From: a candidate division FCPU426 bacterium | GTDB taxonomy: Bacteria > Oederibacteriota > PGYV01 > Palsa-1178 | DNA: 64,000 nt | Assembly (NCBI GenBank): GCA_963840035.1 | Contig: CAWIXE010000001.1 | Location: 128,001 to 192,000, forward strand | Direction of reading: 5' to 3' | Shown: positions 1 to 64,000 of the stretch, in pieces | Position numbering within the stretch: position 1 is the first letter of the stretch | Layout of the letters: every line of letters begins with the position of its first letter | Position numbers and translations under genes: made by a program | The notes under the pieces: generated by a model | Seen by the model: only the letters and a program-made list of their open reading frames with translations | The model's database searches: none | Told to the model about the DNA's origin: nothing

Positions 1-1778
1 CTCGCCTTTGCCATGGTCATTAAGTCCGCAAGCTCGTCTATGATGAGCACAATGAAAGGAAGCGACTTTTTATAATCCTCAGGCTGGACATCCGGGTCCT
101 TTCTTATCTCCTCGTTAAATTCCGCGACTTTCCTGTTGTATATCTCAATATTCTGCGCCCCTTCCTCGGAGAGCAGGTCGTACCTGGACTTCATCTCGTT
201 AACCAGCCTTTTTAGGACATACGCGGCATGCTTCGGGTCCGTAATGACAGGTGCGATAAGGTGCGGCATGTCGTTATACTGGGTAAGCTCGACTTTTTTC
301 GGGTCGACTAAAAGCATTTTCACTTCATCCGGCGAGGCTTTGAATAAGATGGACATAATTATGGAATTTATGCACACAGACTTTCCCGACCCCGTGGAAC
401 CGGCTATCATGAGGTGAGGCATGTCCTCCAGTTTGGCTATGATGGGTTTGCCGGATAAATCCCTGCCAATGGCAAGGGTCAACAGCGAATTGGATGAAGT
501 GAATTGTTCATCTTCTATAAGTTCCTTAAGGTAAATGGTCTTTTTGTCCGACTTCGGCACTTCAATGCCAAGCAGCGACTTTCCCGGGACCGGCGCAACC
601 CTGACCATCTCAACCTGCATGGCCATGGCAATGTCGGCGGACAGGTTCTCTATCTTTGCCACTTTCACGCCTGTTGCCAGTTCCAGGTCGAAGCGGGAAA
701 TAACAGGGCCGTCCACGACATTTATAATCTCAACCTCTATGCCGAAGTTTGAAAGCGTCTTTTTTAATTTTTCCGCGTCCGAAGCATAATCATATTCCTT
801 TTCGGCCACGGCCGGTTTTTCCGATTTTAAAAGCGACGTGGGAGGCAGCGTGTAATCGCCTTTCATGATGACAGCCTGCGTCGCGGCCGATTTTTTTACG
901 TGGTCTTCCTGCTTTGTTATGGTAAGTTTTTCTTTTTTCTTGGGTTTTACTTCCTCAGTTTCCTCTTCTTCATCATCTTCCTTTTTTTTATCCTTCGATT
1001 TATCCGCCGGCTTATCCTTGTTTTTATCTTTACTCTTATTTTTTTCCTCTTCCTTTTCCTTGCCCTTAATCTTTCCCTTTTCTTCCTTGACCTTTGCCGC
1101 TGTTTCCTTTATGGAGCCGAAAAGCGTAACGCCTATTGAAGAAAGACCCTTCCATATGGCCGAGCCGCCTGCCGAAGCTATCTGCCAGACTGCTATCAGA
1201 AGTTTTTCCTTGCCTAAAAGCACCAGTGAGAGCGCCATCAAGAGGAACGAGACGATGTAAGCGCCGACCACGTTAAATACCTGGGTTAAGAACTTTGCCG
1301 TAAATTCGCCGATGATGCCGCCCGTAAAAAATATGGCGTCCTTGTCAAAAATGCGCAGATAAGCCGGAACCCCTGCCCAGAACTCCTTCATTGATTTTCC
1401 GTAGAAAGCGTCCACCCTGGCAAGTTTAAATATCTCATTTTCCGTGGTGTTGAATATTAGGGCGGCGAGCATGGATACTGAGACGGCGAGTATTGCAAAA
1501 CCCGTGAGTATTCCCGCCTCATTATGTATATGGTCCTTTTTCATCATGTTTAAACCGAAAAAACCGATTATAAAAGGGACAATTACTGCTGTTTTGCCTA
1601 TGATTAAGTATAAAGACCTGGAAATGACCTCGCCGAAGGGCCCGAGGATGTTCTTATCCTTTACTGTAAGGAAAGAAACGAATACAAGGCCTGCTATAAT
1701 AAGGTAGCCAATGCCTGTGAAAACGTCATCGTCTTTGCCCTTTTTAGCGGCTGTTTTTGCTCCGGATTTTTTAGCCAA
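1..1778 (-). CDS. ftsK: FtsK/SpoIIIE DNA translocase (3' end runs off the window)
   Basis: Manual translation: TTG start after AGGAG, N-terminal TM segments, Lys-rich linker, HLMIAGSTGSGKSV (Walker A), LVDPKKVEL, IVLIIDELADLM (Walker B). Confidence 0.95.
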   Translation of the reverse strand, partial: MAKKSGAKTAAKKGKDDDVFTGIGYLIIAGLVFVSFLTVKDKNILGPFGEVISRSLYLIIGKTAVIVPFIIGFFGLNMMKKDHIHNEAGILTGFAILAVSVSMLAALIFNTTENEIFKLARVDAFYGKSMKEFWAGVPAYLRIFDKDAIFFTGGIIGEFTAKFLTQVFNVVGAYIVSFLLMALSLVLLGKEKLLIAVWQIASAGGSAIWKGLSSIGVTLFGSIKETAAKVKEEKGKIKGKEKEEEKNKSKDKNKDKPADKSKDKKKEDDEEEETEEVKPKKKEKLTITKQEDHVKKSAATQAVIMKGDYTLPPTSLLKSEKPAVAEKEYDYASDAEKLKKTLSNFGIEVEIINVVDGPVISRFDLELATGVKVAKIENLSADIAMAMQVEMVRVAPVPGKSLLGIEVPKSDKKTIYLKELIEDEQFTSSNSLLTLAIGRDLSGKPIIAKLEDMPHLMIAGSTGSGKSVCINSIIMSILFKASPDEVKMLLVDPKKVELTQYNDMPHLIAPVITDPKHAAYVLKRLVNEMKSRYDLLSEEGAQNIEIYNRKVAEFNEEIRKDPDVQPEDYKKSLPFIVLIIDELADLMTMAKA

Positions 1779-1879
1779 TTTTGTCTCCTGGTTGTTTTTA
1801 TGATTATATTATAATTGCGGGTAAATTCAATGTAAATCTTGAGAACCTTGGTCCAAGATCTAAAAGAGCATGTATATGT

Positions 1880-2095
1880 AATCCCACTCGTCCTCGCGCG
1901 AGCGCGAGGACTGGACCGGGGATTACGAGTCAGTAAATTTTCGCGCCCTTGCGTTATGTAACCTGGATCCCATTGTATAGTGTCCTCGCAGGCTCGGACG
2001 CCGATCCCCCTCGTCATCGCGCTGAAGCGCGATGACTTGATCGGGGATTAAGAGCCCGTAAATTTTCGCGCCTTCCAGCGAAAATTAACGGGCTC
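1880..2095. repeat. Two tandem ~70-bp hairpin units followed by a third hairpin
   Basis: ATCCC.CTCGTC(C/A)TCGCGC..GCGCGA(G/T)GACT.GA.CGGGGATTA.GAG...GTAAATTTTCGCGCC at ~1881-1947 and ~2004-2072. Confidence 0.75.
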
Positions 2096-2099
2096 TAAA

Positions 2100-2140
2100 C
2101 AAAAACAACGTGGAACCCAAAAAAGCTCCACGTTGTTTTG
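2100..2140 (-). terminator. Intrinsic terminator of the small-peptide transcript
   Basis: Minus strand AAAACAACGTGGAGC-loop-GTTCCACGTTGTTTTT. Confidence 0.7.
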
Positions 2141-2176
2141 ATGTTACCCCTTTTGCTAGTTCCAATAAAAGAGTAC

Positions 2177-2215
2177 TTATTTTTTTTTCTTCTTTGCTGC
2201 TTTTTTCTTTGCCAT
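2177..2215 (-). CDS. Putative 12-aa Lys-rich peptide MAKKKAAKKKKK
   Basis: AAAGGGGG RBS, ATG, TAA; dedicated promoter upstream and terminator downstream. Confidence 0.55.
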   Translation of the reverse strand: MAKKKAAKKKKK

Positions 2216-2312
2216 TTGGATATCCCCCCTTTCAGTTTGAGAGATCTTTTTGTGAAGCTATTTGACTGCTTTCTGTATCTTGTGTCTGTCAATTTCCTCG
2301 AACTCTACATAT

Positions 2313-2340
2313 AGTATATATATTAAAGTTTTTTTGTCAA
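2313..2340 (-). promoter_or_regulatory. Sigma70-type promoter
   Basis: TTGACA-N16-TATACT on the minus strand. Confidence 0.7.
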
Positions 2341-2542
2341 TGATTTTATTGGTCAATACGGGTGTTTATAGGCATTTTTAACGTTTTTTTGCTTGTTTTT
2401 TTCGTTTTTTGCCTGTTTTCAAAGAATTCTATTGACTTTTTTTCCACATATTATGCACAGTAAGGTTGGACTAACATTGTTAAGGCATTTTCAATTTTGT
2501 ATTTTCAATTTTCAATTAATATCAAAAACATCAGCGCACATA

Positions 2543-2579
2543 AATAAAAAGACGCGGCTTTTACCGCGTCCTTTTATTT
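2543..2579. terminator. Terminator downstream of pgm
   Basis: AAATAAAAAGACGCGG-ctttta-CCGCGTCCTTTTATTT. Confidence 0.7.
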
Positions 2580-2614
2580 AATTGAAAATATAAAATTTAA
2601 AATAGAAAATTGTT

Positions 2615-4042
2615 TTATTGCGTTACAAACTTCTCCCCTTCATTCATAATATCCGCCAGGGTTTTTTCGTCCTTTGCCTCGCCGTAAAGCCTTACTATCG
2701 GCTCTGTTCCTGAGAACCTTGTCATTATCCATGTGTCTTCGCCGAGCATGAATTTAAAACCGTCGACAGTGATTGTTTCCTTTACTTCATATTTTCCTAT
2801 TTTCGCCATCTTCACTGTTTTTAACTTCTTTACAAGCGCTTCTTTTTTGGCGTCGGTGAGCCTGAAGTTTTTTCTGCTGTTTATGAACGGGCCTGTCTGC
2901 GCCTCAAGTTCCTTGACCAGGGTTTTTACGTTTTTCTTCGTCCTTGCCGCCATCTCCACCACGAGCAGGCAGGCGATGATGCCGTCTTTTTCAGGCACGT
3001 GCCTGTATATGGTCAGGCCGTTTGATTCCTCGCCGCCTATGATGATGTCCTCTTTTGTCATTATCTCGCCGATGTACTTGAATCCCACGGGCGTCTCGTG
3101 CAGCTTCAGTTTGTGCATCTTCGCCACTTTGTCTATCATGTGCGAAGTCGCCACGGAGCGCACCACGGAACCGTGCCAGTCCTTCCTTGTTTTTACAAGG
3201 TAGTCAAGCAGCAGCGGAAGTATCTTATTTGCCTGTATGTATGAGCCGTCCGAGTCGATTATTCCGTACCTGTCCCCGTCGCCGTCGGTTGCCACGCCTA
3301 AAATCGCCTTTTCCTTCTTTACCATGGCTATTAAATCAGCCACGTTCTTCTCAGCGGGTTCAGGCGGAAAGCCGCCGAAAAGGCAGTCTTTCTTGTCGTT
3401 TATAACCTTAATATTCGCCCCGGCCTCGGCTAAGAGCCTGTCTAAGTATCCCCTGCCTGTTGAAAAGAGCGGGTCAACGATTATCTTCAATTTTGACTTT
3501 TTTATGACGGAAAAATCCACTATCTGCTTAATCCTGTCGAGGTATTCCTCAGATGGGTCAAATACCTTTATAAGCCCCTGCTTTACTGCCGTATCCATAT
3601 CAACTGTTTTTACCATCTTTACTTTTTTAATATTAGCTTCTATCTGGTCAGTGTCGGCAGGTGTAGCCGGGCCGCCCCAGGAGGGTGAAAATTTAAGGCC
3701 GTTATATTCAGGAGGGTTATGCGAAGCGGTGAAATTGATGCCTCCGGCAGCTTTCTTCCTTATTATCTGATAGGCGATAACAGGCGTTGGAGTGTCCCTG
3801 TCGCAGAGCAGGGCCTTTATGCCGTTTCCGGCCATGACTTCCGCGGCTGTCTGTGAGAACTTATCCGATAAGAACCTGGCGTCGCCCCCTATAATAACGG
3901 GCTTGCCCGCGAGCTCTTTTTTTGACTTTATAAAGGCGGCAATAGCCTGGCACACGGTCTTTACGTTATCAAACGTAAAGTCGTCGCTAATAATGCCCCT
4001 CCAGCCTGATGTGCCGAACTTGATATCTGATTTGTTTGCCAT
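2615..4042 (-). CDS. Phosphoglucomutase/phosphomannomutase family protein
   Basis: FGTSGWRG, TASHNP catalytic Ser, DGDGDR metal loop, GEES, RFSGTEP. Confidence 0.95.
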   Translation of the reverse strand: MANKSDIKFGTSGWRGIISDDFTFDNVKTVCQAIAAFIKSKKELAGKPVIIGGDARFLSDKFSQTAAEVMAGNGIKALLCDRDTPTPVIAYQIIRKKAAGGINFTASHNPPEYNGLKFSPSWGGPATPADTDQIEANIKKVKMVKTVDMDTAVKQGLIKVFDPSEEYLDRIKQIVDFSVIKKSKLKIIVDPLFSTGRGYLDRLLAEAGANIKVINDKKDCLFGGFPPEPAEKNVADLIAMVKKEKAILGVATDGDGDRYGIIDSDGSYIQANKILPLLLDYLVKTRKDWHGSVVRSVATSHMIDKVAKMHKLKLHETPVGFKYIGEIMTKEDIIIGGEESNGLTIYRHVPEKDGIIACLLVVEMAARTKKNVKTLVKELEAQTGPFINSRKNFRLTDAKKEALVKKLKTVKMAKIGKYEVKETITVDGFKFMLGEDTWIMTRFSGTEPIVRLYGEAKDEKTLADIMNEGEKFVTQ

Positions 4043-4158
4043 AATAAGCCTCCGTTGAGTTGAAAATGGGTAATTAAGACCGTCTATATAATATAATAAT
4101 CAGGTTTTTTTTCAAGGGGAAAATTAGTGTTACCTTATTGCGAATTTAATCCGTTGAA

Positions 4159-4629
4159 TTATTTGTTCTTTTTATGATAAAAGAAGTCACTAATAGCTTT
4201 CCCATCTTTTATAAAGTAATATCCCAAACACATATACAAAACAAGTAGTATTGGTCTGAGTAACAAAGCAACTTTGTCTATATTTGATATTTTTTTTGCA
4301 ATTACGTCGAACAATTCTGGTAAGCCATAAACAAAACACAAAGACCCAATTACTTTCAAAACCAATAAAAATACTTTTTTTGCTTGCATATTGTCTGTTT
4401 GATTTATTTTTAGTTTTCTATAAAACAACAAACTTATTGCATCTGATTTATAAGCACATAAAAGTATTATAAACGGCATAAATATTGTAAACATTGCTGA
4501 AAAAATCAGCACGGATTTATCCATGCTCCACGGAATGCCAAAATTAGATGCCCAAAATCCGATATTATTTATAAACACATAAACTAATATGATCTTTAAT
4601 GACAAGGAAAACAGCGCTCTTCTATTCAT
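4159..4629 (-). CDS. Low-GC 4-TM membrane protein
   Basis: Hydrophobic ORF; likely start MNRR overlapping the upstream stop; resembles 4622-5155. Confidence 0.7.
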   Translation of the reverse strand: MNRRALFSLSLKIILVYVFINNIGFWASNFGIPWSMDKSVLIFSAMFTIFMPFIILLCAYKSDAISLLFYRKLKINQTDNMQAKKVFLLVLKVIGSLCFVYGLPELFDVIAKKISNIDKVALLLRPILLVLYMCLGYYFIKDGKAISDFFYHKKNK

Positions 4630-5155
4630 TTTGTTTTGCTCTAACAAGGCTATGATATAGTAGTTTTGCTCCAGATAAAAAATATAAGCCTAATACTATA
4701 TTAATTAATGCCGGTGCAAGTTCCATAAAATCCTGCATGCTCATAACATACATTCCTTCATCAACATTCAAATCGTTTGGCATAATATGATTTACACTAT
4801 AAGACAATAGTTTAATCCCTCTGATTATGCAATAAACTCCAACAAGCCTGAGTATCGTTCTAAATAAAGGCAGCTCCGAGAAACCTTTTTTCATATTTTT
4901 ACCATCAACGATAAAATAATCCGTCATCTTCTTTTCTGTAGCAAAAATAAAAAATGCAATTATACCCGACAATATTGGCGAAAGCCATAAAACAAACACT
5001 TTCCAACGTAATAATTCCGGAGCATACTTTGCAAGTTTTGTTGATTGAAGGTACTGAATTGTGGGAAAAAGTGAAGCCAGACTGGTTAAGGCTTGAATTG
5101 CTGCATAAATGGCCAGCAGTTTAAGTCCTGCTGAGAATATCTCTTTATTATTCAT
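4622..5155 (-). CDS. Low-GC 4-TM membrane protein
   Basis: 177-aa ORF, AAGGGG RBS, four hydrophobic segments. Confidence 0.75.
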   Translation of the reverse strand: MNNKEIFSAGLKLLAIYAAIQALTSLASLFPTIQYLQSTKLAKYAPELLRWKVFVLWLSPILSGIIAFFIFATEKKMTDYFIVDGKNMKKGFSELPLFRTILRLVGVYCIIRGIKLLSYSVNHIMPNDLNVDEGMYVMSMQDFMELAPALINIVLGLYFLSGAKLLYHSLVRAKQNE

Positions 5156-5252
5156 ATTGTCCCCTTTTTACCTAAAAAATTTAACCCGTTTAATTTTATC
5201 ACTTTGCTAATCCAAATCAAGCTGTTTTATTTTCAAAACGGCTGCCGCTTTT

Positions 5253-5492
5253 TCACCCTCTCCCCATCCCTACCCCATCAAGGGGGAGGGGGTTTTCAAA
5301 AAATCAATCCGCTCAAAAACCTTAGTTCTTTGATGTTTCTAGCCATGGAACCTTTTTCCCCGGGCGGTGTCTCCCTAAGTAGCGGTGGTAGCCGCAACCT
5401 CCACGTCCATCGTAGCTTTAGCGGAGACGGATCAGGTTACGATATGCCGGCAGTTAATACCTGCCTTACGCGGCCTAAAGGCCGCGGCTACC
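5253..5492. repeat. Cluster of REP-like palindromes (CCCTCTCCC/GGGGAGGG type and a GTAG/CTAC pair)
   Basis: caccctctccccatccctaccccatcaaggggagggg; ggtagccgcaacct...aggttacg; cgcggcctaaaggccgcggctacc. Confidence 0.65.
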
Positions 5493-5529
5493 AACCCGAT
5501 ATGGGGCCGCAATCTAAAACCGGAAGGAA

Positions 5530-6480
5530 GTGGCTGTTATGTTCGCATCAGACCGTGATACAAAGGGTGTCGTCAGCGCGTACGGGATCTCAGTGGTTGT
5601 TCATGTCGCTGTTTTGCTGTTGTTCCTTTCCTATGCAAGGAACAGGGAAATGTCCTCTGAAAAATACAGCCTAACGGAAATAACATTTTTGGAATCCATA
5701 CCTGACATTGAAAAACCCATGCAGATCGAAAAGCCGCGCAATGTCTTTGACTTCTTAAAACAGGCTATCCCTGTCAAAGCCTCCGTGATACAGCCGGCGA
5801 ATAGCATCCCCGCGATAAAGCCTCTGCAGACTTCAGCGGATATGCTGAAAAAGCCCGCCCTGAGCATGGATAAATCAGCGGGTAAATTAACTGCGAAATT
5901 AAACACAATAGACCTTGATAATGAGATAGGAAAGAACAAGCTTTCCCCGGCGCTCATCAAAAAAAATATTGAGACTGCCGGAAAAAGCACTGAATTACAG
6001 ACAGGTACCCGCGCCATAAACCTGGACAACAGCAAAAATACCGCACTGCCAAAAACAGGTTCCCCCATTCAGCTTGCGCTGGCAAGCGGGCAAAACACAT
6101 CTAAAAAAATGGCCCGGGAGATAATTATCAGCAAAACACCTGAACCCGTAAAAAAAGAGGATAACAGCGGGGCTGTAAATATCCCGCAGAAACAGGCGCT
6201 GCTTATACAGGGGAATGTTTCCGGAAGGAGGATTCTTGTCTCAAAAAAACCTCTTTATCCGCGGTGGGCGCAGGACTCCGGCATAACCGCGGCTGTCACT
6301 CTTTTTTTCACGGTCACGGCCTCTGGGGAAGTAAAATCCACGGCCATGATAGAAAGGACTTCCGGTTATCCTGAACTCGATGAACTGGCCAGGGAAGCGC
6401 TCCTTGCCTTCCGGTTTGAACCTTTAACTTCAGAAACTGACCAGACCGGATATGCCACGTTCAGGTATATGCTGGAGTGA
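5530..6480 (+). CDS. TonB-family energy transducer protein
   Basis: N-terminal TM with SxxxH (ISVVVHV); C-terminal TonB domain YPRWAQ...G.V...TSGYPELDELAREAL..FRFEP. Confidence 0.8.
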   Translation: MAVMFASDRDTKGVVSAYGISVVVHVAVLLLFLSYARNREMSSEKYSLTEITFLESIPDIEKPMQIEKPRNVFDFLKQAIPVKASVIQPANSIPAIKPLQTSADMLKKPALSMDKSAGKLTAKLNTIDLDNEIGKNKLSPALIKKNIETAGKSTELQTGTRAINLDNSKNTALPKTGSPIQLALASGQNTSKKMAREIIISKTPEPVKKEDNSGAVNIPQKQALLIQGNVSGRRILVSKKPLYPRWAQDSGITAAVTLFFTVTASGEVKSTAMIERTSGYPELDELAREALLAFRFEPLTSETDQTGYATFRYMLE

Positions 6481-6485
6481 GTTAT

Positions 6486-6682
6486 GTAGTCGCACCCTCT
6501 ACGCTTCGAGATGCCCTTGTGAGCTTAGCGAGCAAATATTAAATCATAATAATACCTCTCATCTTGTCGAGTACTCTCGACTTCGGGGTGCGTACGCGGT
6601 GAAGGTATGTGAACTGTCCATAGTATGCTTGCTCATTTGCCTGTTTTAGGCGCAGGCCGATGGGACGCAGGCCTGCGACTAC
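6486..6682. repeat. GTAG...CTAC REP pair with an insertion in the first REP loop
   Basis: gtagtcgcaccc[...]ttcggggtgcg ... cgcaggcctgcgactac. Confidence 0.6.
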
Positions 6683-6738
6683 GAAAACATGCTCAGGCCA
6701 AAAAAATAAAAACACATCCGCCGGAACATATACATGCA

Positions 6739-7365
6739 TTATGCCCCTGCCCAGGTGCCCACCATTGGCACAAACCTTACCGGAATTATGTCTTGTGTTA
6801 TAATTTCACCGTGCTTTTTTGTCATAAGGAAGAGCTCCTGGTAAAAAGTGCCGAGCGGCATGACTATGCGGCCGCCTTCTTTTACCTGGTCAATAAACGC
6901 CCGCGGTACTTTTTCCGCGGCGCACGCCGCTATTATGGCGTCATATGGGGCGTGCTTTTCCCAGCCAAGCCCGCCGTCAGCGTTGCTGATATGAATATTT
7001 TTATAGCCAAGCCCTTCCAGCCTTGTTGCGGCTTGCTTTGCCAGCACCGGATTTATCTCCACGGAATATACTTCCCCGCAAAGCTCCGCCAGTATCGCCG
7101 CCTGATATCCTGAGCCGGTGCCGATTTCCAGCACCTTTTCATTTCCTTTCAGCCCCATGAGTTCAGTCATCAGCCCCACTATGTAAGGCTGGGATATGGT
7201 CTGCTCCTGGGCAATCGGCAAAGGCGTGTCTTCATACGCGTAAGCCCGCTCATCTTCAGGGACAAAAAGGTGCCTTTTGACTTTTTTCATGGCGTTAAGC
7301 ACCCTTTCGTCCTTTACGCCCTGCGCCCTTATTTGGGACTCTACCATTTCCGCGGCTTTGTCCAT
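6739..7365 (-). CDS. pcm: Protein-L-isoaspartate O-methyltransferase
   Basis: RHLFVP, AYEDTPLPI..QTISQP, VLEIGTGSGY, APYDAII, VRFVPM. Confidence 0.95.
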   Translation of the reverse strand: MDKAAEMVESQIRAQGVKDERVLNAMKKVKRHLFVPEDERAYAYEDTPLPIAQEQTISQPYIVGLMTELMGLKGNEKVLEIGTGSGYQAAILAELCGEVYSVEINPVLAKQAATRLEGLGYKNIHISNADGGLGWEKHAPYDAIIAACAAEKVPRAFIDQVKEGGRIVMPLGTFYQELFLMTKKHGEIITQDIIPVRFVPMVGTWAGA

Positions 7366-7378
7366 GATCTTTCCTGAA

Positions 7379-8161
7379 TTACTTAAATAATGAATTCAGG
7401 AATTCAACAGCCGCAATCCACGACCTTTTGTCGGCTTTTTCATTGTACGCCGCTCCTTTTGCAGGGTCATTTCCCGCGCCTTTATCGGTGAACGCGTGGA
7501 CAGCGCCGCCGTACGCGGTCAGGTACCAGTCCACTTTTGCGTCTTCCATTTCCTTTTTAAAGGCCTCGATCTGCGTCCACGGCACGTTCGGGTCATCCGC
7601 GCCGGTCAATACGATTATCCTCGCCTTTATGCTCTTCGCGTCATCCGGGTTCGGGGTGTCAAGGTTGCCGTGAAAAACTATAACTCCTTTTGTCTCAGCC
7701 CCGCTCCTTGCAAGCTCCAGCGCGCAGCCGCCGCCGAAACAGTAACCCGCGACAACTGTCCTCTCCGGGTCCACATACGGCAATTCCTTCATTTTCTTAA
7801 GGCCTGCCGCGGCCCTTTCCCTCATTAATTTCCTGTCAGCCCTGTACTTGCCGGCTTGCTCCCCTGCTTCCTTTGCGTCCTTAGGCCTTATCCCCTGCCC
7901 ATAAATATCCGCGACAAAGACCGCATAGCCCATTTCCGCAAACATGCGCGCCCTCATTTTTTCGTATTCTCCCGGGCCTTTCCACTGGTGTATGATCATA
8001 ATACCCGGCGCTTTCCCCTTTACCGCAGCGTTATAAACCGCGTACCCCTCCAGCGTGTTACCTCCCTGCTCGTACAGAATTGTTTGCTCTTTCAGGTCAG
8101 CCGCAATAAGACTTCCAAAAAGCAACAGCAAAAACGACGGAACAATCAGCAATGCCTTCAC
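7379..8161 (-). CDS. Dienelactone hydrolase family protein (signal peptide)
   Basis: GYCFGG nucleophile motif, ADD acid, YGGAVHAF His. Confidence 0.9.
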   Translation of the reverse strand: MKALLIVPSFLLLLFGSLIAADLKEQTILYEQGGNTLEGYAVYNAAVKGKAPGIMIIHQWKGPGEYEKMRARMFAEMGYAVFVADIYGQGIRPKDAKEAGEQAGKYRADRKLMRERAAAGLKKMKELPYVDPERTVVAGYCFGGGCALELARSGAETKGVIVFHGNLDTPNPDDAKSIKARIIVLTGADDPNVPWTQIEAFKKEMEDAKVDWYLTAYGGAVHAFTDKGAGNDPAKGAAYNEKADKRSWIAAVEFLNSLFK

Positions 8162-8276
8162 GATAAACCTCCGGAAATACCCGTAACAACGCGGGTAAAA
8201 TTTTTTGGCTGGATTTTTAGAAGTGTATTACAATTATATATGAAAGAAACCCCATAGTCAAATACCGGGGGTTTTA

Positions 8277-8384
8277 GATACTGTACGTAATAGTGTGTAA
8301 ACTCGGAACCGGGCACCTCCCCTCTCCCTCCATGGGAGAGGGAAAATAGAACAAAACAATTCACACACAATTAATGACAGTCCC
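8277..8384. mobile_element. MITE with IS256-like terminal inverted repeats
   Basis: IRs GATACTGTACGTAATAGTGTGTAAACT / rc GGGACTGTCATTAATTGTGTGTGAATT; flanking direct repeat GGTTTTA (8270-8276, 8385-8391); internal CCCTCTCCC hairpin. Confidence 0.65.
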
Positions 8385-8447
8385 GGTTTTATAAATAAAA
8401 AAAGCGGGGCCTCCTTTTCAGGCAGCCCCGCCTTTTTGCCTTTTTGC

Positions 8448-9641
8448 TTAAAATACCCTTATGTTTATCCCTGCCACCGCGGAAAAACGCAACTTGTCCT
8501 GCGACCATTTCCACGAATCGCGCCTTGTTATTTCACCGTCGGAATAGTACTTCACGGACGGGCCCGCGTAAATATCAAGGAAATCCCCGATATTTATACC
8601 CGGCAGGATTCTGAACTCCGGTGCCGCGCTTAAATCTTTTTTCCAGTTAAAATCTGAATTTAAGTTTTTGGCGTAAATGTTATGCAGGATTTCCCAGTCA
8701 ATGAAGAACGGCTTGAGGTTGTAATTATAACCGAGCCCGGCCGTGGCCGTATATTTATCAGCAAACCTTGTTTCCCTGGTGTCATATCCGGCGCCTAGGA
8801 TACCGTAGAAACCTTTTCCCGATTTAAAAGCGGCATTGTAAAGGCTCTCGGTTGTTGAATAAAGGGATATCTTGCCGAATCCGCCCTTTATGATATTAAC
8901 TGCCCCGAGCGCGGCTCCGTTTAACTCGCCGCATACATTGACAAAACCCGCCATGAGCCCGGTGGTCTTGTCAGATACGTTAACGAACCCGCTTTGAATG
9001 CCGTTTACAGCCCCGGACGCGTTCACAAATCCCGCGGCGCAGCCATTGAGTTCATTTGAAACATTTACAAAACCAGAAGCTACTCCGTTTATTGTGCCCA
9101 TGGCATTTACAAACCCGCCTACTGTACCGGTCACTGAACGGCCGTAATTCACGAACCCGGCCTCAATGCCGTTAACCGCCGCGATATTGTTGACAAACCC
9201 GCTTGCGGCGCCTGTCACTGTCCCCGCTGTATTTACAAAACCGCTCACAGCCCCTGAAACGTCGCCGCTTATGTTATTGACAAAGCCCGCTGCCGCGCCT
9301 GTTACGCTGCCCGTGTTATTGACAAAACCTGTCACAACGCCGTTTACAGGCCCGTCCAGAAGGTTCACAAAACCCGACCTCATGCCAAGAGTTTCCTTTC
9401 CAATATTAACAAACCCGCTCTCAACACCGGTGAGTTTGCCTTCCGTAATGTTGATAAGCCCCAAACTCGCACCGTTAATCTCCTGCGCCTTTCCGTAAAT
9501 AATGTTCAGCCTTACCCCGTCAACGTACAGTTTGTCAGCCGGGTCCGTGAACAGCCCAAAATTAAAATCCGTACGTGTTTCCGCGCTTAAAAGCGCCGCC
9601 ATAAACGACATGGCAATGGCCAGCAACACTTTCTTTTTCAT
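8448..9641 (-). CDS. Surface protein with ~14 GxxxGFVN repeats (LA_2272-like) and a C-terminal beta-barrel-like region
   Basis: Signal peptide, 14-15-aa tandem repeats, ends INIRVF. Confidence 0.8.
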   Translation of the reverse strand: MKKKVLLAIAMSFMAALLSAETRTDFNFGLFTDPADKLYVDGVRLNIIYGKAQEINGASLGLINITEGKLTGVESGFVNIGKETLGMRSGFVNLLDGPVNGVVTGFVNNTGSVTGAAAGFVNNISGDVSGAVSGFVNTAGTVTGAASGFVNNIAAVNGIEAGFVNYGRSVTGTVGGFVNAMGTINGVASGFVNVSNELNGCAAGFVNASGAVNGIQSGFVNVSDKTTGLMAGFVNVCGELNGAALGAVNIIKGGFGKISLYSTTESLYNAAFKSGKGFYGILGAGYDTRETRFADKYTATAGLGYNYNLKPFFIDWEILHNIYAKNLNSDFNWKKDLSAAPEFRILPGINIGDFLDIYAGPSVKYYSDGEITRRDSWKWSQDKLRFSAVAGINIRVF

Positions 9642-9777
9642 AAATTCCCTCCCGTTTTTTTAGCGGCATTAACCGCTGTTTTGTTTGGACGCAACTACTC
9701 ATGCTTTTGTTTACGCCCGGCATTTAATCAGAACTTCTTGCGGCTTAAAAACAGCGGTTCAAAAATCTGATTCATGC

Positions 9778-10752
9778 TCATTTGTTCCCTTCCCGGGATA
9801 CAGTAATTACCACGCTTCCTTTTTTGCGCCCCTGTTCCACGTATTTATGCGCGTCAGCAATCTTCTCCAACGTATATTTTCTGTCTATCACAGCTTTTAA
9901 TTTTCCTGATTCTATTATTTCCTTCAGTAAAGCCAGATCCTTTGACTTTACACTTTGTTTTCTTAACCCGGTGGCCATAAACTTGGATCTTTTCGAGCCT
10001 GCCGCGGACGGCCACAGCATCTCCTTCAGGGCCGAAGGCGCAGGCAGGGTAGTGAGATATATCCCGGAAGGTTTTAGCATTTTTTTACACTTTGAAAAGG
10101 AGGATTTTCCCGCCACATCAAAAATTATATCAAAAACTTCGTCCAGTTTTGTGAAATCCTCTTTTTTGTAGTCGATTACTTTTTCAGCGCCGAGCGACCT
10201 TACGGTTTCCATATTCCCCGTGCTGCATACCCCTGTGACCGCGGCCCCAAAATAGCGCGCGGCCTGCACCGCGACGGAACCAACCGTGCCTGAAGCGCCG
10301 TTTATGAGGATCTTTTGGCCCGCTGCTATGCTGCCCGCTTCCCGCAGAAATGGAATGGCAGTGATTGCCCCGTCTATGACAGCAGCCATATCTTCATATG
10401 GCATATTTGACGGTTTATGCGCGATGGCGCCGTCTTCGGCCACGCAGACATATTCCGCGCAGGTCCCAAGGCTTAAGCCCGTGTTACCGAAGACCGCGTC
10501 GCCTTTTTTAAAGGATTTTACCAGCCTGCCTGTTTCCTCCACATCCCCGGAATAATCGAGCCCGAGCACTTTCTGCTTCGGCCTGAAAATGCCGTTTATG
10601 CCCGGCATTTTCCTCATTAAAGGATCATCTTTTTCCACGGTCGTCGCGCGGACCCTTACCAGTATTTCATTGTCACCCGGCACAGGCTTTTTAATATCTT
10701 TTATCTCAAGCACTTCAGCCGGGCCGAATTTCTCATAGACTGCCGCCTTCAT
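9778..10752 (-). CDS. NAD(P)-dependent MDR oxidoreductase (quinone reductase/ADH-like, no Zn ligands seen)
   Basis: MKAAVY..FGPAEVL, LGLDYSG, INGASGTVG, KLKAVIDR. Confidence 0.9.
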   Translation of the reverse strand: MKAAVYEKFGPAEVLEIKDIKKPVPGDNEILVRVRATTVEKDDPLMRKMPGINGIFRPKQKVLGLDYSGDVEETGRLVKSFKKGDAVFGNTGLSLGTCAEYVCVAEDGAIAHKPSNMPYEDMAAVIDGAITAIPFLREAGSIAAGQKILINGASGTVGSVAVQAARYFGAAVTGVCSTGNMETVRSLGAEKVIDYKKEDFTKLDEVFDIIFDVAGKSSFSKCKKMLKPSGIYLTTLPAPSALKEMLWPSAAGSKRSKFMATGLRKQSVKSKDLALLKEIIESGKLKAVIDRKYTLEKIADAHKYVEQGRKKGSVVITVSREGNK

Positions 10753-11564
10753 TTTATTCCCCCGTTATTTTTTATCTTCCTCAGCATAACGATCATCATA
10801 ACCGCCGAAACGGCCGCGAAAAACCCCATAATGTAAAGCACTGTGTTCCCTGATTCAATTCCCCTGATATTCATAGATGCCGTCATGGCTATTATGGCAG
10901 CATCCATGGCCACAGAAAAGGAAAACATCGCGGGAACGAACACGTAGCCTTCGGCTTTTTTCCGGATAAGCAGCACTCCCGCGGCGATGAAGGCCGGCAG
11001 CAGGAGGCTCAGGTCGTTTACATGCACGGGATTTATCATCAGGCCCGCGTCCATGACGCTTTTAGGCGTTGAGTTTGCGATAGTGGACGGGATAACTTCC
11101 ATCAGCCACAGAGCCGTGAAAATAATGGCGGTGACTATAAGCGCACCGGGTATGAACCTGAACTCTGCGCCGCCATAAGAGAGCTTGTATCCCTCATAGT
11201 CCGTGTCCTTAAAAGCCAGGAGAAAGGCAAAAATTGATGTCCCCAGCGCCGCGCAATAAACCAGGAAGTACCTGTTAAAGTGCATGGCAAAAGCGTAAAG
11301 CAAATAAGAATACGCCGTGTAAATAATCAGCCCGAGCCATATGATGTAGGCCGGCTTGTTCCCTTTTTTCGCGAGATGAAAGCTTGCCAGCATGGCGGGC
11401 GCTATAAGGAACAGGTTTATAATATCCTGCCCGAAGCCCTGCGCCCCCCACGTGGCGCTTTCGCGCGCGTAAGCCGCAGGGTCAAATATTCCGGCAGCGG
11501 ACGCTGTCATCATGAAAGCTATTGCCAGGTAATTCAGGACATTAAGGGTTTTTGTGTTATTCAT
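10749..11564 (-). CDS. Conserved multi-TM membrane protein
   Basis: About 8 TM segments, GQD motif, ATGA overlap with the next gene. Confidence 0.8.
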   Translation of the reverse strand: MNNTKTLNVLNYLAIAFMMTASAAGIFDPAAYARESATWGAQGFGQDIINLFLIAPAMLASFHLAKKGNKPAYIIWLGLIIYTAYSYLLYAFAMHFNRYFLVYCAALGTSIFAFLLAFKDTDYEGYKLSYGGAEFRFIPGALIVTAIIFTALWLMEVIPSTIANSTPKSVMDAGLMINPVHVNDLSLLLPAFIAAGVLLIRKKAEGYVFVPAMFSFSVAMDAAIIAMTASMNIRGIESGNTVLYIMGFFAAVSAVMMIVMLRKIKNNGGIK

Positions 11565-11579
11565 CCGTATTCCTCCTGT

Positions 11580-12461
11580 TTATATTATTACTTTTTCTTT
11601 CGCGAAGTACCTGTCATAAACAAAAAGCGCTATGTTCGCGATAAAAAGCGATATGAGCCCTGCCGCGCCCGCGCCGCCGGTTAAAAGGTCGCTGCCGCCT
11701 TTAACAAAAATCAGCCCGATTATTGCCGTAGCGTTATATACGCCGTGCATGATCGCCGCGGCAAGCACCGACCCTGACTTTATTGCCGGGTAGGCAAATA
11801 TCGGGGCAAGCAAAATAGTCAGCAGCGTCATCATGAAAACCCCCGCTATCCTGTGCTCGGCATAGTTATGCCCCTGCAGCACGACCGGCGCGTGCCAGAA
11901 TCCCCAGACAATGCCTATTATGAGGCAGGCTTTATAAAAGTGCCTTCCTTTCAGCGCGTTCTGGAAAAAACCGCGCCAGCCCGCTTCTTCGCCAAAGGCA
12001 AATACCGCGTTAACAGTGGCGCCCAGAATTATCCCCTGCAGCGCCAGCACCAGCGGAAGTATGGCCTGTATTTTCGAAATCTGCTGCTTAACCGCTTCCG
12101 TATTACCCGCAGGGAATTTTTTCGTCAGATCGTCCAGGAATGCGGCTCCCGCAGGGTCAAACGATACACCCGGAAACATCAGCGATATCCCGAGAGTCAT
12201 AAAAACAATAATAACCGGCGCTACTGCCGCAAATATATACCAGTTGGACCACTTAAAAACCACACCCATGCCCGCGAACGGTTCTTTGTATACCAGTTTC
12301 TGCAAAATGGCCGCGGCCAAGAAAGGCATGAACATATAAAACGCGGTCACCACAAGGGCAGCCGGGCCTGAGCCGTAGGGGAACTTCAGGTACAGCAAAG
12401 AATACAATCCTGTTAACAGGTATACTGTCACTACATATGCGATGCTTTTATTGATTTTCAT
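11580..12461 (-). CDS. CPBP (CAAX/Abi) intramembrane metalloprotease
   Basis: GEEAGWRG, WGFWH, HGVYN motifs. Confidence 0.9.
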   Translation of the reverse strand: MKINKSIAYVVTVYLLTGLYSLLYLKFPYGSGPAALVVTAFYMFMPFLAAAILQKLVYKEPFAGMGVVFKWSNWYIFAAVAPVIIVFMTLGISLMFPGVSFDPAGAAFLDDLTKKFPAGNTEAVKQQISKIQAILPLVLALQGIILGATVNAVFAFGEEAGWRGFFQNALKGRHFYKACLIIGIVWGFWHAPVVLQGHNYAEHRIAGVFMMTLLTILLAPIFAYPAIKSGSVLAAAIMHGVYNATAIIGLIFVKGGSDLLTGGAGAAGLISLFIANIALFVYDRYFAKEKVII

Positions 12462-12916
12462 TTTTTCTCCTCCAGCTGCGGACCCGCTCCGATTTTAAAG
12501 TGTCCCTTAAAATATTTTTTTCTTATATCCTTTATCTCGGCGGCCCACGCCTCAATGCCCCTGTTCTTTATCGCAATAAGGTTATAAACTTTCAGATTAT
12601 GCGGGTATCTGTCCGCTCCTTCTGCGAGCGGCTGAAGCTTCGAGCACGGAAATTCCGCGCATTCATGGCAAAATTCAATATTTTTTTGGCTTACGCATTC
12701 CTTTGTTTCGCATTTCCCGCCTATGGCAGTGCACCCCTGCTCGCGGCAGCCTTTGCATGTCATCTTTTCCTTTGTCATGCCTCGCGCCTCAAAAGCCGCT
12801 TTTCTTTCCGGCGGCATCATTGCCAGAAAACCGTCTATGTTTGTGTAAAAAAATTCGCAGTTAAAACAATCAATACCGCAAACCGCCGTAAGTTCCTTCA
12901 ATTGAGCCGCATCCAT
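12458..12916 (-). CDS. DUF3795-like Cys-rich protein
   Basis: CGIDCFNC, CKGCR, C..KECV, FCHECAEFPCSKL. Confidence 0.85.
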   Translation of the reverse strand: MDAAQLKELTAVCGIDCFNCEFFYTNIDGFLAMMPPERKAAFEARGMTKEKMTCKGCREQGCTAIGGKCETKECVSQKNIEFCHECAEFPCSKLQPLAEGADRYPHNLKVYNLIAIKNRGIEAWAAEIKDIRKKYFKGHFKIGAGPQLEEKK

Positions 12917-12969
12917 GACATTCCTCCCTTTAAAACTTGTGTTTTTTTTATGCCTGCCATTTGTTTTAC

Positions 12970-13215
12970 TTATGGCTTATAGATTTGATCCGTTTTCTTC
13001 AGAAACCTACCTTGCAGCCCCGGCAAGTTCCCTGCCGGCCGTGTTTTTTTCCGCGGCTGCTTTTTCGCCGCAGCGTTTTCAATTGCTTCCAGCATCATTA
13101 CAGCCTCTGTCACACAGCCGCTGTCCGTAAGAAACAGGGTAAATATGTCATTCCTGTAGCGTCTTGTGAATATCCCTTCTTCTTTTTTCCATGCCCGGTC
13201 ATATTTTTTTCCCAT
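12970..13215 (-). CDS. Hypothetical protein
   Basis: GGGAGGG RBS; operon position. Confidence 0.5.
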   Translation of the reverse strand: MGKKYDRAWKKEEGIFTRRYRNDIFTLFLTDSGCVTEAVMMLEAIENAAAKKQPRKKTRPAGNLPGLQGRFLKKTDQIYKP

Positions 13216-13227
13216 GACAGCCCTCCC

Positions 13228-13590
13228 TTATATTATTTTTTTGACTTCTTCTATAAGCTTTTCGGCTTCAAACGGCTTCTCAATGACCGCGGCGCATCCC
13301 ATCCTAAGGAGTTCTTCCTTGCCCGGCCTGTCCAGGAAACCGCTTATGACTATTACCGGTATCTTTTTTTTCCTTGCAAACGCGGCTTTAACCACTTCGT
13401 TCCCGCTTATGCCGGGCATATTCAGGTCTGTTATGATAAGGTCAATCTCATCCCCTGTAATGGCAAGAAGTTCTATGGCTGTCCCGGCGCTGCCGGCCTG
13501 CATAACGTCGAACCCTTCCCTGCGGAGTATAAGGGTAATGGAAGTCAGCGTATTTTTTTCATCATCCACGAGTAATATCACTTTTTTCAT
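13228..13590 (-). CDS. Single-domain response regulator
   Basis: LLVDD, TDLNMP, VISG, EKPF. Confidence 0.92.
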   Translation of the reverse strand: MKKVILLVDDEKNTLTSITLILRREGFDVMQAGSAGTAIELLAITGDEIDLIITDLNMPGISGNEVVKAAFARKKKIPVIVISGFLDRPGKEELLRMGCAAVIEKPFEAEKLIEEVKKII

Positions 13591-13622
13591 TTTATTCCTC
13601 CAGTTATTGATGGCTGATATAC

Positions 13623-13639
13623 AGCATTATCCGTGCCAA
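13623..13639 (-). promoter_or_regulatory. Sigma54 -24/-12 promoter
   Basis: TTGGCACG-GATA-ATGCT. Confidence 0.75.
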
Positions 13640-13675
13640 TGCAAACGATAGCTTTAAAAGGAAAAATACGGCGTG

Positions 13676-13725
13676 TGTCAACTTAGGTTGACATAACCAG
13701 TGAATGCTGTTAAGTGAGGTTGACT
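13676..13725. promoter_or_regulatory. Two palindromic upstream activator sites
   Basis: TGTCAAC-N4-GTTGACA and TGTTAAG-N4-GTTGACT, 32 bp apart. Confidence 0.6.
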
Positions 13726-13789
13726 TATAGATGTGCCATCCGGCCGTTGAGATTCTTGAGACTAATGAGACTGTTGAGGCTGTCGTTTT

Positions 13790-15124
13790 CTATTTTTTCA
13801 TCCTTTTATTCATCGCCTGCCGCGTTATGCCCAGCATGGCCGCGGCCGCGCTCTGGTTTCCCTGGGAGCGTTTAAGCGCCTCTTCGGCGAGCGCCGCGTC
13901 CGCTTCGTCAAGCGTCGGCAATTTGCCGCCGAAATATATCCCGGGGCCGTCCTCATTTACCGCCATTTTTTTTATTCCGAGGTTTTCCGGCGTTATTCCT
14001 CCGTCCCTTTTTGACGCGTCTTCCATCATTGACTTCAGTTCCCTGACATTCCCGGGGAACCCGTAGCCCATCAGCGCTGACATGGCTTCTTTTCCTATTG
14101 CTGCATCCACCGCGAAATGTTTTGCCAGCAGCATAATGTCTGTTTTTCTTTCCTTAAGGGCCGGTATGGCCACATGATGGCTTTTTAGCCTGTAGAAAAG
14201 GTCTTTCCTGAAGGACGGCGACGATGAAAGTTCTTCCATACTTTTATTAGTGGCTGCCACAACCCTTATGTCGGCCTTAACCGGGGTATCCGAACCAAGC
14301 GGCGTGTATTCAGCTTCCTGCAGGAGTCTTAATAACTTTACCTGCGACGCCATTGACAGGTCGCCTATCTCGTCGAGGAACAGCGTCCCGCCTTCGGCTT
14401 TTTTTATGATTCCCGGCCTCTCCGAGTCCGCTCCCGTAAACGCCCCTTTTTTGTGGCCGAATAACGTGTCCGAAAACATATTGTCGTCAAGCCCGGCGGC
14501 ATTTAACGCTATAAACCCGCCTTTTCTTTTACCTGCCTTATGCACGGCGCGCGCCATCAGTTCTTTGCCGGTGCCTGTTTCGCCGGATATCAATATGCTG
14601 TTCTTCCCGGGCGCCACAGCTTCGATATAGCGAAAGATATTTATCATCTTCGGGTCTGCTGTTATTATTTCCTCAAAACAGGCAGCGTCCTTCAGGTCCG
14701 CCTGCATGGACCCGGCTATCATCATGTTTTCATTTTCAAGTTCGCTTATCTCTATGGCCGCCTTCACCGCGCCTACCAGCTTGTCCTTTTCAACAGGTTT
14801 TACAAGGTAATCCTTCGCCCCTTTTTTCATGCACGCGATAGCGGTCTCCACTTCGTTCAATCCGGTAAGCATTATAACCCTGCAATACGGCGCTTCCGCG
14901 GAAAGTATGTCCAGCGCCTCAAGCCCCGTCATGTCAGGCATGGTGATATCAAGGACCGCGGCGCACGCACTGCCGTCTTTCACGGCCTTTATGCCGGCTT
15001 TTGCGCCTGACGCTTTTATAATATTCGTAATGCCTTCCATCTTGAGGACTGTCTCGGCGCTTAAGAGCGCGTGCGGTTCATCGTCTATGATTACGACCGG
15101 GTATTTCGGATAGAGTTCAGCCAT
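13790..15124 (-). CDS. NtrC-family sigma54-dependent response regulator
   Basis: REC domain, GETGTGKE, GAFTGA, FLDEIG, FRKDLFYRL, PGNVREL, Fis-type HTH. Confidence 0.95.
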   Translation of the reverse strand: MAELYPKYPVVIIDDEPHALLSAETVLKMEGITNIIKASGAKAGIKAVKDGSACAAVLDITMPDMTGLEALDILSAEAPYCRVIMLTGLNEVETAIACMKKGAKDYLVKPVEKDKLVGAVKAAIEISELENENMMIAGSMQADLKDAACFEEIITADPKMINIFRYIEAVAPGKNSILISGETGTGKELMARAVHKAGKRKGGFIALNAAGLDDNMFSDTLFGHKKGAFTGADSERPGIIKKAEGGTLFLDEIGDLSMASQVKLLRLLQEAEYTPLGSDTPVKADIRVVAATNKSMEELSSSPSFRKDLFYRLKSHHVAIPALKERKTDIMLLAKHFAVDAAIGKEAMSALMGYGFPGNVRELKSMMEDASKRDGGITPENLGIKKMAVNEDGPGIYFGGKLPTLDEADAALAEEALKRSQGNQSAAAAMLGITRQAMNKRMKK

Positions 15125-16763
15125 TATAAGCTCCTTTTATGGGTATCATGACAAGGACTTTTGTCCCCCTGCCTTTTTCAGATTCAAAACTTATTTCCCC
15201 GTTGTGGTCTTTTACTATGCCTGAAGAAACAGAAAGCCCGAGGCCTGTGCCTCCAGTTTCCCTTTTGGTGGTAAAGAACGGGTCATAAATGTATTTGAGT
15301 GTTTCAGCGTCCATGCCGACCCCTTCGTCCGCGCATTCAAATATGGCAACGTTATCCCATTCATACACGCTTGCCCTTATCTTCTTTCCTTTTTCCTTTA
15401 CCGCGTCGCATGCGTTCTGCAGGAGATTTATAACCACCTGCTCCAGCCTCTGAAAATTTCCAAGGACAACCACGGGCGACCCGTGATACGAGGCTGAAAA
15501 TTCAGCCGGGCATTTTTTAAGGTGGTTTTGAAGAAGAAGCAGGGATGACTTTAAAACCTGGTTTAAGTCCACGTCCTGCCTTAAATCCGAGGTGTCTTTC
15601 CTGGCAAAATCCTTCAGCCCCAGGACAATATTTTTGATCCTGTCAGCCCCGTCCCTTACTCCCCTGATGAGCTCCGGTACGGTATTTTTCATTTCTTTAT
15701 AATCAATATTTGCCAGCCTGAATTTGGCATCCCGCGCGTAATGTTCGTCCAGCACGGGTTCCACGGATTTCCAGACATCCGCCAGTATGGGAGCGTTAAG
15801 CATTATGAAGTTCGTAGGGTTGTTTATCTCGTGCGCGACGCCCGCCACCAGCGTGCCGAGGGCCACCATTTTTGAGGCCTGAAAAAGTTCCTCCTGCCTG
15901 CGTTTTTCAAGCGCCGCGGCGCGTTTTTCATCGGATACATCCTCAAAGGTCGCGACCACTCCCCTTAAATCATCAACGATAAAACCGCCCACGGTCATGA
16001 ATACACTGCATTCGCTGCCGTCCCTGCGCAGGATCACGGTCTCATACTGGTTTACCTCAGGCCGTCCCTGCATCCTTTTCGCGTAACGGTCAAGCACCTT
16101 CTGCCTGTCGGAAGGCGCCACCAGCTCCGCTATGGGCAGCTTCATGACTTCTTCATATGAATAGCCGGTCATATTCAGAAACGCCTTATTCGCGTAGGTC
16201 CACACCCCGTTTATAACCATGGTAATGCCGAGCGCCGCGTTATCAGCCAGTGCCCTGTACTTTTCCTCGGATGCCCTGAGTTCCTTTGTCCTGTCGGCCA
16301 CTATTTTTTCAAGCTTGTCCTTGTGGTCTTTCAGTTCCTGTTCCAGCTTTTTGCGCTGGGTTATGTCATTGCCTACGCTTAATACGGCAGTTACGGCCCC
16401 CATCTCATATACCGCCTTATTGGACCATGATATCCACACCCTAGTACCGTCTTTTTTAATATTCTCATTTTCATTGACGGCGAATTTCTGGGGATTCTCG
16501 GTGATGTTCCTGATCATCACTTTCAGGTCATCCCCGGTTACGGCTTTAGCCGGCACGATGGTGCTCATGACATTATGGCCGACAACTTCTTTTTCACTAA
16601 ATCCAAAAAAGTACAGCCCGTAATAATTCATAAACAGTATTGTGCCGTCGGTTTTCCAGACAAGAATTATGGAGTTTGCCGTATCGAGGAGTTCCTTATA
16701 CCATCCCGGCTGGGATGTCATTTCCTTTAGTACACCGTGCTTTGAATTATCATCGTAATGCAT
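15117..16763 (-). CDS. Cytoplasmic PAS-PAS sensor histidine kinase
   Basis: Two PAS domains, AHEINNP, NACDA, DEGVG, PFFTTK, GTGLGL. Confidence 0.95.
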   Translation of the reverse strand: MHYDDNSKHGVLKEMTSQPGWYKELLDTANSIILVWKTDGTILFMNYYGLYFFGFSEKEVVGHNVMSTIVPAKAVTGDDLKVMIRNITENPQKFAVNENENIKKDGTRVWISWSNKAVYEMGAVTAVLSVGNDITQRKKLEQELKDHKDKLEKIVADRTKELRASEEKYRALADNAALGITMVINGVWTYANKAFLNMTGYSYEEVMKLPIAELVAPSDRQKVLDRYAKRMQGRPEVNQYETVILRRDGSECSVFMTVGGFIVDDLRGVVATFEDVSDEKRAAALEKRRQEELFQASKMVALGTLVAGVAHEINNPTNFIMLNAPILADVWKSVEPVLDEHYARDAKFRLANIDYKEMKNTVPELIRGVRDGADRIKNIVLGLKDFARKDTSDLRQDVDLNQVLKSSLLLLQNHLKKCPAEFSASYHGSPVVVLGNFQRLEQVVINLLQNACDAVKEKGKKIRASVYEWDNVAIFECADEGVGMDAETLKYIYDPFFTTKRETGGTGLGLSVSSGIVKDHNGEISFESEKGRGTKVLVMIPIKGAYNG

Positions 16764-16885
16764 TCGCTCTTCCTTTTATGAAACAGCCGATTTAATTCCG
16801 ATAACCCCATTTTAATCTGTTGCCCGGCCGTTGTAAAGCCCGGTTTTTTGTTTGCCGGCTGCAGACAAATACGGGCAGGGTTGAA

Positions 16886-17254
16886 TTAAGGCCTGACTTT
16901 GATCCATTCGGCCGCGCTTTCCCTGTCCGCGAAAACCTGATAGGGTATGCACCTGTTCCGGGCTACCGTCATGTCAAACTCATCCTTCGGCATCGATTGT
17001 TTGTGGTATAGGGCGGCAACTTTCATCTTTTTCTCCCGGAAAACCGACATCATAGTAACGAGGTAATACCTGTCCATTTCCGTCAGCGGCATTTGTATCT
17101 TTTCCATGTTAAAAAGCACGCCCTTAGCCCCGGCTTTTTCAGCCTGCCTGGCTATGTCAAAATAAGTGTCTGTAAAATCATCCGGGGTAAAGACCCCTTC
17201 GTAGCACGCTTCAAACATACACCCGTGCATTAGCGTCTTGACGCTGTTTTCCAT
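16886..17254 (-). CDS. Hypothetical protein (STAS/SEC14-like)
   Basis: GGGGGCGGG RBS; C-terminal F.D...A.EW pattern. Confidence 0.6.
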   Translation of the reverse strand: MENSVKTLMHGCMFEACYEGVFTPDDFTDTYFDIARQAEKAGAKGVLFNMEKIQMPLTEMDRYYLVTMMSVFREKKMKVAALYHKQSMPKDEFDMTVARNRCIPYQVFADRESAAEWIKVRP

Positions 17255-17288
17255 CCCGCCCCCGTTTGTATTAAAACATATTTCAGCA

Positions 17289-18164
17289 TTAAGCCAGTAT
17301 CATTATATCCATTTCAAAATCATCATTTAAAAATGACATTCCGTCAAAACGCACTATGAATGACTTAAGGTCTTTTGCCACGTTCTTCGCCAGCCAGTTC
17401 CCAAAAACATACTCGCAGCTGTTTTCCATGAGCCCCGCATGGCCGCGGTGCTTGAATACCGCGTAAGTCCCGGACTTAACCTTCATCCTGGCGGCTCTTT
17501 TATTCACGCGTCCCGGGATTGGTTCGCTTCCCATAAATACGCGTATCCTGCCGGAAGGGCCAAATACAGACTCGCCTTTTTTGTCGTCGCCGGATCTTAC
17601 AAGGACATAAAACCTGCTGTCGGCGCGGCCCCTGAGTTTAAGTGTTTTCATCAGGTACCGCCCGAAGAACCTAATGGAATCATATACGCTCTCTTCCCTT
17701 GTAATTGCCCCTTCAATCCCTTCTATACTTACGGATTTTATATTGACTCTTTCCGGAGCAAGGCTTATGCCCCCGCCAAGTATGTGGTCTATGGCCCTAT
17801 TGCTTAACCTGCGCCGTTCGAGATGGTACGCCTCAAATTTGTTTTTCCTGTATTGCTTCGGGGTCACGCGGAACTGCTTTTTAAATGCCCGCGTGAAGGC
17901 TTCCCTGTATTCAAATCCGTATTCCTCGCACAGCGCGGATATTTCCTTTTTTGAATGTATCAGTTCCCTTGATATCATGGTGAGCTTTCTTTTTCTTATA
18001 TAACTGCCGATTGTTTCCCTGAAAAGTTTTTTAAAAAGCCTCCAGAAGTGGTGCTTTGACATCATGGCTGCACCGGCGGCTTCGGAGACAGAAACTCCCC
18101 GCTTTATGTTTTTTTCAATGAAATCTATGGATAACCTGATATTTTTGGAATATCTGCTGTTCAA
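17289..18164 (-). CDS. AraC regulator with C-terminal GyrI-like domain
   Basis: SKHHFWRLFK, GFEYREAFTRAFKK..TP.QYR, GTYAVFKHRG. Confidence 0.9.
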   Translation of the reverse strand: MNSRYSKNIRLSIDFIEKNIKRGVSVSEAAGAAMMSKHHFWRLFKKLFRETIGSYIRKRKLTMISRELIHSKKEISALCEEYGFEYREAFTRAFKKQFRVTPKQYRKNKFEAYHLERRRLSNRAIDHILGGGISLAPERVNIKSVSIEGIEGAITREESVYDSIRFFGRYLMKTLKLRGRADSRFYVLVRSGDDKKGESVFGPSGRIRVFMGSEPIPGRVNKRAARMKVKSGTYAVFKHRGHAGLMENSCEYVFGNWLAKNVAKDLKSFIVRFDGMSFLNDDFEMDIMILA

Positions 18165-18389
18165 TGTATCACACCGACCTTTTAGAATGAGATTATACCA
18201 GCGCGCAGGTGCGTCAGCATGCCTTTACCGTGTGGAGTATTGCCGCTTCTTCCTGATTAAATTGTACTATATATGGAATTAAAAATAATTGATTTTTTTC
18301 GGCATTTTTTCAGGGCATGGTCCGGATATTTTCATACGACTGACGCGGCAATTTTGGTCGGTGCGGTTTACGTGGCCGGAAATATTATT

Positions 18390-19379
18390 TTACCAGACAG
18401 CCTCATGCTCCTCGGCGAAACCGTAAACATCCTTCAGGCCGCAGGCGTCATTACCGTCAAAAAGAACCCCGGAGAACGTGCCAAAGGGCTGGTGAAAATA
18501 ACTTTTAATAAAACCAATGTCAAAATTTTTGCTGCGCCCGCCTTCAGGCTTAAATATCAGGTCAACCTTTCCGTCAAAAGACTTTATCTTCCATGGCGCC
18601 ATCAGGTTATGGCTGTTGTATGTAAAATTCACAGTGTCCACTTTTGTCATCCTGCCGTCTACCCAGAAAACGTTCTCAGTAAAACCCGTTTCATTTACCC
18701 CCATGGCGAGATTAAAACCAAGTTTTCTGCCATTTAAATCCAAACCGCCGCCGGATGCCCAGTTCCAGAAAGTCCTGCGCTGGAGTACGCCAAATGTGTA
18801 ATCAAAACCCCCCGCTGCCTCAGCCGGGTCCATATTATATCCGGCCCCGTTTGTTTTTATAACACCTGAGGTGCTTAATCCGGCTTCCTTGTTTGTGTAA
18901 TTAAAGCCTTTTAACCCGTTTCTTGTCACAAGGTTTAATGAATCCTTAAGCCTGCTGTAAATCTGGCTAATTTCAAAACCATTTCCCAGGTCAGCTTCAA
19001 GCTTTATGGCGTCAGGGGTTATCATAATCCCCGCGGTTATGCCGCCTGATTTAAAGGAAACGCTGCCCGAGGCGGAACTTCCCGAAAATATAACTCCCAT
19101 GCCGAACGGCACAATTACATCCCTGGAACACACGAGTTTTTTGAGTTTCCTGTCAAATACATATGCAAAAAGGTTCGCGAGGTAACCAAGATGAACAATG
19201 GCAAAACCAAAAGTAATATCTTTGTTTGAAACGCCGAGGAAAATCCAGCGCTTGTGAGGATGATTTTTACGGCTTTTCAGACTGCCGTCAGGCTTAAAAT
19301 CCGCGATGTTCAGGTCAGTCAGGGGTTCTGTTTGCAGCCCGAATGCCGGCCGGCCTGATTCGTTTATGAGTTTACGCAA
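18390..19379 (-). CDS. DUF2804-family protein
   Basis: KRW.F, YTNK, D...G...R.TFWNWASG, GFNL, TENVFW.DG, HQPFG.FSG, GFAEEH.A.W. Confidence 0.85.
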   Translation of the reverse strand: MRKLINESGRPAFGLQTEPLTDLNIADFKPDGSLKSRKNHPHKRWIFLGVSNKDITFGFAIVHLGYLANLFAYVFDRKLKKLVCSRDVIVPFGMGVIFSGSSASGSVSFKSGGITAGIMITPDAIKLEADLGNGFEISQIYSRLKDSLNLVTRNGLKGFNYTNKEAGLSTSGVIKTNGAGYNMDPAEAAGGFDYTFGVLQRRTFWNWASGGGLDLNGRKLGFNLAMGVNETGFTENVFWVDGRMTKVDTVNFTYNSHNLMAPWKIKSFDGKVDLIFKPEGGRSKNFDIGFIKSYFHQPFGTFSGVLFDGNDACGLKDVYGFAEEHEAVW

Positions 19380-19535
19380 GAATCCCCCCTTTTAAAATTA
19401 AAAAGGGGCCAGCTGGCCTTGTGTAGGGTTAAAACCCTGAAGGCGCAGCTAGGTGGCCCCACTAAATATATGCCACGGAATTAAAAAAAAATCAAATGGA
19501 TTTTGCTTGTTTTTAGAAATATTTAAAAGCCCGTC

Positions 19536-20780
19536 TTACCCTTTAAGGACGCTTTTTAAAAGCCTGTTTATTACAGCCGGCGTGGCTTTCGGATAAACGC
19601 GCGCCACGCGGTATAGGAATTCCTTGTAATCGCGGCGCAGCGTCAGCGACGCCACTTCCGGAATTGTCAGCGCGGAAAATATGGCCTTTATTGCCCGGAC
19701 CGCGAATTTGATGGAAAGGTCGTCGCCCCTCATGAAATTATCTATAAATTCCGGGGCATTGTCATTCATGGCGTATACGGCCTTATCCAGCAGGGCAGCG
19801 TCGATATTTTTTAATATTTCCGAAACAAGGTAATGCAGCTCATATCCGGGATATCTGGAGGCCACAACAGCTTCGGCATACCTTATTTTACCTGTCTTAT
19901 ACCCCTTTTTAATTTCTTTCGCGACTAGCTTTGCCTCGTCCATGGCGCGCAGCAGCCCGTAACCGCTTGAAGGCAGCGGCGAGGATGCGGAATCGCCGCA
20001 GAAAAAGACCCTGCCCTTTGAAAAATAACCCCGCTCAACAAGCGGTATGTTTCCTTTTATAATGGCTGTTATTTTGCCATTTAGTTTCCTTAATTTTATG
20101 TACTTATTCAGCGACGCTTTTGCCCTTAAGATGGTCCGGGCGTTTAGTTCTTCAAAGAAAAAGCATCCTGCCAAAGCGCTTGTTTTTGAATAAGGAAGGA
20201 GCCAGAAATAATCCTTGCCGGGAAATGCCGCGTCAAAAATATACGCTGCGGAGCTGTCCGTGATTTTTAACCCGCTTATCTCAGCCGCGTAACAGCCCAT
20301 AGACCCGCTGGCAGGAAGGCTTTTGCTCAGCTTTTTCTGCATGGCGGAAGAGGCGCCTGATGCGTCCACACAGTATGAGGCCGAATAAATGCATTTTGAG
20401 GTTTTAATGAGGATATTGTCCGTGCTTTCCCTGTGTTTGAGAAACACTTCATTTTCCTTTATTATAACCCCTGCTTTTTGCGCCTGAGCCTTCAGTATTT
20501 CCAGCAGTTTTTTTGTATCCAGTATGGCAGCGCGTGAATTGGTGAAATTATACCTGGCTCCAAGAAGACCTTTGAAGGTAAGCGTGTCTATCCGGTTTAT
20601 TATGGCCGGCTCGTATCCGCGCTTTTGCACCTCATCAAGCCATGTTATCCAGCTGCGCGGGCGCGCGCCTATGCCCTCTTTTTCAATGAGGACAGTTTTC
20701 AGCCCGCATCCTGCCAGAAGCCTCGCGGCGGTCAACCCCGCCGGCCCTCCCCCTATGATGACTATATCGGTTTTTTCCAT
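19536..20780 (-). CDS. FAD-dependent oxidoreductase (lycopene cyclase/geranylgeranyl reductase-like)
   Basis: DIVIIGGGPAG, VDASG, GDSA...P.SGYG; start reassigned to MEKTD. Confidence 0.85.
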   Translation of the reverse strand: MEKTDIVIIGGGPAGLTAARLLAGCGLKTVLIEKEGIGARPRSWITWLDEVQKRGYEPAIINRIDTLTFKGLLGARYNFTNSRAAILDTKKLLEILKAQAQKAGVIIKENEVFLKHRESTDNILIKTSKCIYSASYCVDASGASSAMQKKLSKSLPASGSMGCYAAEISGLKITDSSAAYIFDAAFPGKDYFWLLPYSKTSALAGCFFFEELNARTILRAKASLNKYIKLRKLNGKITAIIKGNIPLVERGYFSKGRVFFCGDSASSPLPSSGYGLLRAMDEAKLVAKEIKKGYKTGKIRYAEAVVASRYPGYELHYLVSEILKNIDAALLDKAVYAMNDNAPEFIDNFMRGDDLSIKFAVRAIKAIFSALTIPEVASLTLRRDYKEFLYRVARVYPKATPAVINRLLKSVLKG

Positions 20781-20786
20781 ACTATA

Positions 20787-20815
20787 ATTGTAATGTTTAA
20801 AAGGGGGTTTTTCAA
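20787..20815 (-). promoter_or_regulatory. Sigma70 promoter, probably giving a leaderless mRNA
   Basis: TTGAAA-N17-TACAAT, then 6 nt to ATG; no SD. Confidence 0.6.
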
Positions 20816-20845
20816 CAGGCAAATGAGTTTTATCGTATTTTTCCC

Positions 20846-20876
20846 TTGACTCTGACGTAACGTCATAGTTTATAAT
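20846..20876 (+). promoter_or_regulatory. MerR-type promoter/operator
   Basis: TTGACT-N19-TATAAT with dyad TGACGT-A-ACGTCA in the spacer. Confidence 0.9.
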
Positions 20877-20926
20877 ACCTATAATTAACATTTGAAGTGT
20901 ACTGTTAAGAAGATGTGTTTACAGTT

Positions 20927-21041
20927 TGTCATTGCGAGGAGCCGCTGTCGGCTTATGGCGACGAAGCAATCTCGTTTTCTCCTTATGGAACAGCGAGATT
21001 GCTTCGTCGGCAAGTAACAAAAACGCCTCCTCGCAATGACA
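20927..21041. repeat. GTCATTGCGAGG...GAAGCAATC palindromic repeat, copy 1
   Basis: Inverted pair tgtcattgcgagga..cgacgaagcaatctc / gagattgcttcgtc..cctcgcaatgaca. Confidence 0.85.
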
Positions 21042-21071
21042 AGCATAAAATTGTAAACAGGAGGATTCTAA

Positions 21072-21830
21072 ATGAGTTCATATACCGTCCAAAAGCTCGC
21101 GTCCCTGGCGGGAGTCACTGTCCGCACGCTTCATCATTACGACGCAATCGGCCTGCTTAAACCGGGAAGCCGCACAGATTCCGGTTACAGGCTTTATAAG
21201 GAAAAAGACCTGCTGAAACTGCAGCAGATAATGTTTTACAAAGAGCTTGAATTCCCGCTTGATGAGATAAAGAAGATTATCAATAATAAGAGCTTTAACA
21301 TGGTGCGCGCTCTGGAAAACCACAGGAAGATGCTGGCGGACAGGAACAAACGCACTGAAACGCTCTTAAAAACGATAGATAAAACCATAAAAGAACTGAA
21401 GGAGGAGAAACACATGTTAAAAGACGAGGAACTTTACGAAGGCTTTTCAAAGGAAGAGGCAAAGAAACTAAGAGAGTACGCTGAGGAAGCCGCGAAGACC
21501 TATGACCCGGGAATGGTCAAGGAGTCCTATCACAGGGTCCGCAAGCTCACCAAAGAACAGTGGAAAAACGTCCAAAAAGAAGGCGAGGATAACACAAAGC
21601 TGCTCGCGTCGCTCATGGGCAAAGACCCGGCGTCAAAGGAAGTTCAGGCAGCCATTACAAAACACTACAACCACTTAAACAACTTCTACACGCCGAACAA
21701 GGAAATGTACCGCGGGCTCGGGGAATTATACGTCACTGATGACAGGTTCAGGGCGCATTACGACAAGTACGGAAAAGGGCTGGCGGATTTCATAAAAAAA
21801 GCGATAGATGTGTTTTGTGGTAAGAATTAA
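21072..21830 (+). CDS. MerR-family regulator with TipAS domain (TipA/Mta-like)
   Basis: TLHHYDAIGLL.P, GYRLY; C-terminal DPAS.EVQ, LGELYVTDDRF. Confidence 0.93.
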   Translation: MSSYTVQKLASLAGVTVRTLHHYDAIGLLKPGSRTDSGYRLYKEKDLLKLQQIMFYKELEFPLDEIKKIINNKSFNMVRALENHRKMLADRNKRTETLLKTIDKTIKELKEEKHMLKDEELYEGFSKEEAKKLREYAEEAAKTYDPGMVKESYHRVRKLTKEQWKNVQKEGEDNTKLLASLMGKDPASKEVQAAITKHYNHLNNFYTPNKEMYRGLGELYVTDDRFRAHYDKYGKGLADFIKKAIDVFCGKN

Positions 21831-21931
21831 AGACCTTCCTTAACCCTTATACTTAATTCTTATCCTCAGCCTTTGGACCTAATACAAGGTCCAATGGCTA
21901 AGGGTAAGGATGAGGATAAGGGTTAAGGTTT

Positions 21932-23008
21932 TTACAGCGCCGACTGCAACGCCTCAAGCGTCCCGTGGTCTATCCTGTCGTTGCCGTAGTTTTCGTTATC
22001 CTTGTACTGCTCGGTCACATCTATTACACCGAAGTCCATATTTTTATAGCTCCAGTACGCGAAGGATATGTCATATTTTTTAACAAGGGCCATGAAGTCG
22101 GAAAGCCAGTTAACCCTGGCTTTTTTATCCGCAAGCACCACAGCCCCGAACTCGCCGCAGTACACGGGCACGTTGTATTTTGCCTTGAAGTCCAGCACCG
22201 GCTTTATGCGCTTCTCAAGCTCGTTTATGTCCCAGTACTTGTCGTTTTCCCGGAGCGACTCCGCCATCTTATCGTCCTTTTTTGCTATCTCCTCAATTAC
22301 TCCGGCCAAACCCTCGGGCCTGCCCGGGTAGGCAACTGCTTTCTTATAAATATTATGCATGACATATGACATCCATGGCGCGAACTGGTGCGTAATTAAT
22401 ACCGGCTCGTAAAAATGGAAACTGTATATGATTTTATTATCGTCAAATTTTTTGAGCCCGGCAAAATTCTCGCACGTGCCCCAGAGATTTGATTCCAGTA
22501 TTATGCTGTGCTGCTTATCCCTGGTCCTTATCACCTCAATGGCCTCGTCGTAAAGGTCATTGCAGTCCCCCGGCTCCGGCGCCACAGGTTCGTTTAAAAG
22601 CTCATGGGCAAATTTTTCCCTCGAAGCGTACCTTTTCGCGAACATTTCCCATATGGCCAAAAACCTTTTCCTGCTCTCGGACTTTTTATCCCAGATGTTG
22701 TTGCCGAAGCGCTCCTTAAAATCAAAGGAATGGCCCGGCGCCTTATGAAGGTCTAAAACCGTATAAAGCCCCGCCTTTTCCGCGGCGGACAAGAAGTTAT
22801 CAATGCGCTTTAACCTGGATTCGTCGTATTTATAGGGCTCTGTTTCAAAAAAGAAATTATCCACGGGCAGCCTGACGCTGTTAAACCCCCATTTTTTTAT
22901 CTGCTTTAAATCCGCGTCCGTAATAAAGGCATCCAGGTGCTTATCCGTGAATACGTCATCCTTAACCTGTGAAAAATATCCGCCAATATTCAAACCCTGT
23001 AATTTCAT
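21932..23008 (-). CDS. Glycoside hydrolase family 5 (CelC-like)
   Basis: GFNSVRLP, LDLHKAPG, ELLNEP, HFYEP, YCGEFG. Confidence 0.92.
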   Translation of the reverse strand: MKLQGLNIGGYFSQVKDDVFTDKHLDAFITDADLKQIKKWGFNSVRLPVDNFFFETEPYKYDESRLKRIDNFLSAAEKAGLYTVLDLHKAPGHSFDFKERFGNNIWDKKSESRKRFLAIWEMFAKRYASREKFAHELLNEPVAPEPGDCNDLYDEAIEVIRTRDKQHSIILESNLWGTCENFAGLKKFDDNKIIYSFHFYEPVLITHQFAPWMSYVMHNIYKKAVAYPGRPEGLAGVIEEIAKKDDKMAESLRENDKYWDINELEKRIKPVLDFKAKYNVPVYCGEFGAVVLADKKARVNWLSDFMALVKKYDISFAYWSYKNMDFGVIDVTEQYKDNENYGNDRIDHGTLEALQSAL

Positions 23009-23249
23009 GTTATTCTCCTCATCAATAATTAATCCCCCGGCCATGCCGGGGTCACCTTTACCTTCCCCTTTCCAAGGGGAAGGCCAGGATGGGGATAGCC
23101 CTGAATTGGTCCTAAGGTATTTTATATTTATACCCGCCTTTAATCAAGCCTATATGCCAACAAAAAGCGTTTTTATTTTTACTTGAAAATCACGGTTTCA
23201 TGCATTATAATGATACCAGTTTGATTCTGAATTTTAAAGGAGTCCTAAA

Positions 23250-23609
23250 ATGCCGGTAAGCATCATCGAACATAAAGGCAAGAAAATACTTTACACGGAT
23301 TTTTCAAACATAAGGGTAGCGGAAGAGATGATGAAAATAGCCCTGGAATCCGACAGGATGTACCAGCTTTACGGCAATAATGTCAGGCACCTGATGAACT
23401 TCGAGAACGCCGTGACATCGCCCGAATTTTTTGAAAAATCAAAACAGCTCGGCAAAAAGAACGTATCAAAATGCTATAAGGACGCTTTCTACGGCATCAC
23501 CAGCCTAAAGGGAGTGCTTTTAAAAGGCTACCTTATGTTCACCCAGGCCGAAAGACAGGCAAAATCATTTGACAGCCTGGAAAAGGCAAAGGACTGGCTG
23601 GCGGAATAG
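23250..23609 (+). CDS. Hypothetical protein (STAS/SEC14-like)
   Basis: AAGGAG RBS; HKGKKILY.DFS, FDSLEKAKDWL. Confidence 0.75.
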   Translation: MPVSIIEHKGKKILYTDFSNIRVAEEMMKIALESDRMYQLYGNNVRHLMNFENAVTSPEFFEKSKQLGKKNVSKCYKDAFYGITSLKGVLLKGYLMFTQAERQAKSFDSLEKAKDWLAE

Positions 23610-23612
23610 AAC

Positions 23613-23683
23613 TAATTACTAATTACAAATAAAGGAATAGCCGGGCTAAAGCCCGGCTATTCCTTTATTTGTAATTAGTAATT
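23613..23683. terminator. Perfect long hairpin, bidirectional terminator
   Basis: aattactaattacaaataaaggaatagccgggct-aa-agcccggctattcctttatttgtaattagtaatt between convergent genes. Confidence 0.8.
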
Positions 23684-24736
23684 CTACTTGAGGTCATTTA
23701 ACCGCGTGGCAGGTTCATTATACCTTCTGTAAACAGCCGTCGGCGTGGTGAAATAAAAGAGCCTGCTGAATAACGGAACCCTGCTCATCCAGAAGAGTAT
23801 GGGGTAGGTCAGGAATACCGCGGCAAGGTCAAAAGCGTACCATATAATATTGAAAACCACTTCCCCGTTCATATGGATTGTTTCCGCCAGTTTATAGGAA
23901 TAGGGCTGCAGTATGGTTCCCGCCGCTCCGAATAAAAATATCCACAGCGGCACCACGAACAAATAGGCGCCCTGTATGGCTTTCTGCGGGCAGTAAGCTA
24001 TGCAGCGCTCGCACGATTCGCACTTATATGTCCAGTAAGGTGTTGGATTGTTTTTCCCCAGCATCTTAATGGCGGCAAAGGGGCAGAACTTGGCGCACAA
24101 GCCGCATGAGTTGCACCTGTGGTCAGCGAACATTACCTTTGATAAAAAGAGCCTTCCTATTAATATATAACCAAGGCTTAGCGGCGCCAAAATGATGCCG
24201 AAGAGCACAAAGACAAGCCCCAAATATTTTTTCCTGCCTTCAATCACGTCGCCTACCAGCTTCTGCGTCTTAATCCTCGACCTTTCCTCAAACCAGTCAG
24301 TATGCTTTCTGGTCAATCCCCAGTGAATTACCAGCCAGTTGCTTGGCATGTCAAGGCCCATGGTGGCGCGGATGTCGTAGCCTTTAAGCGCGAGTATGAG
24401 CCCTATTATAACGGCGGCGGTGCCTTCCAGCCCCGGCAAATACCACGGCCCTAAAAGCCACCCTGCCCTGCAAGCGGAAATCAGGACATGCGTCCCCTTT
24501 GCCTTCGGCATTTTTAGCGCAAACCTTATCATGCCCCACGGCGCGGTAAAGCCGTGGGTGGGCAAAAACATTCCCAGCAGCGTATCAGGCGATATTTCCC
24601 TTTTTGGGTCGGCGTTTTCAATGGGCATGGAAACAGCCTCTATTCCCCTGCTTTTTGCCGTTTCTTCGGCCCAGATGGACGCCCGGTATGAGTTTCCCGT
24701 GCCTGACATGACGTAAAATACCGCTTTTTTGTACAT
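23684..24736 (-). CDS. EFR1-family flavodoxin/4Fe-4S ferredoxin protein
   Basis: SGTGNS, PTHGF, MPSNW, CNSCGLCAKFCP, CESCERCIAYCP. Confidence 0.9.
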   Translation of the reverse strand: MYKKAVFYVMSGTGNSYRASIWAEETAKSRGIEAVSMPIENADPKREISPDTLLGMFLPTHGFTAPWGMIRFALKMPKAKGTHVLISACRAGWLLGPWYLPGLEGTAAVIIGLILALKGYDIRATMGLDMPSNWLVIHWGLTRKHTDWFEERSRIKTQKLVGDVIEGRKKYLGLVFVLFGIILAPLSLGYILIGRLFLSKVMFADHRCNSCGLCAKFCPFAAIKMLGKNNPTPYWTYKCESCERCIAYCPQKAIQGAYLFVVPLWIFLFGAAGTILQPYSYKLAETIHMNGEVVFNIIWYAFDLAAVFLTYPILFWMSRVPLFSRLFYFTTPTAVYRRYNEPATRLNDLK

Positions 24737-24761
24737 GAACCCTCCATTATTAACCACGGAT

Positions 24762-24869
24762 TGTCATTGCGAGGAGCGGGACCTTCCGCGACGAAGCAAT
24801 CTTGCTGTTTTAAGGATTCAAACGAGATTGCTTCGTCACCATAATACAAAAACGGTTCCTCGCAATGAC
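24762..24869. repeat. GTCATTGCGAGG palindromic repeat, copy 2
   Basis: Same arms as 20927-21041. Confidence 0.85.
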
Positions 24870-24971
24870 GACAAATATAGTGTGTCCCTCACTAAAAAAC
24901 CCGTAATAATTATATCAGAATATATGAACATTTAATTGGATTTTTTCGTTTAAACGTGCTAATATATAACC

Positions 24972-26198
24972 ATGACAAATGAAAACAATGAAAATTTTTC
25001 AGGTTTAGGGATCGCACCGGGTATTCTTGACATCATCGCAAAACTCGAGTTTACAATACCCACACCCATTCAGCAGAAGGCCATACCCGTAGCTGTTGAG
25101 GGCAAAGACGTTATCGGCATAGCCCAGACAGGCACGGGAAAGACCCTTGCGTTCGGCATTCCCATGGTACAGCGCCTGGCCCAGTCAAATGACCACGGCC
25201 TCATCGTTGTCCCCACCAGGGAGCTTGCCATGCAGGTTAATGAAACCATGATGAAGCTCGCCCCCGCCTTTAAAATCAAGACAGTCCTTTTAATGGGCGG
25301 CGACAACATGGCAAAACAGATACATACCTTAAGGCAGAATCCCAGGATAATCATAGCGACTCCGGGCAGGCTCATCGACCACATGGAAAGGCGCACCATA
25401 AAGCTTGACACTGTGCGCATACTTGTCCTTGACGAGGCTGACCGCATGCTTGACATGGGATTTTTGCCGCAGATTAACACCATACTCAGGGCAGTACCCA
25501 AGGAAAGGCAGACCATGCTTTTCTCCGCTACCATGCCCGGAGACATAGTAAGGATAGCGGCGCAGCACATGAAGCTTCCGGTACGCACGGAGATCGCGCC
25601 TCAGGGCACGGCTGCCGAGCTTGTTTCGCAGGAAATATACGTTGTGCGCGGCGACTTAAAGACTGTCATACTCCAGGAAATCCTCAAACAATACACCGGC
25701 TCTGTTCTCCTGTTTACCAGGACTAAAAGGGGCGCGGCAAAAGTCACCCGCAGTTTAAGGAACTTAAACCTTTCGGCCACCGAAATTCACTCTGACCGCT
25801 CCATGGGCCAGCGCAAGGAAGCATTGCAGGGATTTAAATCAGGAAAGTTCAGGGTCCTCGTGGCCACTGACATAGCTGCCCGCGGCATAGACGTGGACGG
25901 CATAGAACTCGTTATTAATTACGACCTGCCTGATGACCCTTCAAATTATGTCCACAGGATAGGCAGGACAGGAAGGGCCGGCAGAAAAGGCCACGCGATA
26001 TCCATTGCCACGCCTGACCAGGCAAGCGAAGTAAAGTCCATTGAAAAAATAATAAGGTCGACCATACCGGTATCCACCCACCCGAACGTGAAGACAGAAA
26101 CATTTGCGGGTTCGGGCCTGCTCCCGTCAAGAAGCTCAAGCCTTGTCTTTTCAAGCTCCAGGGGCAGGAGCGGGCGCATAAACAAGTGGAAAAGGTAA
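24972..26198 (+). CDS. DEAD-box RNA helicase (RhlE-like)
   Basis: Q motif, AQTGTGKT, PTRELA, TPGRL, DEAD, SAT, ARGID, HRIGRTGR. Confidence 0.96.
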   Translation: MTNENNENFSGLGIAPGILDIIAKLEFTIPTPIQQKAIPVAVEGKDVIGIAQTGTGKTLAFGIPMVQRLAQSNDHGLIVVPTRELAMQVNETMMKLAPAFKIKTVLLMGGDNMAKQIHTLRQNPRIIIATPGRLIDHMERRTIKLDTVRILVLDEADRMLDMGFLPQINTILRAVPKERQTMLFSATMPGDIVRIAAQHMKLPVRTEIAPQGTAAELVSQEIYVVRGDLKTVILQEILKQYTGSVLLFTRTKRGAAKVTRSLRNLNLSATEIHSDRSMGQRKEALQGFKSGKFRVLVATDIAARGIDVDGIELVINYDLPDDPSNYVHRIGRTGRAGRKGHAISIATPDQASEVKSIEKIIRSTIPVSTHPNVKTETFAGSGLLPSRSSSLVFSSSRGRSGRINKWKR

Positions 26199-26244
26199 TA
26201 AACTAATTTCTGATTTCTTATTCCTGATTTATAATTGGGGACAT

Positions 26245-26292
26245 AAATAAAACAAAAAGACGCGGAATCAACCGCGTCTTTTTTGTTTTATT
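26245..26292. terminator. Bidirectional terminator
   Basis: AATAAAACAAAAAGACGCGG-aatcaa-CCGCGTCTTTTTGTTTTATT. Confidence 0.8.
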
Positions 26293-26333
26293 CCGATAAT
26301 TAGAAATTATAAATCAGAAATTAGAAATCCGCC

Positions 26334-26684
26334 TTACACGTTTCTCTTAAAAAAGTACAACCCCGCCGTTAAAACCGCGCCGATTATTATTATCCACATC
26401 GTATCCTGGACTATATACGGGTACACTTCTAGCAGCACGCCTATCACTATGTAGGCGGCGTTCGACTTGTTTTTTCCCAGGATAAAGGCAAATACCCCGA
26501 CCGAATTAAAAATGAGCGCCCAGATGAGCGAGGCTGAGGAAAGGCCTTTGCTCACGGACTCGGCGCTGATGGGCGATGCCGCCGCAACCGGTGTTGTGGT
26601 AATTCCCAGCGCGTCGCTCATGTCATCCGCGTACGCAAAACCTGCAAGTAACAACAACACAACAGCCATAATTATTTTTTTCAT
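26334..26684 (-). CDS. Hypothetical membrane protein
   Basis: Signal peptide plus TM segments, YPY motif. Confidence 0.75.
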   Translation of the reverse strand: MKKIIMAVVLLLLAGFAYADDMSDALGITTTPVAAASPISAESVSKGLSSASLIWALIFNSVGVFAFILGKNKSNAAYIVIGVLLEVYPYIVQDTMWIIIIGAVLTAGLYFFKRNV

Positions 26685-26696
26685 ATTATCCGCCTT

Positions 26697-27305
26697 TTAA
26701 AAACCGTATTTGAATGCAAGTGTGAATATTAAAGAACGGTCATTATATCTCAGAAAACCGCCCGTGGATTCCACAATCCCGAGGTCGTATGCCTTTACCT
26801 TATCCGCGTAAAGCCATTCGCAGGTGACTCCTGCGAGAAAAGTAAATCTTTCGTCCATTATTTTATAATACCTCATTGCCAGCTCGGCCTGCATGCCCAT
26901 GCCGTCATAAGCTGCCGGTATCAGCACCATATCGAACAAGCCTGCATAATTTTTTGTCGCTTTTATATAGGCCGGGCCGATGCCAAACCCTATGGATACA
27001 CCCCATTTTTCATCCGCCGTCACGGGCAGCTCCGCCACAGCCAGGACAGGCAAAATGAAATTATAATAATTATAATCCGGGGTAATCAGCGTGTAATACG
27101 CCGGGCTTATTTTTATGCCGGCATTCACCGGCCCTGCTGTAATTGAAAACTCCAGGCTTCCCCGCATTTTTCCCGCCGTATACCCGGTGTTTACTGCGTT
27201 TAATACCGCGCCATACCCCATATCTCCGGTGATGTAAATACCAGCTTCAGCCAAAACAGCCAGAGGCAGCATAATTGCCGCGAATATTAGTAATGCTTTT
27301 TTCAT
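26697..27305 (-). CDS. Putative outer-membrane beta-barrel protein
   Basis: Signal peptide, alternating strands, C-terminal FKYGF. Confidence 0.7.
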   Translation of the reverse strand: MKKALLIFAAIMLPLAVLAEAGIYITGDMGYGAVLNAVNTGYTAGKMRGSLEFSITAGPVNAGIKISPAYYTLITPDYNYYNFILPVLAVAELPVTADEKWGVSIGFGIGPAYIKATKNYAGLFDMVLIPAAYDGMGMQAELAMRYYKIMDERFTFLAGVTCEWLYADKVKAYDLGIVESTGGFLRYNDRSLIFTLAFKYGF

Positions 27306-28129
27306 TGCGCCGGCACTTCCCTGTTTATCCCGTGGTACTTGTCATAGCACGCCTGCACCAGCTCCGGCAGGACTACCGCGTTTTCCTTCTGCATGGATAT
27401 CGTGGTGAACGTCTTTGAGTTTCCGTCATTATCCTTGTAAACATATACCAGCCCGTCGGCATACTGCGGTATGTAAACCCTGTCCGCCCACTTTACTTCC
27501 TCAATGCCGCCGAACAGCTTTTTTCTGGAGTAGCCGTCTTTTGTAAATTCCACAGGCCCTATCTTTACCGGCCTGCCGTTGGAAAATATTTCCCTTACCA
27601 TGCCGGATATGATATGCGGTTCTATGTATATCTTCGACATTTCAATGAGTTTTACGTATATTTCCTTCATCTTGTCGTTGCCGATGTAAAAAGCGGATGC
27701 AAAACTTACGGTAAACTTCCCTTCAGTGCCGTTTATCCCGAAAATATACGACTGGCTGGAGGGTATTCCGTGGACGGATAAGCTGGTGGTTATGTAAAGC
27801 ACACCCTGGATATTCTTGTAATAATATGATTTTCCCTTATACTCAAGGAAATCCTTTTTATACACAATGGATTTTTTGCCCATTCCGGGAATTGCCACTG
27901 ACGGATGCGCCGCGTTGCTCAAATCAGCCGCTGCCTGCTGCTGAGCGTGGGCAAAACCCGTGTGTTCATGGCTTACATTGGGCCTGCGCAGCGTCTGCCA
28001 TGTGATGAACCCCATAAGCGCCATAACCCCGGCGCCTGCCGCGATATTGGTCTCTCCGCCTTTGATAAACAAATAAACGCTTAACGCCGCTGCCGCAAGC
28101 CATAAAAGCCCTAATTGTATTTTGTTCAT
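27302..28129 (-). CDS. Hypothetical membrane-anchored protein
   Basis: Two N-terminal TMs; ATGA overlap with the next gene. Confidence 0.75.
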   Translation of the reverse strand: MNKIQLGLLWLAAAALSVYLFIKGGETNIAAGAGVMALMGFITWQTLRRPNVSHEHTGFAHAQQQAAADLSNAAHPSVAIPGMGKKSIVYKKDFLEYKGKSYYYKNIQGVLYITTSLSVHGIPSSQSYIFGINGTEGKFTVSFASAFYIGNDKMKEIYVKLIEMSKIYIEPHIISGMVREIFSNGRPVKIGPVEFTKDGYSRKKLFGGIEEVKWADRVYIPQYADGLVYVYKDNDGNSKTFTTISMQKENAVVLPELVQACYDKYHGINREVPAQ

Positions 28130-28253
28130 GGATATGCCACCTGCCTCAGATAATATACGGTATCTTTAATCAGTCCCTTAACTGCCATTATTATATTACA
28201 ACCGGAGGTTTTTTTCAATCGATGATAAGCCATGGGCAAGGTAAAACAATCTT

Positions 28254-28967
28254 TTACTTATACAGCCCTTCATAATAAGACGCCGTCGGGATGCCCAGTT
28301 CCAGCTCTTTTTGTGTAAGTTTTCCGTAGTATACGTCCATGTTTGCCTTCGGCTTATATTCCCCGGATAAGAGCAGCTTTATCCTTCTGACCCTCTCGGC
28401 GTTGCCCTCAGGGTTTTTGACCGGGGAAAAAGCGGCCGGTGATATTACCATTGCCAGAAGCGACAGGTACTGGTCGTCGGTTATGCTTTTAAAATCCTTT
28501 TTAAAATATGTTTTTGCCGCGTCTTCAAAACCGTATACTGGCGTGCCATAAGGGTTGCCCAGGTAGACCATGTTGATGAAGAGTTTAAGCTGCGTATCTT
28601 TCGGGGTTAACGCGTTAAATGCGTATCTGGCAATCAGGGTCTGCCTGACCTTCGCGAAACCCGGCTGAAATTTCTTGAAATAAAGCAGCTTTACCAGCCC
28701 CTGCGATATGGTCGTTATTCCCGCGCCCGGCGTCTTAAAGTCCACGCCCCTGTGTTTATAAAATGCCGGGTCCTCCACCTTAAGCAGCGCGTCGATCCTG
28801 TACTGTGAAAAATCCGTGATCTCAAGGGCCATTTTGTTCTTCGCCATGGCCTCCGCCACTATTTTAGGGGTATTCTGGGCGGCAATAACCAGGTCAAAAC
28901 AAAGCCACATAATGACAAGCGCGAGCATCACTGTGAGAGTATTCGCAAAAATTTTTATGATCTTCAT
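28254..28967 (-). CDS. Monofunctional peptidoglycan transglycosylase (GT51 domain)
   Basis: EDPAFYKHRGVD, TISQGLVK, K...L.LFINMVYLG, YGFEDAA.TYF.K. Confidence 0.85.
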   Translation of the reverse strand: MKIIKIFANTLTVMLALVIMWLCFDLVIAAQNTPKIVAEAMAKNKMALEITDFSQYRIDALLKVEDPAFYKHRGVDFKTPGAGITTISQGLVKLLYFKKFQPGFAKVRQTLIARYAFNALTPKDTQLKLFINMVYLGNPYGTPVYGFEDAAKTYFKKDFKSITDDQYLSLLAMVISPAAFSPVKNPEGNAERVRRIKLLLSGEYKPKANMDVYYGKLTQKELELGIPTASYYEGLYK

Positions 28968-29014
28968 TTGTCCCTGCCTTATCCATTATTTGTCATTAGT
29001 AATTGGTAATTATT

Positions 29015-30898
29015 CTATTTCTCCCCGTGTTTAAAAACCCCGTGCCAGTTGGCCATGAAGCCCCTGTCTTCGGCAAGCTTTATCAGTTCGACAAGCCGCT
29101 GTATGTATATGTCGAAAATAGGGTCATGGCAGTTCCTGTCTTTTTTTCTGCACGTGTCGAGCTCGGCATTTAGCGACATGAAGGCTTTCAGGGCCTTTGG
29201 AAAATCACCGGCTTTATAGAGCCTTACCGCGCTCTTGTATTCCTTCATGGTGGCCTTCTTAAAATCAACAACCGCCGGGTCCTGCCCGTTTAAGACCTCA
29301 TATATTTCCACGGGCCTTTGTTTTCCCTTTACCGTGATAAGGTCCAGATAGCGGAGTTCAAAAGAGGAATCAAGCTCCTCCCTCATGATATCCGATATTA
29401 TTATGTCTGAATGGTAATACTTGGTGAGCGACTCAAGCCTGGAGGCAAGGTTCACCCCGTCGCCGATAATAGTGCGGTCCATCTTTGTGTCAGCGGTGCC
29501 GATATTTCCTTCCACGACCTCGTCATAGTTTATCCCTATGCCCATGCGAAATTCAAAGCCCATGCCAGGCAGAAGGCTGCTCCCCTCTTCCTTAAGGAGC
29601 CTGTTCATCTCTATGGCCGCCCTTACCGCGTCTGAAGGCTCGGGAAATACCGCCATGATGGCGTCGCCTATGTACTTGTCTATCTCGCCCGAATTATCCG
29701 TAATCGGGCCGCTCATCTTATAAAAATAGGAATTCAGGAACCTGGTAAGGGCGATGGGGTCGAGCTCCTCTGTTATGGAGGCGAAATCCCTGATGTCGGA
29801 AAAAAGTATGGCCACGCTTTTGCGCTTCGGCGAGAATTCCAGCGGGTTTCCGCCGGCGTATATCTCATCAAGGATGGCGTTGCGCATATATATTTTGATT
29901 ATGTCATCCCTCTTTGTGACTTCCTCAAGGGACTTTTCAAGTTCGTTCTTGGAATTAACCGCGTCCCTGAATTTGTCCTCGGTCATCTGCAGGTGCTTTT
30001 CAAGGAAGACCACCATCTGCCTGTTTGACATCTTCTCGCCGATATAGAAACGTTTCTTATAGGATACGCGGAAGACGCAGTAAGGCGCGTTATATATTTC
30101 GCCCTCATGGAAAATGGTATTGTCGCCGGACCTGTAATTTTTTACCACAGCAAGGGCGTTTGACTCCGCTTCGGGGCACAGGTCGTGTATCCTGCCGAAA
30201 TAATTTTCATTTTCTATCATGGGTTTTAACTTCACCCAGCGCGCGATAAGATTTCCTTTCATGTGAAAGCCGGCCGAGTCATAGAAATACTCTTCAGGCT
30301 TCATCCCGTAACAGCCTTCCGCTATCACATCCAGCGGCATGGAGCATATATCATGTTTTACATTGCATACGTAATCGTAGTCATCCTTTAACCTCGGCAT
30401 GGAAGTGATGACTCCCGTGTGGTAATTGCACTCGCCGCCTACGGAATACGCGTCCCTGGATTCACGGTTAAAGGCCTCACTTTTATATATGATCTCGCCT
30501 TTCCTCCGGCTTATAATCTCATAACCGCACCATTTTGCCATGTTGGGAAGGTACTTCGGCAGGCTCTTAAAAAGCATGTCCATGGGCATCAGTTTAAATA
30601 TTACCTTATAAAATCCAGGCGCGCCTTTTCCATAGACTTCCTCCCCGACTGTTTTCCAGTCATGGTGGGTAAAACCCGGAACCGACCGCTGACAGTTGTA
30701 ATAAAGCCGGAAAGTCTGCTTGTTATTAAGCCAGTTTGCGCCGTTTTTAAGGTAGTCCATATTAAAATCAAGGCCGGCCAAAATTTGCTCCACCGGCACC
30801 CTTTTCTTTTTTATGAAATAATTTGCCACATGCATGGCGTTAACGCACGACATCCGAAGCTCTGAATCCCTGCATTCCATATTTGACTTAACGGCCAT
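29015..30898 (-). CDS. Class III adenylate cyclase with a large N-terminal sensor region
   Basis: FSDIRDF, DKYIGDAIMA, GNIG, IGDGVNLASRLE, VKGK. Confidence 0.93.
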   Translation of the reverse strand: MAVKSNMECRDSELRMSCVNAMHVANYFIKKKRVPVEQILAGLDFNMDYLKNGANWLNNKQTFRLYYNCQRSVPGFTHHDWKTVGEEVYGKGAPGFYKVIFKLMPMDMLFKSLPKYLPNMAKWCGYEIISRRKGEIIYKSEAFNRESRDAYSVGGECNYHTGVITSMPRLKDDYDYVCNVKHDICSMPLDVIAEGCYGMKPEEYFYDSAGFHMKGNLIARWVKLKPMIENENYFGRIHDLCPEAESNALAVVKNYRSGDNTIFHEGEIYNAPYCVFRVSYKKRFYIGEKMSNRQMVVFLEKHLQMTEDKFRDAVNSKNELEKSLEEVTKRDDIIKIYMRNAILDEIYAGGNPLEFSPKRKSVAILFSDIRDFASITEELDPIALTRFLNSYFYKMSGPITDNSGEIDKYIGDAIMAVFPEPSDAVRAAIEMNRLLKEEGSSLLPGMGFEFRMGIGINYDEVVEGNIGTADTKMDRTIIGDGVNLASRLESLTKYYHSDIIISDIMREELDSSFELRYLDLITVKGKQRPVEIYEVLNGQDPAVVDFKKATMKEYKSAVRLYKAGDFPKALKAFMSLNAELDTCRKKDRNCHDPIFDIYIQRLVELIKLAEDRGFMANWHGVFKHGEK

Positions 30899-31025
30899 TT
30901 GCTGTCCTTTATAGGATTGATTCCTGATTTGACCAGGTTTGTTTTTGAACTACGCGGGTATTATACCACATGGCATGTTTTTTTGTCTTCAATTGAAAAT
31001 AGAAAATTGAAAATCGTAAATCGGC

Positions 31026-31991
31026 TTATTCTATACCTAAAGCCTTTTCAATCATATCCTCAAGCGAGCGCGAGGCGTTGATAGTGTATTTATAAGACGC
31101 TTCTTTAGCGTGGTTGTCCGCGTTTATCATGCAGGTCACTTCGTCTTTGCGTTCCTTCAGGGCTTTTATTACAAGCGGCCCGCAAAGGAATGATGTGCCC
31201 GGGTGTATAAAATCCGCGGTATACATGACGCCATAACCGGCGCCGTTCCTGGTAACCGAGTAATAAGGCTTGTGTTCCACTTCAAAACCCTCAGGTACGG
31301 TAACCGTTAGCGCCGCATTCCTGGCGATAGTCCGGCCGGGGTTTTCCATTTCAAGCTTGAACTCCCTTTTTTCACCGACTGACATTGACAACATTTCACC
31401 CGGTTTTTTTCCGTTAATCGACACTTTAAGGTCCATGCCGCCGGAGTGTTCGGGCCCTTCGGCTAACGCTTCTATAAGCCTGGCGTTCATGTCCTTTGAT
31501 TCCCTGTCAGCCAGGCGGGTCATTTCCACGACCACGTCCAGCAATTTTACAAGTATGAAAACAGAATAGGCGAAAAGCACTATGCTTGAAGTTATAGCCG
31601 CCGCCTTCCACGCACCGGGAAGTATGTAATAAAGCATGACCGCGAGCATTGAAGCCATCATGGGCCCGGCAAACCGCACCGCCGCGGTCTTAATATCGAG
31701 GAATTCAAGTTTAAAGTTTACTTCTTTTTTAATCTTCAGCTCCGCCTTTTCCATTTCCCTTAACTGCGCCTTAATCTGCTTTAAATCCCCCTTATGCAGG
31801 ACGTTGCCGCTGATAACGCCGCTTAAAAAATCCTGCTTGGCCTTCTCAGACTCGGCCTTCTGGTTCTCGTACTTTATTTTCAGCTTGTCTATGCCGCCCT
31901 GGTAAATGGAAAGAAGCAGCCCCAGCACGGGCACGACAAACCCGATAAGGGCTATGACAAGGTATCCAAAAAGCATCATCGCGTTGTCCAT
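31026..31991 (-). CDS. Hypothetical membrane protein with a C-terminal Ig-like region
   Basis: GGAGG RBS; TM, coiled coil, 2 TM, beta-rich tail. Confidence 0.75.
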   Translation of the reverse strand: MDNAMMLFGYLVIALIGFVVPVLGLLLSIYQGGIDKLKIKYENQKAESEKAKQDFLSGVISGNVLHKGDLKQIKAQLREMEKAELKIKKEVNFKLEFLDIKTAAVRFAGPMMASMLAVMLYYILPGAWKAAAITSSIVLFAYSVFILVKLLDVVVEMTRLADRESKDMNARLIEALAEGPEHSGGMDLKVSINGKKPGEMLSMSVGEKREFKLEMENPGRTIARNAALTVTVPEGFEVEHKPYYSVTRNGAGYGVMYTADFIHPGTSFLCGPLVIKALKERKDEVTCMINADNHAKEASYKYTINASRSLEDMIEKALGIE

Positions 31992-32079
31992 AAAGCCTCC
32001 GTAAGGTCAGATTTAATACAGGTAATTATACAGCCTGCGTTTGGGGACGTCAATGGCCGCGGAAGGCGTGTTATTGTAT

Positions 32080-33278
32080 CGTAAGTTGCAACAATTAAAA
32101 CCCCACCCCAACCAACTGAGGCATTTTTCTTGTAAAGATTTGATTTGTCATTTGTGTCGCAGTTTCGTATCCAATTACCTTTCTGGGGTAATTGTTCATC
32201 CATGTCTCTATTTTCTTGATTTCCTTATTGCTTATAGGGCCTATGCTGGTTCCCTTGGGTATAAACCGTCTTATCATCCTGTTTGAGTTCTCGTTTGTAC
32301 CTCTTTCACAGGAACAATAAGGGTGAGCAAAATATATATTTGTCCTTTTTTGTCCATTAAATACTTTGCTGGCTTCTAAAAACTCCCAGTTCAAGAACTC
32401 CGAGCCATTATCTGCCGTGATACTCTTAAAAATATCCTTAAAATTTTCTTTGTATTTCTGTTCCAACTTCGTCAGAACTCTGTCGACTTCTTCATTTGAG
32501 GCTGACTTCATTTTCTCAATTATTTCCTTTCTTGTCTTCCTTTCACTCAACGTCAACAAACATTTTTTATCCCCTTGCTTTCCTTTGACGCAATCGATTT
32601 CCCAGTGACCGTATTCAGATCTTTCATTGGCCTCTTTTGGTCTGTCTTCTATGCTCTTGCAAAGTCTGTTCTTATCGAAAACACGCACTCTTTTGTTCTT
32701 GTTTTTCCTTTTGCGTTTCATCCATAAATCCTCATTGCTTATGCCATAAAAAACTTCTTTGCCTATATAGTTATAAATGGTTTTTGCACTTAAAGTCACA
32801 GTAAATTTCTGTTCTTTGTTCTTGATTGTTGCTGCAACCGCGGCCGGAGAGTATCGGTCTTTCTTTATGGTTAGTTCTATGTATTCAGCCAGTTTGTGGT
32901 CGCTGCCTATCTTTAATCCTGGTCCTTTGTGCTTTGACTTTTCATCATGTATTTCCTGGCCTATGTGCGCTTTATATACCTTCCGGGTTGTTAAATCACT
33001 ATTCAACAGCTCAATCGTGCCTCTTTTTATCTCTCTGTTTATCGTCCTGTGATTTCTACCCAACAAACGGCCTATCTCGCGACCTGTTAATTTCTTCTGC
33101 CGTAAAGCCTCAATCTTGTATCTTTCGCTTTCCCTTAAATACGTTCTTGTGGTACTATTTACTTGTCCCATCAGTCCAGCTCCTTTGGTTTATGTTTGGT
33201 CGCACTTACATAATACCATCAGTTGTTCTGTTGGGACTTTTTCTTTTTCTATGTGGGGTTTTTCATCTTACACTTTTT
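32080..33278 (-). mobile_element. IS30-family insertion sequence
   Basis: Low-GC segment; imperfect IRs CGTAAGTTGCAACAATTAAAACCCCAC / TGTAAGATGAAAAACCCCAC; 16-bp direct repeats AGGCGTGTTATTGTAT. Confidence 0.9.
32095..33171 (-). CDS. IS30-family DDE transposase (intact)
   Basis: N-terminal HTH (LGRNHRTINREIKR), GHWEID, TADNGSEF, FAHPY...ERGTNENSN..IRRFIPKG, NNYPRK. Confidence 0.96.
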   Translation of the reverse strand: MGQVNSTTRTYLRESERYKIEALRQKKLTGREIGRLLGRNHRTINREIKRGTIELLNSDLTTRKVYKAHIGQEIHDEKSKHKGPGLKIGSDHKLAEYIELTIKKDRYSPAAVAATIKNKEQKFTVTLSAKTIYNYIGKEVFYGISNEDLWMKRKRKNKNKRVRVFDKNRLCKSIEDRPKEANERSEYGHWEIDCVKGKQGDKKCLLTLSERKTRKEIIEKMKSASNEEVDRVLTKLEQKYKENFKDIFKSITADNGSEFLNWEFLEASKVFNGQKRTNIYFAHPYCSCERGTNENSNRMIRRFIPKGTSIGPISNKEIKKIETWMNNYPRKVIGYETATQMTNQIFTRKMPQLVGVGF

Positions 33279-33566
33279 AGGCGTGTTATTGTATATAATT
33301 GTGTGTAAATTCATATTTGCTTATATTAAACGTGTTAATTTTCTTCTATCACTGCTCCCCCCTCTCCTCTTAGGAGAGGGGCTGGGGTGAGGTGAAACCA
33401 ATTGTCTTATTCCCCTCACCCTACCCTCTCCCAAGGGGAGAGGGAAAAAAGAACAAAACAATTTACACACAATTCTTGACAATATCGGAAGGCGTGACGC
33501 TGTTGCTCCAAAAAAATAAAGCGGCGGTATTACCCGCCGCTTTATTGGACAGACGCTTCTACTTTT

Positions 33567-33977
33567 TTACTTTTGCTTTTCCGGCGCAGCTTTCTTTTCG
33601 GGCATTGCCTTTTTCATGTTCTTGATGGAAACCAGGTTGAGTTCGCTTCCTGTTTCCTTTACTTTTACATTTACCTCAAGCTTGCCTGCTTTTGTCTTAA
33701 GGAACTTCTCGATCTTCGCGTTGCTTGCCTTGTCAAAGGCCTTTAAGGAACCGTCCGGCATGTATAAGGAATAGCCGCTCGCGGCGCAATTGGGCATTAA
33801 GGCGCATGATTTAGGATGAGTTTTGATGAATTCCGGGAGATTAGCCTTGTTAGCCGTAGCGCACTGGTTGTCAATGATGGTGCCTTCGAGTTCCATGGCT
33901 TTTACCGGCGCTTCAGCAGCGTATGCCAGTGAAGCAGCAAATGCCAATGACAGTGCAATGATCATTATTTTTTTCAT
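33567..33977 (-). CDS. Hypothetical exported protein with Cys/His motif
   Basis: Signal peptide; IDNQC, HPKSCALMPNCAASGY. Confidence 0.75.
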   Translation of the reverse strand: MKKIMIIALSLAFAASLAYAAEAPVKAMELEGTIIDNQCATANKANLPEFIKTHPKSCALMPNCAASGYSLYMPDGSLKAFDKASNAKIEKFLKTKAGKLEVNVKVKETGSELNLVSIKNMKKAMPEKKAAPEKQK

Positions 33978-34214
33978 GTTTTTCACCCCCTTTCCGGTGT
34001 AAATTTAGATGACTTAAAGATTATAGCCGTGAAAACAGGCAAAGTCAAATTTATGACAAGGCCATCTCACGGGCCGCCACATGGGGCGGCCCCTACAGGG
34101 CCGCCCCTTCCTCCTAAACCCCTCCTCCTCACCCTTGTTTTTAAAAACAAAGCTACCTTACAAGGGTAAGGAGTAAGGGTTTAGGAGGAAGAAGGGATGA
34201 AGAGCGACCGTGGA

Positions 34215-34493
34215 AATAAATATAGAAATCCGGCGGGCAGCTCGATAAGACGCGCGAGAGGTGGATAAGCCATTGATTATAATGTGCTCGCCTGAAGCTC
34301 GCACTTCGCGTAAGGGGTTTGGCTGATGCCATACTGGAGGTTTTTCCATCAACCGCGGATTTCTTTGTGGTTGTAATGATTTCTAATATAGAAATCCGGC
34401 GGGCAGATATAAGGGGTTTGGGAGGGGGGAAAGCCCGCCGGATTTGTCATAATTGCGTCTTTTAAGTCTTTTCCTTTATCTCTTTCCCTTCTC
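34215..34493 (-). ncRNA. Candidate ECF-driven sRNA with a duplicated hairpin unit
   Basis: Downstream of an ECF-type promoter; stem AAATCCGGCGGGC/GCCCGCCGGATTT with a C-rich loop; no convincing ORF. Confidence 0.4.
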
Positions 34494-34498
34494 AACTA

Positions 34499-34527
34499 TT
34501 AGACGCCCGGACAGGGTAAAAAGTTCC
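34499..34527 (-). promoter_or_regulatory. ECF sigma promoter
   Basis: GGAACTT-N16-GTCTAA. Confidence 0.65.
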
Positions 34528-34575
34528 GCTAAAAGATACGAAAACAGTGGTATTTTGTCCATATTTTATTGGTAA

Positions 34576-34929
34576 TTAAATATCCCTGTTGGCCTTATCC
34601 GGTGAGAACGCCGGGATGCACACGGAAATATATTCCGCGCCTTTGGGCGTGGAGTACTGCACCCATGTTCCTTTGGGCATTATGACTGCCTGCCCCGCTT
34701 TCAGGTCCGTGGTTTTTGTTTTTGTCTTAACACGCAGGCTCCCCTTTAATACCACCGAATACTCGTCAAACTCCGGGGTCTGGCCAGGCTCTGACCAGCC
34801 TTTCGGGCTTTTCATGCGGGCAACGCTTGCAGCCTTTGTTTTTGAATTCATTAAACCGATAAATTCCTCTATCTTTTTTTGGGGTTTTCCGAGGGCCTCT
34901 ATAACTGCTGCTTTTCCAATAATCTTCAT
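34576..34929 (-). CDS. Cupin domain protein
   Basis: IEEFIG, WSEPGQTPEFDEYSVVLKG, G.WVQYSTP, C.PAFSP. Confidence 0.88.
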   Translation of the reverse strand: MKIIGKAAVIEALGKPQKKIEEFIGLMNSKTKAASVARMKSPKGWSEPGQTPEFDEYSVVLKGSLRVKTKTKTTDLKAGQAVIMPKGTWVQYSTPKGAEYISVCIPAFSPDKANRDI

Positions 34930-34966
34930 CTTTTCACCTTTCCACCCGTTTTATGAAACAAAACAT

Positions 34967-35527
34967 CTAATCCTCATAATCCTCTTTTGATTCGTTTTCC
35001 TTGAAAACATTTTTATCCGCAAAGTCCCTGAATTTATCTATATCATCCTTTCCCAGTGCGACCTTTAAATCCCTTTCCTTTCCTTTTATCAGCACATACA
35101 CATCTTTCGAATTTTCTATCATTTTAATGTCATCGTAGCATGTCAAAAAATCCACTTTTTCAGTTTTTTCACACCAGAACTCATCCTTTTCCACCGGCCT
35201 CCCCGGATAGGTGTCACAATATATCTTTGACCCGTCAGCCTGAACTATCATTTTATTCGGCCTGTCTATATCCAGCCAGGCTTCAGATCTGTACACAAAT
35301 TCAACCACGATCTCCGTCTTTATGAGGCCGCTTTCAATGTTCTTCCTGGATTTTTTATATATATTGAACTGAAAGTTTTCAGCGTCAGTTACGCTAATAT
35401 CATTGCCCATGATATTATAGCTGGAGTATTTATATGTTTCCCTCGGGCATCCGGATAACAGCGCCCAGGCGCAGACAGCGCAGAATATTACAGCGGTTTT
35501 TTTCAAATACCCCCCTTTTTCATCCAT
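34967..35527 (-). CDS. Putative lipoprotein
   Basis: Lipobox LLSGC; the true start may be the TTG at LKKT. Confidence 0.7.
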   Translation of the reverse strand: MDEKGGYLKKTAVIFCAVCAWALLSGCPRETYKYSSYNIMGNDISVTDAENFQFNIYKKSRKNIESGLIKTEIVVEFVYRSEAWLDIDRPNKMIVQADGSKIYCDTYPGRPVEKDEFWCEKTEKVDFLTCYDDIKMIENSKDVYVLIKGKERDLKVALGKDDIDKFRDFADKNVFKENESKEDYED

Positions 35528-35664
35528 CCGGCCGTTATGATAATGCGGCCTGACCTAATTATTCTAACACAGTACAGTAAAATAGTCTATTTTGAGGCAT
35601 ACCCTGCCTGCTTCCCCCTGTTCACTACCCACCACCCGCTAATCACAATCCTTTAAATCCCCCC

Positions 35665-35693
35665 TTGACACATCCCCCTTATTCCTTTATAAT
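35665..35693 (+). promoter_or_regulatory. Consensus sigma70 promoter of the rpmH operon
   Basis: TTGACA-N17-TATAAT. Confidence 0.9.
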
Positions 35694-35746
35694 TCTAACG
35701 GTTTTCAATGAAAAACCACATATTCTATATATAACGGAGAAAAACA

Positions 35747-35887
35747 ATGCCAAAAAGGACATTTCAGCCCCATAAGAAACGCAGGAAAAGGAAACACGGC
35801 TTTTTAAAGCGCAGCGCGTCAAAGAACGGCAGAAGAGTGCTTTCCGCCAGGCGCAGAAAAGGCCGCAAAAGGCTGACACAGGTCTAA
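35747..35887 (+). CDS. rpmH: 50S ribosomal protein L34
   Basis: Manual translation [46 protein letters not shown] (absent from the ORF track). Confidence 0.97.
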
Positions 35888-35999
35888 TTTAAAACTGAAA
35901 ACTTAAAGTTGAAAGCTGAAGCTTTTGCCGGTAACCACGGTGTAACGCTTCAGCTTTCAGTTTTCAGCTTTAAACTTTAAGTTATAAGGGAGTATTAAT

Positions 36000-36341
36000 A
36001 TTAGAAAAGCCAACCCCAAAGCCGGGGACATAAAATCCATACTTAATAACGGCATAAAAGACGGCAATGAGTATTTTTCCGTTTATGTCATGAAATCAGA
36101 GAGAAAAAAAAATAACCTATATACAGCCAATGTAGCCAAGAAATCCGTAAAGCTTAGCGTTAACCGCAACATGTACAAACGGTGGATGAGGGCGTGCTAT
36201 CACAAACACAAGGCAAAACTTGCCGGCTTCGACACGCTTATCATGCCCAGGCGCTCCATGCCGTCGCTTAAAACTTTTGCCGACATAGAAGCCAGGCTTG
36301 AGCCGCTCTTTGAAGGGGCCCTTAAGAAGGCCGCAAAATGA
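36000..36341 (+). CDS. rnpA: RNase P protein component (probable ATT start)
   Basis: VAKK...SVNRN..KRWMR (RNR-motif variant); synteny between rpmH and yidD; frame open back to TAA at 35985. Confidence 0.8.
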
Positions 36342-36547
36342 AAAAACTGCTTATCGCCCTTATAGATTTTTATAAGGCCGCCATATCGCCTTACCTTCCG
36401 GCCTCGTGCAGGTTCACGCCGACGTGCTCGGAATACGGCAGGCAGGCCATAGACAAGTACGGTGCCTTAAAAGGCGGATGGCTCGCGATAAAAAGGCTGG
36501 CCCGCTGCGGCCCGTGGAGTAAGGGCGGGGTTGATACGCTGAAATAA
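36338..36547 (+). CDS. yidD: Membrane protein insertion efficiency factor
   Basis: [28 protein letters not shown]...GG.D. Confidence 0.96.
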
Positions 36548-36702
36548 CTGTTCGAAGTTATGTGTTCGGGGTTCGAAGTTCAACAAAGAACAAGAAACCC
36601 GGCAAATAACAAAAACATGTCCGGAACCGGAACTTGTATTTGGAAAAAAACAAACTTCGAACTTCGAACTCTGAACTTCGAACTTCTTCTGGAGGTTTTA
36701 CT

Positions 36703-38340
36703 ATGGGAAACGATTCAGGCAAGCTTATAACTTTTGTCCTCATCTCGGGGATAGTGCTTTTTGGATTTAATTATTTTTACGGCCCCAAACCGGCCGCGGC
36801 GGTACAGCAGCCGGCCGCTTCAACCGGCAAAGCCGGTGCGGGCACAGTGTCAAAGGCGCAGTCCGCAGAGCCGGCGATTACCGGCGAAAAAGAGGCCATG
36901 GTGCCGGCAAAGATATCAGCCGCTTCAGAAAAAACATATAAGCTTGAAAACTCCCTTGCCGAGTATACTTTCTCAACCATCGGCGGGACAATAAAAAGCG
37001 CGCTGTTAAAAAAGTACTCCGACGCGAAAGACAGGAAGGGCATGCTCGAGCTCATACCCGGCAAGGCTTCCTATTCATACTTCGCGCTCTCATCCGACTC
37101 CTTAAGCGGCCAGGCAGAGTGGACATTATCGCAGCAGTCCCAGGGTTCCATCACGTTTTCAAGGCAGATAAAACCCGGTGTTAAAATAATGAAAACTTTT
37201 GCCCTTGCCGACAATTCATATACCCTGGATACTACGCTCACCTTTTCAAACAGGTCGGGGGCTCCTTACGCATTTAAGGACATGCAGTATACGTGGGGGC
37301 CGAACATACATTACCTGCCCGAGGAACTTGCTAAAGTTAAAACAGGCATAGGCCCGGCTTATAATAAGATCGAATATCTCAACGGAAAAGACTTAAAGTC
37401 CATAAATGTGGACATTAAGACAAAAGAAACCAAGATTTCCATACTTGATGTCGTGCCTGACTGGATTGCCATGAAGGACCTTTACTTTGTCGCTACGCTC
37501 AACCCGGCAAAAAGGGAGGACATAAAAAGCGTGGCTGTAAAGCAGGCAAAAGGCGGCTTCGCGTATATGACTCTTACCCTCCGCGACATACTTGTCAATT
37601 CATCGGCGGACGAAGTCATATCGGTTTCTTCATACCTGGGCGCCGCGGAATACAAAAGGATGAAAACAGCCGGAATGGAAAGGGCCGTTGACTTGGGCGG
37701 CATAAGGTTCATGGGCATCTGGATGTTCTACGCCCTTGATTTCATGTACAACCTTACAAAGAACTGGGGCCTTGCGATACTCTTAATCACCGTAATCATC
37801 AGGCTCCTGCTGTGGATCCCTTCACAGAGCAGCTTCAAGCACATGAAGGACACGCAGTCAAAGATGAACATCATAAAACCGCGCCTTGAGACGCTGAAGA
37901 AAATATACAAGGACGACTCGCAAAAGATGAACGAGGAAATGATGAAGCTTTACCAGGAGTACAAGATTAACCCATTCGGAGGCTGCCTCCCCCTGCTCCT
38001 GCAGATACCGATCTTCATAGCCCTTTACGCGGCTTTAATAAACATGGTCGAGTTAAAAGGCGCGGCTTTCGCGCTGTGGTGGACAGACCTTTCCATGCCT
38101 GACCCGTTTTATGTGCTGCCGATTTTCATGGGCGTGACCATGCTCATACAGCAGAAAATGTCGGCCCAGACGCCGTCCATGGGCGCTGATTCGGAAATGT
38201 CGCAGAAGATGCTTTTATACGGCATGCCCTTAATGCTGACCTGGATGTCCTTTTCCTGGCCCGCGGGCCTCATGCTTTACTGGTCCATCTCCAACGTGCT
38301 GGGCATCGCGCAGCAGCTGCTGGTTAATAAAAGTAAATAA
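36703..38340 (+). CDS. yidC: Membrane protein insertase YidC
   Basis: GGAGG RBS; NWGLAI, NPFGGCLP.L.QIPIF.ALY, W.TDLS.PDPFY, PAGL.LYW..SN. Confidence 0.96.
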   Translation: MGNDSGKLITFVLISGIVLFGFNYFYGPKPAAAVQQPAASTGKAGAGTVSKAQSAEPAITGEKEAMVPAKISAASEKTYKLENSLAEYTFSTIGGTIKSALLKKYSDAKDRKGMLELIPGKASYSYFALSSDSLSGQAEWTLSQQSQGSITFSRQIKPGVKIMKTFALADNSYTLDTTLTFSNRSGAPYAFKDMQYTWGPNIHYLPEELAKVKTGIGPAYNKIEYLNGKDLKSINVDIKTKETKISILDVVPDWIAMKDLYFVATLNPAKREDIKSVAVKQAKGGFAYMTLTLRDILVNSSADEVISVSSYLGAAEYKRMKTAGMERAVDLGGIRFMGIWMFYALDFMYNLTKNWGLAILLITVIIRLLLWIPSQSSFKHMKDTQSKMNIIKPRLETLKKIYKDDSQKMNEEMMKLYQEYKINPFGGCLPLLLQIPIFIALYAALINMVELKGAAFALWWTDLSMPDPFYVLPIFMGVTMLIQQKMSAQTPSMGADSEMSQKMLLYGMPLMLTWMSFSWPAGLMLYWSISNVLGIAQQLLVNKSK

Positions 38341-38439
38341 ATTTTCAATTTTATATTTTGAATTTTCAATTAACACCGTGCCGTCAGCCTTTAATTGAAA
38401 ATTCAAAATTGAAAATTTAAAATTATCTTTGGGGGTTTT

Positions 38440-39087
38440 ATGAACACCGTCCGTATCACAGCTCCTACCGTCTCACAAGCGGTTAAGGAATTTTTGGAAG
38501 AGAACTCCATAGGCCTTGAATCCATTTCTGCCAACTTAATCAGCGAAAAGGTCTTCACAGACAAGAAAGAATACACGGTGGAAATGCTTAAAAAGACCCT
38601 CCGCGAGAATCCCCTTCCGCCCGCGGGCGCGCTGGATGAGGATGTGCAATACGCCAAAGAAATACTCACAAAACTTTTATCCCTCATGAAGTTCATGGCT
38701 TTTGAAATCACCGAAAAAAAAGACGGTACTCTGACCGTATTAAAGGTATCCACGGACGGCAAGGACGGGCTTTTAATCGGCAAGAACGGGCAGAACATCA
38801 TGGCCCTGCAGTACCTGCTTTCCATCATGCTTGATAAAAATTTAAGGAAACACGTCCCCGTGGTCATTGACGTGGATACCTACAGGGAAAAACGCGCCGT
38901 TTACCTGAAATCGTTGGTTAAGAACATGGCGTATAATATTTCCGATTCCTCGCCTGAGGCTATTACGGAATTTTTGCCGTCATACGAGCGCAAGATGATA
39001 CACGAAGAATTAAAGATAACGGGCTTAAAAACCTTCAGCGTTGGCAGAGGTTCATATAAAAAGGTGGTCATCACTTCCCTTCTATGA
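38440..39087 (+). CDS. jag: Jag/EloR (KhpB) RNA-binding protein, KH and R3H domains
   Basis: GLLIGKNG..I.ALQYL, DVDTYREKR, ERKMIH, SVGRG. Confidence 0.9.
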   Translation: MNTVRITAPTVSQAVKEFLEENSIGLESISANLISEKVFTDKKEYTVEMLKKTLRENPLPPAGALDEDVQYAKEILTKLLSLMKFMAFEITEKKDGTLTVLKVSTDGKDGLLIGKNGQNIMALQYLLSIMLDKNLRKHVPVVIDVDTYREKRAVYLKSLVKNMAYNISDSSPEAITEFLPSYERKMIHEELKITGLKTFSVGRGSYKKVVITSLL

Positions 39088-40472
39088 AACAGACAACCGG
39101 AACAATCGCAGCCATAGCCACTTACCCAGCGGGGAGCGCGATAGGCATAATACGCCTCTCCGGCCCGGATGCTTTTGAAATATCATCAAAGGTCTTCTTC
39201 CCTAAAAACAACAAAGACTTTTCATCCATACCCCACTCATCGGCCGCGCTCGGGACTATAACGGGCCCCGGAGGCCCCATAGACGAAGCTGTCGCGCTTG
39301 TATTCAAAGCCCCTCGCTCATACACGGGCGAGGACCTTGTGGAATTTTCCTGCCACGGCAACCCGCTGATACTCTCATCGGTTTTATCGCTGCTTATTAA
39401 AAACGGCGCCTGCCAGGCAGGCCCCGGAGATTTTACCCGACGCGCCTTTTTAAACGGCAAGATGGATTTAACGCAGGCAGAGGCTGTCACGGATGTCATA
39501 AACGCGGAAGGCGAAGCAGCTCTCAAAATATCCTTAAACCAGCTGTTCGGCCGTGAAAAAGATACGGTCGAAGCCTTAAAACTTGAAATAATAAAAGTCT
39601 TCTCCCTTATTGAAGCCGGCCTTGATTTTGAGCAGGAGGGCGCGGAGACAGGCGCGGCAGCGGTAAAAACGGCCATAAAAAAGACTGCGGAAAAAGTATC
39701 CCTTCTCATAGAGAGCGCGGATAAAGGCATACTCTTAAAGGAAGGCGTGAAAGCCGTAATTACAGGAAGGCCCAACGCCGGCAAGTCAAGCATACTAAAC
39801 GCGGTTTCCGGCATGGACCGCGCCATCGTCACTCATATCCCGGGCACCACGCGCGACACCATAGAAGCCGCTGTAATGATAGAGGGCATCCGCTTTAAAT
39901 TCATTGATACTGCCGGCATCAGGTCTTCATCGGACCCTGTGGAAGCCGAGGGCATAAAACGCGCGCGCAAAGCAGTGGATGAGTGCGATATTGCCATACT
40001 GGCGCTGGACTCATCTTCCCCGTTAACCGGGGAAGACTTAAAGCTCTATTCCGAAATCGCGGCTAAACCCGCGGTCATTGCCCTGAATAAATGCGACATG
40101 CCCGCAATGGTAACCCCTGAATCGGCGCGCAAGGTTTTAAACGCGGGCTTAACTCCGGTAGTCAGCGTTTCCGCTAAAACCGGCTTTGGAATAAATGACT
40201 TAACAAACAGGGTTAAAAGTATTATAATCGGTTCCAGGGGGCTTGACGCCCCCGGTGAAGTAATGGTATCGAGCATGCGGCATAAAGCTGCCCTGGAAAA
40301 ATCCGGGATGGAGCTTAACGCGGCTTTAAAGGCCATGGACGGTAAAGCCGGGCTTGAGATAGTCTCAGAACACGTTAAATCCGCGGCATATTACGCGGGA
40401 TCCATAATAGGAGAAGTCGCCACCGATGACATACTTGACTCTATCTTCAGCAATTTTTGCGTGGGTAAATAG
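39084..40472 (+). CDS. mnmE: tRNA modification GTPase MnmE
   Basis: TIAAIAT, SYTGED, GRPNAGKSS, GTTRD, DTAG, NKCD, FCVGK. Confidence 0.97.
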   Translation: MKQTTGTIAAIATYPAGSAIGIIRLSGPDAFEISSKVFFPKNNKDFSSIPHSSAALGTITGPGGPIDEAVALVFKAPRSYTGEDLVEFSCHGNPLILSSVLSLLIKNGACQAGPGDFTRRAFLNGKMDLTQAEAVTDVINAEGEAALKISLNQLFGREKDTVEALKLEIIKVFSLIEAGLDFEQEGAETGAAAVKTAIKKTAEKVSLLIESADKGILLKEGVKAVITGRPNAGKSSILNAVSGMDRAIVTHIPGTTRDTIEAAVMIEGIRFKFIDTAGIRSSSDPVEAEGIKRARKAVDECDIAILALDSSSPLTGEDLKLYSEIAAKPAVIALNKCDMPAMVTPESARKVLNAGLTPVVSVSAKTGFGINDLTNRVKSIIIGSRGLDAPGEVMVSSMRHKAALEKSGMELNAALKAMDGKAGLEIVSEHVKSAAYYAGSIIGEVATDDILDSIFSNFCVGK

Positions 40473-40994
40473 ATGAAAAAATTCCTTTTCCGCGCCGCCG
40501 TAGTAATAGTTGCACTGGCCGCCGCTTCTATAATCGTTGTGACTGTCATACTCAAACATAAAAAAGCTGAAACAGCCGTCCCGGGAGCCCCCGCGGCAAA
40601 TTTCATCCTTGGCATGCAGGGCGAAACCACCCACGCCTTAAACTCATTCATACAAACAAATACAGTCATCCTTTCCTTTACTGACAGCGGCTATTCATCC
40701 GATAAATTTGAAAAAATGATACCGGCCGCGCTCGGGGGCATAACAACGCGCAAAGGGGTCAAATGGTTCAACATTAAGCGGGAACAGGGCCACGCTCTCA
40801 TAGAGGAAAAAGGCGTTCCGGACGGCTTAAGGTATAAAGCCCTGGCTGATTCAATACCGAAGTTTTATTCGTTCAGCGGTTATCCCGCCGTTATCATCCT
40901 GGACAAAGCCGGCATCATACAGTTCATATACATCGGATATTCCCCCACATTCATAAATGACCTGCGCTCCTGGTTCGGGAAAAACAGAAAATGA
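40473..40994 (+). CDS. Membrane-anchored thioredoxin-like protein without CxxC
   Basis: TM, PG.PA.NF.L, YP..IILDK.G.I. Confidence 0.6.
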   Translation: MKKFLFRAAVVIVALAAASIIVVTVILKHKKAETAVPGAPAANFILGMQGETTHALNSFIQTNTVILSFTDSGYSSDKFEKMIPAALGGITTRKGVKWFNIKREQGHALIEEKGVPDGLRYKALADSIPKFYSFSGYPAVIILDKAGIIQFIYIGYSPTFINDLRSWFGKNRK

Positions 40995-41350
40995 AAAAAA
41001 CGCCGGGGCTTTTAAACACGGCGCTGGCTGTCTCATTTTTCTTCGGCTTATCCGGTTTATATCTGCTCGCTGATTCATATTACTCCCGGCTATCCGCCAC
41101 AGCGGCGCAGAACCAGCTTGAATTTTTAAAAACCATCCCTTTCCTTGTCACAAAATCGGATGAACCCGTCAAACTTCCGGCATACCAGGAAAACATCATC
41201 TTAACAGACCACCCCATACTCCACGGCCTGCTCTACGGCGATTATTTCGGGGGCAGGATGTCCGTCAGGCAGGCCGCGGTTAAAATAACAGCTGCGCCCT
41301 TTTCATCCGTGGAAATGACAGTGCTGCTTGACGCGAGGGAACGTAAGTGA
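40991..41350 (+). CDS. Hypothetical protein, N-terminal TM
   Basis: Overlapping start/stop with neighbours. Confidence 0.65.
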   Translation: MKKTPGLLNTALAVSFFFGLSGLYLLADSYYSRLSATAAQNQLEFLKTIPFLVTKSDEPVKLPAYQENIILTDHPILHGLLYGDYFGGRMSVRQAAVKITAAPFSSVEMTVLLDARERK

Positions 41351-41832
41351 AAAAAATAAAGAAACTGTTTCCTCCCCTTATGATTGCGTTTTCTATAGCC
41401 CTGCAGCTCGCGGCGGTGCTGATATTTTATAAAATTATGGTCTTTAACGAATTTCTTTTTATAAAATCAAAGGCGGATTCAGCCATCCGCTTAAGCGTTG
41501 GCCTGGCCCCGTATAACGGCGTGGAGATTACGCCCGCTTCATGCGCCCTTGCCATACCGTCAATAGGCAATGACCTTTCCCCGTTGCCGGGCCTCGACGA
41601 CCACGCGACCATAGTTTACTCCAACAAGCTGCTTATGTTCACCCTTACTCCTGCTGAAGGCAGCGCAAGGACCCATATGACTTTTTATACCGGCAAGATG
41701 GATGATTTTTCCTTCACCTCCACCGGCCAGATGCTCGGCTTCATGTACAAATCCTGCGGCATGCGCTTTTCATCCATAAGGCACATTAACAGCGCGTCTT
41801 ACCTGCAGGTTGCCGGCCCGGCGGTATTCTGA
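41347..41832 (+). CDS. Hypothetical protein, N-terminal TM
   Basis: GTGA overlap. Confidence 0.65.
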   Translation: MKKIKKLFPPLMIAFSIALQLAAVLIFYKIMVFNEFLFIKSKADSAIRLSVGLAPYNGVEITPASCALAIPSIGNDLSPLPGLDDHATIVYSNKLLMFTLTPAEGSARTHMTFYTGKMDDFSFTSTGQMLGFMYKSCGMRFSSIRHINSASYLQVAGPAVF

Positions 41833-42155
41833 TGAAAAAAAATATAATGTTTTTTCTTGGGATACTCCTCATATCAAACAACATTTTTATTTTTGCCTGC
41901 GGCATTTACCAGAAAATAAAAGCTGAACAGTACACCGCGGCGATATCCCGCGAATTTCTCCTTGATTCCGCGTACGTGCTTGCCACGCACTCCCTTGAGG
42001 ACGGCGCCTTAACGCCTGCCGTGGAAAAACAGGTAAACCTCTGGGAAGGCGTGGCCGGATACAGTTATGAAGAGTCCGCGGACGGGAAGAAAATGATAAA
42101 AGTGAGGATTTTGCTGCACGGGGAAGAATTTAAAAGGGTTTATTGCCTTAAATGA
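41832..42155 (+). CDS. Hypothetical protein, N-terminal TM
   Basis: TGATG overlap. Confidence 0.65.
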   Translation: MKKNIMFFLGILLISNNIFIFACGIYQKIKAEQYTAAISREFLLDSAYVLATHSLEDGALTPAVEKQVNLWEGVAGYSYEESADGKKMIKVRILLHGEEFKRVYCLK

Positions 42156-42183
42156 CAATTTCTTATTTCTAATTTATAATTGA

Positions 42184-42400
42184 AATACTGTCGAAAAAGT
42201 CCTTGATTAGATTGTCATTGCGAGGAGCCGTTTTTGGTCCATGGCGACGAAGCAATCTCAGTTTCATTGATAAACCTTTAAGTACTCGCGGTTCCACAAA
42301 AGTACAGAGATTGCTTCGTCGCTGAGAAACTCGCTCCTCGCAAAGACATCGCACGACTGAGTCGAAAACCTATAAAAAATCTGGATTTTTCGACAGTATC
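42184..42400. mobile_element. MITE with ATACTGTCGAAAAA inverted ends enclosing GTCATTGCGAGG repeat copy 3 (42213-42348)
   Basis: aatactgtcgaaaaagtcc ... ggatttttcgacagtatc. Confidence 0.65.
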
Positions 42401-42571
42401 ATTAAAACCAAACAAAAGGCCGACCTTTGGGCGATTCGTGAATCGCCCCTACAAATCCAAAAAATCCCACTTTACGCAACCTGAAGGTTGCGGCTGCCAG
42501 ATCTTTTGCCCTTTATAATTAAAAGCGCACCACGCACATTAAATCTAAAATCAAAAATTTAAAATCTAAAA

Positions 42572-44305
42572 TTATCTCTTCACCTTACTCCACTCCACAA
42601 CTTTTTTAAGGCTCCACGCGTTAACGACATCTTCCTTCGTCGCCCATCCCCTTCTTGCCGTTCCCACTCCGTACACGATAAACCCGAACTGGTCCGTGGA
42701 GTGGGCGTCGGTGTTTATGGCAAGTTTTATTCCCTGGGACACGGCTTCTTTAACGTAAATGTCCCTTAAGTCAAGCCTGTCGGGCTGGGAGTTTATTTCC
42801 ATGGCGGTGCCGGTTTTCGCGGCTTTTTTCAGGAGGAGTCCGTAGTCCAGCTCGTAGCCGTCCCGCTGGTTGATGAGCCTGCCGCTGACATGGCCTATGA
42901 TATTTACGTATTTATTTTCCATGGCTTTCATTATCCTGGCTGTCATGGCGGACCTGTCCATCTTAAAGTGGCTGTGAACCGAAGCCACGACCACGTCCAG
43001 CTCCTTCAATACGTCATCAGGATAATCAAGGTCCCCGTCCGGCAGGATATCCACTTCACCGCCCATTAAAACGGTAAACCCCCCTTTTTCCCTTTTATTG
43101 GCGGTTTTTACTTCCTTTATGAGCTTTAAGACGCTTTCAGGCTTTAATCCTCTGGCAATGCTCAGCGACTGGGAGTGGTTTGTAAGTGCCATATATTCGT
43201 AGCCGAAATCTTTTGCCGCCTTTGTCATCTCTTCCAGGGTATTGATGCCGTCGGTATGGTTTGTGTGGACATGGAAGTCCCCGCGTATGTCTTTTATAGC
43301 GACCAGTTCGGGTATCGCCTTTGCCTTTGCCTCCTTTATCTCGTCCCCTCCGACACGCAGCTCGGGCGGTATGTACTGCAGCCCCAGTTTTTTATAAATA
43401 TCCTCTTCCGTAAGGTTTGCTGTTAATTTATTGCCTTTTATCGTGTAGAGGCCGTACTCGTTAAGCTTGTAACCTTTTTTTACCGCTATCTCCCTTATCA
43501 TCACATTGTGCTCCTTGTTTCCTGTAAAATACTGCAGCGCAGCGCCGTAGCTCTCCTGTTTAATGACACGCAGGTCAGCCTGGACGTCGTATTTGGTGAA
43601 TATGCTTGATTTTGTTTCCCCTTTGGCAAGTACGTCCTTTACCACGTCCATGGAACAAAAAACTTCCATGGCCTTTTGCGGGTCTGTCGATACCGCCAGG
43701 ATGTCTATGTCTCCCACCGTTTCCTGCATCCTGCGCAGGCTCCCGGCTACCACGACTTTTTTTATGGAAGGCAGTTCTTTCAGGCTTGCGGTTATTTTCA
43801 TGGCAGCCTGATAGGCTTCGGAGAGCATCCTGCGCTCGGCGCCCCTCTTGTACATGTCCAGACCTTTTAAGAGCTTAATTTCCGTCTTTTCCCCGAACCC
43901 CTTTACGCCCCTTAATTTTCCTTCGCGCAAAAAATTCTCAAGTTCTATAACGGTCTTTATGTTGAACTTATCCGCCAGGGTCATGGCCGTCTTTGGCCCC
44001 ATGCCGGGGATCTTAAGGAAGTTCGCAACCCCTTCCGGCAGGCCCGCTTTGAGTTCGTCGAGGTAGGCGAGTTTCCCCGTGTCACACAGCTCGGCGACTT
44101 TTTTTGCGATGCCCTCGCCGATATGCGGAAGCTCTATAAGGGCTTTTTTGCCGCCGTTTGAGTAAATGTCCGAAAGTTCTTTCGGGTAACCTGACAGGAA
44201 CTGGGCGAGCTCGCGGTACGCGCGCACCTTGAAATGGTCTTCATTTTTGAGTTCGAGCAGTTCGGCGAGTTCGTTGAATATGTCGATGAGTTGTTTGTTG
44301 GTCAT
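42572..44305 (-). CDS. polX: DNA polymerase X with PHP domain
   Basis: HFKVRAY, GMGPKT, AGSLRR.QETVGDIDIL, QYFTG.KEHN, GDFHVHT..TDG, EINSQPDRLDL, NTDAH; start MTNKQ after AGGAG. Confidence 0.95.
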   Translation of the reverse strand: MTNKQLIDIFNELAELLELKNEDHFKVRAYRELAQFLSGYPKELSDIYSNGGKKALIELPHIGEGIAKKVAELCDTGKLAYLDELKAGLPEGVANFLKIPGMGPKTAMTLADKFNIKTVIELENFLREGKLRGVKGFGEKTEIKLLKGLDMYKRGAERRMLSEAYQAAMKITASLKELPSIKKVVVAGSLRRMQETVGDIDILAVSTDPQKAMEVFCSMDVVKDVLAKGETKSSIFTKYDVQADLRVIKQESYGAALQYFTGNKEHNVMIREIAVKKGYKLNEYGLYTIKGNKLTANLTEEDIYKKLGLQYIPPELRVGGDEIKEAKAKAIPELVAIKDIRGDFHVHTNHTDGINTLEEMTKAAKDFGYEYMALTNHSQSLSIARGLKPESVLKLIKEVKTANKREKGGFTVLMGGEVDILPDGDLDYPDDVLKELDVVVASVHSHFKMDRSAMTARIMKAMENKYVNIIGHVSGRLINQRDGYELDYGLLLKKAAKTGTAMEINSQPDRLDLRDIYVKEAVSQGIKLAINTDAHSTDQFGFIVYGVGTARRGWATKEDVVNAWSLKKVVEWSKVKR

Positions 44306-44401
44306 GGGTGGAGCTCCTGAAACGTGGTGTGTGGTATGTGGCGCGTGGTATGTGAAACAGCAGGCATTCCCGTACCACATACCACTTGCCACGTCCCACA
44401 T

Positions 44402-45502
44402 TTATTTATAAATAAACAAATTATCCCGGTTTATGACTTCCTCATAAAAGCTGTCCCCGAGCTCTTTTTTCAGCTCTGTGTTGCGCTTGCCTTTTATGCT
44501 CTCAAGGTCCTTTGATGAATAATTTGTGATGCCCTTGCCCAGCTTTACGCCCTTCGCGTCAACGATTTCCACCGCGTCGCCGAAAACAAAATCCCCGTGC
44601 GCGCCTGTGACGCCCACTGCCAGCAGGCTTTTGCCGGAATTAAGCAGCGCGGCTTTAGCTCCGTCGTCCACTTTTATCTTTCCCTTTTCCTTCATGGACA
44701 TGAGTATATAGCGCTTCCTGGAATCCACCTTTACGTTCTTTTCCCGCACCAGCGTGCCTTCTTTTTTCCCGGCCACTATGTTCTCTATGACGCCTTCTTT
44801 ATGGCCGTTGGCGATGACAAGGGGTATTCCGAGCAGGTTGAGTTTCCTGGCCACTTCAAGCTTTGTGACCATGCCGCCTGTGCCCATGGAGGTTTTACCC
44901 TCTGTATCTATGGACTTTATCGCTTCATGTATGTCGGATATATCGCTTATTATCTTAGCGTCCTTATGCATATCGGGATTCTTGTCATATATGCCGTCAA
45001 CCGACGTGAGAATTATTACCACATCCGCGGATACCAGGCTTCCCACTATGCCCGCCAAGGTGTCATTATCCCCGAACTTTATCTCGTCGGTTGCCACCGT
45101 ATCATTCTCGTTAATAACGGGTATGACCTTCCACTCCAGAAGTTTGTTTAATGTGTTCCTGGCGTTTACGTTGCGGGATTTGTTCTTTATGTCGTCATGG
45201 CCAAGCAGCACCTGCGCCACTGCTATGGAATTCCCGGAAAAGGCTGTTTCATAAGCCTGCATTAAAACATTCTGTCCGACCGCGGCTGTAGCCTGTTTTT
45301 CCGATAAAGCAGTGGGTTTGGAGCCCATCCCGAGTTTTTTAACGCCAAGCGATATGGCCCCGGAGGATACCAGGACTATTTCCTTTGATTTTGAATGAAG
45401 GGCAGAAAGCTGGCTTACCAGGGATTTTAAAAAAGCCTTCTTTATCCCCTTGTCGTCAGTGAGCAGATTTGAGCCGACTTTAATTACGATGCGTTTGTAC
45501 AT
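44402..45502 (-). CDS. proB: Glutamate 5-kinase with PUA domain
   Basis: IVIKVGS, VSSGAI, AAVGQ, PVINENDTV, FGDND, GTGGM.TK. Confidence 0.97.
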   Translation of the reverse strand: MYKRIVIKVGSNLLTDDKGIKKAFLKSLVSQLSALHSKSKEIVLVSSGAISLGVKKLGMGSKPTALSEKQATAAVGQNVLMQAYETAFSGNSIAVAQVLLGHDDIKNKSRNVNARNTLNKLLEWKVIPVINENDTVATDEIKFGDNDTLAGIVGSLVSADVVIILTSVDGIYDKNPDMHKDAKIISDISDIHEAIKSIDTEGKTSMGTGGMVTKLEVARKLNLLGIPLVIANGHKEGVIENIVAGKKEGTLVREKNVKVDSRKRYILMSMKEKGKIKVDDGAKAALLNSGKSLLAVGVTGAHGDFVFGDAVEIVDAKGVKLGKGITNYSSKDLESIKGKRNTELKKELGDSFYEEVINRDNLFIYK

Positions 45503-45590
45503 AAATACCCCGTTAGGTCATAGCCCAAAGCTCATAGCCCAAGTTTTCCCATTTTCCCTGGGCTCTGGGCTTTGGGCTCTGGAACTGTAT

Positions 45591-46850
45591 TTAATCCTCT
45601 TCCTCGTAAGTAAATTCCACGTCCCCGATTATTATCTGGTCCCCGGTCTTTACGCCTTTTTGCTTGAACAGGTCGCTTAAGCCCTCGCGCTTTAAGTACT
45701 TCCTGAAAAACTCCAGCGTCTCAAAATTATCCTCGAAGTCAAGCATGGCCACGTACTTCTCCACTTTCTTTGACTTAAGCTCAAATATGCCGTCCTCAAT
45801 CTCCTCAAAGCTGAAGCCGTCATTTTCGGCGAACATCTCGGAGGGCGCCTCAGGCTCTACCGGCGGGAGGTCCTTGTAAATATTATATACTTTGTTTAGC
45901 ATTTTATCCAGCCCGATGGATTCCCTGGCCGAAATAAAGTCCATGTCTATCTTTTTCTTCTTGAACTTCGCCTTTGCCGCTTTCTTTTCCGCCTCGGTTA
46001 AAAGCTCGGACTTGTTTATGACCACGACCTGCGGCCTTTTTACCAGTTTTTTATTGTAGGCCTTGAGTTCCTTGTTTATCATGACGTAATTATCGTACGG
46101 GTCGCCCTGCGTGGCGTCCACCACGTGTATGTAAAGCCTGGTCCTCTCTATGTGCCTTAAAAAATCAAAACCCAGCCCGCGGCCCGTATGCGCGCCCTCT
46201 ATGAGCCCTGGAATGTCAGCCACGACCATGTGCACGGTGTCGCTGTATTTTACTATGCCCAATACCGGCGTCAGCGTGGTAAAGGGGTAGTCCGCAATCT
46301 TCGGGTGCGCGTTTGATATCTTCGACAATAGTGTGGACTTTCCGGCGTTTGCCACTCCTATGATGCCGATGTCCGCGAGTATCTTAAGCTCAAGGGTTAT
46401 GTCTTTTTCCTCGGCCGGTTCGCCTTTTTCATAGAACCTCGGCGCCTGCCTTGTGGATGTGCGGAAATGCCAGTTGCCCCTGCCGCCGCGGCCGCCTTTG
46501 GCTATTAAAAATTCCTCGCCGTCAGTTATCAGGTCCTTTATGACGGCGCCTGTTTCCTGGTCCTTGATGATGGTGCCCAGAGGTACCTGTATGCGTACAT
46601 CCTCGGCGTTCTTGCCGTGCATCTTGGATCCGAATCCCTTGCCGCCTTCCTTGCCGCGGAAAGCCTTGTTATTATGAAAGTCAACAAGCGTGGTTAAATG
46701 CCTGTTAGCCACCACATATATGTGCGCGCCCCTGCCGCCGTCTCCGCCGTCCGGGCCGCCTTTGGGAACGAACTTTTCATGCCTGAACGTATTGGCGCCG
46801 TTGCCGCCCTTGCCTGATATTACCTTTATCTTTACGAGGTCTACGAACAC
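45591..46850 (-). CDS. obgE: GTPase ObgE/CgtA
   Basis: GGPDGGDGGRG, NAGKST, IADYPFTT, DIPGLIEGA, C-terminal OCT domain. Confidence 0.97.
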   Translation of the reverse strand: MFVDLVKIKVISGKGGNGANTFRHEKFVPKGGPDGGDGGRGAHIYVVANRHLTTLVDFHNNKAFRGKEGGKGFGSKMHGKNAEDVRIQVPLGTIIKDQETGAVIKDLITDGEEFLIAKGGRGGRGNWHFRTSTRQAPRFYEKGEPAEEKDITLELKILADIGIIGVANAGKSTLLSKISNAHPKIADYPFTTLTPVLGIVKYSDTVHMVVADIPGLIEGAHTGRGLGFDFLRHIERTRLYIHVVDATQGDPYDNYVMINKELKAYNKKLVKRPQVVVINKSELLTEAEKKAAKAKFKKKKIDMDFISARESIGLDKMLNKVYNIYKDLPPVEPEAPSEMFAENDGFSFEEIEDGIFELKSKKVEKYVAMLDFEDNFETLEFFRKYLKREGLSDLFKQKGVKTGDQIIIGDVEFTYEEED

Positions 46851-46939
46851 TGTGTTTTCTCCGATTGTCGGGGTTCAATTTAATGCCCCAATTTTAGTTC
46901 AATCATTATACCACATAAAACCGCCGTGGTATGGCCTTT

Positions 46940-47860
46940 GTAGAGAGGGGGCTTGCCCCCCATTAAGACGCAGAACCTTCCCGGAGAGGCAGCAAGCCGC
47001 CTCTCTACATGGATGTAAATATTTGCAGCCAATGCACCCATAACGTCTTCGTAGAGAGTGGGCTTGCCCCCTCTTAAGACGCAGAACCTTCCCGGAGAGG
47101 CAGCAAACCGCCTCTCTACATGGATGTAAATATTTGCAGCCAATGCACCCATAACGTCTTCGTAGAGAGGGGGCTTGCCCCCCATTAAGACGCAGAACCT
47201 TCCCGGAGAGGCAGCAAGCCGCCTCTCTACATGGATGTAAATATTTGCAGCCAATGCACCCATAACGTCTTCGTAGAGAGGGGGCTTGCCCCCTCTTAAG
47301 ACGCAGAGCCTTCCCGGAGAGGCAGCAAACCGCCTCTCTACATGGATGTAAATATTTGCAGCCAATGCACCCATAACGTCTTCGTAGAGAGGGGGCTTGC
47401 CCCCTATTAAGACGCAGAGCCTTCCCGGAGAGGCAGCAAGCCGCCTCTCTACATGGATGTAAATATTTGCAGCCAATGCACCCATAACGTCTTCGTAGAG
47501 AGTGGGCTTGCCCCCTCTTAAGACGCAGAACCTTCCCGGAGAGGCAGCAAACCGCCTCTCTACATGGATGTAAATATTTGCAGCCAATGCACCCATAACG
47601 TCTTCGTAGAGAGTGGGCTTGCCCCCTCTTAAGACGCAGAACCTTCCCGGAGAGGCAGCAAACCGCCTCTCTACATGGATGTAAATATTTGCAGCCAATG
47701 CACCCATAACGTCTTCGTAGAGAGGGGGCTTGCCCCCCATTAAGACGCAGAACCTTCCCGGAGAGGCAGCAAGCCGCCTCTCTACATGGATGTAAATATT
47801 TGCAGCCAATGCACCCATAACGTCTTCGTAGAGAGGGGGCTTGCCCCCTCTTAAACGCAG
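46940..47860. repeat. Tandem array of 8 full plus 1 partial 111-bp REP-doublet units
   Basis: Unit starts 46940, 47051, 47162, 47273, 47384, 47495, 47606, 47717, 47828; each has GTAG-hairpin ... hairpin-CTAC. Confidence 0.97.
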
Positions 47861-47898
47861 GGCCTGCCTTGAGGCGCAGCCATTTACAAAATCCCAAA

Positions 47899-47933
47899 AA
47901 ACAAAAGGGCGGGCTTTCGCCCGCCCTTTGTTT
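47899..47933 (-). terminator. Intrinsic terminator
   Basis: AAACAAAAGGGCGGGC-tttc-GCCCGCCCTTTGTTT. Confidence 0.8.
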
Positions 47934-47943
47934 AAGTTACCCT

Positions 47944-48573
47944 TTAGAACCTTATGCCGATGGCAGCCAGCAGATAATCAAACGCCTTCTGGCAGACCCA
48001 TATGCTGATTTTTTTTTCTTTTCCTTCGCATGAAAGCTTTAAGTCTGCCGTGCCGCGCTCCAGGCCCGTGAACACAAATGAGACATTGCCTGAGCCATCT
48101 GTCGTGGCCGAATTTTTATCAAGGCTTCCCCTGTCGCCTTTTGGCGTGGAAATATTCGTGATCTCTATGGCCACATTTTTACCGGCCATGCCCGCGCCCG
48201 CCGTATCAAGCACGGCCGCGCCTATTTTCGAAGTGTGTTTCCTTTTTATTAGCCTGTCGCATGAGGCGCTTATTTTATCCATGGTAATAAGCGGCAGCGT
48301 TATCACGTCGGGTATAACCGTTCCCGCGTCGATGGAATAATCCGTGCCTGAATCGTCCTGCGACCTCGGTGTTATTTTGTATGTGGCCCCGGGTTCAAGC
48401 CCTGTTAAGCTGTAAGCGTGGTCCGTCAGGTTCTCGTTCTTAAAAGGCATGTCCGCCATTGATGACGCGTCCCTGCCGCATGAAATTCCCGTGTTTCCCC
48501 TCTGCGTTGTCTTCCAAGTCACTGTGGCTGAATCCGTGGTCTGGTCCTTTACTGCGATTGTGTTGATCCCCAT
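47944..48573 (-). CDS. Fn3-like plus bacterial Ig-like (Big_1) domain protein
   Basis: SATVTWKT, H...LTGLEPGATY, TTDGSGNVSFVFT; GGGAGG RBS before MGINT. Confidence 0.75.
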   Translation of the reverse strand: MGINTIAVKDQTTDSATVTWKTTQRGNTGISCGRDASSMADMPFKNENLTDHAYSLTGLEPGATYKITPRSQDDSGTDYSIDAGTVIPDVITLPLITMDKISASCDRLIKRKHTSKIGAAVLDTAGAGMAGKNVAIEITNISTPKGDRGSLDKNSATTDGSGNVSFVFTGLERGTADLKLSCEGKEKKISIWVCQKAFDYLLAAIGIRF

Positions 48574-48734
48574 GTTTCGCCTCCCTGTTTTTTTCCGGCT
48601 TCCCAAAAGCCTCCGTATATACATTGTATATCATATCCGCGCTGTGTCAAGCCTGCGGCCACAAATGGAAAAAGGCGGGCCAATGGCCCGCCTTCCTTAA
48701 TAGTTAATTATTAATTGTCAATTGTTAATTGATT

Positions 48735-48989
48735 TTAGTTGACCGGTACTATGTTTACGATCTTGCCTTTGCCCGTGTCCTGGAATTTAACGATCCCGTT
48801 GACTTTGGCAAAAAGGGTGTGGTCCTTGCCCATACCGACGTTTAACCCGGCTTTAATCTTTGTGCCGCGCTGCCTTACTATGATAGATCCTCCTGTTACG
48901 AGGTTCTCTCCGTATGCTTTAACGCCAAGCCTTTGGCCGTTTGAATCTCTTCCGTTCTTAGAACTGCCTTGCGCCTTTGTGTGTGCCAT
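48735..48989 (-). CDS. rpmA: 50S ribosomal protein L27
   Basis: [33 protein letters not shown]. Confidence 0.98.
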
Positions 48990-49051
48990 TTGAGCTCCAC
49001 CATCCTAACCAAAAATTTTGAATTCTGAATTTTCAATTTTCAATTGAAAAC

Positions 49052-49363
49052 TTAAAGCTGAATCTTTTTAACCATAAGAACCGTTGTTTTCTGCCTGTAG
49101 CCCTTGCGCCTTTTGAAATTCTTCCTTCTTTTCCACTTAAAGATCACGATCTTCTCGCCCTTGACTTCTTTTTCCAGGACGTCGCAGATGATCTTTACGT
49201 TATCAAGGTTCGGTTTGCCGACCTTAATCTCATTTTCAGTGGCGATGAGAAGGACTTTATCAAAGATAACTTCATTTCCTTCGACGTTTAACCTCTCTAC
49301 CGAAACCCTCTGGCCTTCCGCCATCTTGTACTGCTTTCCGCCAATCTCAACTACTGCGTACAT
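49052..49363 (-). CDS. rplU: 50S ribosomal protein L21
   Basis: MYAVVEIGGKQYK, KGEKIVIFK.KRRK, GYRQ. Confidence 0.98.
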   Translation of the reverse strand: MYAVVEIGGKQYKMAEGQRVSVERLNVEGNEVIFDKVLLIATENEIKVGKPNLDNVKIICDVLEKEVKGEKIVIFKWKRRKNFKRRKGYRQKTTVLMVKKIQL

Positions 49364-49526
49364 TGTAAAGCCTCCTTATATGTGTAACTGCCTTCATATT
49401 CCCTTTTTCTCATTTAAATCTTCGAGCAGCCGAGCAGCCGAACATTCGACCGCAGCCGCAGGTTTTACGGCTGATCGGATATTCGGCTTTTCGGCTGCTC
49501 CAAAATTTTCGCTTTGCGAAAATTTT

Positions 49527-49602
49527 TGGTGAGCCGGGTGAGACTCGAACTCACGACAGTCGCCTTAAAAGGGCGATGCTCTACCAACTGAGCTACCGGC
49601 CC
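49527..49602 (-). tRNA. tRNA-Lys (UUU)
   Basis: GGGCCGGTAGCTCAGTTGGTAGAGCA TCGCC CTTTTAA GGCGA ...GTTCGAGT...CCGGCTCACCA, 76 nt with CCA. Confidence 0.96.
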
Positions 49603-49916
49603 ATCGTGTAATGCCTTCTATTCCAGCTTCGCTGGAATCTATTCTAACTTCTGGTTACAAGCAAAGCCCGGTAGCGAAGCTCGCTGAGCTGAGGCGCCGT
49701 GTTCGCCGCAAGGCGAACACATATAAATAGCAGCTACCTCTCGCCTTGCCGCCTACTGGCGGCACCGGCCCAACACAACAACGCTCTGCTTTGTCTTGTT
49801 TTAAAGAACAGACAAAAATAGCAAAAATCATTATGATTTTTGCTTGTAAAATCAGGAAAACAAGGCGTTACCTTAACTTTCTTGATTTTTCAAATGCTTT
49901 TATATAGCAAGGGTAT

Positions 49917-49944
49917 ATTTTACACGTTTTATGGACTATGTCAA
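49917..49944 (-). promoter_or_regulatory. Sigma70 promoter for tRNA-Lys/rplU-rpmA
   Basis: TTGACA-N16-TAAAAT. Confidence 0.6.
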
Positions 49945-50065
49945 TATTATTTTGAGATAATTACACATGTTTATGAAGCTATTATTTGCCTTAAAAATAA
50001 GGTTTTTTAACGTTTTGCCCTGTTTTCCAATTGAAAATTTAAAATTGAAAATCGAAAATTCCGCC

Positions 50066-50470
50066 TTACTTACAGTACTCCACGCTTTTTAAGACCGCGT
50101 TTCCCGCCTCATACTCATTCGCGTCAACCACCTTATCCCTGTTTAAAACCAGGCAGTACTCGCCGTCTATGCCTGAAAAATATGGCGCCACGGTTATTTT
50201 TCCTTTTTCCAGCGACGCGGAAAGCATGCTGCTGGACGCGGTCAGCTTTTCCCATGACTTAAATCCGGATGCTGAAAGGATTTCTTCCGGGGTTATTATT
50301 TGCGGTCCGGGCGACTTGAGCACCTGGAGCATAGCTGCCCCGATGTCTTCGGCTGAGTGTTTTCCGCTTAATACTATGACCGGAGAGGTCCAGGTAATAT
50401 TTCCCTCATGGTCCTCGACATTGCCTGTAAAAATAAATCTGTCATTTGAAATGAATATGCTGCAAGCCAT
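50066..50470 (-). CDS. Hypothetical protein resembling CdiI-type immunity proteins
   Basis: SAEDIGAAMLQVLKS, GFKSWEKL, C-terminal EAGNAVLKSVEYC. Confidence 0.55.
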   Translation of the reverse strand: MACSIFISNDRFIFTGNVEDHEGNITWTSPVIVLSGKHSAEDIGAAMLQVLKSPGPQIITPEEILSASGFKSWEKLTASSSMLSASLEKGKITVAPYFSGIDGEYCLVLNRDKVVDANEYEAGNAVLKSVEYCK

Positions 50471-50540
50471 TGTGACACCCCCTTAAATACAAATACATTA
50501 TATCATAAAAAAAGCGGGGTTTACAGCCTGCGCTGTTATC

Positions 50541-50840
50541 GTTATTGTTACAATAGTGTGTAAACTACATGCCGCACTTTTATTCCCTCTCCCCTTGGCT
50601 CCTTATAGTCCCCCTTGCGGGGAGAGAGGGGTAGGGGTGAGGGGAACAAGACAATTGGCTTCACCTCACCCCAGCCCCTCTCCTAAGAGGAGATTGGAAA
50701 ATCACTTATAATATAACAAACATAAATACATCGACTAAATGAATTTTAATATTATTGCTAACAGCCTGCGTTTATCCCCACCTCGGTCCTCCCCTTGGAA
50801 AGGGCTATTTTTAGTACCCCCTTGCGGGGTAGAGGAAGAT
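50541..50840. mobile_element. Degenerate IS256-like MITE with CCCCTCACCC palindromes
   Basis: Left IR GTTATTGTTACAATAGTGTGTAAACT; interior is an inverted copy of 33362-33444. Confidence 0.6.
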
Positions 50841-50866
50841 GGAATGTTCTATTATATTAATACTGC

Positions 50867-51271
50867 TTAGTTCCCCAGCCTTATTACTATGTTCTGGCGC
50901 AAAGACCCGAGGCTGTCGTGGACGCAGATGCCGAAGCCTCCGCAGCCCGCGTGGAAACACGGCGCGCCAATGTTTACCTTTACGTAGTTCCTCTTATGCC
51001 GCGGTTGATGGTGCCTTGCGCGCTGATAATTATAGTCTTCATCATCCATATAAACCGTCCGCTCCCTGTCCTCGGAATACTCGGAGGCGTCGATTTGTTC
51101 CCGCTCTTCGTCTGAAACCCGGTCGTTATCCTCTTCGTCAATATCAGCGTAATCGCGCACGTGTTTGTAGCCGCTGTCATCGCCGGCCAAGCCGAAATAT
51201 AACCCAAACCCGCCTCCAAAACAGAAAACCGCCGTAAACACCATTACAACGGCAAAGATAATTTTTTTCAT
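50867..51271 (-). CDS. Hypothetical exported protein
   Basis: Hydrophobic N-terminus, acidic middle; ECF-like promoter upstream. Confidence 0.6.
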   Translation of the reverse strand: MKKIIFAVVMVFTAVFCFGGGFGLYFGLAGDDSGYKHVRDYADIDEEDNDRVSDEEREQIDASEYSEDRERTVYMDDEDYNYQRARHHQPRHKRNYVKVNIGAPCFHAGCGGFGICVHDSLGSLRQNIVIRLGN

Positions 51272-51298
51272 AATCCACCCCGCGTTTGTATTTTATTT

Positions 51299-51328
51299 TT
51301 AGACGCGTAAGGGCTGGATTTTGTTTAC
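51299..51328 (-). promoter_or_regulatory. ECF sigma promoter
   Basis: GTAAACAA-N16-GTCTAA, same geometry as 34499-34527. Confidence 0.55.
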
Positions 51329-51408
51329 CTGGATACTAACTTTGTCTTTACGAAAACGGGCTTTTGAGAATCGAGAATCGAAAATTGATCAGCAAGCTGG
51401 GATAACTA

Positions 51409-52134
51409 TTATCCGCGTTTTTTTATAACCGCCGTATATGTTGGAAACATACCCCCATAAAACCTCTCCACCTTCCACGCCGTTCCCTCAAGCAGTTTTT
51501 CCATTTCCTTCTTTGAGACAAAAAGATAATCAAACCACTCCCCCATGACCTGCTTTATCATGATGCGCATGCGCGTGTTTCCCGGGAGGCGGCCGCGCTT
51601 TATGTTGCTTTGCCTGTAGGCTTCCTCTTCCCTGCCCGGCGTCCTGTACGGGTCCAGGGATTCCGCGATGATAATTCCGTCAGGGGGCGTCATGGAGTCC
51701 ATGCGCTTTAAGAGCGCCTTTAATTTTTTCGGGGTCTGAAAAAGGCCGAAGTTATGGCCGAGCATGAGTATGGTGTCAAACCTGCCGGTTTTTTTTGATA
51801 TTTTTTCTATGGGGAGCTCAATTACATTTTTCAGCCCGCGTTTCCTGCTGACCTTTACGGCCAGGGGCGAGTTGTCCATGCCTGTCACGTCAAAACCTTT
51901 TTCCTGGAGGTAAATCCCGTGGCGTCCCGCGCCGCAGCCGATATCGAGTACGCGCCCCTTGGCGTGCTTTATGGCGGCTTTCTCGAACATGGGCCAGCGC
52001 TTATAGTCCGTGAAGTACTCGCCTTTGTTCACGTGGAATGTTATGCCGTCGTCGCGCAAAAGCATCTCGGAGCAGGCGCCTGTTTTCATGTACTCAAGAA
52101 GTCCGGCGCCGAAGGCGTCTTTTGATTTTTTCAT
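51409..52134 (-). CDS. Class I SAM-dependent methyltransferase
   Basis: VLDIGCGAGRH, G.DNSP, FDTILMLG.NFG. Confidence 0.92.
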   Translation of the reverse strand: MKKSKDAFGAGLLEYMKTGACSEMLLRDDGITFHVNKGEYFTDYKRWPMFEKAAIKHAKGRVLDIGCGAGRHGIYLQEKGFDVTGMDNSPLAVKVSRKRGLKNVIELPIEKISKKTGRFDTILMLGHNFGLFQTPKKLKALLKRMDSMTPPDGIIIAESLDPYRTPGREEEAYRQSNIKRGRLPGNTRMRIMIKQVMGEWFDYLFVSKKEMEKLLEGTAWKVERFYGGMFPTYTAVIKKRG

Positions 52135-52260
52135 GGGGTCCTTTTATATCATAAATTTCCGGGCAAGCCGGAATAATTATTGTCCTCATTTTATGCTCAT
52201 GCCGTTTCAACCCTTATTGTAGCAAAGTTTCGCAGTTCCCGCAATCACAACACTACCCCG

Positions 52261-52321
52261 GAAAAATGTCAATTTTTTGTGGCCCGCCGCGCTTGTTATT
52301 CTGCCTGCCCGTTGCTATACT
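52261..52321 (+). promoter_or_regulatory. Shared motif plus -10 element (copy 1)
   Basis: GAAAAATGTCAATTTTTTGT-N35-TATACT. Confidence 0.7.
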
Positions 52322-52396
52322 TACACAGACAACAACCGGAACAAAAATCCCGCGCTTAAATTTTTTTGCCCTATTTTTGGGCTCAGGAGGCGGCGT

Positions 52397-52828
52397 ATGA
52401 GAAAGAACGCTTGGACGGATGAATTGCGCACGGGCATTAAGAGCATCGATGACCAGCACAGGGAATTCTTAACAGCCATTTCAGGTGTAATTGAAGCAAT
52501 CGGCTCCAACGGCGAAAGGAACGGAATCTTAAGGTCGCTTAAGGATATCCATGCCGCGGTAAACAGGCACTTTAAAACGGAAGAAAAGTTCATGGAAGGC
52601 AGCAGCTACCCGGATGCGGCGGGCCACATCAGGCTGCATAACGAATTCCAGAAGGAATTCCTGAGACTGGCAAGCCGGGTATACAATGGCGAGACGGGGC
52701 TGAAGTTTTCGAAGGAATTCAGGGAACGCGTGGCCGACTGGTGCGTATTGCACATAAAAAAGAACGACTTCAAACTTGCCTCTTACCTGAAAGCCGAGGA
52801 GGCGGAAAACAACGCAAACCGCCTTTAA
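52397..52828 (+). CDS. Bacteriohemerythrin
   Basis: W...L.TG...ID.QH, HF..EE..M, YP....H...H, W...HI...D; AGGAGG RBS. Confidence 0.93.
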   Translation: MRKNAWTDELRTGIKSIDDQHREFLTAISGVIEAIGSNGERNGILRSLKDIHAAVNRHFKTEEKFMEGSSYPDAAGHIRLHNEFQKEFLRLASRVYNGETGLKFSKEFRERVADWCVLHIKKNDFKLASYLKAEEAENNANRL

Positions 52829-52890
52829 CACAGACGCCGACATCTTAAGAAACCACATACGGTTGCAGGTAAATCAGCCTGTGTGCGGCA

Positions 52891-54288
52891 TTAGAATCCG
52901 TACGTAATATCAGCCATCACATGCGTCAGGTTAAGCTCGTAATTATGCGAAATAAACCCCGTGGACCTTTTTTCCTTCTGCGAAAAATACCTGCATCCGG
53001 CGTTGAGCTTTAAACCGCCGTAATTGAAACCCGCGCCTCCTGTTATGGCGTACTCAGTGACGGAGAGCCTTCCCGGCGCCGGCTCATGCAATCCGGGCCA
53101 GTCAGCGCCCAGCCTTAAGGCGAACATTTCGCTGAATATGTATTCCACGCCGCCGCGTATGCCTCCGAAGCGTTTGTAAACCGAATTTTCATCCTTGTCA
53201 TTTACATTCACGTAGTATTCCACAGGCACTTTTATTACGGCTGTGTCATACGCCGCGCCCAGGGTCATGGCCCCGTTATATTTGGAGTACTGCGTTCCCT
53301 CGGGTGTTACGCTTTTATCAGTCCCAGTAAAATCCATCCTCCTGCCTTTAGCCGAGGCGCTCAGGACAAAAGACGCCGGCAAATATGCCCTGATGCCCAT
53401 GTCCGCGTAATAGCCTGAACCTTTATCCGTGGATGTGGTAACCGTGTCGGAAAAATGCGCGGTGAATGTGGATTCCATTGCCGCGTTTATCATGGCCCCG
53501 CCTGATAAATACGCCCTGACCTCGCCCGGCCTGTCATACTCAAATCCCGCGCCAAGGTTTATCCAGCTGTTCTTAACCTCTATATCCATAATGGAATTCA
53601 AAAGTTTGCCTGAAAATCCTTCCAGGGTATAGTCAAAGTAGTTGTAATCCCCGACATAGGTGTAATAATTATCCGTCTTTGCCCTGTTCTCAAAAAGCGC
53701 ACCCATGAAACCGCATGATATGGCCGCTGTTAATCCGTCCGGGCTTTTGTAATAAGCGTCCACGAGCCATTCCAGCCTGCCTGATGTTATTTTCACCGGG
53801 TTTGTTTCCTCGCGCAGGTAAGTGTAACGCACGGTGGCGCCCGCGCCTATTTCGTCGGTTATTTTGCGCGCGTACTGCGCTTCCCCGCCAGCCTGCCTGT
53901 CTGTGGAGGTAAATGAATTTACAATTACTGTCGAGTTATTATAATAAGGTTTTATGACGATGTTGTCGTAATCGGTTAAACGTATGTTTATCAGGTTGGT
54001 GTTTTCCACAAAGCAGTCCAGCGATTTGAATTCATACAATATCCCGGCCGGGTCCCCCCACGAACCGAAAGAAAGCACGGGCGAAAGCGCCACAATAGTC
54101 CCGGGGTTGTTGAGCAAAATGGCGGAAGCATACCCCGCGCCATAAAGCCCCATGCTGCTCGTCCTGTCGTCCAGGGCAAACTGCACGCCGCCCAAAGACT
54201 GCATGCGCGCGTATCCTCCGTCCCAGGATGAGGAGAATAAGGATGAAGAGGCGAGAAGGCAGAGTAAAAGCAACACTGGTTTTTTCAT
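52891..54288 (-). CDS. Outer-membrane beta-barrel protein (FadL-like N-terminus)
   Basis: Signal peptide, ARMQSLGG, aromatic strands, C-terminal ITYGF. Confidence 0.75.
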   Translation of the reverse strand: MKKPVLLLLCLLASSSLFSSSWDGGYARMQSLGGVQFALDDRTSSMGLYGAGYASAILLNNPGTIVALSPVLSFGSWGDPAGILYEFKSLDCFVENTNLINIRLTDYDNIVIKPYYNNSTVIVNSFTSTDRQAGGEAQYARKITDEIGAGATVRYTYLREETNPVKITSGRLEWLVDAYYKSPDGLTAAISCGFMGALFENRAKTDNYYTYVGDYNYFDYTLEGFSGKLLNSIMDIEVKNSWINLGAGFEYDRPGEVRAYLSGGAMINAAMESTFTAHFSDTVTTSTDKGSGYYADMGIRAYLPASFVLSASAKGRRMDFTGTDKSVTPEGTQYSKYNGAMTLGAAYDTAVIKVPVEYYVNVNDKDENSVYKRFGGIRGGVEYIFSEMFALRLGADWPGLHEPAPGRLSVTEYAITGGAGFNYGGLKLNAGCRYFSQKEKRSTGFISHNYELNLTHVMADITYGF

Positions 54289-54368
54289 GTATTTACCCCT
54301 TTAGGTTTTTGTATATACATGATTTTATCACCACAACAGGAAAAAGAAAAGGGCAATAACGGGCCGCG

Positions 54369-54434
54369 GGGTTGAGGTGAGGTGAAACCAATTGCCCTGT
54401 CCCCTCACCCTACCCTCTCCCGGAGGGAGAGGGA
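54369..54434. repeat. CCCCTCACCCTACCCTCTCCC palindromic repeat
   Basis: Close match to 33385-33444. Confidence 0.75.
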
Positions 54435-54557
54435 GTAAAAATACAAAATAGTCCACGCCCTTCTTTCCTCCACAACCTGTTTAAAATGGAAGGGCAGCTT
54501 TTCAGCCGCCCTTCCTCCATTAGTCATTAGTAATTTGTAATTAGTAATTCGTCCTTA

Positions 54558-56213
54558 TTAAATCCCTCCCACATGCATGTCCTTCGGGCTTGTTATCCTG
54601 AACCTGTACTCCAGTTCCTTTTTTTCTCCCGGTTTCAGGGTTATCTTCCACAGGTATATGTTGTTGTCGTCTATGCTCTCGTGCTTTATGGACTCCTCGT
54701 ACATTTCCACCTTTATCTTCTCCTGCGCCGAGTACGGGATGGCCTCTTTTAAGTTTATTGTGATGGATTTGTCCTTATAGTTCTCAAGGGTGATCTTGTA
54801 GGCGTAGTCGGCCTTCTTGTCCATGCCGAAGAAGCCTGTCTCTCCCGCCTTGGACGGGAGCTTTTCTTTTTTTACCTTTACGTTCTCGTCTATGCCGTAG
54901 GAGAACTTTATCTCCTCGTTGCGCGCGATCTCCGATGAGAGCTCGGCTTTGCCCGAGTAGTTGTCGTCCAGGTAGAGATTAACCGGCCCGGGCATGAGCA
55001 CCATGTCAGCGGTGTTCTTAAATCCGGCTGTCAGGTACGCCTTGTTTGAGGCTGAGGGTATCACGGTGTAGAACATCTTATCCGCCGTGAAGTTTAATGA
55101 CTTTATCAGCACTTTTTTCTGTTCCCCGTTGTTTGAAACGTCATACCTGTCCTTGATCCTCATCTGCATGTTTATCTCGCTGTATTTTACCGACTCCACC
55201 CTGTTTTCCATTTCCATTACCTCAGCCTTATCCTCCGCCATTTCCGCCATTACAGAGGCCTTTGCGGCCGGCGCTTTGCGCAGCATCTGATTGCCGTAAA
55301 CCTGCTGTATCTGGCCGATTATCCACGGCGAAAGCTCCGGCAGCGTCGCGTCAAAAGCAGGCATGCCCGTGGCAATTACGAGCTTCACGTCGTCCCACTT
55401 CTCCGAAGTGTACTGGTTAATCTTGGCGTACATGCGCGTCTCTATCTTAGAGCCGGCAAAATCCAGGTTGCTTTCATAGTAGGGCGTCCATGACGCGTTA
55501 GTGACAATGTATTTTACCCCGAGCGCGGCCTGTGCCTCTTCTTTGGCGTCTATGGAAACATAAAGGACGTTTATGGTCTTATTCCCGCCGGTTGAGAGCC
55601 CGGCAAGCTGCGAATCCAGAACCTGGATATCGTTGTTTATCTTTTCTATTGCCGCGTTGGCGTCGCGCTTGCCTGTCAGGCAGGAATCAATGCCGTTGGT
55701 GATGAAATCCAGGAGCTCCGATGTGTTCTTCACATTAATATCCTTTAAAGCCACCATATTTGAAAGCTCGTCAATGCTCTTGGCTGTTAAGGCGCGCAAA
55801 AACGCGAGCTTGTCGTCCATGACAAGCAAAGTGTCCTGTTTTGCCTTCAGCTGCTTTTTTAATGACTCAAGCTTCCCCTTTATGTCAGCTTCCCCGCCTG
55901 TTGAAGGCGTATTCGGGACAACTATGGACCTGTACTCAAATTCTTTTATGGCGTAAACAGATGTGCCCGCGGGCCTGAATGCCATAAGCGTATCCTGCAC
56001 AAGCTCGGGCGGAAGCCCGCCGATAAAAAACCTGTTCTCCCCTTTTACAAGATTAACCAAACCTTTGCGTTCCACATAAGCGTTCTGCTGGTAAACCGTC
56101 ACAGTATCGGTCTTTAAAGTGATGTTCTTAACCCCGTCTTCAGACCGTAAAACAGGCACTGCCATTACAAAAAACATGAGCAAAACAAGGACATTTTTCC
56201 GGATTCCAGCCAT
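54558..56213 (-). CDS. DUF4140/DUF4139 (MuiA-like) protein
   Basis: VTVY...A.V.R, coiled coil, ASWTP.Y, Q.T.E.W.DV.L, MPGPVNLYLD, W...L.PGE. Confidence 0.9.
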   Translation of the reverse strand: MAGIRKNVLVLLMFFVMAVPVLRSEDGVKNITLKTDTVTVYQQNAYVERKGLVNLVKGENRFFIGGLPPELVQDTLMAFRPAGTSVYAIKEFEYRSIVVPNTPSTGGEADIKGKLESLKKQLKAKQDTLLVMDDKLAFLRALTAKSIDELSNMVALKDINVKNTSELLDFITNGIDSCLTGKRDANAAIEKINNDIQVLDSQLAGLSTGGNKTINVLYVSIDAKEEAQAALGVKYIVTNASWTPYYESNLDFAGSKIETRMYAKINQYTSEKWDDVKLVIATGMPAFDATLPELSPWIIGQIQQVYGNQMLRKAPAAKASVMAEMAEDKAEVMEMENRVESVKYSEINMQMRIKDRYDVSNNGEQKKVLIKSLNFTADKMFYTVIPSASNKAYLTAGFKNTADMVLMPGPVNLYLDDNYSGKAELSSEIARNEEIKFSYGIDENVKVKKEKLPSKAGETGFFGMDKKADYAYKITLENYKDKSITINLKEAIPYSAQEKIKVEMYEESIKHESIDDNNIYLWKITLKPGEKKELEYRFRITSPKDMHVGGI

Positions 56214-56255
56214 TTTAAACCCTCCTGCGTGTTTTGTACTTCCTTCCTACCAGGG

Positions 56256-56282
56256 AAGACACCAACCCGGCAAATAAGTTCC
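56256..56282 (-). promoter_or_regulatory. ECF sigma promoter
   Basis: GGAACTT-N15-GTCT. Confidence 0.5.
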
Positions 56283-56365
56283 ATCGTAAAAGCCTCAGAA
56301 ATCCTCTTCTTATTCCCATTACTTTAAAATGATTATGCTTGCATTGCAGGAAGGAATTAGAACTC

Positions 56366-56454
56366 GTAGGGGCGAGCCGGTGGCTCGCCCGCAACGTTGG
56401 TTGTATAAACGGCTTTTAGTTCTAAAACCGGGCGAGCCACCGGCTCGCCCCTAC
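56366..56454. repeat. Perfect GTAG-type REP doublet
   Basis: GTAGGGGCGAGCCGGTGGCTCGCCCG ... CGGGCGAGCCACCGGCTCGCCCCTAC. Confidence 0.9.
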
Positions 56455-56567
56455 GAAAACAAAAATGGCTGATGGTCATCAAAGGCGGCTTAAATAGGTA
56501 TTTTCTCTTGACGATACTGCTTCCAGTTGATAATCTAAATAAAACCAACGCTTTACAAGGAGGCTTT

Positions 56568-57329
56568 ATGTCTTACAAAAAACAACCCGCAAACCCCTGG
56601 CTGCTTCTCATCATTTTTTTCCTCATTTCCGTGCTTATCACCTGGTTTGCCGCCGCGGATTATCTTAAGTATGACAGGCTCTCAAAAAACGGCAAAGGGG
56701 CCAGGGCGCTTATTGTTTCATACGTTCCCGAGGTCAGCCATGGCCGGCACGGGGATACCACTTATCATTACCACATGGTAAACGTCGACGGGAAAATGGT
56801 GAAAATCAAGCTGGATTCCGAGCGCAGCCCCGGACAGATCATAGATGTCGTCTTCCTTGCTGAGACACCGGATAAGCTCACCGAAGGCAAACCGGGAATG
56901 ACCGCAAGGCAGCTGATGGGAAGCGATTTTATGATCATGCTTATAATGACAGTCATATTTGACCTTATCTTTGTCCTGCTGCTTATCTTCAACAACCCGA
57001 TGGACGAAAAGGTAAAGCAAAGGATGGCAAAACAAAAAGCCGACAGCGCCCTGGATGAGCAGCCTGACGCGATAAAAGCCCTTCTGCGCTCAGGGAAACT
57101 CACGGCAAAAATAAACACCCCCAGACCCGAAACGCAAACCAATCTGCCGCCCACAGGCCCCATACCGGTGCCGTCAATGACGGAAGTATTAAACACAGAA
57201 GCCACCGCGGCGGCAAAGGATTATATGCGGTCAATAAAGACAAGGGAAGAAGTGATAGCGTGCCTGAAGGCGAAATGCCCGGGGTTTACGGAACTGGAAT
57301 ATGAAGAGGCTTTAAACAGAAACCTTTAA
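56568..57329 (+). CDS. Hypothetical 2-TM membrane protein (DUF3592-like)
   Basis: AGGAGG RBS before MSYKK; TM, beta domain, TM. Confidence 0.7.
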   Translation: MSYKKQPANPWLLLIIFFLISVLITWFAAADYLKYDRLSKNGKGARALIVSYVPEVSHGRHGDTTYHYHMVNVDGKMVKIKLDSERSPGQIIDVVFLAETPDKLTEGKPGMTARQLMGSDFMIMLIMTVIFDLIFVLLLIFNNPMDEKVKQRMAKQKADSALDEQPDAIKALLRSGKLTAKINTPRPETQTNLPPTGPIPVPSMTEVLNTEATAAAKDYMRSIKTREEVIACLKAKCPGFTELEYEEALNRNL

Positions 57330-57431
57330 CGGCAATTTATAATCACTAATGACTAAATATTAATTATTGTGCGCGGTGCGCTTTTTCTTTATAGCTCGTA
57401 TTCCCTCTAACGGCCTGACAGCATCGCTTCT

Positions 57432-57815
57432 TCATATGAACTTCAGGCAGTTTTCGCACGCTATGTCCTTGTTTATGAACGCCACTGCGCCGCTGCGGTA
57501 GCTGTCGTCCACGTCACAGCCGTTGCATGAGCCCGTGAGCACTATGAATTCAATCCCTTCGGAGCCCTTTTCCGCCCTGACCGCGCGCATGAGCTCAAGC
57601 CCGCCTATTTTGGGCATGGAAAGGTCGAGCAGCACCGTGATTTTTTTATTTCCATCCGCGGTTTTAAGCGACAGCAGGTAATCCCTGGCCTTTACGCTGT
57701 CGTCCATCCATACCACCTTTTTCCCGGGATTGCATTTTTTAAACGCTTCCTGCATTATTTGGGCGTCGAACCTGTTGTCATCCACTATGAGGATATCCGC
57801 GTCAGCAGGTTCCAT
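57432..57815 (-). CDS. Single-domain response regulator (Rcp1-like)
   Basis: ILIVDDN, LLDLSMPK.GG, VLTGS, AFINK. Confidence 0.88.
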   Translation of the reverse strand: MEPADADILIVDDNRFDAQIMQEAFKKCNPGKKVVWMDDSVKARDYLLSLKTADGNKKITVLLDLSMPKIGGLELMRAVRAEKGSEGIEFIVLTGSCNGCDVDDSYRSGAVAFINKDIACENCLKFI

Positions 57816-58134
57816 TGATGGCTTCCCCCTGCCAGGCATCCGTATTCCAGTTGTTTTTTGCCGCGGGTTCCGTCAGCTTCAGGAATTCCTGAAGAACCTT
57901 TGACTCTATCCTGCTTCTCAGCGAGCAGTTTGTGGGGTGGGCTGTATCGGCAAACCTGCCGTCGGGCATCTGCCGTCCGGGCATGGCCACGAAAAGCCCG
58001 TACCTGCCCTCTATGACCTGTATGCCGTTGACCGCGAACTCATTGTCAAAAATTATCGCCGCGTATGCCTTGAGCTTTTTTTCTCCCGTGAATTCCTCTT
58101 TCCTCGGGAATATCCTTACCTCGGTTATTTCCAT
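57802..58134 (-). CDS. spoVG: SpoVG family protein (copy 2)
   Basis: MEITEVRI, LKAYA.I.FD.EF.V, IEGRYGLFVAMP, F.DTAHP. Confidence 0.92.
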   Translation of the reverse strand: MEITEVRIFPRKEEFTGEKKLKAYAAIIFDNEFAVNGIQVIEGRYGLFVAMPGRQMPDGRFADTAHPTNCSLRSRIESKVLQEFLKLTEPAAKNNWNTDAWQGEAINGTC

Positions 58135-58151
58135 TTTTGCGCCTCCCTTTT

Positions 58152-58442
58152 TTATTGAGCCACTGAATCGGCTGCCTGCGTGGTCTCGTAAAACTTATCC
58201 AGGACCTTTGCCTCTATGGCGTTCCTGACCCCTGTGTTGAGCGGGTGCGCTATATCCTTGAAAGTCCCGTCCGCGAGTTTCCTGCTGGGCATTACGACAA
58301 AAAGCCCGTTCTTGCCCTCGATGACTTTTAGCCCCCTTACCACAAACTCTCCGTCAAACGTCACGCTTACATACGCTTTGAGTTTGGCGTTTTCCGGGTC
58401 TGATTCCTTCCTTGAAAAAACCTTTACGTCCGTGATCTGCAT
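58152..58442 (-). CDS. spoVG: SpoVG family protein (copy 1)
   Basis: MQITDVKV, LKAYVSVTFD, IEGKNGLFVVMPSRK..DGTFKDIAHP. Confidence 0.95.
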   Translation of the reverse strand: MQITDVKVFSRKESDPENAKLKAYVSVTFDGEFVVRGLKVIEGKNGLFVVMPSRKLADGTFKDIAHPLNTGVRNAIEAKVLDKFYETTQAADSVAQ

Positions 58443-58487
58443 GTTTCCCTCCGTGTCGGCCTTTTTTTTATCACCCTGACAGGCAGA

Positions 58488-58548
58488 AGTATACACGCGG
58501 CGCCTCAAATATGGAATGTCCGCACTCTACAAAAAATTGACGTTTTTC
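58488..58548 (-). promoter_or_regulatory. Shared motif plus -10 element (copy 2)
   Basis: GAAAAACGTCAATTTTTTGT-N35-TATACT. Confidence 0.7.
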
Positions 58549-58624
58549 CCGGATCCAAAAAAGTGAAATAATTGCGGTACGTCGGGGTGTTTTTGATTTG
58601 AAATATGGTGTTTGTTGCCCGGGA

Positions 58625-59368
58625 TTATTTCTTTTTGAACTGCTTGGGGGTTGTTCCTGTGAATTTCTTAAAGGCCCTTATGAATGATTCCGGGTTTGAA
58701 TACGCGAGCATGGAAGACACCTGGTTTACGTTATAGCCTTTTTCAAGCAGTTCATGCGCTTTTTTTACCCTTACGCTCGACCTGTACTCGGAAAATCCCG
58801 TGCCGGTGCATTCAAGAAAGAGCCTGCTTAAAGCCTTCGGCGTCATGCCCGCCCTGCCTGCCGCTTCCACCAGGCCCACCTTCTTGTCGCTGTTGCGCTG
58901 TATGAAGACCTTTATCTGCTCTATTTTTCCCTCCATCCCGCCGCACTCCTCGGGACGGATATGGTTTTTGCCCTTCAACAGCTCCGCGACAGTTTTCCTC
59001 AGCCGCGGGATATCCACCGGCTTTTCAGCGAAACCGTCAGCCCTGGACTTTAAGGCGGCTACCACGTTGTCATTTGAGGCGCTGGCGGTGAGCATGACAA
59101 CCGGCAAGCCCGGACAGAGTTTTTTAATCTCCGCCAGGGTTTCTATACCGCTTAGCCCGGGCATGCTGATATCAAGGACCACAAGGTCGATTGTGTTTGG
59201 TTTTTTCAGGATCTCCAGGGCCTGCCCGCCGCCGGATGCTTCTGTTGCTTCGTAATCATGGAAACAACCGCGGAATTCCTGCCTGAATTCAGGTTCATCA
59301 TCGACTATGAGTATGCTTCCCCTCGACACGCCGGCCTCCAATATCCGCGAATATGGTTCATTTACCAC
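58625..59368 (-). CDS. Response regulator with AraC HTH (start uncertain)
   Basis: ILIVDD, LDISMP, EKP; LSRLF...TG..FSEY, YSNPESFIRAFKK.TG.TP. Confidence 0.9.
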   Translation of the reverse strand: MVNEPYSRILEAGVSRGSILIVDDEPEFRQEFRGCFHDYEATEASGGGQALEILKKPNTIDLVVLDISMPGLSGIETLAEIKKLCPGLPVVMLTASASNDNVVAALKSRADGFAEKPVDIPRLRKTVAELLKGKNHIRPEECGGMEGKIEQIKVFIQRNSDKKVGLVEAAGRAGMTPKALSRLFLECTGTGFSEYRSSVRVKKAHELLEKGYNVNQVSSMLAYSNPESFIRAFKKFTGTTPKQFKKK

Positions 59369-59521
59369 TGTCTGTTTGTCCCCGCGGCGACAGTTAATTA
59401 TATAATTTATTCCTGCGCGCCGCAATATAATTTGCAGACCTGAACCTTAAAATAACCTGACGCAGCCTCTTTTTTGCGGCGTCCGTAAAAAACCTGACCC
59501 TGATTATTACCGCCATACCGG

Positions 59522-59800
59522 TCACATGACCGCGTGTTCGGACGGGCGGCCCGCCTTTGGGGCACGCATAAAACGCCCCTTTGCCGCGGCTTCCTGGGCG
59601 GCCTTCAATGCCTCCCTTAATTCCCTGCCGCGTATTTCGAGCTCAGCCTCGCACAGCACCAGCTCATATGCGAGCCTTTCCTTTTTCAGGGCCGCCATGG
59701 ATACCCCGGCCTCAGCCATCCTTTCCTTCACCAATTTCTCGCCTGCCCTGCGAAGCCTTAACTTTTCATAATAACCGAAATCCTGCCCCAGAACTCCCAT
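59522..59800 (-). CDS. Short coiled-coil protein
   Basis: GGGAGG RBS; YELVLCEAELEI...ELREA. Confidence 0.6.
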   Translation of the reverse strand: MGVLGQDFGYYEKLRLRRAGEKLVKERMAEAGVSMAALKKERLAYELVLCEAELEIRGRELREALKAAQEAAAKGRFMRAPKAGRPSEHAVM

Positions 59801-59841
59801 ACAGCCTCCCGTTTTTCCCGGATATCATCCGTGTTTTATTG

Positions 59842-60213
59842 TCAGTCCGCCAATTTTTTAACAGCCATCAGAAGATCCTCCGCGTGAAACGGCTTGGCCA
59901 TGATAAAATGCGCGTTTCCAAGAAGCGTTATCCTGTCGTTGTCCCCGTATTCCTGCAGGTTCAGGTTGCTTCCGGTTAACACTATGGTCTTTAGCTTTAT
60001 TCCGCGCTCAAGCATGTTCCTGAGCACCCCGTATCCGTCCATAACCGGCATTTTCAGATCAAGTATCATCACGCTCATTTTTTCGGCCTCCATGGCTTTA
60101 AGCGCCGCGAACCCGTCAGCCGCCGTCCTTATTTCATAACCCTCATACTCAAGCATTTCCGAGAGTTCTCCCCGCAGTTCTTTGTCGTCGTCCACTATGA
60201 GTATCTTTCCCAT
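59842..60213 (-). CDS. Single-domain response regulator
   Basis: ILIVDDD, LDLKMP.MDG, VLTG, KPF. Confidence 0.92.
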   Translation of the reverse strand: MGKILIVDDDKELRGELSEMLEYEGYEIRTAADGFAALKAMEAEKMSVMILDLKMPVMDGYGVLRNMLERGIKLKTIVLTGSNLNLQEYGDNDRITLLGNAHFIMAKPFHAEDLLMAVKKLAD

Positions 60214-60279
60214 CTGTCCTCCTTAATTAAATCCGCTTCCTCCGGAATTTTTAGCCGGCGTATTTTTACTTACGGCATA

Positions 60280-60340
60280 AGTATATATTATTTGTTGTCC
60301 GGGATGAATGGCGGTGTTCCACTATTAATTGACATTTTTC
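60280..60340 (-). promoter_or_regulatory. Shared motif plus -10 element (copy 3)
   Basis: GAAAAATGTCAATTAATAGT-N35-TATACT. Confidence 0.7.
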
Positions 60341-60378
60341 AGGAAGTATCCCGGCATGGCGCCGGCCCTGCTTTCCGG

Positions 60379-61107
60379 CTATTTCTTGACGCGGTTTTTT
60401 TTCCGCCTGATGGCCGCCAGGTATTTCCCCGGCGACGCGCCGGTCTTGCTTTTAAAGGCCCTTATGAAAGCGTACTCATCCGCGAAGGCGAGCATTTCCG
60501 CCACGCGCCCGAGGCTGTGCCCCGTCTCCAGCAGTTGCTTTGCTTTTGCCACCATCACAGAGGCCCTGAACTCCGAGAATGATACCCCTGTTTTTTCCTC
60601 AAACACCCTGCTTAAATACTTGGGATTAAGTCCGGCTTCCAGCGCGGCTTCATCAAGCCCGGTTTTTTTGTCATAATTGCGCTCGACAAATTTTTTAACC
60701 TTCTCTATCTTCGCGTCTGTGGAGCCGGTGTCGGGTATGCCTTCGGCGTCCTTTTCCTTAAGCAGCCGGGATATTATTTCCCTGGTTTCAGCGATATCAA
60801 ACGGTTTTTCTATGTATTCATCCGCCCTGTTATTAAGCGATGCCATGGCGATTTCCTTTGTGCTGTTGCCGGTTAACATCACCACTTTTATGCCCGGCTT
60901 TATTTTTTTTATCATGGCCAGCGCCCGGGTGCCGTCCATTCCCGGCATCTTCACGTCGAGTATCACAAGCTCTATGCCGCTATTTTCCTTGAGGATTTTT
61001 ATGGCTGTCCCCGCGTCAGGTGCCTGCGTTATTTTACAGTCGTCAAAACAGGAACAGAATTCCCTCCTGAAATCCGCGTCGTCGTCGACTATCATGAGGT
61101 TATACAA
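60379..61107 (-). CDS. Response regulator with AraC HTH (paralog of 58625-59368)
   Basis: TTG start after AGGAGG; LDVKMP, EKPF, YLSRVF..KTG.SFSE, FIRAFK. Confidence 0.92.
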   Translation of the reverse strand: MYNLMIVDDDADFRREFCSCFDDCKITQAPDAGTAIKILKENSGIELVILDVKMPGMDGTRALAMIKKIKPGIKVVMLTGNSTKEIAMASLNNRADEYIEKPFDIAETREIISRLLKEKDAEGIPDTGSTDAKIEKVKKFVERNYDKKTGLDEAALEAGLNPKYLSRVFEEKTGVSFSEFRASVMVAKAKQLLETGHSLGRVAEMLAFADEYAFIRAFKSKTGASPGKYLAAIRRKKNRVKK

Positions 61108-63262
61108 TGTGTTCCCTCCTGCTTTTTTTTGGCAGGAGCAGGTGCGCGGAGGTTCCGTTGCCCGGCTGGCTTTCGAGCCGGATGGACCCGCCGTGGCCGT
61201 TGATGATATTCCTGCATACGGCAAGCCCCAGCCCGGTGCCTTTTGTCCTGGTAGTAAAAAATGGCTCAAAGGCCTTTTCCAGGCTGGCGCTGTCCATGCC
61301 GCACCCGTTGTCGCTTACCGTTATCATGATGTTCCCGTCTGTTTCGCTCCCGGATATGCGGATGCGCCCGCCTTCCTCAGGCACTGCCTCAAGGGCGTTT
61401 ACCAGCAGGTTGTTGAATACCTCACCCAGCTGTATGCGGTCGGCTTCCATGACAGTATCTTTCAGCGCTTCGTAATCCAGTTCCATGGCCGTCCCTTTTT
61501 TCAGCCTTGGTTTTATGTCTTCCGCGGATTCAGCCAGCGCCGCGTAAACAGGCACCTTCTCCAAAGCCGGCGGTTTTATGCGGGAGTAAAATAGCAGGTT
61601 ATTGATTATGTGCTCGCTGTCCTTGACTTTTTTTTGAATGCTCTCCATGTGGCTGTCCAGCGCCGGGTTGTCAGCCTTTCTTTTTAAATTATGCGCCGCC
61701 ATGCTTATGGTGGCCAGCGGGTTCCTCAGCTCGTGCGCCACGGTGGAGGCCAGCGCGCCTATGTCTGAGAGCCTTTTTCCCCTCTCCACCTCGGATTGAA
61801 CCTCGAGCAGCTGTGCCGTGCGCTCCCTGACGCGCTTCTCAAGCTCGTCATGAGCCTTTTTAAGCTCCGTTTCCGCCTTTGCCCTGATTTCCATCGATTC
61901 ATTGAGCTCCTCGTTCATGGTGGTAAGCTCCTCATTCATGGCTGTGAGCTCTTCGTTCGCGGATTTTATTTTTTCCCGCGCTGCCGCCATTTCCGTGATG
62001 TCGTGCACCATGCCCGTGGAGCGTATGATGCCGCCGTCCGCGTCCGTTAAGTGTTCGCACTTCTCGTGCACCACCCGCACCTCTCCGGTGTCCCTGCGCA
62101 CCACCCTGTGCTCTATCTCGTACCCTCCGCTGCCGTCCTTGAGCGATTGCGCGTAGGCATTATTCACCATTTCCCTGTCCTGCGGATGTGTGTACTCCAA
62201 GAATGCCGCGTAAGTTGCCCCGAACTCCTGCGGCTTTAACCCGAATATATTGTAAACCTCGTCGGACCATAAAAGCTTATGCGAGACAAGGTCCAGTTCC
62301 CAGCTGCCCAGGTGCGCCACTTTTTGCGCCTGCGCGAGCATGGCCTCGGCCTCCCTGCGCTGCGCGTCCGCATTGTTGATGGCCCCGGCGTTTAACCACA
62401 ACAGGGCCAGGAAACATATCGTGTATGTCATGGCGACAAGTATTACGCCGACCTCGGAGGTGAACAGCTCGATGCGCTCTCCGGATAGCCTGAACCAGCC
62501 TATGACGACCGGCAGCGCCATGAGCCAAGGCAGCATCCTGCGCGTCATGATGCTTCCGAAATTATTCCCGGAAAATACCGACATAAAACGTGTGGACGGG
62601 TTGAGCATGAATACGGATATGCCCATGGCGCAAAAGCAGACCCCTGTATTAAAGGCTATGCGCACTTTCAGGAACTCATGCGTGGATTCGACCCCGAGGA
62701 TATAGCTTATGGCCACGAAATAACCCGCCAGAAAGGCGGGCATGGCAAGAAAATGTGAAACATCGGGCAATATGCCGCCCTCTGAGACGGACCTTAAGGC
62801 CGCTGAAAAGATGATGATAATGACAGCGGTGAACATGTTGACGGACGTGGCCGTATGCCATATGTAATCCGCGGCCGGTGAGGCCGAGGTAATAGCCGGC
62901 TCGCCGGATGTGATCTTTACGAAATAGACGGCTATTACGGCAGCGCCGATGGCTGCCGTGGCATAGACAGGGAGATAAAAGCCGGCGGGTCTTGGTTTTT
63001 TTACGTCATGGAAAATCATGAAAATCAGCTGCATGGAAAAAATGACAAAACAAACCCCTGCCACATCGCTCATGTCCTGCCAGCCCGGCATGACGCTTTT
63101 TAACACCTTTATGTCAAAAACCCAGCCGGCAAGGTCAAGCATGCCCGCGGTAAAAACAAGGAGAGCGCAGAAAAAGACCGCCAGATCCGACGGCGCAAGG
63201 CTGCGTATGCGCCCGTACAATATGGAAAATGTCACCCTGTCATTACCGCGTATCCGGCCCAA
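61100..63262 (-). CDS. Membrane sensor histidine kinase with PAS domain
   Basis: About 8 TM segments, AQ.VAHLGSWE PAS, AHELRNPL, NALEA, DNGCG, PFFTT, GTGLGL. Confidence 0.95.
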   Translation of the reverse strand: MGRIRGNDRVTFSILYGRIRSLAPSDLAVFFCALLVFTAGMLDLAGWVFDIKVLKSVMPGWQDMSDVAGVCFVIFSMQLIFMIFHDVKKPRPAGFYLPVYATAAIGAAVIAVYFVKITSGEPAITSASPAADYIWHTATSVNMFTAVIIIIFSAALRSVSEGGILPDVSHFLAMPAFLAGYFVAISYILGVESTHEFLKVRIAFNTGVCFCAMGISVFMLNPSTRFMSVFSGNNFGSIMTRRMLPWLMALPVVIGWFRLSGERIELFTSEVGVILVAMTYTICFLALLWLNAGAINNADAQRREAEAMLAQAQKVAHLGSWELDLVSHKLLWSDEVYNIFGLKPQEFGATYAAFLEYTHPQDREMVNNAYAQSLKDGSGGYEIEHRVVRRDTGEVRVVHEKCEHLTDADGGIIRSTGMVHDITEMAAAREKIKSANEELTAMNEELTTMNEELNESMEIRAKAETELKKAHDELEKRVRERTAQLLEVQSEVERGKRLSDIGALASTVAHELRNPLATISMAAHNLKRKADNPALDSHMESIQKKVKDSEHIINNLLFYSRIKPPALEKVPVYAALAESAEDIKPRLKKGTAMELDYEALKDTVMEADRIQLGEVFNNLLVNALEAVPEEGGRIRISGSETDGNIMITVSDNGCGMDSASLEKAFEPFFTTRTKGTGLGLAVCRNIINGHGGSIRLESQPGNGTSAHLLLPKKSRREHIV

Positions 63263-63306
63263 GACTGCCTCCTGATGCTTTTTGTGGCGTGCACGCCAGT
63301 AAATAC

Positions 63307-63335
63307 ATTTTATTTAATTTTTAATCCCGTGTCAA
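63307..63335 (-). promoter_or_regulatory. Sigma70 promoter of the kinase operon
   Basis: TTGACA-N17-TAAAAT. Confidence 0.75.
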
Positions 63336-63369
63336 TGGGGTTTTATCGCGGCATCCCTGTTTTTATAAT

Positions 63370-63403
63370 GCAGCGGGGGCCGGCTTACGCCGGCCCCCGC
63401 TGC
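63370..63403. terminator. GC hairpin downstream of the Met-rich gene
   Basis: GCAGCGGGGGCCGGC-ttac-GCCGGCCCCCGCTGC. Confidence 0.65.
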
Positions 63404-63440
63404 GGCCCTTAATTGCCATCAGGCAATTATTGCTTCGTGC

Positions 63441-63872
63441 TTATTTCGCCATTATCTTCTTTATAACCAGTATTATGGTGACCGCCAGCAGTATGATAAG
63501 AAGCGACCAGATAACCGTGAGGAATCCGAAGATCACTCCTATCTTTTTCTGCATGTGGCGCATCATCTCCGGGTTCATCATCATGCCGTGCATGCCGTCC
63601 ATTTCCATTTTGCCTGACTTCATGGCCTCGCGCATCTTTTCCATCTCTTTGGCCTGTTCCTGTATTTCCTTTACTTCCTTCGCGTCCTTTGAGGTGACCA
63701 TGATCTTTACGCCGTCGGCCGTATTCTCCATCTTCACGTCCGCGTTTGCCCACATCATGCCGCCCTGCATCCCGTCCTTCATCATGCCGCCCTTTTCCAT
63801 GCCCGCGTTCGCGAAAATCCCCGCCGCCAATACAATCGCAAGTACACTTGCCAGTGCCAGAATCTTTTTCAT
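63441..63872 (-). CDS. Met-rich exported, membrane-anchored protein
   Basis: Signal peptide, GGMM repeats, ENT.DGV.I.VTS.D, C-terminal TM. Confidence 0.8.
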   Translation of the reverse strand: MKKILALASVLAIVLAAGIFANAGMEKGGMMKDGMQGGMMWANADVKMENTADGVKIMVTSKDAKEVKEIQEQAKEMEKMREAMKSGKMEMDGMHGMMMNPEMMRHMQKKIGVIFGFLTVIWSLLIILLAVTIILVIKKIMAK

Positions 63873-64000
63873 GCTGCCTCCCTTTTTTTCCGCGCTTTAA
63901 GGGCGCGGTCGTTAAAAATAATTCAGGAATAGTAATCCGGTGTTTTGTCGGTCGGGTTGTCATGAGCGCCGTTTTTTAGGGTGTCCGGAACGGCTGCTTA

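Follow-up and report, generated by a model that had tools for sequence, protein, structure and literature searches.

A conserved micro-gene upstream of ftsK encodes a candidate histone-H1-tail-like polycation under predicted NrdR control

The window analyzed here, a stretch of 64,000 nucleotides from the genome of a candidate division FCPU426 bacterium, harbors a short transcription unit between a phosphohexomutase gene and ftsK, the open reading frame of which comprises only 12 codons (hereafter, the micro-gene). The features of the locus are, from upstream to downstream on the minus strand:

2615 to 4042, minus strand: phosphohexomutase (pgm-type) gene, upstream of the micro-gene and with its own closing hairpin at 2541-2580
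2440 to 2459, plus strand: double DnaA-type box, TTTTCCACA and TTATGCACA separated by 2 nt, about 100 bp upstream of the -35 element
2313 to 2340, minus strand: sigma-70-type promoter, TTGACA-N16-TATACT, 11/12 match, kept across the order
2302 to 2317, minus strand: NrdR-type box 1, overlapping the -10 element and the predicted start site, 6/6 key positions
2270 to 2285, minus strand: NrdR-type box 2, 32 bp after box 1, 5/6 key positions
2222 to 2233, minus strand: very strong, G-rich Shine-Dalgarno sequence, 6 nt ahead of the ATG
2177 to 2215, minus strand: 12-codon ORF, MAKKKAAKKKKK followed by a stop, with 8 Lys and zero acidic residues
2142 to 2150, minus strand: conserved 3'-UTR motif, GGGGTAACA, present in 17 of 22 order members
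2100 to 2139, minus strand: intrinsic terminator hairpin with T run
1808 to 1836, minus strand: separate ftsK promoter, 11/12 match (ftsK start at 1778)

A preliminary description of this DNA had outlined the same succession of promoter, leader of about 90 nt, ribosome-binding site, 39-nt ORF and terminator on the minus strand, and all of these elements were found again in place. The -35 (TTGACA, 2340-2335) and -10 (TATACT, 2318-2313) elements are separated by a 16-nt spacer, and the Shine-Dalgarno sequence has a pairing energy with the organism's own 16S tail of -16.0 kcal/mol, as compared to -7.4 kcal/mol for ftsK and -9.5 kcal/mol for pgm. The terminator arms (2139-2127 and 2114-2102) form 13 bp, 100% paired, with the T run after them; a simple terminator scan did not list this hairpin (2139-2102). 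The micro-gene is single-copy in the 3.46-Mb genome.

Several further elements were observed in its surroundings. An AT-rich short repeat of the ATTGAAAATTGAAAAT type, arranged in inverted pairs, lies at 2484-2520 and 2577-2611 and has about 300 BLAST matches genome-wide, being possibly a dispersed intergenic element. Two copies of a palindromic REP-like element of about 63 nt, together with a 22-bp hairpin, occupy positions 1886-1950 and 2009-2099, between the micro-gene terminator and the ftsK promoter; a further copy is found at C2:1143236, and the element is absent from most relatives. The N-terminus of FtsK (1778-1740, MAKKSGAKTAAKKGK) carries a Lys/Ala stretch like that of the micropeptide, and the FtsK starts of relatives are similar.

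A DNA search of 61 genomes recovered the whole unit in all members of the family (7/7) and parts of it across the order. Of 24 order genomes, 22 carry the unit immediately ahead of ftsK; the two genomes without it are 82% and 89% complete, and the 5' end of ftsK is unassembled in both. The pgm gene precedes the unit in 14 of the 17 loci tested. In the seven genomes that encode an identical peptide, the ORF DNA is 97% identical and differs by synonymous changes only, whereas the neighboring 16-nt linker is just 41% identical. Together with compensatory changes at 8 of the 16 pairs of the terminator stem (RNAalifold, 15 aligned order members), this indicates that the unit is more than a chance arrangement. 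Across the order, peptides range from 11 to 36 aa and change in length by whole in-frame KKKA or KKKT units, while the other reading frames vary freely and keep neither starts nor lengths. The preliminary description had proposed a stand-alone coding unit for a polycation, to be recognized in relatives by a conserved ribosome-binding site and ORF between pgm and ftsK with synonymous variation. Such a pattern is what the order displays, and the presence of the unit in nearly all its genomes, its own terminator and its variation by whole codons support that proposal well. On these comparative grounds we regard the micro-gene as almost certainly a real coding gene. Two other coding candidates were discarded: an overlapping 65-aa ORF (2292-2095), which has no NCBIfam match and conserves neither start nor length, and a second ORF or frameshift through GGGGTAACA, a motif found 7 to 26 nt past the stop, in all three phases and with no fixed frame among order members. 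A decayed second copy of the unit was observed at one locus (L218, G013:C61) about 1.3 kb upstream of HU; it retains the box pair and the terminator, with the -35 element and Shine-Dalgarno sequence eroded and the ORF down to 6 codons.

The retention of GGGGTAACA irrespective of frame could also mean that the RNA of about 205 nt is active, alone or additionally, either as an sRNA acting through this motif, whose pairing energy with the 16S tail is -9.8 kcal/mol, or under antisense control from a promoter-like site (9/12 match) on the plus strand at 2286-2315. Nevertheless, RNAalifold on 15 members found the terminator as the only structure, with no leader structure or end pairing, and Rfam returned no family for the unit at the gathering score and nothing relevant at E-value level. 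Moreover, the conserved leader motif is accounted for as box 2, GGGGTAACA was not seen in the distant loci inspected, and the -35 of the antisense site overlaps the box linker, which is so poorly kept within the family; the antisense promoter itself is not conserved and was rejected. An active RNA seems improbable to us, and the dual-function sRNA of about 200 nt suggested in the preliminary description finds no conserved structure beyond the terminator in those 15 members. Still less probable, by a wide measure, is a leader that senses lysine or polybasic stalling and governs whether transcription continues into ftsK or other genes downstream. It is true that ftsK lies downstream throughout the order and that translation can slow at consecutive Lys codons (PMC9207662), but ftsK is under its own promoter, as had been surmised earlier when a Lys-sensing leader was judged less likely, and we concur with that judgment. 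No conserved antiterminator was detected by RNAalifold in the 15 members, the downstream genes differ among lineages and often lie on the opposite strand, and tandem copies of the micro-gene exist.

The peptide family extends well beyond the order. A strict pattern matched 30 of 99 phylum genomes, versus 2 for a reversed control, and 32 of its 34 matches in the phylum are short in-frame ORFs, with two copies in four genomes. An SD-anchored pattern, applied to GTDB, yielded at least 119 loci, which form a non-random sample; among the matches listed, 110 of 123 are in-frame Lys/Ala ORFs 10-19 aa long, as against an expectation of one in three. According to record titles, the listed matches include Acidobacteriota, Nitrospirota, Methylomirabilota/Rokubacteria, Planctomycetes, Omnitrophota, Binatia and other delta-proteobacteria, Alpha-, Beta- and Gammaproteobacteria, Verrucomicrobia, Gemmatimonadota, Bdellovibrionota, Patescibacteria and DPANN archaea. 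Matches in metagenome-assembled genomes point to Nitrospira, Syntrophobacter and Terriglobia among the carriers. In viral contigs, short in-frame ORFs account for 9 of 26 matches. The family signature consists of an MA(K/A/T)KK start and a KKK-stop end, and the composition over 140 ORFs is 66% K, 26% A and 4% T, with Arg at 0.5%. Tandem arrays of 2-3 ORFs occupy 17 of 105 loci among the listed GTDB matches. A crude terminator script flagged 45 of the 110 listed GTDB ORFs, a count too rough to rely on. Neighboring genes are diverse (86 of 156 flanking ORFs scanned, NCBIfam, E<=1e-12); one distant copy lies about 135 nt past nrdG and ahead of smc, and another after nrdJ. Because the peptide is of low complexity, common descent across phyla cannot be shown. 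Among loci L101, L156 and L111, two from Patescibacteria place the micro-gene between serS and secA, and one labeled as Nanoarchaeota has an identical serS context and 3' sequence; the latter contig may, given this match, be mis-binned or transferred.

Tiny size, strong basicity, a strong Shine-Dalgarno sequence and a wide distribution that includes the identical 12-mer in Rokubacteria, among the matches listed, are also what might be expected of a small ribosomal passenger filling an rRNA pocket, after the manner of eL41, bS22 (PF08213) or bTHX, which are likewise very short, very basic and missed by gene callers. These proteins are of fixed length and contain Arg. The micropeptides, unlike them, vary in length and copy number, from 11 to 36 aa within a single order and with one to three copies, which is not the behavior of a pocket-filling protein, and they are nearly devoid of Arg. 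This free variation, combined with the presence of a separate 29-aa bS22-like ORF with a Shine-Dalgarno sequence in the same genome (G000:C2:422281; PF08213, E 0.028, below cut-off), makes the passenger a poor fit. In addition, no ribosomal-protein family was named among the flanking ORFs scanned, and a sequence search with the 36-aa form gave no PDB match. We consider such a role, which the preliminary description had entertained, unlikely, the lengths spanning 10-36 aa when the wider family is included. A second small basic ORF with a Shine-Dalgarno sequence was noted at C2:306604 (32 aa, Lys/Arg-rich, no Pfam match).

The promoter of the micro-gene offers a different line of evidence. Box 2 is a 16-bp palindrome, of which the conserved leader motif forms the left half; with box 1, it reproduces the two-box architecture over a promoter reported for NrdR, and the key positions used here (C4, A6, A8, T9, T11 and G13) were taken from the same source (PMC13584703). 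Box 1 carries C4, A6, T11 and G13 in 22 of 22 order members and 5-6 of the six key positions in 21 of them. The pair is spaced by 32 bp in 19 and by 31 bp in 3 of these 22 members, and the 15-16-bp linker is unconserved in sequence. The right half of box 2 is degenerate in several relatives, and 10 of the 19 members in which the boxes lie 32 bp apart retain only 3-4 of the six key positions of box 2. NrdR has been reported to need two boxes and to bind with linkers of 14-17 bp (PMC12051234). This genome encodes nrdR (G000:C2:1393249-1393686; TIGR00244, E 1.5e-62), nrdD and a class I/II reductase, and nrdR was found in 94 of 99 phylum genomes. In one relative (G010:C2:3280-3718) nrdR is apparently split by a frameshift, yet the micro-gene promoter retains both boxes.

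With the published consensus, the micro-gene pair ranks second in the 3.46 Mb, behind the nrdD promoter. With a matrix trained on the nrdD promoters of 20 other order genomes (this genome, G000, being left out, along with L070 for too little upstream sequence and L055 as a duplicate of L056), it ranks fourth genome-wide, with two nrdD pairs and the HU-operon promoter ahead of it; neither scan detected a pair at the class I/II RNR promoter of this genome. At wrong spacings, control pairs scoring 12-25 also turn up in this genome; the rank in a single genome is therefore weak alone, and conservation is the real test. Among the 329 promoter-like sites of the genome (76 with TATACT) the micro-gene comes first with a score of 18.5, the next reaching 0.1, and hence the -10 element alone does not explain the box score. 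Over 34 phylum ORFs, the spectrum of spacings peaks at 32 upstream (7.4), with the other 42 spacings between -2.3 and 2.6, and it is flat downstream. Two observations concern other sites of the genome. The nrdD promoter (G000:C1:665677-665840) contains two pairs of NrdR-type boxes, the strongest box being overlapped by a DnaA-like 9-mer, and a balanced NrdR-like pair (7.7 + 6.3, 31 bp) at G000:C2:1537192 precedes an ORF of 90 aa whose product resembles a DNA-binding protein of the antitoxin type.

Box pairs were also found at 6 of 15 ORFs from other orders of the phylum. In the GTDB loci listed, 21 of the 101 scorable (in the other 4 of 105 the upstream sequence was too short) have a pair scoring at least 8 at 30-33 bp, against 6, 12, 3 and 5 such pairs in four groups of wrong spacings. 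Among these listed loci, pairs occur in 9 of 15 Acidobacteriota, mostly at 30 bp, and at 33 bp in 4 of 4 Binatia and 4 of 6 delta-proteobacteria. The matrix, which derives from an AT-rich lineage, gave no pair among the listed 12 Rokubacteria, 12 Nitrospirota, 9 Betaproteobacteria and 8 DPANN loci. RNR promoters of Acidobacteriota and Binatia present spacings of 31-32 bp in 3 of the 4 genomes checked, versus 30 or 33 bp at micro-genes, and no pair in the fourth. Related genomes do not count as independent observations. Taken together, the sites point to NrdR as a probable regulator of the micro-gene in this order, and likely in a few phyla, rather than to a property of the whole family.

Of the 19 order genomes that have sequence at this place, 17 carry the double DnaA-type box, 14 of them at an identical offset and 3 at a shifted one, and 2 lack it, as judged by gap-free alignment on the -35 element; just two such pairs (<=2 mismatches) occur in the whole genome. 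In E. coli, DnaA binds double boxes 2-3 bp apart, including those of nrdA and nrdD (PMC11317965, PMC8203912). The GC-skew minimum of contig C1 lies near 400-425 kb and not at 130 kb, and the micro-gene locus was consequently discarded as a site for oriC. A near-perfect NrdR-type box was also identified directly after the -10 element of the HU-operon promoter (G000:C1:299521-299609; L208, with relatives L209-L215). It is present in 8 of 8 family genomes and its partner 32 bp upstream is weak, leaving essentially one strong box. The operon encodes a 197-aa exported protein (weak DUF3575 match) and, as its last gene, HU. Most other families of the order lack the box, and nothing comparable was found upstream of the second HU/IHF gene.

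In its regulatory layout the micro-gene thus resembles RNR promoters. E. coli nrdAB is under both NrdR and DnaA, the same two regulators predicted here, and the promoters of E. coli nrdAB and nrdDG and of S. coelicolor nrdAB and nrdRJ share with the micro-gene two 16-bp boxes with an unconserved linker of 15-16 bp. Boxes over the -10 and start region and an upstream DnaA pair 2 bp apart are common to both. The micro-gene differs in that a 12-codon peptide is controlled, in that box 2 is often degenerate and in the location of the DnaA pair about 100 bp upstream of the -35 element. The preliminary description had presented the micropeptide as strongly expressed. A conserved NrdR-type operator covering the promoter and an upstream double DnaA-type box, neither of which it had mentioned, call for a qualification, namely that expression is probably conditional.

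The closest histone-H1-like Lys/Ala proteins are Hc2 of Chlamydia (HctB, PF07382), BpH1 of Bordetella and the C-terminal domain of Pseudomonas AlgP. They share with the micropeptides a composition of Lys with Ala, Thr, Val or Pro, the lack of acidic residues and length variation through short repeats, and Hc2 and BpH1 are, like the micro-gene product, encoded by stand-alone genes. The micropeptides, however, measure 10-36 aa as compared to 150-350 aa, and they are two-thirds Lys, in contrast to the Hc2-type pentamers with two basic residues each, in arrays of 70 or more aa (PMC2848022). The MA(K/A/T)KK start and KKK-stop end further set them apart, as does the predicted NrdR/DnaA control, which is not described for H1-like proteins in the portions of PMC2848022 and PMC9239181 drawn on here. 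Pfam and NCBIfam gave zero families for the 27- and 36-aa relatives at E<=10. In the ESM-Atlas, 30 unnamed look-alike clusters were listed, the best three with proteins of 31-39 aa, and the nearest cluster with any Pfam family has PF07382 on 17% of its members (score 0.88), which we take as a lead only. In Hc2 and AlgP, the repeats of Lys and Ala have DNA-binding or DNA-condensing activity (PMC2848022, PMC9239181). By analogy, the micropeptides may work like a bacterial H1-like tail while falling outside Hc2, as the 27- and 36-aa forms have no profile match and the peptides are far too short.

A point against a DNA-specific role is that a 12-mer of this kind binds any polyanion. A real peptide could instead serve as a general polyanion buffer, for polyphosphate granules, RNA or nucleotide pools, or as a store of lysine or nitrogen, with the boxes representing lineage-specific tuning. 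The Lys/Ala repeats of AlgP organize polyphosphate granules (PMC9239181) and Hc2 binds RNA well (PMC2848022); the boxes are absent from most distant lineages, the tandem arrays of 2-3 copies suggest bulk demand and lysA adjoins the micro-gene at two of the scanned loci. Conversely, at least three phyla have NrdR-type pairs, in differing gene contexts, and no polyphosphate gene was named among the flanking ORFs scanned. We deem a buffer or store rather unlikely, if somewhat less so than the ribosomal passenger or an active RNA, and DNA appears slightly more likely than not to be the main target of the peptide.

Our main reading, to which we assign a probability of roughly one half, is that the micro-gene, with NrdR as its predicted repressor and DnaA as a predicted modulator, encodes a minimal histone-H1-tail-like polycation that acts on DNA and is made during DNA synthesis. 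The nucleoid-condensing role already contemplated in the preliminary description is, of the alternatives offered there, the one that fits best. NrdR loaded with dATP binds box pairs and blocks RNA polymerase, and dATP rises once DNA synthesis slows (PMC9110341). In the scheme we envisage, NrdR would release the promoter while replication is under way, DnaA would tune it through the double box, and the very strong Shine-Dalgarno sequence would allow many copies of the +8 peptide to be made. These would neutralize and compact new DNA electrostatically and non-specifically, the peptide acting as a gene-encoded equivalent of polyamines alongside HU; this coating step is inferred from peptide composition and promoter regulation. 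When replication slows, dNTPs would accumulate and dATP-loaded NrdR would again repress the micro-gene.

NrdR has been described as a repressor specific for RNR genes. A conserved NrdR operator on both a polycation gene and the HU operon would extend its reach from dNTP supply to DNA packaging. A literature search found no description of the micro-gene family or of an NrdR-controlled polycation, bearing in mind that the motif lists behind PMC13584703 and PMC9110341 could contain such sites. The members of the family fall below the size that gene callers and profile libraries can handle, and the peptide would not survive trypsin; the family nonetheless recurs across many phyla and both prokaryotic domains. 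More tentatively, it seems possible to postulate a class of H1-like micropeptides of 10-20 residues, unannotated in many uncultured bacterial phyla, DPANN archaea and some viruses and, in several phyla, wired to NrdR together with HU (and here to DnaA too), as a prokaryotic form of replication-coupled histone synthesis. If the peptide coats DNA, a widespread component of the nucleoid has been overlooked, and an oligolysine made by the ribosome would provide, should its reading as a minimal H1 tail hold true, the counter-charge for newly made DNA.
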